Positions 1 through 56,236 are shown, counted from the first letter of the stretch. The stretch is DNA of 56,236 bases from Thelocarpon superellum (GCA_026025795.1 JAPEUG010000073.1:1-56236), one strand, 5' to 3'. Notes: generated by a model not told the origin, from the letters alone. A program made the numbers and translations.

Positions 1-1599
1 CAGCACGTCTCGTGTCCTCCCCCATCCACCCCGTCCACCCTCCCTTACCCGGCGATCGCCCCCCACGCGCCCGCGCCCCGGGGCCACCCGGGCGCGCTCG
101 CCCCCCCTTGTCCGATGCTCGGTGATGGTTTTCTCACCATTTCTCATAACATGTCTTGCAAGCTAGGGTCCAAAGGTCGTTTGGGCCGCGCGTGCAGCTT
201 GTGGAAGCTACTCCCAAGTCCGACGTCCAAGCAACACCCTCGCCATTAATCGCTCCGCAGGATAAGATAAGATGTCTCTAGTATGATATGATAGCACCCA
301 ACTTGTGCTGTGTTTAGACACCCTTTCAGGCACCGACAACGGGAGGTCGAACTGTGATCCCAAATGTCCTGTCCCACCCGGGCGACATTTCAGCGCTTAC
401 AAAGGGTGGATCCCTTCTGTCTAGAGGGGAGACCCCTAGATCGCTTGGTACTGCGTCGGGCGGCGTTACTGAAGCCGCAATGGCCGAACGCATGGTGCCC
501 CTCACTCATGCTCATCCTTCAGGGAAACGACTCCGACATTCGCAATGGGAACTGCCGTGACGTTGGCTTCATGAGAATTCGATGCTTGAAATCCTCACAC
601 TTACTTGCCGTGCAGACTTTTCGGTGAATTCTGCTCTTCCCAAAGACCCTGCGTGTAGGAAATGGTCGATATGTCGTACGCAGTCATTGAGTGGTAATAT
701 ATCTTGTCGTTGAACTTCGACCCTGATCGACCCTGATTCACTTCGACATCGCGTCGCGCGCGTCTCATCCGACCTGGCCACTCTGCAAGTCTCGGTGCGC
801 GCATAATACGGTAGATGACTGTCCTCGTCATCGCACTCCGCCTTCGGTAACGTACCCAGGGTGTCGGCGCACAAATGGTAGGTGTCTTGGTGTGTCTTTC
901 CGTGTGCCTGTGGCGCGGCCGGCAGGAGAGGGCTCGGCTCATCAGGCTGATCGCACTCGTCAGAGGCCACTTGCTACAGCATCTCGTGCGTTGGCTGGCT
1001 CATTCGTTGTCATCGTCATGGGATAGATGGGAGGATTATATATCGCCGTCTCCATTCTACGACGTTACGGGGTCGTTCGCATGTTGCGCTGCGGGGGGAG
1101 GATACAGGCGAGATGACCGCAAGAGCGTGGCCGGATCGTTCACGACACCGTGTAGGTACGAAGATAGAAGGGAGGGTGCGAGCTTAGAATCGGCACGTCA
1201 TTGATGTAGGACTAGCAAGGATCCCAAGGGCTAGGTACGATCTGTCCTCGGAGGATGGAGAGGGCGGGCGATGGCCATCAAAGCATCGTTGGAGTTAGCT
1301 TACCTGCGGGACGGGCGGCTGGATTGGATTTCCGGGCAACGTCGTGACAGCTGGCGGCTGGTGATGGGCATGGCATAGTAAGCTTCCGATGACGGACGAT
1401 CAAGAGGATCATGGGCGATGGTGCCGTCCCGAGGCATGTTGGTGATGCGGTAGGGTGGTGGGAGACCTCCGGTGACGAGAGGGAGGACGTAAGAAAGCAA
1501 GGGTCACGCACCTTCAATACGGCAGCCGCACTGGGGGATCGAGTAGTGTCTTTCACCGCTGTCAACGTACCTCGCATCACTTCTAACTACGCAACGCCC

Positions 1600-2508
1600 T
1601 CACGTCATCTCCTCATCCTCGGACGGAGGAACAATTGCCGGCCCAGCCATACCAAAGCCACGTGCCATCTCCTGCTGGGCCATGAGCTCCCGCCAGAGGT
1701 CGGGACCTCGATAGACGGGGTCTAGGGCCGAGACGGACAGCGGAGCCTCGGCAATCCACGGCTCGCCCGCGTCGGCCCCGATTGCCATGGGCGATGTCTT
1801 CAATGAAGGCGAACCCGCGACGGGGTAGGGCTGCGCAAGCTTGTTGTACCCGGCGGTGATGTACGGCTCCGGGACGGCATGGCTGTCATCCAGCGCTTCA
1901 CCTCCGCCGCGCTGCGTCAAGCCCGTCATTGGCCGCGCGTTGGCATGATGCCAGTCTCGCTGATCGACTCCCCATCCTTGCACGTCTCCATAGCCCCACT
2001 TCCGCCGCTCCTCAAACAAGGCACGTTCAAGATGAAGGCGGGCCAATGAGCCGTCCTGCATCGAGGGGTGACTCACCTCCGGGACGGCCACATTTGGGAT
2101 AGCCCGCGCGCGGTCGCCGCCGGAGATTCTCCACAGCTCAACCAGGCGGAGCTGTTGGCTCGCGTCGGCCTGTTGGAACAGAATCAGCTGTCGAGGGTGA
2201 AGGGTTGTTGGATCGATCCCCTGCGCAGACAGCAATTGTTCCGCCGACGTAGGCGGGCTGGAAGTCGGATCTGCCGGTGCGGGCGCAAAGACCGCGGGTA
2301 ATGGGGTCGCTGGGGCGGACGACGCGAGATGCGCGGAGTGATGATAGTGTTGCGAGATCGAGTACTGAATCGGGCGCCCATGCGGGGTTTCTGGTCTGTG
2401 GTCGGGGGACGGCTCGTCGACAGCCGGTGGCCCCCGAGTCGCGAGCGCCGTCGGATCGGGTGTGAGCGACAGGTTGCGCGCGAACAGGGTGGCGAGGTCT
2501 TCGGGCAT
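1600..2508 (-). CDS. Hypothetical protein, probably conserved in Pezizomycotina (302 aa)
   Basis: Single ATG-initiated ORF with conserved-looking blocks (DLATLFARNLSL, YSISQHYHHSAH, GIDPTTLHPRQLILFQQA..QQLRLVELWRIS, EPYITAGY) that I recall from uncharacterised fungal proteins. Confidence 0.7.
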   Translation of the reverse strand: MPEDLATLFARNLSLTPDPTALATRGPPAVDEPSPDHRPETPHGRPIQYSISQHYHHSAHLASSAPATPLPAVFAPAPADPTSSPPTSAEQLLSAQGIDPTTLHPRQLILFQQADASQQLRLVELWRISGGDRARAIPNVAVPEVSHPSMQDGSLARLHLERALFEERRKWGYGDVQGWGVDQRDWHHANARPMTGLTQRGGGEALDDSHAVPEPYITAGYNKLAQPYPVAGSPSLKTSPMAIGADAGEPWIAEAPLSVSALDPVYRGPDLWRELMAQQEMARGFGMAGPAIVPPSEDEEMT

Positions 2509-3584
2509 TCTTGCGTGGGGACGGTGTCTACAAGGACGAGAGCCGAGGGACCTAAGAGGGCATCGTCACGGATGAGAAATGGACTTGACCAACGACGCAT
2601 CGGGCGCACCTGGCGGACGATGGCGTTACCGCCTCGCTGCAAAAGGAGCTGACAGCAAGATCAGAGAGGTTTGCACGCGTTCCCTGCGGAAGCATCTGTC
2701 GAGCTCGGTGACCGGAATGTATGGCTGTCGAAGGGAGGGGGTACTAGGCAAGGGCGGGCTGTGGGTAGATGTATGAAGTGCCGGGGCCTGCCTCAGACCC
2801 ATGTGTCGCTTCCGTGTGGGCGCCCACGCGGAGTCTCGCACGCGCGGTTGGCTCGAAGCCATGGCTAGGGCTTCGCTGAAACGTATGTCCGAGCTAGCGC
2901 CACCGTGTGGGTGCCCAAGCCTACGACTTTCAGCACAGATGCCAGCCAATGGAAGACAGGGGTATCAAGTGATACGAATCAGGGTCCTTTGCGTGGGTTC
3001 CAGGGTCGGGTGGAGCTGTCAAAGTGTCTGTGGGCATAGGTTGGTTAAGTGGGGATCGCCCCGAGCGAACCCTCGCGTTGGTCCGTTGAGTGGGTCAACC
3101 GGTCCACACACCCGGGACAGGTTCGCCAGACCATTTCCATCACAAGCCAAGGTACAGACGCTCTATGTAAGCTGTGGATACATGTTGACCCTTTCAGTGT
3201 CGCCAAACCAATGCTCTTGGCAGTCGATGCCACCGGGCGGATTGACTTTGCGGCGAGGTGACTGATGACGCAAAGGGTGCGGGGTCTGCCGACGTCATCC
3301 AACCTCGGCTCGCAAGAAGCAACCAGGGAGGATTCCAGTGACTACGTCGTGGCACGTCGTGGATCGCGTCGTGGAAAGCGTGGTACGATACTATCATACG
3401 ACTAGGTATTCACGATACATCAGAGACGTCGAATGCACCATCATCTTGGATTGCGTCTCGTGACCTCACATACTGCAACCTCCGACAACGTGACGACTCT
3501 CCTCACGTCACTGACAGTCTAGTCGTTCGACCAAACGACTCCAATCACGTTCCACGGGCGGGCATAGCGCGACCAACACGCGCA

Positions 3585-4688
3585 ATGACCCCCTCAAAGA
3601 TGAAGGCGCTGACGGCGGGAGACCGGTCGCTGATCGAGCAGGGCATCAACGCTATCAAGGGGCGAGGAATCGGACACGGGGCGTCGGTGCAAGAGGTGGC
3701 GGTGCCGGAGATTGCGGACAACGAGGTGCTGGTCAAGGTGCACAGCGTGGCGCTGAACCCGACGGACTACAAGCACATCGACAACATCTCGCCGGCGCAC
3801 AGCATCATCGGGTGCGACTATGCAGGCGAGGTGGCGGCGGTCGGAAACGGGCCAGAGGCCAGCTCCCGCTGGAAGGTCGGCGATCGCATCGCCGGTGTCG
3901 TCCACGGTGGCTCGTACCCGGATAAAGGCAGCTTCGCGGAATATCTCAAGGTTGAGGCGGATCTGGCGGCGAGGGTGCCAGAGGGCGTGTCGAATCATGA
4001 CGCCGCCACCTACGGCGTGTCGGCCGCCACGGCCATGCAAGGCGTTTACCACACCCTTCACGTGCCGTGGCCGGACGCCTCGACGGAAGAGCAGGCCAAG
4101 GCGCCGCCCTCCATCCTCGTCTACGCGGGCTCGACAACCGCCAGCCTCTTCGCGATCCAGATGGCCAAACATGCGGGCCTACGCGTCGTGACGACCTGTT
4201 CGCCACACTCCTTTGCCCTCGTGAAGCGATATGGTGCCGACGCGGCCTTTGACTATCGCTCCGACACCGCGCTGGCTGACATCAAAAAGGCCTTTCCCGA
4301 CCTGACGTGTGCTTTTGACGGCATCTCCGAGGGCGGGTCGCAGACATTCTGTGCCGAGGCCATGGGACCGAACGGTGGAGCTGTCATCGCTCTCTTGAAG
4401 CCGGAAAAGACATCGATTCCGCACGTGCAAATCATTGGTACCTTGGCATACACGCTCATGGGCCAGCCCTTTCAATGGTTTGCACCACTCGGGCCCAAAT
4501 TCGAGGCCAAGCCGGATGACCGGGCGGCCCTGGCCCGCTTCTATGCCCTGCTGCCCTCCCTGACCTCCTGGCTCAAGGCGCCCCCGACGCAGCTCGTTCC
4601 GGGGGGCTTTGATGGTCTCCTGCCGGGCTTGGACATGTTGCGCAAGGGAAAGGTCTCGGGACGGAAACTGGTCGTGGACCTGGCCTAG
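3585..4688 (+). CDS. MDR-superfamily trans-enoyl-reductase-like (ToxD/LovC-like) oxidoreductase
   Basis: Intronless 367-aa ORF with EVLVKVHSVALNPTDYK, IIGCDYAGEV, KGSFAEY, VVTTCSPHSF, YGADAAFDY and terminal GKVSGRKLVV. The real start may be the second ATG at 3600. Confidence 0.9.
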   Translation: MTPSKMKALTAGDRSLIEQGINAIKGRGIGHGASVQEVAVPEIADNEVLVKVHSVALNPTDYKHIDNISPAHSIIGCDYAGEVAAVGNGPEASSRWKVGDRIAGVVHGGSYPDKGSFAEYLKVEADLAARVPEGVSNHDAATYGVSAATAMQGVYHTLHVPWPDASTEEQAKAPPSILVYAGSTTASLFAIQMAKHAGLRVVTTCSPHSFALVKRYGADAAFDYRSDTALADIKKAFPDLTCAFDGISEGGSQTFCAEAMGPNGGAVIALLKPEKTSIPHVQIIGTLAYTLMGQPFQWFAPLGPKFEAKPDDRAALARFYALLPSLTSWLKAPPTQLVPGGFDGLLPGLDMLRKGKVSGRKLVVDLA

Positions 4689-5421
4689 GCTCCATATTGT
4701 CGTCAAGAAGAGACTTGAAGTCAAACATGGCGAGGCAAGACGAAGCCGATCTAGCCGTCAAAAACATGCATCACATTTCCATCAACGTAGCTCTGGACAT
4801 GCGAGAATAGATGCCATGGTAGTGATAAGTCTCTGCTCTGTAGGAGAACAGGATGATAACGAAGAGGGGGTAGAGAAGGAGAGAGGTTTGGTGGCATCGT
4901 CACAATGAATGAGGTGGGTCGTAGTACCCAAAGCGGGTGGGCCGATTCCGTCTCAAGATACGGGAGCATAGCTCTCGGCTCGAGCGGGGACAACACCCGG
5001 GCCGTATATCGGCAGGGAAATGGTTACCAGGGCAAAATGATCACGTTCACGCGTTCACGCTGTCAAGCTACACCACACTCCGTGAATGTCACAACCACCG
5101 CCAACGAGGATGCAAGCACACGGGGAGCACGAATCAATGGGCCAGCCGTGCGGGACATGGTGGTGGATGAGATGAGATGGAGAAGACACAGAGAGGCCGG
5201 CAGCAGAGGTGTGACGTGACGAGAGAGATGACAGACACGATGCCCGGTGGGGGAGAAGGGAAGAGAGAAGGGAACCAGATAGAACAAGGTCACAGCCAGA
5301 AACACCCAAGGTTGACGTCCTCCTTGGTCCTTATGCAGGAAGAGGCGGAGAGTGGGGGGCTGCTCGGTCGACGATGAGTGAGGGCAAAGCACCGTGGGGA
5401 GATATGCTCACTGGATCCGAA

Positions 5422-6099
5422 TTAGATGGACGAGACGGCATCCGCGGCGGCTTCGGCGAGGGCGTCAGCCGCACGTTTGGCCTTGCCACACGATTGACCA
5501 GGACGCCAGCAGAATTGTGCGGCAGCATCGGCCTCGGCCTTCGGGTTGGGCTCGGCGTAGGCCAGCGCATCCGCAATCGCTTCGGCGGCACGCTTGACTT
5601 TGCCGCAAGACTGGCCGGGTCGCCAGCAGAATTGAGCCACGGCGCCGGCCATGGCCTCGGGAACGGGCTTAGCCTCGGCCTCGGCCTCGGGCCCGGGAAG
5701 CGGTTCGGGGTCTGGTTTACAAGCTAATCAGCGGAACGCAAAACGACGATGGCGCGTGGGGGAAGGGAGGGACGCACCAGCGGAGCGCTTGACTTGCCCG
5801 TCGGCGCCGGCCGCGGCGTAGGCGTCGGCCACCGCGCTGGCGAGGGCATCAGCAGCTCGTTTGGCCTTGCCACACGACTGGCCTGGGCGCCAACAGAACT
5901 GCGCGGCGGGATGGGCGGCGGCGTCGGGCTCGGCGTAGGCCAAGGCTTCGGCGGCCGCATCGGCGGCGCGCTTGAGTTTCCCGCATGATTGGCCCGGGCG
6001 CCAGCAGAACTGCGCCTCGGCCAGGGCCATGGGCGAGGGCGAGGCCTCGACAGAGACGGTGGCCAGGAAGGCCGTGTAGATGAGGGTGGTAACTTTCAT
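5422..6099 (-). CDS. ppg1: Alpha-factor-like peptide pheromone precursor (ppg1/ccg-4/ppgA type), 2 exons, 203 aa
   Basis: Signal peptide MKVTTLIYTAFLATVSVEA. Four identical QFCWRPGQSCG repeats, each followed by KxKR (Kex2 site) and preceded by X-A/X-P dipeptide runs (Ste13). GT-AG intron at 5712-5777; the dipeptide register is preserved across the splice. Confidence 0.95.
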
Positions 6100-6286
6100 G
6101 GCGGTGATCGAGATTGGGAGGAGTGCGGGTGATGACGTCGCCGGGACGTTAAGAGGAGGGGGGATGCTCTGGAGATACTGACGGCGGTAGGTCAGACGTT
6201 GGAAGGATAGTAAAGGTGCAAGCAATGGACGTTCTCGCCTCGACCACGAGGCAGCTTCTATATGTCGCGGACGCGACTGATGTTGG

Positions 6287-6832
6287 TCAATGAGGAGTGA
6301 AGGTGGTCACGAAGGAGGCGGGAATGAACAAGGGCAGAAGGGGGTCCGTGCTGGCGCTCCGCCGCGACGCGGCTCAAGCGGAGGACATTGGATGATGCGC
6401 AGATAAGCTGGTGGAGCCCGTAGGCGTGTGATCGGATTGGTCGAGGTCCTCGTGACCGAGGCCGGCCGGCCAGCCGGTATTGAGAAAGGCTGGAGTGAGG
6501 TTGAGCTCAAAAGAATCGGGTCGGAGCTCAGTCACCGGGTCCAAGGACGGGCAAACTTAGATGATGGTGTGGTCGTTAGCTGGTGAGGGAAATGAAAGAA
6601 TCCTCAACGAGACTCGTTCCCGTGGAAGATCGAGAGGGGGTCAAGGGTCGCTCGAGGTCGATCTCCAGGCGGTTGCACCAGCCATGGGCCCCACCGACGG
6701 ATGTAGCGACTGTATCTCCCCGCAAGATCTGCCGCGGGGGATCTGAAAGCGACAAAGGCGTCGTTCAATGACGGGATGAACTGGTACATGTTGATGGAAT
6801 GTTCTTTTGATAGCCAAATGGGGGTGTCAATA
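6287..6832. promoter_or_regulatory. Cluster of four TCAAT(G/A) motifs upstream of the pheromone gene; candidate alpha-box (MAT1-1-1) sites
   Basis: TCAATG 6287-6292, TATTGAG 6478-6484, TCAATG 6765-6770, TCAATA 6827-6832; TATA-like CTATAT near 6258-6263. Confidence 0.4.
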
Positions 6833-7530
6833 ACAGTAGCGCCGAAGGGACCCGCTAGACCAATCTGGGCCGACTGGACGAGAAGAATAGTAGCGAGTCA
6901 CAGTGAATGCTCGTTGGGAGCGCGCAGCTCAGTTCGCGACCAGGGCCACCGAAAGGAGACTGAAAGGAGAGAGATGGGTGGTAAAGTAAGCCAGGAGTGT
7001 GGTGGCGGGATGCGGGTAATCGCGAGGATCGATCGTCTGAAGTGCAGCACGCCACCATGACGCGGGTCCAACGGGACCGTGGTGGGAGTTGGAAATTGTC
7101 ATCACGGTGTTCACGTCTCCTCGAGGATCAGCCGATCACGGTTGATGCATAACTGGAAGGGATATGGCGTAGAGAGAACGGCGTAGATGAGTGCACATGG
7201 TTGTCGAGTCAGGAGACGTGTGTGTCCATCAACCCCTACGGGTGTTCAAGGAGAGGAGGAATGGTAGGGGACGGTGGCCTCTTGACTGTGCCATCGCGGA
7301 TTCCACTCAAGAACGTCTCTCTTCGTCATCAGAGGCTGAGGACCGCTGACGCCCTATCACGGGAATCGGAAATATGAGTATCTGCGGAGAACGGGGAGTG
7401 GCGTTGCTGGGCGTGGCGGGCCAAGACCGCCAGGGATATGGTCGACCTGCCTTCCTGGGCGGAGTCAACCGCGGTGGAGGGACAAGGCACGGCCGGGGAT
7501 CCGCCGTCGCTTAAGCACCAAGTGTAGGAA

Positions 7531-8208
7531 TCAGAGCTCATGGTCAAGTTCGGGGTCTCCTGTCGAATGGGCCGTCTGGTGCTTCCGTTGAGCACCCCTG
7601 TCCTCCTCGTCGTTGCGTTGCAGCCGTGCGAAGCGTAGGCTGAACTCCGTCTCACCGTCCGGCCAGTGCTGCAGCTCCCTGTAGCTAGCCAGCTTCAGTC
7701 GCCGCAGCTCTGGATTGCCGATTGTGCTGTGTCGTTCTTCCAATCCGGGTAGCACGTGGGTCGCTCCATCCTTTCGTACGATGACGCCGCCGTTATCGTA
7801 GTCCTGGATTGCTCGATATTGACGATGGAAGTCCTGTCCTAGGATGGCATCTGCTTCCGTATCCACCACGATGAAAACTGCGTCATCTTCGAATGCTCCG
7901 CAGGTCCATCGGCAGCGTACGGTTCCCTTGATATCGAGCGTCTGCATGTTCTTGTTCCCTCCAAGATTCACGTGTCCTTCTGCAGGTGTCACTGCTAATT
8001 CCAACTCGTTCACCAGTCTCCAGGATATGAAGCGATGCGTAGCTCCACTATCCACTAGGAATCGTACAGTCCTCCCGTACATCCTTCCGTCGATATAGAC
8101 ACTTGAGGAATCCAGTGATATCACTCTCAAGCTTGCTGATATTTGGTCCATTCCTCTGGGCCGTACGAGCGTCCTCGTAGCCCCATGGGGTTCCTGCACC
8201 CCCATCAC
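7531..8208 (-). pseudogene. Truncated gypsy pol fragment (retroviral-type aspartic protease)
   Basis: FLVDSGATHRFIS catalytic motif and DAILGQDF motif. The frame is open upstream to about 8316 and terminates inside the residual LTR; no RT, RNase H or integrase. Confidence 0.85.
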
Positions 8209-8360
8209 GTCATTCGCAGCTGGTGTCTTCAGCTCGATAGACGGCGTATGCTCTGGCCCGTAGGATTCCGTTAGGTCGTACAGTTGCTCGTGGTCGGGAG
8301 CTCCGATCCTAGGCTCCTAGACGACTTGATCTTGATATAACCTATCGTGTTGCTACCAGA

Positions 8361-8450
8361 TGTAGGAGTCAGAGCTGAATTGCTAATCTACGCGTAGTGG
8401 GGATAGTGATAGGAGTGGGCACGTGACCAGATCACGTGCGCGCTCCTACA
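8361..8450 (-). repeat. 90-bp 5' LTR with 8-bp inverted termini TGTAGGAG...CTCCTACA; primer-binding site TGGTAGCA at 8351-8358
   Basis: TG..CA ends. The PBS starts 2 nt inside the LTR boundary and matches the Ty3-type initiator-Met tRNA PBS (TGGTAGC). Internal hairpin GCACGTGA-N5-TCACGTGC at 8419-8439. Confidence 0.85.
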
Positions 8451-8563
8451 CAAGTAAGTTACTCGTGCGGGTAACAACCGCGTGTCCCGAACATCCGACG
8501 CAGCGTTGGCCATCACCACTTCGTCAACGCCCACCGTTCCAGACAAGATCGATGACCGTCAAG

Positions 8564-10027
8564 ATGTTGTCACGGAGCTTGCGCAGTGCGGGACAAGTAA
8601 GCTGAGGATATCCTGGCGGTTCGATTCCGCGATTGAAGCCTTCTTCATGCTAATCGGCACTGTCGCTTCCGCAGGGAGCCCAAGGATCACGGTGCCGGGT
8701 CGGACCGTCCATGGCCACGCGGTGTAAGTCGAGCGATCAATCGGGATCAATGATATGCCGTGGAGGAGATCGTGCTGACCATGGTGGGTAGCCATGGCCA
8801 CGGTGCAATCGGACATCTTCAAGCCGACCAAGTACGGCGGCAAGTATACGGCGACGTTGATCCCCGGTGACGGTATCGGAGCCGAGGTCGCCGAGTCGGT
8901 CAAGACCATCTTCAAGGCAGACAATGTACCGATCGAGTGGGAGCAGGTGGATCTGGCGGGTGTAGAGACGGGAGATAAGCACTCAGAGGAGCTGTTCCGC
9001 GAGAGTATCGCGTCGCTGAAGCGGAACAAGCTCGGGCTGAAGGGTGAGTGACGCGGGATGCTGCGGATGGGCGCGACCCAAGACTGACGATCACGATGAT
9101 AGGCATCCTGCACACCCCAATTGAGCGTTCCGGCCATCAATCATTCAACGTGGCGCTGCGGCAGGAGCTGGACATCTACGCGTCCATCGTGCTGATCAAG
9201 AACATCCCGGGCTACAAGACCCGGCACGATAACGTCGACCTGTGCATCATCCGCGAGAACACCGAGGGAGAGTATTCGGGCTTGGAACATCAGTCGGTGC
9301 CGGGGGTGGTGGAGTCGCTCAAAGTCATTACGCGGGCCAAGTCGGAGCGGATCGCGAAATTCGCCTTCAGCTTCGCGCTGGCCAACAACCGCAAGAAGGT
9401 GACGTGCATTCACAAGGCCAACATCATGAAGCTGGCCGACGGTCTCTTCCGCAACACGTTCAAGCGCGTGGCCGAGGACTACCCGACGCTGGAGGCCAAC
9501 GACATGATCGTCGACAATGCCTCCATGCAGGCCGTGTCGCGCCCGCAGCAGTTCGATGTCCTGGTCATGCCCAATCTGTACGGCAGCATCCTGTCGAACG
9601 TGGGGGCGGCGCTGGTGGGCGGACCGGGCATCATCCCCGGGTGCAACATGGGTCGGGAAGTGGCCGTCTTCGAGCCTGGCTGCCGCCACGTCGGCCTCGA
9701 TATTCAAGGCAAGGACCAGGCCAACCCCACCGCCATGATCCTCTCCGGGTCCATGCTCCTCCGCCATCTGGGCTTGGACGAGCACGCCAATCGAATCTCC
9801 AAGGCCGTCTATGGAGTCATCACGGAGGGGTATGTGACCCGAAGCTCTGTTCTCCCCTCCCTTATCCCACATGCCCACCATCGCAAATCCGTTCCACTTC
9901 CTCGATGCTCCTCTTCGCACCGAGACTGATTTCCAAACATAGCCAAATTCGCACGCGAGATATGGGCGGAACATCCACGACGCGAGAATTCGAGCGCGCC
10001 ATCCTCGATAAGATGGAGGCGTATTAG
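8564..10027 (+). CDS. IDH1: NAD-dependent isocitrate dehydrogenase subunit 1, mitochondrial (5 exons)
   Basis: Presequence MLSRSLRSAGQ; KYGGKYTATLIPGDGIG, RENTEGEYSGLEH, HKANIMKLADGLF, MPNLYG, FEPGCRHVGLDI. Four GT-AG introns (first 8597-8674). Confidence 0.95.
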
Positions 10028-10332
10028 CGAGGGAGGAAGATCATGGTATGGTGCCGAGCTTCTCTGAGGTACGAGGCAGGACGTGGGAGTAGTTCTCTGG
10101 GGTACGAAGCGGGAAGATCAGGCGAGGGCGGCAACAAGAGATCATGAGATTAGATGTATGACTATCATAGCGTTTATATCACACTCGACCAGAAGCACCA
10201 GCAGTCCTCTGCAGCCGTGGAAAGCGGAGCGCGGTAAACTCGCCACAATGCGTTGCTACACTATGCTACCACGCAACAAAATCCACGCAGATGGATCAAC
10301 TAGAGTGTAGAACGCTTCATCCAGCGAGAGCG

Positions 10333-11202
<870 letters not shown>

Positions 11203-11573
11203 GGCAAAGACAAGAGGCTTAACGAGGTAAGATCTTCAACCACGGGGGTCTGCTCTCGAGCAGGGCGAATGTTCAAGTCATCGTGGCGTGCGGACGTACG
11301 CTGTGGCCGACGCTGCACCTTACCATGCGAGTACTCGTACGGGAACTGTTGTCCGCCAATCAATCGCCGGCACGGCATTTGCCGTGATCGAGCCCCACGG
11401 AGAACATGTAAATCTCATGGGCGGCGCACGGGAGATCCCCACGATACTCCACCCAAGGCCATCTGGTCTAGGTATGGATCTTGACCACCGGACAGGCTCG
11501 TCACGAGCGGTGCAATACTTGGTCGAGAGATAGGACGGGGAAGTCTCCGTCTCACAATCCCACGCTGGTCAAG

Positions 11574-12502
11574 ATGTCACGACCCGAAGATTCCCTGTGA
11601 GTGGCCCCCGTGAATATACTCGCCGTGATCAATCTCACCCCCGACCCTCATCCAGTCCACCGGACCTCTACTACAATGACCCGGTCTCCCGAAAATACAC
11701 GACGTCGTCGCGGATCTTGTCCATCCAGAGCAGCATGACGCATCGAGCGCTGGCGCTGCTCGCCCTCGCTGGACCGTCTCTGATCCTCGACGTGGGCTGC
11801 GGGTCAGGTCTCTCCGGAAGCATTCTTTCATCGCCGCCGGCCGAGGCCAACGGACCGCACACCTGGATCGGAATGGACATCTCGGCGTCGATGTTGGACG
11901 TCGCGCGGCAGCGGGAGGTCGAGGGTGATCTGATGCTGGCCGACATCGGACAAGGTGTCCCTTTCCGACCAGGCACCTTCGACGCCGCCATCAGTATCAG
12001 CGCCATCCAGTGGCTCTGCAACGCCGAGAGTAGCGAGGTCAGCGCTCAGGGTCGGCTGAGCCGCTTCTTCAACGGCCTCCACGCGAGCTTGAAGCGTGGC
12101 GGCCGCGCCGTCTGCCAGTTCTATCCCAAGAACGACGGCCAGCGCGCCATGATCAGCAACGCGGCCATCCGGGCGGGCTTTGGCGCCGGGATCCTGGAAG
12201 ATGACCCCGAGACTAAGAACCATAAACTCTACCTCGTCTTGACGGTGGGAGGGGCGGGCGATGGTGGGAAGGGGGGTGCCGCGGCAGGCGACATCACGGG
12301 CGTGCTCCAAGGGCTGGAGGACGACGTCGATGTGGTCGACGGCCGGCGAAAGGCAAAGTCCTCAAAGCGGGGCCAGGACCAATCCCTCAGAAAGGGGAGC
12401 AAGGCGTGGATCTTGAAGAAGAAGGACCAGATGGCGCGCAAGGGCAAGGTAGTCAAGTCGAACTCTGCATACACGGGCCGAAAACGAAAGATTACCTTTT
12501 GA
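11574..12502 (+). CDS. BUD23: 18S rRNA guanine-N7 methyltransferase Bud23/WBSCR22 (2 exons)
   Basis: MSRPED|PPDLYYND, ILDVGCGSGLSG, FDAAISISAIQWLCNA, C-terminal YTGRKRK; intron starts at 11597. Confidence 0.95.
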
Positions 12503-12976
12503 TGTCATTCACACAATAGACGCTGGCGACAGGACTACGTATATCGTGAGCAATGATACGCATGCTAGAAGCTGGAGATGAAGTCACATCATCGCCATGA
12601 CCGAATACCACGAACGCTAGTGAGGTGTGGTGTTCTCATCAAGGGATACATTGGACCAATCTAGCATGATGAAGTCGAAACCAATACTCTGGTGGGATAT
12701 ATCCTGTTCCCCCGAAAGTGAACGCCTCCATGAAAACAAGCCTTCGCAGGGAATCCACCAAGCAAACAACGTCGCTGAATGACGGGCATCGGCGGTCAGA
12801 CAATCAAACGGGGCGGCATGAGAGGAAAGGTCCGGCCTTTGCCACGTAAATGTCGAGAAACTTCGCAAGGGTGATGCGTTTACAATCGTGCGGCCCCGAC
12901 CGCGGCCCAGGGCCAAGCATGGCCTGGTGGAATTGAAACATCGATCATGGTGGTCGGTCAAATGGCCTTCATCAGG

Positions 12977-15900
12977 CTAGCCAAACGCACTGTCTTCATG
13001 CACGATGCCTGCGTCGCGACGTCAGCTGTGAGAAGAGTATCAACTATCAAGCACGCATACTGGTACTCTCTCGGAGCTGCGGCATGGAGCTCTGACGTTG
13101 ACCCATGCCCATCAGCAACATGGAGCTCTCCCGGCGCCGAGCCTTGCCATCGCGCGCGTCGTTGGGCGCCAAGGCGCCGTTGAGTGAGCCGTACTCGGGC
13201 CCTGGCATGGTGATGGCGGGCGCGAGACCCGTCGCGAACGGATTCGGCGCATATGATGGCGGATCGTATGACGGCTGCATCGGAGTGAAGCCGGTCTCGT
13301 ACGAGAGATGTGACGGGGCTGGTGCAGGCTGGAAGGCGCGGGCGGCCGGTGTGAAGGTGCTCTGGTGGTAAGCCGGTGTGGGCAGGTCCTGGAACATCTG
13401 CCGGCGTGGGGAGCGAATCTCGTCGGGAGCCGCGTCCGCAGCGGAGATCGAGACCTCGGTGGTGGTGGTGGTAGTGGTGGTGGTGTTGGTGGTCGGACTC
13501 GTCGGGCTGTAGTCCTCCGTGTCCGCGCCGAAAATGTCATCAAACTCGTTCAGGAACATCGAGAGAACCGGGGCCGGGATGTTCAACGTCGGCGAGAAGA
13601 CGATGCCCACTGTGCGAGGGAAGGGTTAGCCACCGTGCCAAGCCACCGGGAGACTCGTCTCGGCGCGGACGCTCACCATTCCGAACGGTCATCTTGTTGG
13701 AGTCGGAATTGTTAACGATCGTGATGAGGAACGCAGATAGCGCGCGGAGAAGGGAATGATTGGCACGCGGGAGTCGGTGCACAAGGCCCCGCAGCGCCGA
13801 AACCTTGCCGGGCTTATTGTCGATTTCTGCCATTCCACAGTCAGCCATGTCGTACGCGGAGGATCGAAAGAACATACCAAGCACATGCAAGAAGTCTAGA
13901 TGCAGCTCTCGCGTAAGGACGGTGGCGGGAAGCTCCCGAAGATAGAGCTTCAGCAGAGAAGCCACGGCATGGATGTCGTAGTACTGCTCCGAGTCCATCA
14001 GATTCACGTCACCTTCAGTGTTGAACCGCTCGCGGAGCGTCTTGATGAGGACGTTGGAGCCGCTCAGCCGGAAGATCCCCTCCTCGGACGCGGCGTTCTT
14101 GGCGTCGAGATACTCGATGCACCGGTAGACGACGGCAGGGAGGTAGACATCAATTCCGATGGGATGAGAGTACTCGACCGCCTCCACGAGCGGTGCGCCA
14201 AACACGGCGCGCACGGCGCCGTGCCGGGCCGTTGACCCAGGCGCCGCAAGGCTCGCGGTCGATCCAGCGCTCGCCTGGGCGAGCACATTGAGATCGGAGG
14301 ACGATCGACCCTTGAAGCCCCAGAGGCCGCGCTTCTTGGGTTCCCTCTTCTCCTTCTCCGTCGCGACCGAGGGCTTCAGCTTGTTGCCCCACGCGCCCAC
14401 GTCCTGGATCTTGACCCCATTGGTCGGCCCGGAGATGTGCATGGACGGGTGCTGCGACGCGGCGGACGCCGGGGGCCCATGGAGATATGACCCGTGCTTC
14501 GAGGGCGACTCGCCGGTCGTCGGAGTCGGTCCCCGCACCGGCGCCTCGGCCTGGACGGTGTCCTCGTAGCTGACGCCGCGCAACGTATCCACTGGGCTAT
14601 CCCCGCCGGCGGGCCCCAGGGCCGCGAGGTCGCGCGCCCGAGGGTGCCGGCCTGGTCCCGCGGGAGGCGGCTCGGCGATAGAGACCGTACGGGCGGCGGA
14701 GGCCCGCTCGTCCTCGGAGGGATGGTCGTCGACGTACCGCAGCAGGGCGGCGACCCAAGCGTCCCGCTCGGCGTCGCTCTCGGCGCACAAGACGTGCCGG
14801 ACATGGCTGGCCGAGTCCTTCTTCTTGGGCTCGAGGATCATAAAGGCGTGTCGATATTGATCGTCGAGATCGTCCACCTCGCCGCGTGCGGGGGAGCCGC
14901 CCGAGCGTTGCGGCGATTGCTTACCGATCTGGGCCCGGGGGAGCTTGATCGTGCCGAGGTGCGGTCCTCCTGGCGATTCATAGTATCGGAGGATCGGTCC
15001 ATCGAGACAGAAATACCGTGCCTTCCAACCCCCAAAGTTCTTCCCACGTTTGGTCAGATATCCCTCCTTCCGAGGCCGGGCGCCCGGATCGGAGGGAGCG
15101 GCGCCCGTCGAAATGGTCGCGTCGGGAGCGCTGGACAGCTCAGGCTCGAGGGCATCGGCGGAGAGGAAGCGGCAGATGATGAGCGCCGTCGGTTCGTCCA
15201 TGGGCATCTGCAGGATGGCCTCGAGATATTGCTCCAGTGCGGCACGACGGGCGTCCACCTTGGCGGGGGCGTGGCCGTTGAACAGGCTCCGGTCCGGGAG
15301 CCGGGGGGCGAGCTGCGTAGTCTTCTTAAGCTGGTGGTCCAGCTGCGGTAAGGACATGACGTCTCGCTCGACCTGCCAGAGCTCCCGATCGTCCGCGTGG
15401 GCGACGACACCCAGGGTGAAGACGGCCTCCTCCTCGGACGCCTTGGTCTTGCCGGTGATGAAGCTGGCGCGTGACGGCCGCAGCCGGGACGAGAGCACCT
15501 TGACGTAGATGGACCTCAGCGCCGGCGGGCCCAAGAGTAGGTGGGGATGCTGCTCCGAGATGAAGCCCCGGTAGATGCCCCTTGGCGGCGAGGATCGCAC
15601 GGACGGGGCCGGATCCTCCCGAGGCGGAGTCGTCGACTCCGCTCGAGGGGCGCCGGAAGCCGGGTCGAACGTGGGTGAGCGAATCGAGGCGGGCGTGCTC
15701 GGTGGGCGCGCAATCGACTGCGTAGTGGGCCGGGGAGACATCGGCAGACCTGGCGTGTGGATCCGTGGGGACAAGGGCGGTGAGGCCAGCACCGGGAGGC
15801 TCGTCCCTTCTCGCGGCAGGCGGGGCGCGGGCGAATTCAGGGGGCGATCACCCGGGCGGGGGCTCGTGGGCAGCCCGGGGCTTACCGGGCCGGAGACGTT

Positions 15901-17742
15901 GCGGGAGGGGCTCGCCACCAAGAGGCTCTGCGGCCGCGGTGCGCCCAGCACCGTCGCGAGGGAGGTCGGCGAGCGCAAGCTGCCCTCGGAATCTGGGGGC
16001 GAGATGGGGACTGTCTGTCGGGCGGGAGCGTCGCGGGGGCTGGTGGGTCCCTCCGACGCCGGCTTGGCGCCCTTCTCCTTCTTGGAGCGACTGCTGTGCG
16101 CCGATTCCCGTTGCGCGGCCTCCTCGCGCTCGCGGTCATCCTCCTCGCGCGTCTTGCGTCGACCGCGCTCAAAGACGGGGATCTCGTCGACCTCGAGGAT
16201 GTCGTCATAGTCGGAGTCGGAATGGTCCTCTCGCTCCATTTGATGGAGGTGGGCGCTGGCGCGAGGGTTACGCTGTGCGAGGTTCAGTGGCGCGGGCGGC
16301 GCCTTTCGCGGGAAGTTGGCCGTGGACCGCTCCACGACGGGCGACGGCTCCGTCAAGGAGAGCGTCGGCGCCATCTGCAGCTGCCCTAACCGCGGAAGGG
16401 CCCGCTGCGCACCAAAGCCGCGGGGCAGGTTCGCATCTGGCTCCTGGGCCCCGTTGGCGAGCGTCGGCGGTGATCCCTTCATCGGTCCTGCGGACTTGGG
16501 CACCGTCTCCGTCCGGGGAGAGGTCTCTGGCTCGGTGACCTCGGTGCCCTCCGAGGCCGTGGAGGCCTGGTCAGAGGAGTGATTGTCGACCCCCTCGGGC
16601 ACGACCGGGTGCGCCGGCGCGGATCCACGCCGACGTGGAGAGAGGGGAAGCGGCTCGAGATTGGGGACGGTCAACGGGTCCACCAGCTGGTCGTCCCGAT
16701 CGGCGCGGGTGGTCGACTGACCGTGACCGGAGAAGAGGCTGTCAGCGATGCTCTCGTCGTGCACGGGGGACGTATCACGCGGAGCCGACGGCGGCGGCGG
16801 CGGCGGCGGGCGAGTGGCGGATCGTTCCGGGGGCCCCCCGATGCTCCCGGTATCTAGAGCGGGGACCGGCGGCGGTTGGGCGAGATGCTCCTTGAGCTTT
16901 CGCCGATAGCGCTCCTTGTCTTTCAGGGCCTGCTCGAGGTCCTTGTTCAGACCCAGGATCATGGTGCGCTGTTTGTCCACCAACCGCCACAGCTGTGCAT
17001 TCTGGGACGCGGACGATTGCTTTTCCTTCAGGAGGTGTTGGATGACGGCTTCGGGAGAGCCGGCGGTGGTGATGAGATGGGTGACGTCGGTGGCCGGGGA
17101 GGCCGCCGCATCGGGAGTGGAACGTTGGGAGTGAGAGGTCTGTGAGGACAAGGATGAGATGGCTGAATCGATGGAGGAGGTGCGCAGCGCCGGGCGAATG
17201 TCGGGCCGCGTGAGGGGGTTGGCGGAGCTCATGGCGGACGGTGACGATGTGGCCACGGACCGTGTGAGGTTCAACGGGCCCGGGGCTGAGACATTGCGCA
17301 GTGCGCCATACGCGGATGGTGTGGTCGTGCCCGATGCCGTTCCCTCCAGGGGCGTGGTGATGGGGGTGGTGGAGGGCCGCACGGGATTGGAAACAGTGTC
17401 AGCAACGGCCTCCGTGGCCAGCAACGCATCCAAACGCTCTCGCGGACTCGGCGTTTGGCGGGGCGGGCTGGCGCGAACGGCGTGAGGCGGCGAGGCCGGC
17501 TGCGGGCTCGCCGGTGGACGAGGGAAGGGTAAGGCGTCCGGGTCAGGCAGGACGGCGTCGTCGTCGACGATGGGGCCAGGCGGGTACGTCTCGGCGGCGT
17601 GGAGCGGACTGGGCATCAACGTTCGTTTCGACGGCCCGCGGGCAGCGGCGGCGAGATGCGAGCTCGTGGGAAGGGGGCCGGCTGCAATGCTGTCATGGGC
17701 GTTGGTGGCGGAGGAGGGACGGTGAGGTGGAGGATGCGACAT
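12977..17742 (-). CDS. BEM3: Bem3-like RhoGAP with PX and PH domains (4 exons)
   Basis: PH domain KEGYLTKRGKNFGGWKARYF; PX-like LFNGHAPAKVDARR; RhoGAP EEGIFRLSGS..LLKLYLRELP..NKMTVRN|VGIVFSPTL. Three 3' introns, including in-frame 13827-13877; last exon IVHEDSAFG*. Confidence 0.88.
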
Positions 17743-20597
17743 GGTCCCGACGGTTCGCGCGCTCAAGGGCTCACCGGACCGGCCGTGGAGCGAAGGCCCA
17801 AACGGTGCGGACGGTCGATCTCACGGCGATCACGGCGAGGGAAGCCCACCCACCCAGAGGGCGCCCTCAGGGTCGGAGTCGGTCCTTGTCGCAGGTGCTT
17901 TGTCGCCCATGGGCCAGGGAGGCGCTTGGCGAGATCGATCGTCGGTGCCGCCTGCAGGACCGCAACCGGCAGGAACGAGGACGATGCCGGATCGGGCGCG
18001 AACGTCGTCGGAGGAAGGGCCGCCAGTGGACCGGTCGGTGGAGGGGGGAGCCGACCGTCGACGCGGTCAGGATGCTCCGGCGAAGGTGAGGGCGAAGAAA
18101 CGAGCAGGTGAGGGCGATAGTGGTATGGTACTCGTGATTGATCCCCGCAAATATCGTTGACCCTGACCCCCGACGCTGCCCTGGCCACTGAGCGAGAACC
18201 TCTTTGAGCGTAGAGAGGAGCGAGGTGGAAGGGCAACCTCCTTGACCCCTGCCCCTGCGCACGCAGTACCGCTTAGCGAGGGGCGGATGTCAGATAGGTA
18301 CTGTCGTACGATCGAAGGTCTACAAGTACGGGGTACCTAGCACGATGCGGCGCCGACCGTGTACGAGAATGCATCGGGACGGTCTGGGGGTGACGGCATG
18401 CAACAGCCTGGTCGCATCGTGACTCCCTAAAATTGTGGTACTCGCAACTCGGAGAGCACCCGCATCTCCGCCGCCTCGGCTCGGCGACCAATCCGGTCGA
18501 GGTGGAAGGCGCGACGAAGCCATTAACGATAGGACGAGGGACGGTTGGAGCTCAGGCGCTGGCCGAGTGGATGTGCCCTACCACGTTGCCGGGCGCTTCC
18601 TCCGGCGCTGGCGAGAATTTCAGGACGACGGGGCCAGCGTGGCCCCAGTCATCGGGCACGCACCGTCCCAAGGCATGCAGCATCAGGCGCGTGGACATGC
18701 CGACGCTTGCATCAGGTCACTCTCTTGTCACACCTCCGTCGAGGTACCGCGGTGAATGTGATGGATGGCACCTCGTAGGTCGGGTGTCGTAGGTCGGCGC
18801 TGGCTCGCTGGCTCGTTGACTGGTCGGTTCGATGGCCAGGCGAGGCCCCAATCGGCATTGGGCCGTGCTCAGGGGTGGATGGGGTGACAGGCGAGGCGAA
18901 GAAACTGGCGTCCCTCGTCCCGCTTGAAGCTACGAGGACTCGGCTGATACTCTGGAACCTTGAAGGTGGCGGTGTGCGCACGCCGCGGCGGCCGCTGGCC
19001 GCGAAGAAACGCCGGATTAGCTAGTGATTGGGCGAAAGAGTAGCGCCGGTCGAGGTGATTACAGTTCCAACTAGGTCCGGCGTCCGTTCAATTCAGCGTC
19101 GGGCCACTCCTCGGTCGTAGAGCTGGAGCAACGGTGGCGGCGGCGGCGGTGGTGGTGGTGGTGGAACCTCGTCCGGCATCGCTCTGTCATCCCATCTTCC
19201 GATTGATCGAAAGCCTCTCGGCCATCCGATCATACGTCATCCGGTAATCGCCGCGGCTGGCGATGATTTGAAGAGGAGTAAAGCGTCCAATGGCGCTGAC
19301 GACACACACGGGGACATGTCGTTCTTGCCCTTCCATGCCGTGATGACCAACGCTGCCGATTGCCAACGTGAACGATTCCTGCCCCGAGCAAGCAAAGAGT
19401 GGCTGGGGCCAACAGAGTGGCCACAAAGTTGAAGCGGGTACCGGGCGTACGAGAGATGGCGTCTTCCGTGTTCTGCACGAAGGGCGGAATGGAAACAGCT
19501 GGAGTCTCGGATCACGTAAGTTCTAACGGTGACATGACTCCAACGATCGGGCTTCCTCATCTTATGCCCGCACGACATGCCGCGGAGCCGCGAGCTGCAA
19601 GCCAGCCCGGAACTTTAGCCAAGAGGTGAAGCGCATAATCGATTGGGCCTACGGAATGGTGCCACTACCACGCTAGTACGTCGTACTCCTGTAAATACCA
19701 GTGTGGTGCGCTGTTCCTGGGCGCAACGGGGGGCATTTCGGGTGATTACCATCATTTCCACGGCGAACTGCTAAGCACCAAATACCAAATGAGGCGTCGC
19801 TCCAGCTCCATCGTTCCTGCCCTTGGCGGATTTCCCACTCTGAAACATTCGCGATGATCACTACCACGACAGTCTGCGATCGGTGATTGGTTCTCCGATC
19901 CACCTGAGATTCACTTATACTCCCATGAGTTTCGTCGTCCGCACCCGTCGACCAAGTATCCATTCTCTTGGCGGCCTGGAAAAGATCCACCGCCTTTGAA
20001 ATACGACTACCACCGGTTGAAGGACGAGAGGGCGTGGCAGATTTGCCCGTTACCTCCGCAGCTCTTATTGGACCAGTTCATTGTCACGTAGGCGCTGGTC
20101 AAGCCGCCAAATGGCGCTTCGTGACGGCCATAATGCGTCAGCTTTGTCCCACATGTGGGTACTGCCTCATAAGTACCCTTGATGAAATTGCGAGCGTTGA
20201 TACGCATGGGTGGAATGCGGGCAATGCATACTCACGGCGCTCCTGGACAGCCAATGATTCGATAACGATAATCTTCGAGCTCGAGCTCGAGCTCGTCACT
20301 GGGTAGTGACTAACGGTGGATTATGCGTGTTACCTGTTTCATTCATCACCCACCGACTTGGATGGTGGCTGGTGGGCATGCACCACACTCATCGCTCCTT
20401 CTCTGGACGTCGAGGTTAGTCATGAGAGCCAAGATGTTGTGGATCCGTCGGACCGCCTGGGGTGGTGACGCCATAGCCGCCTTCCCAAGCATTGTGGGGA
20501 CTTGCCATGCGATGTTGTTGTGCAAGTCTCCGCTGACGCGAGCGTCAGGCGGCCCGGCACTGGCGGCCATCCACACCTTGATTGACGACTACGACGG

Positions 20598-22283
20598 ATG
20601 GAAAAGATGACGACGGCTTCGTTGGAGTGGAGAGGCCTCCCGCATCGCCGCCTCCCACGGATCGCGGTGCCACCGGTCGAGAATGGGCCATGCCGCCCGA
20701 CCGATACGATCACGGCGACCCGGCGGATCGTCGAGGCCGAGGCGGACCGACGGGGACGTCCAACACCCCCGTCGGAGGTGAGACTGGATGGAAATGCCAG
20801 CAGTGTACTTGCCGCCTCGGTCTTGACCTTGTCGTCCCTTGATCTGCTCTCCACACCCTCCGCAGGCTCTAATTACTCGTCCCCGCCTCCTTCCAGTGAA
20901 CGATCGCGGGGCGACCAAGGAGAGGACCGACGAGAAAGGCTGGGCGTGGAGGAAGGTTATCCTGGCACAATGGCCGGCCCCGACCCGGATATGGGCGCCA
21001 AATTGCCTGCCCCGTCAGAGACCGCTGATGAGGCCAGGACCCTCCCGACGGCGCAGGTTTCACCGCGTCCGCCGCAAAGGAGACGATGGGGAGTGAAGAA
21101 GATCTTGCGGTGCTGTCGTCCCCCGAGCGCAGCATCGTCTTCGCCCTCGCTCCCGGCATATCGCGGGCCATCAGGGAGACCTACGAGACCAGACAGGGGG
21201 TTACTGGCCCTCGCAGCATCACGGGTGGACGCTCCGACCAGCGTGACGACCTCTCTGAAGCGTACCGCGCGAGTTTCGCGGTCGGATCTCTCGCGGCGCG
21301 GACGCACATCGTCAGGTCCCGTGGTCTCCAGGGCAGCAGGCTCCCTTCTCAGCGACTCTCATCCCTCCGGCGAGGAGCACGTGGCCTATCACGCAATCGA
21401 CTTGATGCAAGTGACACGTCGCCTAGATGCGTTGGAGGAGCGAACGGAAGAGGCCTCAACCCGGCGGACGACATGGCGGACGATGGAACTGGCGGATACG
21501 ATTTCTCCTCCGCCGTTGGTGGACGTGCCCCCCAACGCGATGGACGACTACTCGGGCATCTTAGACGACTTTAGCGATGTGGGTAGCGGGAATACGGAAT
21601 TCGTCGAGTGGCTCGATGAGAGTTTACGACGGAGCGGCTTCGTGGACATTGTCTATCGTGATCCCTTTCTTGCGGCCCCGACCTCTAGGGCCATCCCGTC
21701 CTTCGCACCGGTACCATCAGAGTCGCATTGGGCAAGCGATCCGAGGCCGGAAGAGGAAGTGTGGCCAGTGGCTCCCGAGGCCAACCCGCCTGGCGTTGGA
21801 AATGTCCACAGCGTGGAGACGCTATATGACTCACCTATGACCGTGTCGCACGGTAGCGATCAAGACCCATCACCGCCGCGCGACAGTCACCCCTATCTTC
21901 TCATTGGGGCAATCCGTCCGACGCCAGCACGCAGCCCTGCCCTATCCCTGCGCCGCACCTCTCATGTCATCATCGCGCCGGTCTCAGGTATCATCTCGCA
22001 GTCGGCAGCGGCGGAGACGATGCCGAAGGCAAGTCCTGCACTGCTCGCTCCCCAGCCACCCGGCCCTGCCTCGCGTCGGAGGAGAGATGGGTTGACCCTG
22101 ACCGACGTGGACCCCGACGCGCCCCGTCTTTCACTCGCGTCGTCCTCGGCCTCGGAGCAGGGAGAAGCGCGCGAGGAGTGGCGGCGTCGACAAGCATTGT
22201 GGGCACGAGCAGTGGCGACCCGACAGAAGAGGGAGCGTGAGCAGGTGCTCCGGCGACGAGCCGAGATGGGCTGGAATCTCTAA
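20598..22283 (+). CDS. Orphan, low-complexity hypothetical protein (561 aa; true start uncertain, possibly 20970)
   Basis: Long uninterrupted Pro/Ser/Arg-rich ORF with a charged helical C-terminus; no recognisable domain. Confidence 0.5.
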   Translation: MEKMTTASLEWRGLPHRRLPRIAVPPVENGPCRPTDTITATRRIVEAEADRRGRPTPPSEVRLDGNASSVLAASVLTLSSLDLLSTPSAGSNYSSPPPSSERSRGDQGEDRRERLGVEEGYPGTMAGPDPDMGAKLPAPSETADEARTLPTAQVSPRPPQRRRWGVKKILRCCRPPSAASSSPSLPAYRGPSGRPTRPDRGLLALAASRVDAPTSVTTSLKRTARVSRSDLSRRGRTSSGPVVSRAAGSLLSDSHPSGEEHVAYHAIDLMQVTRRLDALEERTEEASTRRTTWRTMELADTISPPPLVDVPPNAMDDYSGILDDFSDVGSGNTEFVEWLDESLRRSGFVDIVYRDPFLAAPTSRAIPSFAPVPSESHWASDPRPEEEVWPVAPEANPPGVGNVHSVETLYDSPMTVSHGSDQDPSPPRDSHPYLLIGAIRPTPARSPALSLRRTSHVIIAPVSGIISQSAAAETMPKASPALLAPQPPGPASRRRRDGLTLTDVDPDAPRLSLASSSASEQGEAREEWRRRQALWARAVATRQKREREQVLRRRAEMGWNL

Positions 22284-23116
22284 GATGCGTGGGGCGTCCT
22301 GACTGGGTGCAAGCCGCGGTGCGATGCACGTTTACTATGTACCTATTGGCGGCTTGGTCGTCTCTGGTCCTTAGGTATCTTGATTATCCGATGCAACTCT
22401 CTAGTCCATCCTTGCATATCGACATGTCGACACCCTCGGCGACTCTCTCACCGTGCACATATATGTGGCATGCCAGGTTGCGACCGGTTGACCATCCTTC
22501 GGGGACCATAACCACCGGCTCGATTACCCATGGACCATTGGAAAAATCCATGGGGAAGATCCCCCCTGATCTTGATCCGTCCACTCACACCGGCCCAGTG
22601 CGCCTCTTGCTTTCGTTATCCTCCTTTTCAGGGGGCATGTCCAAATCTTTACTGCCACGGGGCCTGGTCAATATCGTCGGGACTCTAAATCACGTGCTCA
22701 AGATCGTGATGAAAGGGTTTCCTTATCGGTGCCTGGGCTTTCTGCAGTCGAGCAATACTCCCTCCCATGGTGCATGCACGTCGTACATGGCGCATGCAAA
22801 GTGTCCGCTAACCCTTGCAGCACGACAGGATCACACGGCAGCCTCGTGGGAGCTCCGACAAGGATCATGTCACAGTGTGCAGCCTCGCTGAGTCGACCGC
22901 GGTGGCCTCAGCCTCCACCAATCACGATAGCCCACATGGCCCTCTTCGTCTGAGGACGTCTTGGGCGGGGAAGGCAGGCTACGTCTTACCGTCCTCCGCC
23001 ACTGTCCGTACTGGTCATATCCTACATTGACAAAGGCCATTCCAAAGGCGGACTTGTTGCCCAGCAAGAAACCAAAGCCTTCGTCGCTGGCATTGCCGTC
23101 TGTTCTTCTCGAGACC

Positions 23117-24579
23117 ATGGGAAAGAAAGGTAGTAACTCCCGCAGACAGTCGACTGCACCAGGTGCGCCCCGCTTGGATCCCCAAGAGAGACAGCTCAGC
23201 CGATTCTACGAGCCGCTGGTGTTACTCCATGCCTTGGATAACACGCACGGAGACCACATCCCCAGCTCCTCGAATGAGCCCCCTTCTTCAACCGATCTTA
23301 CCATGCAAAAGCTGCGGAGGGCATTTCTCGATCAGCTTGCATACGTTTGCGATTACACCAAGAGCGGCGATACCGTCACGGCGATCGCGGTTGAAGACAC
23401 TCCCCAGGGGGCCGTCTTCTGGCTGGCGGCAAACGAAGATCCTCGACGCCGGATCGCTCCATTTCTGGAGAAGCTTCTGGATCTTCTACAAAGTCTGGGG
23501 AATTTGACGGGCGAGCATGTGGAAAAGGCCGCAGATGAGATTTTGCAGTTGATTCTCTCGTTCAATAAGTCGAGATTGAAGACTTACTGGCAATTTTTAC
23601 AAGTATCCCTGAAGGAATGCCAAAGGATTCTGAGCTCAAGCGGCGGCGACAAAGGCAAGCGATACATCAGCCCTATGCGCTAGGTGGCTTACATCCCCTA
23701 GATACCGATGCTGGACTTGCCACATGGTTAGAGTCGATTCAGAAGAACAAAGACGGGATGCAGTCGCGGAGTCAGCTCTGTTATGACGCAAGGGGATCGC
23801 CACATGTGAAAGTGCTCAAGCAGAGATCGCTCGAGACCAATGGACGCAGGTCCAACGATCCCAATCTTCGGCCATTTGCCAACGTGCGACATCTTCTCGG
23901 ACGCTTGGGCTCGCACCCGAAGGCTACGAAGCTACTCGTCGGGGCCGCGCCCCGACTCGCGTCTGCTGGATTCTTGGACAGCCTTGAGATCCGATGCTGT
24001 GCATCACCCAACCAACCCCAGAATCCGCCGCGGGCAGACCATAAGACCAGTTTAGACGGTATGGTGAAGCGGATGATGCCATCGAATGATCCGGAGCTGC
24101 CAGGATACCAGGAGGCCCTTTGCTCAATGGACCATCATCTGGGACTTCACGATCGAGTACTCAGCCTCTATGAGCGATATCAGGACCCAAGTTTCCGGCT
24201 GCGAGTCCACGCCGAGCTCATCGTACTAGAGACCTTCTGGTGGGGGAAGCTCCCGTTCGTGGACAGGGACCGTTACATCGCCTGCAGCAAACCGGCATGC
24301 TACTGTTGTTATCACTACATCTGCCGCCATCCCGGCAACTTTGTGCTCCCATCTTCGCACAACAAGACCTATCTTAACTGGAGCCCTCCCCAGGTCCCTG
24401 GCCAGGGAGCCAACCACCAGCGAGATATGTTGAACGAAGTCGTTCAAACCATCCGGCGCGATGTACTCCACGAGATCCGTGAGCGCCGGGCACCCCGTCA
24501 ATGGCATGCGGATTCGACCACTGGCATCACTCCATCGGTCGCTTCACAACCGGATGGGTGCTCAATGATCACGCCGTAG
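23117..24579 (+). CDS. OTT_1508-like nucleic-acid deaminase superfamily protein (2 exons)
   Basis: Zn motif VHAELIVLE (24205-) ... YIACSKPACYCC (24274-24309). N-terminal FLDQLAYVCD..GDTVTAIAVE..VFWLAAN block typical of the fungal members. The two ORFs are joined by a 47-nt GC-AG intron at 23655-23701. Confidence 0.85.
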
Positions 24580-25686
24580 CAGAAGTGATGGATACACTAT
24601 GTCAGTACTTCTCATGACTTAGCTCCGTAGCGGTACCCTGGAATATCCCGGCTGATGAATGCTCTAGCTTCCCGGGTGGATGAACTCGATGCCATCCGGG
24701 TACATGGCCTGATCAAGACATACGAAGCGCCGAATCGGCAACGCAGGACGACGAGTCAGAGTCCGAGGGAGGGGTTGGGCGGTGAAATCAAAGTGCCTGG
24801 ATGGCTTTCCGGCTATCGACAGGTCCTGCGACGAGCCGTGTACTGCCCCGTGCGAAGCGAATGTGGAGGGGTGTAATAAGGGAAAGTCATCCACCAAGGG
24901 AGCAAAGCGGATGTCACGTTTCCTGCCCATTGTCAGAAGCAACCGTCGGTCATACCTTACGGACAGTGTCACCGTCAAGCGGTAGGGGGTACCAGTAGCG
25001 TGCATCGAACGGTCAATCCCAGTTCAGAGGCATGGGGAAACGTAGGATGAACGACGGAGGTACGGATCGAACTTTTCGTGCGGTGTCTGATTGCCGGTCA
25101 AGACCCGGCATGTGCACGCGACGGGCGAGGTGGTGGCGTCAATCGAGGGCACGTCACAATCGCGCAGGCATGTGACGAGGCGGAGGGCGACGGCGGGTGG
25201 GTCGGGATCGTGTGGATCGCGTGGAGGGTTCTGCTTCCATTCTTTCACAGCTTCCACGTTATGCCTAGTGACCGGCACTAGAGACGAGGCAACAGCGGGC
25301 AAGGCCAGGGGAGGAGACCTCGATCGTCGGGGGTGGTGCGCGGCACTGATGGGACAGGCACGAGTTGGTCGGTAGAGATACCCAAAGCGCATGGTCCGAC
25401 CTTCCACTAAGCCGAAGGTTTCGTCGTCGCTTCGTCGATCCGCCGTTGCAACGGCCACCTCATGACCCCGACCCTGCCAGCGTGCGTCAGGACGTGCCAC
25501 GGCGTGCGGTCGCCCGCGGCCCCGCCGAGAGGCGCCGAGAGGCGGGGCTAACCGTTCCGGCGGGCCGGGCTGGATGGATGGATGGATCCCTGGACGAGAT
25601 ACAAAGCCCCCTCGCCCACCGGCTCTCTCACTCTTCGCCCGCGAGCCTCTTCTCTATCGCCCTTCATTCTCCCATCTATCGTGACG

Positions 25687-26727
25687 ATGGCGGACACGCA
25701 GCCCCCGCCGGTCCCGGCGCATGAGATTGCGGCCCAGCCAGCGGAGCTTCCGAAGCTACGGTCCAACTATGGCAAACATGTGGATTCGGCCTTTGTCGGC
25801 TGGATGCGCCCCACACCGGCCTCCACCTCCATGGACGAGATGCGTCGGTTGTACGAGACCGAGGGCTACGTGTGGGTGAAGAACCTTCTGCCGCGCGAAG
25901 ACGTGTACGACCTCCGAGAGCAGTAAGAGCAGGCCCAACCACGCTGTCGAAGAGCTCGACTAACCCTTTCCCCCAGCTACTTCGGCCGCATCGCCGCGAC
26001 GGGAATCCTCGCGCCCGGGTCGTCACCTCGGGACGGCATCTTCAACGCGGCGCACGATCCCCTGCTGCACCAGGGGCTGGGCGGCGAGCCGGAAGACTCG
26101 CAATGGGACCTTCTGGACGCGGCGCACACGACGCCCGAGTACCGGCAGTTTCTCGAGCACGCCACGCTGCGGCACTTCATCCGGGACTTCATGCGCTGGG
26201 ACAAGGAGGTGCTGATGAACCGGGCCATGCTGCGCCACAACGTGCCGCACAGCGTCAGCACGGGCATCCACTACGACCACATCTTCCTGCGCGCCGGCAA
26301 GGACGAGTTCCTGACGGCCTGGGTGCCCATTGGCGACTGTGCCGCCGTCGGCGGCGGCCTGATGTACATGGAGGACAGCACGGCGCTGGGCAGGGGCATC
26401 GAAGACGACTTCACGCGCCGCGCCGAGCACTTCACGGCCGAGGAGCGCGTCAGCGCCTTCAACGCCCACATGAACAAGTACGGCTTCCTCTCGCACGACG
26501 CCGAGGAGTTCCAGCAGAGCTACCACACCGGCAAGCTGCGCTGGCTCATCGCCGACTACGAGGCCGGCGACGTCGTCTTTCACAATCCCTGGATGATCCA
26601 CGGCGCCGCCAAGAACGAAGATCCCCTGGGTCGCATCCGGCTGGCCACCGATCTGCGCTTCTACCAAGAGGGCGCCGAAATGGATACGCGCTGGATGAAC
26701 GTCTGGCATCACAAAGACGGTCTGTAG
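25687..26727 (+). CDS. Phytanoyl-CoA dioxygenase (PhyH)-family Fe(II)/2-oxoglutarate oxygenase (2 exons)
   Basis: YETEGYVWVKNLL; HxD in GIHYD; AWVPIGD; AGDVVFH..IHGA..IRLATDLRF; intron 25923-25976. Confidence 0.9.
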
Positions 26728-27019
26728 ATGCGAGGAGCACGGCCTGGGCCCTGTTGGTGATGCGTCAAGTGCCATGGATCGGTCCTCTCCCTTCTGATTC
26801 GTTTCACGTCCGCTTAGATTTGGCCAGATATACGCAATTGAGATCCATAATGAATGAATTCTTGCCATCATTGACCAGTGACGACGATGACGGTGTGGAG
26901 GGCTTTCAGTGACGATGCTAAGAAACAGGGCCACGCAGGACATTCTGACAACAAGCGAGGGCGGTCCGAATGCGATCACGACAACGACAATAGGGGCACT
27001 CCGGGCATCGCCACGAGAC

Positions 27020-29423
27020 CTAGGCGGCGCTCTGAATGACCTCGCGAAGGACCTGGTACCCTTCCGAGAGCTTGGCGATGCGATCTTCAAGGAAGGCACG
27101 CTGGCGCTTGGACGATGGATTCTCCGAGGCGATGGCCTCGACTTCGGCGTCGGAGAGCTGGCTGACGGTGACGGGCGAGAAGATCGTCTCCAGCCCGCGC
27201 ACGATATGACGCTCGACGACCTGCGTGACGATGTTGGCGACGAACACTTTGAGCTGCACCTGTGATGGCGGGACTTCAGTCAGGTACTGTTGAGCGGGAG
27301 GCTGAGACGGCGAATAGGAGCTCTGATACCTTGTAGATCGCAAGGACACAGTCCAATGCCTCCTCACAGCTGTGCTTCACCATGTCGGGATCAATCTGTG
27401 CTGAATAGCTCTCGACCACTTTCTCGACATCGACCTTCTTTGGCTTCTTCTCTGGAGTTTGGCCGTCTTTGCCAGGTGTCCGCGTCGTCATGCGCTCGAG
27501 ACACGCAGTGAGGACTTGCTTCTCGCGAGTGTGACGCATTCTCTTGATCGTGTCGGTGTAGTAGTGATTGTGGTTGATCGGATAGCTCTTGAGATCCTCC
27601 ATGATCAGTCCCAGCTCCCGAGTGGATGCGTCATGGCTCCTCTTCAGCGCGTCGTGGATGTGTGTAGACTCCAGACGATCACACACATCCTGTGAGCACA
27701 TCTCCTTGAGCAATTTCCGGAGGAACTGGCCACAGACGTGATGGACGCTCTCGGTGTGGTAGAAGGCAAATTCACGCCAATTAGATGATTGTTCCCAGAA
27801 GAGTTCACCCACGACGAGTGGATTGAAGTTCCCACGGAGCTCACGCCCCCGGCTTCTAGCGAGTCCCCGGCCGACCCAGCTAAGCGCGTCATCGTACGAC
27901 ATGTGTACTGGGGAGGCTTCCGGTACTGATGAAGACGGATCGGCCTCCCATCCATTTCTGACATCATCGGGCTTCTGCGTCGCTTTATCCCCTTCCTTAT
28001 TGCCCTCGTCCTCCTCGTCGCCCTCGTCGTCCAAGTCGTCTTCGTCGGAGTCATCGTCCCCATCGTCTCCGTAGTCCTCGTTGCCCTCATCGCCCTCGTC
28101 CAGTTCGTATGTGGGGAAGATCTCAAACTTGTGGCCTGATCGTTCGAGGCCATCGGAGAATTTGTCGTTCATATCCTGTATCACTGCACGCAGCCGACGG
28201 ACGGTGGCTGGCGATGTGGGATCAAAACTGGCGTTGGTACCAGAATTGAAGTAGTGGCCTTGGTAGGTCCCGTCCACAGCGGCTTTGCACACCCCATGAA
28301 AATCGAGGCTGAGCTGTGTCAAGAACGCTTTGCATTGCGACGTCGTTGACCGCGAGCTACCCATAGCGCCTAGCTGACGGGTGCTCTCTGACAAGGCCAA
28401 TTCGAGATCCCCTCTTAGCCTGGGAAGTTCTTGCTTGACATGAGCAAACAACAATTGGCTGAGGCGAATTCTTAGGGTCTCGATGCCCATGCTTGCCGGA
28501 GGTAGGGTCTTGAAATTGGATTTCTGGAGCCAGGAGGCCTCCGCCGCGTTCCGTTCCAACAACGAGAACTCCGCTTCTTCGAACTTTCGATTCTTGACCA
28601 CGTGCCAGCCCAGCTTGAAGAAGACATCTTTATTCTGGGCCAGCTCGATGAAGGACTTTTCCAGGGCGGAGTCACCAACCAACCGGTCAGGCTTCGTGAT
28701 GACACCAAGCGTACGCTCACCCTCCGGATCGACGGCTCGGACCATGGTGAGGATAGGGGAATTGGCGTAATCGTGCGTACCAGGGACAACGGCGAGGCAG
28801 ATGGTGCGGGACTGCGAGATATAGTCGCGGGTGATCCTCGTCACGAGCTTGACATCGTTCTTCGTCGCCCCTTTAGTATCGGTCTGGATGATACCCGGTA
28901 GATCGACGACCGTCAGCTGCGGTCGCGATGGCCCCTCGATTTCGACACTGAGAACATCCCGAGCAAAGGCTCGGGCGCCTAGGGAAGTCTTCGAGGCATT
29001 GTCGATACCCATGACGATCTTTGCTTGGGCCATCACCGCGGGGAGCTGCTCGAAATTGGTGATGGTCTCGGCAAATGCACGGATGGACTCTTTTTCGTTC
29101 TTGGGTCGTGTCTCGTCAGGGATGACCTTGATCGTGATTGACTCGGATACCGCCCGACGTAAGATGATCTCGGTGGCAAATCTAGTGCACAAATTGTCGT
29201 CACGCGGAAATGGAATCTCCGTCAGAGCCTCGAGGACTGAGCTCTTCCCCGCGGATTGATCTCCACAGACCACGATCTGAGGAAGCGATAGGACGCTGTC
29301 GAGACCACACTTGCGAAGCCGGGAGACGATGTCGAGAACTTGTCGCTGTTCGTTGGTCTGAAGCGATTCAAGGGAGTCCGTGATGTCGAACTCTTCCTCC
29401 GGAGTACGATTATTATCAGTCAT
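27020..29423 (-). CDS. Mx-like dynamin-superfamily GTPase with C-terminal GED (2 exons)
   Basis: LPQIVVCGDQSAGKSSVLE (G1), CTRF (G2), DLPG (G3), TKPD (G4); GRELRGNFNP stalk motif; intron 27260-27329 joins IYK|VQLKVFVANI (GED). Confidence 0.92.
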
Positions 29424-30578
29424 GGAAGCTTCTGACCCGACAGAGTGTTAACGTATGATCAGCAGCAGAACATTTTCACATACCTTCCGGAGTGCCGAAG
29501 TCCTTCCCGGGCGAGGGTTCACAAATCACCATGATGCCTGTGCTTGGGAGGAAAGAATGCTGAACAGTTGTAGTAATGACTCAAGTATAGGGTCGAGAAT
29601 GCCGCGAGAAGTTGGAGCAGGGACAGAACGAGAGGGTAGTCGGGGCAGATAACGAAGAAGGGGCTTGTCGGTCGGTGGAGGAGCATAGAGGAGCCAGGAG
29701 GCTCTTCATACAGCAACGTTGAAACGTCGACAGCAGAGCAATGTGCTGCTCCGGACGAGACAAGGAGCTCACATTGGAGCGGCTAACATGCGGCTTACGG
29801 CTGGGCGGCTACTGTAACCTGCCGCCTCGCCTTCACCCACTGCCTGAGATTGGTAGTTTGATCGGATTTCTCAAAGCCCCAAAGCGCTGGCGGAAACTGC
29901 TCCTTGGAAAGAATAACGATTCCTGAGAAGAGAAGTCAGAGAAATCCTCGAAGCTTCCTGTCTGCTGCGCAGAAAAGGGTTGTAGAATGTATTGGTCATC
30001 TCGATTGCCCTGAATGTCTACGATGATGTGACACGGAAGGAGACGATCGAGTTAGAGAGCCGAGAAAACGCAGGACGGGAAGATGGCGCCGAGGTGGTGC
30101 ATGATGACCTGGCGTGGGCATCTTCAGATCTGGCTGATGCAGTCAGCCTTGCGTCGCTGAGCCTGCTCAGCGACGGTGGGTGGGCACCTCAGGCGCACAG
30201 GCGTATATTTGACAGCCTTCTCCAAAGATCGGGAGGGATGTTGCTTTTGTTGTGCGAGTAGTCGCGAGGCCACAAGCGACCCACTCATTATCCCCCAATA
30301 GCGCCGTACCCCCCCTCAATTCGAGAGGCCAAGGGTGGCAAACCGTCTGCGGGACAGGCGTCTGTTGGGGGCGGCAAGTCATCTGACTGACGCGACAAAC
30401 TCCGCGCGTTCCATCATGTCACGAGATCCTCCTACCCTAAAGCCGGAGACGGCAGTGACGCATTTGGAATGACGAACCTAGGTACTTCGTACATACTTAC
30501 CCCTCACCTTGGACTGAGGGAACAAGAATTGCTCCGATATTGACATGACCGACCACGCCACGGCTGCTGTTGAACAGC

Positions 30579-31834
30579 ATGCTGTTCGCAACCTCGATCC
30601 TGCTCGCCTGGATAGGGCTCGCCTGGGGCGTCCCGCCATCTCAAGTGCCCCTCGTCCATGATGTCTCTGGACGCAACATCTCCCTTGATCTCTTTGCCGA
30701 CCTCGAAGAACTGGCTCGTATCGTCGACATCTCATACTGTGTGGGGACGACGGGAATCCAGAAGCCATTCCAGTGTCGCAGCCGGTGTCAGGACTTTATC
30801 GGGTTCGAGTTGGTGACGGTGAGTGGTGATCACTTCAACAGCCCAGACAGCCGCTGATCAAGGACGTCTCCCAGACGTGGAATACAGGACCACTTCTCTC
30901 GGACTCCTGCGGCTACGTCGTGCTCTCGCACCCACCCTCTTCGCCTCGAATCATCCTGGCCTTCCGTGGCACGTATTCCATCACGAACACCGTCGTAGAC
31001 CTCTCGACCTTTCCTCAGGAATACGTGCCGTATCCCGTGAACGATGACGATGAGGAATCCAAGAACAACCCAAAGTCGCGCCCATCTCTGGACCCCCCCA
31101 CATGTACCAACTGCACGGTCCACTCCGGCTTCTTCACCTCGTGGAAGGTCACGCGAACTCTACTCCTCCCGATCCTCAAAGACCTCGTCCAGAAATACCC
31201 GACCTACCAGCTCACACTGGTGGGGCACTCGCTGGGCGGGGCGGTGGCAGCCCTTGCGGCGCTAGAGTTCCACCACCGCGGCTGGAACCCACAGATCACG
31301 ACGTTCGGCGAGCCACGGATCGGCAACGCAGCACTGGCGCAGTATCTGGATCATGCCTTTAGCCTGACGGACCTCGTCCAGGTGGAAGCGGACAGAAACG
31401 GTCTACCAGCCATGTATCGGCGCGTGACGCACGTCAACGATCCGGTACCGCTCCTGCCGCTCCGCGAGTGGAACTACAACATGCACGCCGGCGAGATCTA
31501 CATTTCCAAGGCGGACCTACCTCCGTCGCCAGCCGATCTCGAACACTGCGTCGGTGACGCCGATCCATCTTGCATCGGCGGCACCGAGACATCGACGAGC
31601 TGGATGGAGCGATTCCTCTCCAAGTCCGCAGACGCGTCCGGCGATGATGAGATGGCGGAGGGATCGGAGAGTTGGGCGTTGATTCCCGCGCGATTCAGAT
31701 TATGGCAGCTGTTTTTCTCGCATCGCGATTACTTTTGGCGTCTGGGACTGTGTGTTCCGGGTGGTGACCCCTTTCATTGGAGCCGGGGACAGGACGGAGC
31801 GGGGCGGGCGTCACCCGAGTCGTCTGGGCTGTAG
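30579..31834 (+). CDS. Secreted class-3 lipase (2 exons)
   Basis: Signal peptide; LEELARIVDISYC, ILAFRGTYS, VHSGF, GHSLGG nucleophile elbow, TFGEPRIGN, RVTHVNDPVPLLP, HRDYF; intron from 30819. Confidence 0.93.
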
Positions 31835-31863
31835 CTGTAGCTGTAGCTGTAGCTGTAACTGTA
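31828..31863. repeat. (GCTGTA)5 + ACTGTA hexanucleotide microsatellite overlapping the lipase stop codon
   Basis: Directly visible tandem repeat in the short convergent lipase/RIB4 intergenic region. Confidence 0.95.
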
Positions 31864-31957
31864 CCATAGCTGCGTATATCCATCTGTTTTCTGCACGTAT
31901 GTTACCTCGTCGGCCCTACGCACGCACTACGCATACAACACGAGAGCGACGAATCAG

Positions 31958-32837
<880 letters not shown>

Positions 32838-33219
32838 GTTGGAGATGGGATCGATCAGTACTTTGTCGCGGTAGAAAGGCCAGATGAGAGCAACAAAATG
32901 CCACTGATGGTGCACTGATGGTGTAATTGCTCTGCGGATACCGTGGATGTGAAATACGTCGAGGCAGCTGGCGGGGTCGCCGCAGGGGGGAAAGCTGTAG
33001 AGCTTCCAGCTAGTTACGGGACTGAAGCTTGACCATTCGTTACCGAGGCGATTGGATCTCTTACGTCAACCGGCGCTACACAGGGCCCACGAGGCACCAA
33101 AGCACCTTTGGCTCGTGTCACATTTCATGCAACACAACGAGAAAGGCAGATCATCGGCAGACTCAATTCAGATTTATGCCACCCTATCCCATCATACTTC
33201 CGCTTGTGTCAATACTCCT

Positions 33220-35580
<2,361 letters not shown>

Positions 35581-37928
35581 GGTGAACGAGCGAGAGCACA
35601 CAACAGGCGGTGAGCAGAGGGAGCGGGGTGGAGGGCCCAGACGTGAATAGGGCGATTGAGAGGGGTAGCCCGACGGCGTCAGACGAGGCGCTGGTGCAAG
35701 GCAGACAAACCCGGATTGGCGGCACAGCGAAGGGTAACAGGTTTGACCGGGATCAGCGCTCGCAGAGGAATGAGATGCTCGGGAGCGATGGAGCAGGAGG
35801 TGGAGAGCGAAGGTGGGAGGTGAGAGAGGAGCAAACGGGGAAATGTGTTGGGGGAGGAATCCGAAACGCGGGCCCAGCTAGAGCTTTATGGAGTTTGGAG
35901 ATAGGAGGAGGGCACGGATTAGTGTTGCCGCATCAATCCCCCAGTCACCCTGCACCATCCTGGCATCCTGGTCGGATAGGCTCGCCCACATGCACCAGCA
36001 CCAGCACCGGCGCCATACCCACGCGTCGGCCTCCGACGAGTGACTACCAGCACAGGTACGGCGTGTGGGGTCAATTCACGTCCTCCACTGGTCCACCAAC
36101 CGAGACGGCCAGCTAAGGTCGGCGACGTCAAGGGTGAGACAAGCATGGGCGACGGCAGTTCCAACCATTCGCAAGACCAGACGCATGACAAGGTTGCCGG
36201 CTGACCGGGGTGCCAGGGCTGGCCGAAACGCTACGACGCCGTTTCCGGACGCTCTGACGGGCTGATCCAGGCGGTCAGATCGACTGTCACGACGCGGTCT
36301 CTAACGTGCGCGGTCCAGCTCAAGGCCAACTTTGGGTGGTCATCCTGCAGAGGGATCTCCACGCCGCAGCCGATGACGCTCGGACGATCTACCATACGCT
36401 GCTGCGGCACCGCGCGCCAGGCTGCTCAGCCTTGCCGCAATTGGGGAGCCTGGCCCACAGGGTCCGCTTCGCTCGGAACTACTGGGTAAGGACCAGAGGG
36501 CTCGGCAGCCATGCGGGCGTTCTGCCTTCTACGTGCAGCTTAGCGAAGCGCGGCCATGGTCTTACTCTCCGGACAGCTCGATCACCAAACGGGCGTCGCG
36601 CATGGCCTCTCGCTCCTGTCCAGCTAACGCTGAGGCTGACGCGCCGCGTTGGGTAACGGGTGGGTCGATCGGTCATTATCGCTCGGTGCAACTTTGCCCC
36701 ACTTACCTATTGCGAAGGGAGAGGGTGGCGCCCGAGGCGAGTGTGGCAGGCAGAGCCTTGCGGGACCGGCGACGGCCAGAGATCCGGAACGTGCAGTCGA
36801 TAGTGCAGACGTTGCCGACCGTCGTCGGTTCCTGAATGTCTTGAATCTTTTTATAGCGCCGCGTATCCGTCATTGTGATCATCGTCTGTTCGGGCTGTGC
36901 AGCGCGACGAGTAGGTTTCTGGTCTACATCAATATCGACATCTCGTTACGAAAACTCCGGGTTTTGGTCTACGTATCGGAGCTGGCGCCGGGGCCGGCGC
37001 ATTCTTGCTACACGGCAACGAGGCTAGGGTAGGTGCCCGGTCAGTGCATCGACCGAGTGATCGATGGGTCGAAGCAATCCATGTGCTCGAATGTCAACAA
37101 TCAATACGCCGCTAAGGAACAACCCAGGCGCGGCCAAGAGCGAGCCAAGAGACAGCCAAGAGAGAACTGACCTGGTCGGGTGCGAGGGGTTGCTAGGTCG
37201 TACAAGGGAAGGCCGCACGATGGCAAAAGCCAACCGGATTGCTGCATCCCGCCAATGCCATGTCAGAAATCACATGTCGCAAAATGCACCACCGGGATCC
37301 TCTCCTTCACGCTCTGATCCAGCTTCTCAGGCTTGTGGCATGCACTGGGTCTTCCTCCAACCCGGTGCCTGGGAAGAGTTGTCCTGTCCCTTGTGCAGTG
37401 CCAAGGAGCTTGAGCTGTCAGTAGCCGAGAGCTTGTAGGGATCAGCACAAAAACGGTCGGATCATCTGCTACATTTTGCATTTACGAGAAATCTGAAGGT
37501 CCACCAAGCCATTGGGGAAGACGACCTCGTACAACCAGTGATAATTGGCAGTTGTTGATTGTGCAAGTGAATGAACCCTGACCGTCACCATCGTGAATCT
37601 CGCATGATCTCTGTCTTTCCCTTCTCTGTCCATGCTCTCGACTGTAAAGACCATTCAGGCCCACTTGGAGGCTGGAAGTGCGCCACCCACCCTGCCACGG
37701 CGAGGGGCATTTAAGAAACGCTTCCACTCCCACGTCGTCTGCCTCTCCGTCTTCCTCTTCCTCATCCCGTGCGCACTTTTTCGCTCTGCTGGATCTCGCA
37801 GGTCATTGGTGCAGAATCTCACCACGACCACCTGATCGACGGCGTGGAGAAGCATCAAGCTTTGAGCACCGAGCACCAGGCACCCAATACCAAGCATCAT
37901 CTCAAGCGTCAGTACCGCACGCATCGTC

Positions 37929-38782
37929 ATGGCTCCGACCATCATCCTGATCCGCCACGCGCAAGCCGAGCACAACGTTGATCATAAGTACCCCTCCGAG
38001 CGCGACTGGAGACCAAGGACACGAGGACGCGTCAACTAACATGATGACCATCTTACAAGACTACAGCATCCCTGACGCGCCCTTGACCGAGCTTGGCCTC
38101 GCCCAGTGCAAACAGCTACAGGAGGACCTCCGCCGTGATCTCCCGCTTGCCGACGAGATCGACCTGATCGTCGTCAGCCCTCTCCGCCGCACGCTGCAAA
38201 CCGCCCAAGGAGGACTCGGGTGGCTGATCGAGCGTGGCGTGCCGGTGGAACTGCATGCGGAGTGGCAAGGTAGGTCGAGTCTCAGCCTCATTCCTCCCCG
38301 ACCAAGACCTAAGACTCTCACACCCAGAGAACTCGGACAAACCATGCGACACGGGGACTGCAGTCGAGACCATCCAACCGCATTTCCCCACGCTCTCCTT
38401 CGCGACCGTGGACCCGGCCTTCCCCGCCAAGACCGGGCACTACACCTTCTCGCAGACGGCCATCCTGCACCGTGGCGAGACGTGCCGCGCCTGGCTCCGC
38501 GCGCGCCCGGAGAAGGTCATCGCCGTGGTCTCGCACTCGGGCTTCCTCCGCGTCGGCGTCTCCAACGCCGCCTATGCCAATGCCGACTATCGCGTCTTCG
38601 ACTTTGCCAAGGAAGACGACGTGGAGGCAGCGGCGGAAGCAAATCCCGGCAACCGCCTCATCGAATGGGAGCTCACGCGTGAGAAGGGCGGCGGACGTGG
38701 TCAGAGCCCCAAGGGTTGGTTCGGCCCTGAGAGCCAGCCGTGGCCCACGACGGACACTACGACCCACTTGGCCCCTGCGTCT

Positions 38783-38819
<37 letters not shown>

Positions 38820-38914
38820 CTGTTCCCACGGTGGAGCTCAACGGCGTAGCCCACGTGCCGGACGACGTCCCTAAGCAGACGGCGGAGGAGGTCACGCCCG
38901 AGGTTCCAAACTGA
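37929..38914 (+). CDS. Histidine phosphatase / phosphoglycerate-mutase-like protein (3 exons)
   Basis: ILIRHAQAEHN (RHG-type motif), DAPLTELG, VSPLRRTLQT, WQE..KPCDTG, VVSHSGFL. Intron 2 is 38270-38327; intron 1 is best modelled as AT-AC 37984-38056. Confidence 0.9.
38785..38820 (+). repeat. (GCCTGT)5-6 coding microsatellite encoding a PVPVPV tract
   Basis: Visible tandem repeat in the C-terminal tail of the phosphatase. Confidence 0.9.
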
Positions 38915-39442
38915 CTCCCCTCCCCCTCCTTCTCTGCACGCACGCGCCCGCACCTGCTTGAAAGCCCCGGAGACAAGCGCTTGGTGGACGCAACGGTCAT
39001 TCTCACAACATGCATGCAATGGGTTGGATGACGGATGGATACATGAGCACACAGAGATGGAAAAGGCACACCCCAAATACCAGCTAGATACAGATAAAGA
39101 TGAGACGGGACGGCTGCAGCGTAGGCAGCGAGATAATTAGATGCCTGCGTGGCTGCACTCCAAAAGAGTGCCACGACTCCGATCCCGACGAGGAATATGA
39201 ATCCCGTCAACCATCTTGTCCGCCTAGTCCATCCACTTTTTTGTAAAAAGTAGAAGTCGGCGTACGTATCATGTGGTCTCATGATCACGGAACGTTTGCC
39301 AGATTTCAATGTCTCTCGGCTCAGAATTAGATTGATGATTTAAGCCAGCTTTTTGATCAATTTGATTACCTCTTCTTCGTCTCCCTCTCCGCCATATTCG
39401 CTTCAGACCTTCCCTCGCACCCTCAGCAAGCTCTTCCGTCTC

Positions 39443-41809
39443 CTAGTATGCCACCTGAGAAGTCAAACCATCCAGCTCACGAGTATAGTTGCGATGGCAA
39501 GAGATCTGGTAGGCGTAGGCGTGCAAGAAGTCGCGGGCGCCTGCGGCGAGATTCATTATCTCTCGGAAGCTTTCAGCCTTGCGCAAGCCGCCGCCCGCGG
39601 CCGTGATGACACCGTATGATTCCACGACGCCGTGATCGTGGCCAGTCTCGGCTGCGGAGGTAGGCGTGGCGAATTTCATGCCTGGCACGTCGCATGCGTC
39701 CCGCACCAATGCCACCGCTTCCCCCGTCGCCCCGATCGCCTTGCAGTGCCCGAAGGCTTCGCGGATATAGTGTACCACACGCCCGCTTTTGCGCAGCGTG
39801 TCGATGTGGCTGCCGCCCGGGACAAAGACTGAGTCGAAGAGCGTGGACCGCATGCCTTCGAAGTGGTGGTCTGGCGTCAGGCCCTTAGCGCTGCTGCGGT
39901 CCTCGTCGAGGGCGAATATGGGCCGGCGGTGCGGCGCCAGTACGAATAGGAAGGCTCCCGCGGCTTGGAGTGCTGCCTTGACTCCGTTGAATGCGACCGG
40001 GTCGTATCCATCGGCAACGAGGATAGCGACACGGCGGCTGGCGATTGTGGGGGTTTCGGCGGGGAGCTCAGTTTGCGAGAGATGCTTCGACTTCTTGCCG
40101 TGATTGGCTCGTCCGCTCTTCTGCGGAATTGGGCTACCTGCTTTTTCCGCCACGGCTTGCGCCAGCTCGATATCAATGTCACACAGCCGTTCCACAATCC
40201 GGTTGTACACCATCGGTTCGTCGCAGTGATCAAGCTCGAAGCCCAGAGCAGCAATGATGTGGGCTTTCTCATAAGGAGACATCGAGTTGTAGAAGAGCTG
40301 CGCTTGGCTGATGTGCTCCTGGAACTTCTTGCTTTTCAAGCGCGTCTTCACTCCCACCACCTTCTCCGGGTAGTCGACAAAGCCCCCCTCGGACGACGAC
40401 GCGGGTGGCACGGCCTCGAGACGGTTCGGCCAGTAGTTGATCTTGCCCTTCATGATCTTGTGTCTACCTTGGCCGTCTCGCTGGTGGTTCATCACCGGGC
40501 ATACCGGGCGATTGATCGGAAGCTCCTGCCAGTTGATGCCCAATCGCGATAGCTGCGTGTCAAAGTAGGAGAAGTTTCGGCCTTGAAGCAGCGGGTCGTC
40601 CGAGAAGTCGATGCCCGGGACGATGTGGCTGGTGCAGAATGCCACCTGCTCCGTCTGGGTGAAGTACTCGTCCGGCATCCGGTTCAATTCGAGCTCGCCA
40701 ATATATCGGATCGGCACCAGCTCCTCGGGCCAGATCTTGGTAGCGTCCAAGATATCAAACTCGAAGTCGTCCTGTTGCGACTCGGGAATGGTTTGGATGC
40801 CAAACTTCCACGTCGGAAAGATCCCGTTGCTGATGGCTTCCTCCAGATCTTTTCGGTGGAAGTCCGGATCCTGGCCGCAGATCTTGAGAGCCTCATCCCA
40901 CACGAATGAGTGTACCCCCAGCGTGGGCGTGAAGTGGAACTTGACGAAATGGCTCACGCCAGCCTTGTTGACCAGTCGGTACGTGTTGACGCCGAATCCT
41001 TGCATCATACGGTAGGAACGAGGGATGCCCCGGTCTGACATGGCCCACATGAACATGTGGCTCGCCTCGGAATGGAGATATTGAAAGTCCCAGAAGTTGT
41101 TGTGGGCCGATTGGCCCGTTGGGACCTCGTTGTTGGGCTCTGGCTTGGCCGAATGGACTTGGGTTGTTGTCAGTGGGGTACTCTTAATCCAAGTTGAAGA
41201 GACGCTTACTCAAATCGGGGAATTTCATTGCATCTTGAATGAAGAAGACGGGGATATCGTTCCCAACGATATCTAAGTGAACGTATCAGCAATGGCCTGG
41301 ATCGGTGCGGACCAGCACTCACCCCAATTGCCCTCTGGCGTGTAAAACTTGACAGCAAAGCCGCGGACATCGCGAACGGTGTCCGCAGTCCCTCGACTGC
41401 CAAGCACGGTGGAGAAGCGGAGGAAGAGCGGGGTAGTCCGAAAGGTATCGGTCAAAACTTTGGCACACGTCACGTCTTCGGCACTTTCGAAGAGGCGAAA
41501 GGTGCCGAAGGCTCCCGCGCCACGGGCGTGAACGACGCGTTCGGGGATCCGTTCGTGGTCGAATCGATGGATCTTCTCACGACCATGGACATCGGAGAGC
41601 AGGGCGGGTCCTTGACGATCGGGGGTCGACACTGACAGCCAGTCGTCCGTATTCGCTTGTTTCACCCCGGCATCGGTCGTGATGCGAGCATGCGGGTCGT
41701 CCGAGTTGTGCGTTTCGGGCTGGAGGTTCTTGATCTTGCCATTGGGCTCGGTGGCATCGGCGAGCGTGGCTTGAGCCCTGGCGAAGGTGGTCGAGATCAC
41801 AGACGACAT
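39443..41809 (-). CDS. catA: Large-subunit catalase, CatA/CAT-1 type, with C-terminal DJ-1/GATase-like domain (3 exons)
   Basis: [70 protein letters not shown]; no signal peptide. Confidence 0.95.
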
Positions 41810-41918
41810 ACTGGGACGTGCTTGGGATTTAGACAAGGAGCTGGACTACGGAATGGGCGGTAGAGGTCGGATGGTGAGGACGGCGCCCCTGCGATTAATA
41901 TGACGCCTTAGTAGCACG

Positions 41919-41925
41919 ACGTCAT
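41919..41925 (-). promoter_or_regulatory. ATGACGT CRE/ATF-type site about 110 bp upstream of the catalase ATG
   Basis: Exact ATGACGT on the minus strand; CatA-type catalases are known Atf1/AtfA targets. Confidence 0.4.
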
Positions 41926-43519
41926 GATGTTTTAGTCGGCTGCAGCGTGCATTAATGCGGGGCCAGGGGGCCTTGGGACTAGAAAGTCTGACCAAGCCAT
42001 TTCTCATCTTCTCCATATTTCCGAGGTGGGAATGGTATGTGAAAGTGAAGTGGGCAGAGGTGGGCCCAAGCAAGCGGGGGAGACAATTTTCAATCCCATG
42101 ACAGCCATTGGATCAACCTACCGCGATTGGGTGGTCGACGTTGGACAGCGAGGCGGGGTCCGCGGTAGAGACCTGGGACATTGAAATCTCGGTGGTGATC
42201 TCATCTGATGTCATTGCTCGCGCGGTCCCTTGCGGAGAGCTCAAGCTACTGCCAGTACGCCGTGCGTACGGGCATTACGGCGGGACGGTACGCGACGAGG
42301 CGCTGAAAACTTTCCGCCGCTGTACTCGTCCGCCTGGTGGTGCGCGGGCTCATTCTGCGCGCCATGCTCGTCCTGGTACCCGTAGTTGTACTCGCCTTAT
42401 TACGACCACTCCATTCCGCACCATACATCGTGGATTTTCTATCAGCAGCACCCCTCAAAGTAGGCCTTCAAACCTCTACCACACGTTCCAAATAGACCTC
42501 GCCAGTATGTCTCATACATGTCTCACCCTGTCCAAGTGATCAATACTACTCTGTGTAAGAGTTTCAGAGGTCGGCACAAGTGCCTAAGTTATGAAAGTGC
42601 CCTTCTCCTTTACGATCGATGCCAATGCGATGGGCATGACGAAACGTCACACGATCTGTTCTTGGGTATCCGTCCTTTGACAGAGAAGTTGAATCATCAA
42701 AATACCTTCCAAGAAAATCGGCCCTGGCAATGGCAATGGCAGCGGCCAGGATACGCATAATTTATCTCCACGCTGGACTACTTTATACGCTCAAGCTATA
42801 GCCATCGAAACATATCGCCATGTCAGAAGCGCCTGATGACTTATCGGTCCTGCTTTTATTCCTATCCAGGTCCTTTTGTCCCCTGCCAAGGGGTGTTGAA
42901 GCTGATGCGACTTGGACTTCTCCATTTCCAGGTGGGGACAACCCGTTGAGAGAAAGTCCTCCCTTTTCGCCCTTTACGATCTCTTTTCCATTTCCTGCAC
43001 TCCACTTATTCGCAACCTACCTCGCATCTGAAAGTCGCTCCGTCTCACCAGCCCTCTCCAAAAGTTCTTCTCCGTCACATCCATCTCGTCCAGTCCAGCT
43101 ATCAATCGCAGCCATCCAGCCTCCGTTTAGTCTCGGGTCAATCTACTCATTTTGTTCGCGGAAGCTCTGCTACTAACAGCCCCTATCCTCGCAAGTCCTT
43201 TCATGTGCTCTCGAGCGTGGTGTAACGCCCTGCTTTCTCTTTCTCGTGAGGCCGGACGAGCATACCTTTTACGATGTTCACTTTCAAGTCCTGGTCGGCC
43301 ATATGACAACCAGGTCAAATGGAAAGCTGAGATTATGGTATTCAAGCAATCGTCTTTGAATTAAGCTAGCTAATGATGGCAGAAATGCTATTTCTTGCTT
43401 GCGGCAACTTGACTGTGCAGTTTGGACACCAGCGACATTCCACACATTCCCTCGCAAACTTCATGACAACCTGATACCTCCATGCCCAATGATGAGATTC
43501 CATGATCTTAGCCGCTCAC

Positions 43520-44098
43520 TCATGAGATGGTGATCTTCTTCGACTGGGGTGCGGTGGACTTGGGCACCACGATGCTGAGGATGCCATTCTTCATGCTGGC
43601 CTTGACCGCATCTTGATCAACACGCGAGGGGAAGCTGAAGGAGCGGTGGAATTCACCGACAGACCGTTCCGTGACCCAGTACTTGGGCTTGTCCGCCGTA
43701 GTCTCCGGTTTCTTGACCTGCTTGTCCGATGCATTCGAGGTAGAAACGGCCGTAGACTCTTCGTCTTCTACCGTAGCTTTGTGGGAGTCGGCGCTTTGCT
43801 CGGAGACATCTGTGACGCTGCCGGCGGTCGGGTTACCAAAGTGTGACTCGCGCTCGGTGCGGCCCTTAATGACCAAGGTGTGGGTGTCGGTGAACTCGAT
43901 GGACACGTCGTTCTGACTGATGCCCGGCAACTCGCCGTGCAATTCGTAGGCATCTTTGATCTCGCGCACGTCGAATTTGGGTTGAAAGGCGCGGATGGAT
44001 TTGGAAGCCCCGCCGCGATGGACATCATAGTCGTCCAGCAGGCGGAAAAGAGGGGCGAAATCGCCCGGGGGAGATGCGTGTCGTGGGAAGAGAGACAT
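43520..44098 (-). CDS. hsp30: Small heat-shock protein (Hsp20/HSP30 family); in-frame upstream ATG at 44188
   Basis: FAPLFRLLDDYD, FQPKFDVRE..YELHGELPGI, YWVTERSVGEFHRSFSFP, ASMKNGILSIVVPK, terminal IxI. Confidence 0.93.
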   Translation of the reverse strand: MSLFPRHASPPGDFAPLFRLLDDYDVHRGGASKSIRAFQPKFDVREIKDAYELHGELPGISQNDVSIEFTDTHTLVIKGRTERESHFGNPTAGSVTDVSEQSADSHKATVEDEESTAVSTSNASDKQVKKPETTADKPKYWVTERSVGEFHRSFSFPSRVDQDAVKASMKNGILSIVVPKSTAPQSKKITIS

Positions 44099-44398
44099 GT
44101 TTCTGGACTTGTGAAGAAGCGGATTTGCTCGTCGGTTGAACTTGGTAGCTCTGGACGGGAGTCGGGTGAGGGCTCGATATGATTGCATGTAAGATTGGAA
44201 GATTTGAGCGGCTCGAACGGTTGACGGAACCTGGAATCAAGGCGGAAATATATAGACGGAGACCCCTGCGGCGCCGGAACATGCTGGAATGGTCATGGTT
44301 GTGGATCGAACCATCAGGTCATGATTGACGTCCAACGCGGGGTCATCGTGGCGGGACTCGAAGGCTCCACGACATGCCTTTACATTGTGGCGAGGCCC

Positions 44399-44468
44399 AG
44401 AAGCTTCGACTAATTTCTAACGTGGACTCTTCGCTCCCCGTATAAGCTCGAAGTTTCACGGTCCTTCC
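44399..44468. promoter_or_regulatory. Two heat-shock elements upstream of the small HSP
   Basis: aGAAg-cTTCg-N5-tTTCt (44399-44418) and cGAAg-tTTCa-N5-cTTCc (44449-44468), both in 5-bp register; TATA box at 44248-44254. Confidence 0.65.
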
Positions 44469-44509
44469 AGCATTGATGGATGCTGTGGTTTCCCGGAGAC
44501 CCGTTTCGT

Positions 44510-44851
44510 CTACGGCACCACATTGGTGATGCCTGGTGACGAATAGAGCTCAAGTTGTCGCTGTCCCTTGCGTAGGAGGTATTCGATGGCCGCAAAGTCC
44601 TTCTTATCCAGCTCAATGTGCTTCCGGAACTCCGTCCTAAGCAGGGTGATGTCAGCTGGGGGAGTGGGGGAATTCCGCAGCTGTCCACACCGTGCATAGT
44701 CTTCAAAATTTCCCCTCACATCCTGCATGCTACGCGATTAGCCTAGCCCGCATCGCCCAAAGGCAGCCCATACCTCTGGCTTTCGGCGGGCCTGGCGTAG
44801 ACACTGCCGATACAAGGTCAAGACGTCCCGCTGTAAACCGGACAATCGCAT
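44510..44851 (-). CDS. SDH6: LYR-motif succinate dehydrogenase assembly factor 1 (3 exons)
   Basis: Spliced product MRLSGLQRDVLTLYRQCLRQARRKPE|DVRGNFEDYAR|TEFRKHIELDKKDFAAIEYLLRKGQRQLELYSSPGITNVVP*. Confidence 0.92.
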
Positions 44852-45520
44852 TCCGTGCTGTCAGAAACGGCATGACCTGAGATCTTGGCGCTCCGGTGAA
44901 CTGGTGGTTGCGTTGGTTGGAGGAGGGAGCTCGAAAACGAGTGGGAGACATCGACCCGCGAGCTCATAGCGGCTACCGTACCAACTTTCAGACGATGACC
45001 AGGCAGGAAGACAACCACAGCGGACGTCCACTATCACAGAGCCCTTTCTTGCACAAGTGCAAAATTCGATGAACTATAGACCGTTGTTACAGGCTACCTG
45101 ATGCATAGGTTCGATCATCATGCCTAAAGACTCACGTCGCAGTGACGAGCAATTATGATCAGCACACTACAGAGCACTCAGGCAAAATGACAGAAAGCAA
45201 AACATACAACAGCGGGGATTCGCTGGTCGTCACCGACTCAACTACTAATCCGCCGATCTGTGGCTTATGTATGGCAGAGCGGACGGGATACCCAGTTCTC
45301 CACAATCTATGGTCGTACGTACCAGAATTGCATGTCAAGCAATCTATAGTGTGGACACTCCCAATTTCCAGGCTTGGTATACGGCTTTCCCACGGGCTGC
45401 TTCCTTACGGTACAGTCGAAGCACCCATATCTGTAAGCATGTGTTTCATATGCATCGTATTTACCACGGCGAGAAGATCTACGAAAGCTCGGGGATGCAG
45501 AGAGGCGCCAAGAAGCACGA

Positions 45521-46438
45521 CTAGTTGACCTGGGTACCGTAGCCTCGAATGGTCTCGGCGAACGCCCAGCTCTGGCCCTCCAATTGTTCATCCTGCTTGA
45601 GGTCGACACCGTCTTTGGTGACGACAGCGATGGAGTATCGGTCCATGCTGCGGGCGTCGCGATAGAAGAGCACCTTCATACATTCCCGCACCGCGGCTAA
45701 GGCCGTCTCCCGATCGGTCGTCGCCACATCCTTCTCGTCCGACACTACTCGTCGCAAGATCGGCTGGGCCAAGTGGGCACCGAAGCCCGTCGCCAAGGTG
45801 GGGGCGGAGAATGTCGTGCCAAGTAGATCGGCGCTCGACAAGAAAGGCTTGCCCTCCCCGTCCAAGCCAGCGACCAGGAGCTGGTTCCACAGCGGGTTGA
45901 AGCTGGATCGGCGCTTGTACAGCACCTTGCTTAGATAGGTATGTAGATTCTGCGCGTTGAGGTGCGCGTCAGAGGAGCCATCTAAGGTGCTGGACGAGTA
46001 CGCTTCTTGAATGTCGAGGCTGTTGAGGAGGCGGGAGATGTATTGCATGTCGGAAACATCGCCTCCGATGCCGACGATGGAGGTTTCGGCGAAGGGCAGC
46101 AAGCGTTTGACGTCGGTGAAGCGAGCAAGAGATCCATAGGAGGCTGAAGTCCACGTAGCGCGTCAGAAAGTGTCGGATGAAACAGTCGCGCCAAGAAAGA
46201 CAAACCAAGGTTGTCGGCAGCAATAACCACACCGTCTTTGAACTTGACGGCGATGACTGAGGTACCAGTGACTATGGGCGACTGTGTATGCTGATTAGGG
46301 TGCGACTGCTGAAGGTAGGAGGCGTTGTATGTGCCGTAGACATCGTCTCTTGGCTGCGAAGCGTCAGCGTAACAGGTCGGCGGGACGAGAGCGCAACCGG
46401 GGACTGACGCGGCCCCACGCCTGCGGTAGATGATTCAT
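45521..46438 (-). CDS. PRE4: 20S proteasome subunit beta-7 (3 exons)
   Basis: TQSPIVTGTSVIAVKFKDGVVIAADNL|ASYGSLARF, LATGFGAHLAQP, VLFYRDARS, WAFAETIRGYGTQ. Confidence 0.95.
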
Positions 46439-46751
46439 GGTGATGAGATGGACGGATGGGATGGACGGCTGCGAGCAAATGCACGGAGGTCAAGGTCGGT
46501 CGTGGGTATTGAAGAACTTGAGGGCGCAGGTGCTTACGTCGACCTGTCAACCTAGCGGTCGATCCTGCGATTGATACAGCTCAGGCCAAGTCGAATGGGT
46601 GACCAGCCGGTTCGGCTTGCGCAAGCGACGCTAGGTCAACTGCCGCGTCAAGCGCGGAGACCTCCCCCCACTACGCCCGAGTAATGTATGCCTTCACACC
46701 TCCATACGGGCGGGCTGACATTTACGTTCCCAGGATTTGACTTGATGTGAC

Positions 46752-47827
46752 TCATCTGGAGCGTGATCGTCGTCGCCGTTCTCTCGACGGGGATCGACTT
46801 CGATCACGGCGCGGTCGAGGATAGTCGAGCTTTGGATCTTTCCGGTCGGCTTCTCTCCTTCCACGACCGTCGCCAGCAGCCGGCGATCGGTATTTCTCCC
46901 GGTCCAGTCCAGCCATCACCCGTTCCGCGGCACTTTTGCCCAAACTACGACCTCCACTGGGAGTCACATTGGCCGGACCTCGACCCGAATCATCCGGTGC
47001 AGCGGCAGGAACAAACTCGAGCGCTTGCCGCTGTGCCTTTTCCTCCTCCAGTTGCTTCTGCAGATCCTTTTGGCTCTTGGCTAACGCGTCCTTGTAGGCC
47101 CATGCGGGGAAGGCATCGGGGTCCCACACCGACGTCGGTAGCGAACTCGCGTACTGCGCCTTATCGTCCACGCCGGCAAAACCCATCAATTTCGCCAAGA
47201 GACTTGGGTTCTTCAGCGCGGAAGACTGGGCGAGCTTGTCGTTAAAGTGGATGCCCTTCTTCTTGAGCTCGAGGAAATTGGTAAATTTGGCCGTCGTACT
47301 GGCGGGAGGCGAGCCTGGAGGGGAGGGTGGAATGTCCAGGTTTGGGACTGGTGGCAGGGTGAGGTCTCGAATTAAGGATCGTGTGGACGAGTACGGCGAT
47401 TGAGGTCCGGAAGTGAAGCCATCGTCGGGAGTTGGTGAGGGTGCGGGCGGTATTTGTGGGCCGACCACAGGCCCTGCATCCACTCCGTTGTCGACCGTGA
47501 CCGGTTGCACGAGTGAAGGCCCATCGATCTTGTCGGGGTGGCGAGGTCGGCTCGCTCCCACACCATGCGCCAATCTACCTGTTCATTGTATTAGGGGATG
47601 AGTTCGATGCATCAGAGGGAACACTTCACCATCACGCCCATTCGGTCCGGACTCGGCCTGCCGGGTCGGTAGTGGAGCGGCCTGCTGTCTGGGATGTCAG
47701 CGGGCGGTCCATCTATCGAATGACTCTAGAAACTTGACGACCAACACACCTCCGTCAGCTCTCCGTGCCCTGCCTTTTCTGAAGCCCCCTCATCGCCACT
47801 GCTGTTATAGTCGGCCAGGTTGAGCAT
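46752..47827 (-). CDS. HCNGP-like / SAP30BP family protein (about 3 exons)
   Basis: MLNLADYNSSGDE start; IPPSPPG, KFTNFLELKKKGIHFNDKL..LKNPSLLAKLMGF; RS-rich tail. The 5' exon boundaries are approximate. Confidence 0.85.
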
Positions 47828-48098
47828 CTCAGCATCTACGCGACGTGCTGCTCAGTGTTGTGGAGAGTTGCAGTCTGTAGATGGCCGAGTAATAGTGGCT
47901 CGTCTAGCTCATCACGCCGCTTCATCAGACTACTTGCATCGCTCAAGCGCGCAGGCAACCCTGGCCGCGTGTAAGCTTCGCCGTCTCGTCATCCGAATCG
48001 TTGCACCTCCAGATGCAAAGAAGTGCACCACCGGCGCGTGAGATCATTCCGATCTCGCCCACCTTCTCCAACCTCGCACTCGGTGTTCACCGTTGAAA

Positions 48099-48966
48099 AT
48101 GGCGGCATTCCTGGATCACGCTACCCTGGTCGACAGCAGCCCACGCCACACCAACCCCTCCGGCGTCCCGACCGCCGCCGACGGCAATCGAGAACACTCC
48201 TTCTATCCGTACGTCAACGCTTTCCCCCGCGAGCCTCTTCACGCATCATCTCCCCGCAACTGATCATGTCCGGTACAGCTACACCGACAATGGCGGGTCA
48301 ACGCTGGGCATCTCGGGATCGGACTTTACCATCCTAGCAGGCGACACGCGATCAACGTCAGGTTACAGCATCAACACGCGCTACGCCCCGAAAGTCTTCA
48401 AGATTGGCGGAGACGACGCCACGGGCGCCGGCGCACACCTCATCCTCTCGGTCGTCGGATTCGCCGCGGACGGGCAGGCGCTCAAAGAGCGACTCGACAC
48501 CATCGTCAAGATGTACCGCTACCAGCACGGCAAGCCCATGTCGGTGAAAGCATGCGCCCAGCGTCTCTCCACCATCCTCTACGGCAAGCGCTTCTTCCCG
48601 TACTACGTCCACGCCATTCTCGGCGGGCTAGACGAAGACGGCAAGGGGGCATTATACAGCTACGACCCGGTGGGCAGCTACGAGCGGGAGCAGTGCCGAG
48701 CGGCGGGTGCGGCCGCCAGTCTGATCATGCCGTTCCTCGACAACCAGGTCAACTTCAAGAACCAGTACATCCCGGGTAGTGGGGTGGGTCACGCGCTGGA
48801 ACAGCGGCTGCCCGAGCCGCTGCCCCGCGCCGAGGTGGAGCAGCTGGTCCGCGACGCCTTCACGAGCGCCGTCGAGCGCCATATCGAGGTCGGCGATGGC
48901 TTGCAGATGCTGATCGCGACGAAGGATGGCATCGAGGAGATTTACACCCCGCTGAAGAAGGACTGA
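48099..48966 (+). CDS. PRE7: 20S proteasome subunit beta-6 (2 exons)
   Basis: EHSFYP|YTDNGGSTLGI, LYGKRFFPYYV, YSYDPVGSYERE, ERHIEVGDGL, terminal LKKD. Confidence 0.95.
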
Positions 48967-49375
48967 GGGCGTAGAGGGATGGAGAGAGATGAAGGAAGAG
49001 CTACGGCTCGAACAGTGTCTTCTATGGTCCACGAAGAGGAAAGGAAGATCTACCATGCCATACCCGTCCGTTCCATTTCTCCGGGGCGTCATACAGTGAC
49101 GTACACGCGTGCATCTGTACAGGAGTAGAATAGGGCCGGACCGTGTACGTCCTGTCCCTCGAGAACCCGTTTCCCTGCCTGCCTTGCCTTTCCTGGTCCC
49201 CAACCATAGCCCAGACCCAACCCCGACCCAAATCTAGCATGAACATAAACCGGCGCAAGCCATGCCGGTGGATGTAGCTGGAGCGAAGAGCGTCATTGAC
49301 GACCACCGGAGACTGAGCACCCCCAGAAACAGCCTCCGCAGAAGCAGGATAACAATTCGCCTGGTGAAACATTCC

Positions 49376-51644
49376 CTACGCAATATTTCCCGCCATGCCC
49401 ATAAATAAGGCCTGCACGGCGAGTGAGAGCGACCACAGCCCCACTTTCTTGAAGCGGCGCATGCGCGCCTGGTCGTCGAGAACGTTTCGGGCAAAGGCCT
49501 CGTAGGTCTATACGCGGCCGTGGGTTAGGTGGACGGACTGGTAGATGCGTGGGTCCGTCTTTGCTTACCTCGGCCGAGAGATCGTCCATCAGACCGCTGT
49601 CGAAGATGGTCCAGCTGCCGTCAAAGTCGTTGGCACGCTTGACGAGCCGGCAGTTGATGGGAATGAAGGTCTTGCGAGAGTTGATGTATGCTACAATGGG
49701 TCGAATGAGGGCATTGTTCACGTAGGAGAGGTCACGCGTGAAGAGGGGCACCGCGGCTCGGACGTCGTTCAAGTGCACGCGCAGATCCATGACCAAGAAA
49801 CGCTGGTCATCCTCCAACTTGGGCTCGAGGTCTGGAGAGCCCTGTGAGGGCGACACGGTCTTGGCGGCGGCGGCGGCGTCGTCGTCATCATTGGAGCTGA
49901 CGTGCAGCTCAACGTAGCGGTTCGATGTTACCGTAGCCTCCATGCGCTCGTACATGTCCGACATGACCTTGGCAATGCTCTCGTCGTTGTCGGCCGGGAA
50001 CATGATGTCGGCAACGATGTCGACGTCGCCTTCGTGTATCCACGAGAAAGGACCGCCCACGCCGCGGTTAAGATGATCAATCTTCAGGCCGTCAATGCGT
50101 AGGCGACTATGCTTCTTCCACGGGTTGACCTCGCCCTCGTGTTGGATCTGGGTGCCGGTGTGGCTGTGCGTCTGGCGGGGATGAATGGTGAAGAGGGAGT
50201 CGTCGAAGCAGCCCGACATGGTGTTGGCGGAGAGGACGTCATAGAAGAGCCACTGCTTGCGGAGCTGGGGTAGGTCGCAGGCAAAGATGCTGACGGAAAA
50301 GGGACGGAAGCCTCTAGGCTGGTGGACAGTGACGAGCAGGTCCTCCATCTTGAAAGAATCGATCTCGAAGTCACCGGGGCTATGCTCGTGCTTGTACGTG
50401 CGGGGATCGACCGGATCGCCCGAGTAGTGAACGGCGGTGCGGTCGACGACGCCGCGCAAGCCCTTGACCTCGACGTCGCGGAGCAATCCCTTGCCATTGA
50501 ACCACTTGGCAAAGGAGAGGGAGACGTTGACGGTGTCAACGGTCAGGTCGAATTGAGTGTAGTTGGTATCCTCCTCCTCGTCGCTTTCGACCGTCTCCGC
50601 CTCCTCGGTCTCGCCGGCTCGAGCGGCGGCCGCAGCGGCGGCGGCGGTCATGGACGAGCCTTTGCTCACCTTGGCAGAGCCCTGCCCCGGACGTCTGGAG
50701 ACGAAGACGTTCTTGAAGGTAATCACTCCATCACCCCACTTGGGAACGATGGCGGACTCGAAGACCACCCTCAGGCCCGACGACTTGGTCAGGTAGTTGC
50801 CCACCCATCGGGCCAGGGTCTCCTGGGCAAAGACGGTGTTGACGGTCAGGATGGCGAGGGAGAAGAAGGTGGTAGTGCCAAGGATGATCCAGATGACGTG
50901 GCCGAGGAGGAACCAGGAGAAAAAGGCACTGAGATCGTCGGTGTTGAATGGTCGTCCGCTGCGGATGGAGAACCACTTGAAGCGTACCGTGAGCCTCGAC
51001 CAGAAGCCGGTGGCCGCGGCAAGCAGCTCCTCGCGGGTCGGCCGATGGAGGTGGGGCATCTGGGGGATCTGAGGCATATGCGGCAGCCGCTCGAGCAGGT
51101 GCTTGTTGACGCTCGACTGAGCCGCGGCCGCGGACGCAGCCAGCTTCCCGTCCTCTTGCGATGTAGACGCCTCGTTCCGCGACTTGCCTGCTCTAACGCT
51201 CTCGTGCTCTTCTCGCTGGTTCCGGGCGGCGGAGCTCTCGTTCCGCCTACCTCGACTGATCCGTCTGGGCAGTCTGGTATGCAGTCGCCTTGTCGCAGTG
51301 TTCGACCTGATCGAGAGCGAATTTGGTTCGCTGAGCCATGAGATGTGGGATAGTAGACTGGGTCGAACATCTCTTAGGCTCCGGATGATGACACCGTGCG
51401 CCGGTGCCAACGTTGGAGCCCATCTGCGGCGCCCCCCGATGGCTGCTGTTCGTAGGATCGGTGGTGATCGCGACGCGCTTGCCACGGAGAAGACACGCGT
51501 CGACCAGACGCCAGGACTCAGCCAGCTCTTCGCACTGACGGCTGGTAGTGAGCACTTGTGGCGGACAGTCGAGATATCGCGTTTTGTGAGCTTGAAGAGG
51601 CCCCCGGTCGGGGCGTGAAGCCTCCAGGCTACATTGCCACTCAT
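49376..51644 (-). CDS. MDM31: Mitochondrial distribution and morphology protein Mdm31/32 (2 exons)
   Basis: FWSRLTVRFKWFSIRSGRPFNTDD, VVFESAIVPKW, NYTQFDLTVD, LPQLRKQWLFYD, YVNNALIRPIVAYIN; 3' intron gives ...MGMAGNIA*. Confidence 0.93.
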
Positions 51645-52264
51645 TATCGGTGGAGCTGGAACATGCTGAGGAAGACGATTTGGTCAGGCCCGGATACGGC
51701 GAGATGTAGAGAGTGGGTCTGGTAGGAGGCCTGGTGACCGGGCCCGTTACATCAAACAGACGATGGCATGGACTCCAATGAAGACGATTCCGGTCATTCC
51801 GACACCTGTCGCTGCATTGTCGCTAGTCGTGAAATTGGTGCGAGAAGGATGGATGACGATGACGGGCGACTTAGCGGACTCGCCGCTTTACTCGCACGGT
51901 CGACCTTTGGCTGGCTGGCCTCGCAAAGGCTCGACCTTGGGGACAGGCCGGCCAGCCTGGGGTGAAGCAGGCTAGCCTATGGATGTTCCAAGCTCTGGCA
52001 CCGAGATATCTCATCAATTCTAAGACGCGTTTTGGAATGATCCTCGGAGGGTTGACGTGACCGCCCTGTCGCATCCAATTGCCCGACGCCCATTGATACT
52101 CTCGTCCTGCTAAGCAAACACCTCGGTTACGCGTGCGATGATCCCCGCCGCACGGACATGGCAGACTGTTCGCTTCGGCGCTGCGGTGCCCTAAATGAAT
52201 TCTCGCAGCCCTAGCGTTACCCCCATCATTTGTCGTGTTTGATGCGCCGTGCTCCGAGACCACG

Positions 52265-53199
52265 ATGCCTGCGCCCACCGCACTGCGGAGATGGCCTGGG
52301 GAGTTGTCAGAAGCGCAGAGGGTGCCTCTGCCAGAGACAGGTAGGAAAAGCCGCAGTTGGGTCAGGCGGACTATGGTGACTGACGGTTCGATAGAAGATG
52401 CTGAGTTACAGGAAGATGCCCCCGGCACTGCGACAACCGACCTTGTCCCCACCCGGGTAGACGTGCTCGCGTACCCGGAGCCGGAGATGCACATCGATGA
52501 AGAAGGCCGACCGCGATTTGCGCCGGCACAAGAGACCGTACGTGCGGCAGCCTCTGACCAGGCAGAGTGCCCCACTGACGAGCGCCAGGATGGACCCCAT
52601 CGGGTGGAGACACGCAAGGTGCCGATCCCACCACATCGCATGACGCCATTGAAGGCCTCGTGGCCGAAGATCTACCCGCCCTTGGTAGAACATCTCAAGC
52701 TTCAGGTGCGGATGAACGTCAAGAATCGTGCCGTGGAGCTACGGTCGTCCAAGCACACGACGGACTCCGGGGCTTTGCAGAAGGGCGAGGACTTTGTCAA
52801 GGCCTTTAGCCTGGGCTTTGACGTCGACGACGCCATCGCCTTACTCCGTTTGGACGAGCTCTACATCGAGACGTTTGAGATCAAGGATGTCAAGACCCTG
52901 CACGGGGAGCATCTCGGGAGAGCCATCGGCCGGATCGCGGGCAAGGACGGAAAGACCAAGTTCGCCATCGAGAACGCCAGTCGGACCAGAGTCGTATTGG
53001 CCGATCAGAAGATTCATATTCTGGGTGGCTTCCGCAATATTCACGTTGCGCGAGAGGCCATTGTAAGCCTAATCTTGGGCAGCCCTCCGGTGCGTGGCAC
53101 ACGGCCCATTGGCTGATGTCACAATTCACTGACGTGATACAGAGCAAGGTCTACGGGAATCTTCGGACCGTTGCTGCTCGCATGAAGGAGCGATTCTAA
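52265..53199 (+). CDS. PNO1: Pre-rRNA-processing KH protein Pno1/Dim2 (4 exons)
   Basis: RKVPIPPHRMTPLK, GFDVDDAIALLRLD, RAIGRIAGKDGKTKFAIEN, LILGSPP|SKVYGNLRTVAARMKERF*. Confidence 0.96.
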
Positions 53200-53369
53200 T
53201 GAGAACACGACGGCTTTGCATCTGGCGGCGTGTACAGAGAAACGATCAGGGTGGTCTCGTCATTTCTCGGTGGGTGCTGCTGGATCATCTAGCTCCGGCT
53301 CATGTCCATTGCTCCGCGGGATAGTAACCCTTCGTCCTTCCATGCGGGGTGAAATCGAGCCAGTCCGAC

Positions 53370-53720
53370 TCATGAATCCGCTGAAATGTACATGACTGTG
53401 GCATGGTTAGCGAATTCGTTCCCCACGGGTGTGGTACAGCAGCGTGCCATTATTGCCTCGAACAAAGGCGTCGCCGTAGTTGCGCCGCATGGCACCGTCG
53501 ACATATTCCTCGGTCTTTTCCAGGGCAATATTCATGTAGCCATCCACGGATTGTAGCTCCCCTGACCAGCAAGCATGTTAGCCTGGGGCGATTCGAGAAA
53601 TGTGCGAAATGTACCTTTGTAGACGACGCCCGAGTTAAGCTTGACGGTGACAGGGGCACCGATAATCTCGCTCAGGAACCCCGAGGGATCTCGACCGTCT
53701 GATGTAGCCCCGTTCTCCAT
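53370..53720 (-). CDS. LSM6: U6 snRNA-associated Sm-like protein Lsm6 (3 exons)
   Basis: DPSGFLSEIIGAPVTVKLNSGVVYK|GELQSVDGYMNIALE..YGDAFVRGNN|VMYIS; the second intron is GC-AG, 53396-53447. Confidence 0.95.
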
Positions 53721-54014
53721 CCCGAGGGCCGACGTGCGTTTATCGTGAAGCGTGGATGAGGCAGCAGAATGGGTGAAGGGGGGCGATGGGAAGGAGCAGA
53801 GTTACCCGGTGGCAGTAACACGCCCGACCCGCCCGACACGCCGAGCGCACGGACCCACATCTGCAGCTCGGCGAGCCGGCCCAGTCGATCGACGTCGACT
53901 CCAAGACTCTAGACGTGGGCGTGGTCTTGCTTTATTGCTGTGCAACATGCGGGATGCCGCTCTCGAGTGACTTATGTGGTCGTTTGATCCCAGTCAAGCT
54001 TGGCATGCAGTATC

Positions 54015-55508
54015 ATGGACGCCGCCGGCAAGCCTGGGGCGGTCAAACGCTCACTCTTCAATCGACCATCGTGGGCCAAGGCTCAAAACACGACGGAGCC
54101 AGTCGACTTCAGCCGGTCCAAGGTGATCTACTCCGACATTGTGCGGGAGCAAGAAGAGCGACGAAAGAAGAAACAGGCACGCCGCGAACGCTTGCGGCAG
54201 CAACAGAGTGGCGAGGACGACGCGCGCGAGGGGAAGCGCCGGAGAATCTCGTTGGACAGCGAGAAAGAAGACGAGGAAGACGATAGCAGTTCGGACGATG
54301 ATGACTCGAACCCCGTGGTGTCTGCGCGGAGGCGAGTGATCATTGTGCCTCCCTCTTGTGTCTCGGCTTGCTAACCATGACGCTGCAGAAAGGCGCAGGC
54401 GGCCGCGTTGGCAGATTCGGAAGACGACGAGAGGCCTGCGGCGCCGCCGGTAGACTACGAGGATGACTCTCCCGCGCCACTACCAACACGACGGAAAGAG
54501 TCGTCAAGTGCGCCGGGGAAGAAGAATCCTGAGCCGATCCTGCTCTCCTCAGATGACGATGACATCCCCCGACCTTCACCTCTCAATCCCCCCTCGACGA
54601 CGACAGATGCTTCCGCCCCCGTGGCAGGATCGATCGTCGATGATGATAGTCCAGCGTCGGACGAAGAGTTTCCCGAGCTTGCCCGCAAGGCCCGGGAGCG
54701 ACAGCGCCGGCTGCGAGAAGAGGGCAGAGGGACAAACGGGGAGGCGTCCGCGTCGCGATCTGACGAGAAGACTGGCTCACGACATTCCGATCAGCCTTCC
54801 CCCGATTCCTCGGTCAGCATCTTTGTCACATCTCGGATCGCCCATACCAAGCCACTGTTGGTCCAGCTGAGATTGCAGCAGCGTCTCAAGGACCTCCGGC
54901 TGGCGTGGTGCGGCAAGCAGGGCTTCGACGACGAGGCCGCCAGCGCGGTCTTCCTGACCTGGCGCGGCATTCGGCTGTTTGACGTCACGACGTGCAAGAG
55001 CCTCGGAGTTGGCGTCGATCGCGATGGTACCGTCGTGCATCACGGCACCCGCGATCGTTTGGGAGACTTGGACCGACAGATTCACATGGAGGCGCTGACG
55101 GAGGAGATCATGGAGGAAGATCGCAAGAAGCGCGAAAAGGAGCAGCAGGGGCCTGACGAGGATGAGGATCACGGTACATCACAATCGCAGAGCCAGCCCT
55201 TGGAACCGAGGGAGCAGATCCGGGTGATGTTGAAGAGCAAAGGCTACGACGATTTCAAACTCATCGTGCGACCGGTGAGTCTTAGTGAAAAGCTCCGTCT
55301 TTTCTCTTCTCATGGGATCATGCACTAAGGAGGCGGCGAGCAGACGACTAAAATCTCTCAAATCGTGCACGCCTTCCGGCTGTCACGAAGCGTTGGCGCG
55401 GAGCAGGAGGTCTTTTTGGTCTTTGATGGCGATCGACTGGATCCTGAGCACATGGTCACCGAGACGGAGATTGCGGACTTGGACCGAATCGATGTTCATG
55501 TCAAGTAG
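54015..55508 (+). CDS. Esc2/Rad60-like protein with tandem SUMO-like domains (3 exons)
   Basis: KRSLFNRPSWA N-terminus; IFVTSRIAHTKPL..VFLTWRGIRLFDVTTCKSLG; C-terminal LVFDGDRLDP..IADLDRIDVHVK*. Confidence 0.88.
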
Positions 55509-55664
55509 GGTCCTTACTCCATACGCAAGATGTATTCGTACGCAGCATGGTGATGAAAGGAGAGCATGATATTGTGAAGAAGAATGCATTCTCAATGACC
55601 ACAAACAGCCCGATACGCCCGTCGAGCCCAATCCCAATCGCGGCCCGATGACAAGTCCCTCCAC

Positions 55665-56110
55665 TCACCTCCACGCTTCCAATTTGCATTTGCATTTCTC
55701 ATCCGTCTGTCTGCATCTCAGCACCCAATAGCACTGCAGTCGTGGCCTGTAGCCTCCTTTGATGGCGTTATGAATGATGTCTTTGCCAATGGGACCTTGT
55801 ACCTCGCTGGTGTTGAAATTGACCGAGCCGTCTCCATTCGGCGTGCATGACCAGTTCCTTGTCATGGACAAGCATGCTCGCAGGTGGCAAAACATCATCT
55901 GACATTCCTGTCCTTCAGCCTCCCATCCTCCATACGCCTGGGTGAAGGAGTAGCGGGTCAAGACGCCGTCGGGCGTTGTTCCGTTGAACAAGATATGTCT
56001 AATGTCTCCAATGGCGACACCTGGACAACTGTAACCGCGCTCCAGGATCGCAGCGCTTGATTCCAGTCCGATGGTTTAGCAAAGATGGCGAGGATGGCGG
56101 AAGGCTTCAT
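55665..56110 (-). pseudogene. Frameshifted small secreted cysteine-rich protein
   Basis: ATG at 56110 gives MKPSAILAIFA; a frame change at about 56075-56080 continues TIGLESSAAILERGYSC... into the 55665-55991 ORF (9 Cys in total). Confidence 0.55.
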
Positions 56111-56236
56111 CGTGGACGCGGTCTACGTGGCGCGTTCAAGGGCGGGTAGCGATTCTCGTTGGCGGGCCAAGAGAGAGAGAGGATGGTGAAGCTCGACTGG
56201 ATTCTTCGTTCGTGGAGTTCTGGGTAGTGTAGGAGC

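What the first reader, a model, noticed from the sequence alone, without database searches (positions are those of the whole stretch)
37984..38056. Candidate U2-type AT-AC intron in the histidine-phosphatase gene
Seen: exon 1 ends GAT C, followed by ATAAGT (the GTAAGT consensus with G1 changed to A), a CTAAC branch point at 38036-38040, and TTAC ending at 38056, 17 nt after the branch A. Removing these 73 nt gives HNVD-Q-DYSIPDAPLTELG, a family-like sequence. The only canonical alternative (GTACCC at 37988 to CAG at 38066) needs a poor donor, skips the first AG and loses DYS. Established: ascomycetes lack the U12 spliceosome; in yeast a G1A donor is blocked at step 2 unless the last intron base is C; Neurospora telomerase RNA uses AUAAGU for first-step-only cleavage. 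Inference: this is a natural A..C intron spliced by the major spliceosome, and it could act as a splice-or-cleave control point because an AG sits 3 nt downstream.
Basis: partly seen in the sequence, partly recalled or inferred. Interest (0 to 1): 0.72.

Follow-up and report, generated by a model that had tools for sequence, protein, structure and literature searches.

The report
Conserved AT-AC intron in fungal phosphatase gene
A lichen-fungus phosphatase gene has a rare intron that starts with AT and ends with AC instead of GT and AG; related fungi keep the same odd intron, and gene predictors miss it and so cut off the enzyme's catalytic start.

Summary
Window 37984-38056 is a 73-nt intron, ATAAGT...CTAAC...TTAC. 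It lies in phase 1 between exon 1 (37929-37983, which holds the catalytic RHA motif) and exon 2 of a His_Phos_1 gene in a Thelocarpon superellum MAG. Removing it gives an open 284-aa frame.

Comparative data support it. Among 80 homologous metagenome loci plus the window, 34 carry an AT..AC intron at exactly this codon position. These fall into 24 groups at 90% protein identity or above. Of the 30 distinct intron sequences analysed (these include the ambiguous L077), 27 start ATAAGT. Nine loci have GT-AG at or within 3 nt of the site, 26 have no intron, 3 are ambiguous, and 9 lack the region. The first and last intron bases change together.

Uninterrupted transcript-like ORFs from Cenococcum and an Aureobasidium-like fungus carry exactly the AT-AC junction peptide. 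No U12-type motifs occur, and Ascomycota lack the minor spliceosome. This is therefore a U2-type (type II) AT-AC intron: a new, deeply conserved member of a known rare class.

The downstream AG is a by-product of the codons and is missing in 7 of 30 introns.

No RNA data exist for this organism. The deposited model starts inside the intron and lacks the catalytic exon.

The parts
37929..37983 (+). Exon 1 (55 nt): MAPTIILIRHAQAEHNVD plus the first base of a split codon. It holds the RH(A/G) catalytic motif of the histidine phosphatase fold.
   Evidence: Weak Pfam His_Phos_1 match to profile positions 1-24. Homologues begin the same way. It is missing from the deposited model P0004.
37984..38056 (+). 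AT-AC intron, 73 nt, phase 1.
   Evidence: An intron with the same ends sits at the same codon position in 33 other loci.
37984..37989 (+). 5' splice site ATAAGT: the U2-type consensus GTAAGT with A at +1.
   Evidence: ATAAGT occurs in 27 of 30 distinct homologous introns. The known U2-type AT-AC consensus is /ATAAGT (PMC5029451 passage citing Sheth 2006).
38036..38040 (+). Branch-site candidate CTAAC, with branch A at 38039, 17 nt from the 3' end.
   Evidence: The motif class CTRAY is found in 29 of 30 homologous introns.
38044..38048 (+). Second branch-site candidate aTGAC, with A at 38047, 9 nt from the 3' end. This matches the 9-12 nt spacing of the homologues. ATG 38044 is also the start codon of the deposited model.
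   Evidence: Spacing is 9-12 nt in 28 of 29 homologous introns that have a CTRAY motif. P0004 starts MTILQDYS. Which branch site is used is not known.
38053..38056 (+). 3' splice site TTAC (YAC).
   Evidence: AC lies at the fixed position 17 nt upstream of the DP codon in all 34 AT-donor loci. The last three bases are CAC in 23, TAC in 6 and AAC in 1 of 30 introns.
38057..38269 (+). Exon 2 (213 nt): (Q)DYSIPDAPLTELG...HAEWQ plus one base.
   Evidence: Pfam His_Phos_1 E=6e-08.
38270..38327 (+). Intron 2, canonical GTAGGT...CAG, 58 nt, phase 1.
   Evidence: It restores the conserved EWQENSDKPCDTG.
38328..38914 (+). Exon 3, ending in the TGA stop at 38912-38914.
   Evidence: 299 homologous proteins were found with it.

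Best explanation
Window 37984-38056 is a genuine U2-type (type II) AT-AC intron of a histidine-phosphatase (His_Phos_1) gene. It is removed by the major spliceosome.

Inferred mechanism: U1 and later U6 recognise the 5' site through the perfect +2 to +6 match (UAAGU), which makes up for the A at +1. A CTRAY branch site lies shortly upstream of the 3' end. Exon ligation works because the first and last intron bases form the A-C non-Watson-Crick pair that can replace the usual G-G pair. An AG 3 nt downstream is therefore passed over.

Splicing joins the catalytic RHA exon to the rest of the enzyme and gives a 284-aa protein.

The intron is old. It is shared by homologues that group with named Leotiomycetes, Lecanoromycetes, Dothideomycetes and Xylariales proteins. 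It probably persists because changing it to GT-AG needs two matched changes. Shown here: sequence, frame, conservation, joint change of the two ends, and the junction in transcript-like ORFs of relatives. Inferred: splicing in this organism, the snRNA contacts, and the reason for persistence.
For: (1): the ends, the branch site and the open 284-aa frame.

(2), an enumeration that assumes no splice class: in 12 distinct single-intron loci including the window, ATAAGT..AC at offset 10 is the only solution among the five end-pairs kept (GT-AG, GC-AG, AT-AC, AT-AG, GT-AC) that recurs in all 12 at the intron-free coding length of 27 nt. No GT-AG or GC-AG solution exists at that length. Five of the 12 also show an incidental poor-site AT-AC or GT-AC solution there (L057, L073, L071, L070), or a poor GC-AG at 30 nt (L023).

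(3): in 17 distinct two-intron sequences (19 loci) the recurring solution is a 9-nt micro-exon followed by an AT-AC intron.

(4): the dinucleotide at a position fixed only by the protein frame is AC in all 34 AT-donor loci. It is AG in L024, L027 and L075, whose donors are GT.

(5), 30 distinct introns: ATAAGT 27, ATATGT 2, ATACGT 1. Length is 46-73 nt. A CTRAY branch site lies 9-12 nt from the end in 28 of 29. There are 0 ATATCC donors and 0 TCCTTRAY boxes.

(6): the 34 loci fall into 24 groups at 90% identity or above, with a pairwise minimum of 34%; they group with named proteins of four classes.

(7): 5 of 5 phylogenetically independent pairs on well-supported branches (6 on the best tree) change the first and last base together.

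(8): Cenococcum ORFs P0295 (268 aa on a 1955-nt contig, running in from the 5' leader) and P0298 are uninterrupted and read NVE-R-DYSIP and NIE-K-NYSIP. The Cenococcum-like genomic loci L043, L049 and L051 have ATAAGT..CAC|AAGAT, and also a gap of about 377 nt (381 nt in L049/L051) further on between exons 2 and 3. P0241 (250 aa, 1632-nt contig) reads NVNQEYDIP, exactly the AT-AC product of L022 and L028.

(9): a profile built from 16 intron-free homologues scores the AT-AC model at 105.8 bits, AT-AG at 96.6, GT-AG at 92.6 and 91.9, and the deposited start at 57.9.

(10): 16 of 29 distinct AT-AC loci have no frame-keeping GT/GC-AG alternative nearby.

(11) Literature passages: Ascomycota lack minor splicing (PMC10639083, PMC2846911). 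U2-type AT-AC introns have a strong /ATAAGT consensus (PMC5029451, PMC1557818).
Against: There are no RNA data for this organism (see Tried and rejected), so splicing at these exact bases in Thelocarpon is inferred by homology. No genome was available, so the absence of U11, U12, U4atac and U6atac in this genome rests on the literature for the phylum.

I inferred that P0295, P0298 and P0241 are transcripts because their ORFs are uninterrupted while related genomic loci have introns. I could not see the contigs.

The window's intron is the longest (73 nt). Its CTAAC lies 17 nt from the end, against 9-12 nt elsewhere, although aTGAC lies at 9 nt.

The sign test on independent pairs gives p=0.0625, too few pairs for 0.05. 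The GT-AG calls were chosen as frame-keeping pairs, which favours apparent covariation. The tree uses 138 columns and leaves many forks open.

L042 has ATAAGT but AG at the fixed position, with an AC 3 nt upstream. L007 and L077 are ambiguous.
Confidence: 0.9

Rival explanations
1. The AT donor at 37984 is joined to the AG at 38058-38059 (an AT-AG intron, 37984-38059), giving HNVD-H-YSIPDA.
For: It keeps the frame. An AG follows the AC within 3 nt in 23 of 30 distinct introns (listing). L042 has AG at the fixed position with an ATAAGT donor.
Against: It scores lower against the intron-free profile (96.6 against 105.8 bits) and loses the conserved D of the DY pair. Seven of 30 introns have no AG within 3 nt, while all have AC. 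Where the AG lies 2 nt downstream (L011, L014, L050, L053, L064) it would break the frame. The Cenococcum and Aureobasidium-like ORFs carry the AC product although AAG follows. An A at +1 with a G at the last position blocks exon ligation in yeast (Parker & Siliciano 1993, as cited in PMC4299874 passages).
Confidence: 0.03
2. The canonical GT-AG pair 37988-38066 (GTACCC..ACAG) is used, giving HNVDHN-IPDA.
For: It keeps the frame. One NCBI model of Cenococcum (P0162, NVENNIP) and Leptodontidium P0132 (NATNNIP) use the equivalent pair.
Against: The donor lacks the G at +5 and skips the AG at 38058-38059. It scores 92.6 bits against 105.8. The equivalent pair exists in only 6 of 29 distinct AT-AC loci, so it cannot explain the conserved ATAAGT..AC. 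The uninterrupted Cenococcum ORFs P0295 and P0298 and the JGI-derived model P0289 contradict P0162.
Confidence: 0.03
3. The stretch is not spliced here. The gene is a pseudogene, or it is translated from the internal ATG 38044 as deposited, giving a protein without the catalytic histidine.
For: The deposited model P0004 starts at 38044. With the intron retained, the exon-1 frame stops at TAA 38037-38039. ATG 38041 and 38044 are in frame with exon 2.
Against: Exon 1 is intact and encodes the family's conserved start, including RHA. Both splice sites and a branch site are intact and match 33 other loci. The deposited start scores only 57.9 bits and covers profile positions 19-62. Gene predictors that allow only GT/GC-AG would produce exactly this truncated model.
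Confidence: 0.03
4. In addition to being spliced, the AT-AC intron is kept by selection as a slow or conditional step. It would act as a kinetic gate, or as a first-step-only cleavage like fungal telomerase RNA, and would control how much active phosphatase is made.
For: The state has been kept across deep divergence. AUAAGU causes first-step-only cleavage in Aspergillus TER1 (PMC4299874 passages). The donor hexamer is very strictly conserved (27 of 30).
Against: The compensating terminal C, which allows the second step, is conserved in all 34 loci. The downstream AG is not conserved. The intron was replaced by GT-AG at least five times and lost in many lineages, so the AT-AC state is dispensable. 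Persistence is explained more simply by the need for two matched mutations. Nothing here measures splicing kinetics.
Confidence: 0.07
5. It is a U12-type AT-AC intron removed by a minor spliceosome.
For: It has AT-AC ends and a branch site close to the 3' end.
Against: There are 0 of 30 ATATCC donors and 0 of 30 TCCTTRAY branch boxes. The donor is the U2-type hexamer. Surveys find no minor introns or minor snRNAs in Ascomycota (PMC10639083 and PMC2846911, passages).
Confidence: 0.01

Closest known systems
U2-type (type II) AT-AC introns, e.g. human SCN4A/SCN5A and the 24 catalogued by Sheth et al. 2006 (PMC1557818, passages and table)
   Same: AT-AC ends combined with an otherwise consensus U2-type 5' site (/ATAAGT), and no U12 motifs. 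The ends are conserved between distant species.
   Different: This intron is in a filamentous ascomycete whose phylum has no minor spliceosome at all. It is short (46-73 nt) with a fungal CTRAY branch site about 10 nt from the end. Its dependence on U2 was not tested by experiment.
AT-AC junctions reported in passing in ascomycete RNA-seq (Fusarium graminearum PMC3577648; Trichoderma longibrachiatum PMC4324775, 69 of 14305 junctions) and the fungal xylanase genes hypothesised to hold AT-AC II introns (mentioned in PMC1557818)
   Same: AT-AC introns in Pezizomycotina, necessarily handled by the major spliceosome.
   Different: Those reports list junctions without tracing one intron through evolution. 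This is a single orthologous intron followed through 24 sequence groups, with GT-AG replacements and losses. I did not see the gene lists or supplements of those papers, so this gene may be among their junctions.
Engineered A1/C-last intron in yeast actin (Parker & Siliciano 1993; seen only as cited in PMC5029451 and PMC4299874)
   Same: The same pairing logic: an A at +1 is tolerated in exon ligation when the last base is C.
   Different: That was a laboratory double mutant. This is a natural intron, and the natural replacements (AT-AC to GT-AG) repeat the same pairing rule.
First-step-only spliceosomal cleavage at AUAAGU in Aspergillus telomerase RNA (PMC4299874)
   Same: The identical 5' hexamer, AUAAGU.
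   Different: In TER1 there is no compensating last base, so the reaction stops after step 1 and forms an RNA 3' end. Here the compensating C is conserved and the product is a spliced mRNA.
U12-type AT-AC introns
   Same: The terminal dinucleotides.
   Different: The ATATCCTT donor and TCCTTAAC branch box are absent, and the phylum lacks the machinery.

Membership tests
U2-type (type II) AT-AC intron | The intron begins AT and ends AC. | tested here: met
   The same ends occur in 33 other loci.
U2-type (type II) AT-AC intron | The 5' site matches the U2-type consensus apart from +1 (/ATAAGT). | tested here: met
   ATAAGT at 37984-37989 and in 27 of 30 distinct homologous introns. The consensus is as stated in PMC5029451 and PMC1557818 (passages).
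U2-type (type II) AT-AC intron | No U12-type donor (ATATCC) or branch box (TCCTTRAY). | tested here: met
   0 of 30 for each.
U2-type (type II) AT-AC intron | It is actually excised at these bases in RNA. | not testable with these tools
   No RNA data for this organism could be examined. Indirect support: uninterrupted ORFs of Cenococcum (P0295, P0298) and an Aureobasidium-like fungus (P0241) carry the AT-AC junction of related genomic loci.
U2-type (type II) AT-AC intron | Splicing depends on U1, U2, U4, U5 and U6, and not on U11, U12, U4atac and U6atac. | not testable with these tools
   No genome is held for this window. The literature reports that Ascomycota and Pezizomycotina lack U12 splicing (PMC10639083 and PMC2846911, passages).
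U12-type AT-AC intron | ATATCCTT 5' site and TCCTTAAC branch box. | tested here: not met
Spliceosomal first-step-only cleavage element (fungal TER1 type) | An A at +1 without a compensating last base, so that exon ligation is blocked. | tested here: not met
   The terminal C is present here and in all 34 AT-donor loci. Spliced products are inferred in relatives.
Histidine phosphatase superfamily, branch 1 (Pfam PF00300) | A profile match above the curated cut-off that includes the N-terminal RH(G/A) motif. | tested here: met
   Exon 2 alone: E=6e-08, 33 bits against a cut-off of 21.7. Exon 1 matches profile positions 1-24 weakly. The homologue P0289 matches profile positions 1-156 at E=3e-17. 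That the histidine of RH is the catalytic residue is recalled knowledge.

The most novel reading that the evidence does not exclude
The AT-AC state is not just a frozen accident. It would be kept by selection, since before the split of several Pezizomycotina classes, as a rate-limiting or condition-dependent splicing step, possibly with some first-step-only cleavage. That step would gate production of the active phosphatase. The strictly fixed ATAAGT and the branch-to-AC spacing of about 10 nt would be the working parts.
Probability: 0.08. Interest if true: 0.65.

Novelty: new member of a known kind. Interest (0 to 1): 0.55.

Why it matters
Natural AT-AC introns handled by the major spliceosome are very rare. 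Sheth et al. 2006 (PMC1557818) catalogued 24 among about 610,000 introns of five model species.

This one can be followed through many fungal lineages. It shows in nature the rule found by yeast mutagenesis: when the first base is A the last is C, and when lineages replaced it they changed both ends to G...G. It is a ready-made natural series for studying how the major spliceosome selects the 3' site in a phylum that has no minor spliceosome.

It also matters for annotation. Gene predictors limited to GT/GC-AG fail on this gene. The deposited model for this MAG lacks the catalytic exon. Named homologues show at least four kinds of wrong junction: truncated start, read-through, a skipped micro-exon, and a shifted GT-AG. 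Allowing ATAAGT..YAC introns in fungal annotation would fix these errors.

Tried and rejected
RNA evidence for this organism: the look-up of sequencing runs listed no RNA holder. This is not evidence either way.

Own genome: none is held. I could therefore not search for U11, U12, U4atac or U6atac, or for U1, and could not survey other AT-AC introns or paralogues in the genome.

Earlier findings: one word search returned nothing.

Literature: one search was badly framed and gave only generic hits. Many 'AT-AC' hits were polyketide-synthase domain strings (KS-AT-ACP), for example PMC12368960 and PMC3091305. A search for 'AT-AC intron' together with 'histidine phosphatase' or 'phosphoglycerate mutase' found no paper holding the intron term with either gene name. 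A search for 'AT-AC' plus 'Pezizomycotina' found no description of this intron.

Genomic DNA of named fungi (Thelocarpon impressellum, Hyaloscypha, Botrytis, Cenococcum 1.58) could not be fetched with the tools offered. For those species I saw only protein models.

Rejected readings: U12-type intron, AT-AG, the GT-AG alternative, and no splicing (see Rival explanations). An assembly error at the intron ends was also rejected, because the same ends recur in independent assemblies.

Full report
**What is in the window**

The + strand carries a three-exon gene:
- Exon 1, 37929-37983, encodes MAPTIILIRHAQAEHNVD plus one base.
- A 73-nt stretch, 37984-38056, begins ATAAGT. It holds CTAAC at 38036-38040 and ends TTAC.
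- Exon 2, 38057-38269.
- A canonical GTAGGT..CAG intron, 38270-38327.
- Exon 3, 38328-38914.

Removing 37984-38056 gives an open 855-nt CDS (284 aa) that reads ...HNVDQDYSIPDAPLTELG.... Exon 2 matches Pfam His_Phos_1 above its cut-off, and exon 1 matches the first 24 profile positions weakly.

The window comes from a MAG named Thelocarpon superellum. The deposited protein (P0004, 270 aa) starts at ATG 38044, inside the 73-nt stretch, and so lacks the RHA motif. One detail differs: one search lists one further frame-keeping GT-AG pair (37977-38025), several poor GC-AG pairs, and an AT-AG variant (37984-38059).

**Comparative test**

A scan of metagenome contigs with an alignment of homologues returned 80 loci. 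With the window that makes 81, classified as follows:

| State at this site | Loci | Members |
|---|---|---|
| AT..AC intron | 34 | the window and 33 loci |
| GT-AG intron at or within 3 nt of the site | 9 | L009, L024, L027, L029, L056, L058, L066, L075, L080 |
| No intron | 26 | L062 has an apparent 2-nt frameshift |
| Ambiguous | 3 | L007, L042, L077 |
| Region not on the contig | 9 | L002, L003, L004, L010, L015, L020, L025, L047, L069 |

The classification did not start from the hypothesis. For single-intron loci I enumerated every possible intron placement that leaves the intron-free coding length (27 nt between the H and DP anchors, plus or minus one codon) and gives no stop. I then kept the placements whose ends were GT-AG, GC-AG, AT-AC, AT-AG or GT-AC.
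- In 12 distinct sequences, including the window, ATAAGT..AC at offset 10 is the only solution that recurs in all 12 at 27 nt, and no GT-AG or GC-AG solution exists at that length. Five of the 12 also show an incidental poor-site solution: AT-AC or GT-AC at 27 nt in L057, L073, L071 and L070, and a poor GC-AG at 30 nt in L023.
- In 17 distinct two-intron sequences (19 loci) the recurring solution is a canonical first intron, a 9-nt micro-exon, and then an AT-AC intron. L009 has GT-AG instead.
- At a position fixed only by the reading frame (17 nt upstream of the DP codon), the preceding dinucleotide is AC in all 34 AT-donor loci. It is AG in L024, L027 and L075, whose donors are GT. L066 also has GTGAGT..TAG at exactly the same position.

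**Anatomy of the conserved intron**

One search analysed 35 introns, 30 of them distinct. This set includes the ambiguous L077.
- Donor: ATAAGT 27, ATATGT 2, ATACGT 1.
- Last three bases: CAC 23, TAC 6, AAC 1.
- Length: 46-73 nt. The window's intron is the longest.
- Branch site: a CTRAY motif in 29 of 30, with the branch A 9-12 nt from the end in 28 of those 29. The window's CTAAC is at 17 nt, but an aTGAC lies at 9 nt.
- U12 motifs: no ATATCC donor and no TCCTTRAY box in any.

Apart from its two terminal bases, this is an ordinary short fungal U2-type intron. A branch offset peaking at 11-14 nt is reported for Trichoderma introns (PMC4324775, passage).

**Depth and covariation**

The 34 loci fall into 24 groups at 90% identity or above of the exon-3 protein segment. 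Pairwise identity goes down to 34%, with a median of 50%.

In a quick maximum-likelihood tree (138 columns, many forks unresolved) they sit with named Leotiomycetes, Lecanoromycetes, Dothideomycetes (Cenococcum, Glonium) and Xylariales proteins. The intron therefore predates the split of these classes, or at least is very old. The GT-AG state needs 6 changes on the best tree. In 5 of 5 phylogenetically independent pairs on well-supported branches (6 on the best tree), the first and last intron bases change together.

The sign test gives only p=0.0625, because there are few pairs. Part of the agreement follows from my accepting only frame-keeping standard pairs. The fixed-position table does not have that weakness.

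**Transcript-level support from relatives**

No RNA run could be listed for this organism. The protein collection, however, holds uninterrupted ORFs that can only come from spliced RNA.
- P0295 (268 aa on a 1955-nt contig, with the ORF running in from the 5' leader) and P0298 (242 aa) belong to the Cenococcum geophilum cluster. They read NVE-R-DYSIP and NIE-K-NYSIP, as does the model P0289 of strain 1.58.
- The Cenococcum-like genomic loci L043, L049 and L051 are 94-96% identical in exon 3. They have GAG A|ATAAGT..CAC|AA GAT TAC, and also a gap of about 377 nt (381 nt in L049/L051) further downstream between exons 2 and 3.
- Only AT-AC splicing gives a 9-residue junction with K or R followed by D or N. 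AT-AG gives NVENYSIP. The GT-AG alternative gives NVENNIP, which is what another NCBI model (P0162) shows.
- P0241 (250 aa, 1632-nt contig) reads NVNQEYDIP, identical to the AT-AC product of L022 and L028. It is 91% identical to L022 across exons that lie 545 nt apart in the genome.

I could not inspect those contigs. That they are RNA is my inference.

**Choosing between models for the window itself**

A profile built only from 16 intron-free genomic homologues scores the models as follows:

| Model | Bits |
|---|---|
| AT-AC, 37984-38056 | 105.8 |
| AT-AG, 37984-38059 | 96.6 |
| GT-AG, 37988-38066 | 92.6 |
| GT-AG, 37977-38025 | 91.9 |
| Deposited start (38044) | 57.9 |

**Mechanism**

Ascomycota and Pezizomycotina lack minor-spliceosome RNAs and introns (PMC10639083, PMC2846911, passages). 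[quoted passage not shown] An engineered AT-AC intron splices in yeast, and the first and last bases suppress each other's mutations (Parker & Siliciano 1993, as cited in PMC5029451 and PMC4299874).

I infer that the perfect +2 to +6 match carries 5' site recognition, and that the A-C pair replaces G-G at exon ligation. This explains why the AAG 3 nt downstream is passed over.

The splice-or-cleave idea lacks support:
- The compensating C is always present.
- The downstream AG is absent within 3 nt in 7 of 30 introns (listing), and it follows from the codons.
- Several lineages replaced or lost the intron.

Persistence is most simply explained by the need for two matched changes. A regulatory role is not excluded (about 8%).

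**Novelty**

U2-type AT-AC introns are a known rare class. AT-AC junctions have been listed in passing for Fusarium and Trichoderma (PMC3577648, PMC4324775), and fungal xylanase genes were hypothesised to hold them (PMC1557818).

My searches found no description of this intron, or of any AT-AC intron traced across fungal classes. I did not see the supplements of those RNA-seq papers, which may list it. I file it as a new member of a known kind, with added value as a natural covariation series and as a systematic cause of wrong gene models.

Noticed in passing
L001, L005, L006, L008, L011, L012/13, L014, L016/17, L019, L021, L050/53/54, L063/67, L064 (region between the RHA and DP codons): In the Leotiomycetes-like loci, the AT-AC intron is preceded by a canonical GT-AG intron and a 9-nt micro-exon (for example ATGTTGCTC) that encodes two and two-thirds codons. 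The model P0033 (HNYELPDP) appears to skip this micro-exon. In some loci a single long GT-AG intron that skips it would also keep the frame.
   Followed up: partly
Proteins P0004, P0007, P0033, P0085, P0123, P0132, P0135, P0137, P0159, P0162, P0193, P0283, P0300: Deposited models of homologues show at least four kinds of junction that look like predictor work-arounds for the AT-AC intron. These are: a start inside the intron; read-through with a tell-tale [NDH]-K-[SFY], which is the ATAAGT read as codons; shifted GT-AG (..NNIP); and micro-exon skipping.
   Followed up: partly
Proteins P0062, P0076, P0084, P0129, P0130, P0127 (Sclerotiniaceae and Acephala): These carry a 12-residue junction, NVS[HN]K[AS]xNYELH, three residues longer than the family norm. 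It includes H/N-K where ATAAG would be read. This could be a remnant of an imprecise intron loss or another mis-splice. No DNA was available to decide.
   Followed up: no
L024 and L027, about 70 nt upstream of position 1732: These loci (GT-AG at the homologous site) read LIPHAQ instead of LIRHAQ. The arginine of the RH(G/A) motif is replaced by proline.
   Followed up: no
L052 (near 1640) and L062 (near 1425): There are apparent one- or two-base frameshifts in exon 1 (CTTCCACAAT; CTACAACGTT). These may be assembly errors or decaying copies. If repaired in reading, L062 is an intron-free copy whose sequence equals an AT-AC spliced product.
   Followed up: no
L042, junction upstream of 1802: This locus has an ATAAGT donor but AAG at the position where all others have AC, with an AC 3 nt upstream. 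Either one extra codon is encoded (AT-AC) or this is a natural AT-AG intron.
   Followed up: partly
window ~38784-38821 (+): A GCCTGT hexamer repeat in exon 3 encodes (PV)n in a C-terminal tail that is longer than in the homologues (alignment).
   Followed up: no
window 39443-41209 (-): The neighbouring gene on the opposite strand is a large-subunit catalase, with Pfam Catalase, Catalase-rel and Catalase_C/DJ-1-like domains. The ORF listed is one long exon.
   Followed up: partly
window 38037-38046 (+): If the intron is retained, the exon-1 frame ends at TAA 38037-38039, and ATG 38041 and 38044 open a frame continuous with exon 2. This is the origin of the deposited truncated model.
   Followed up: yes
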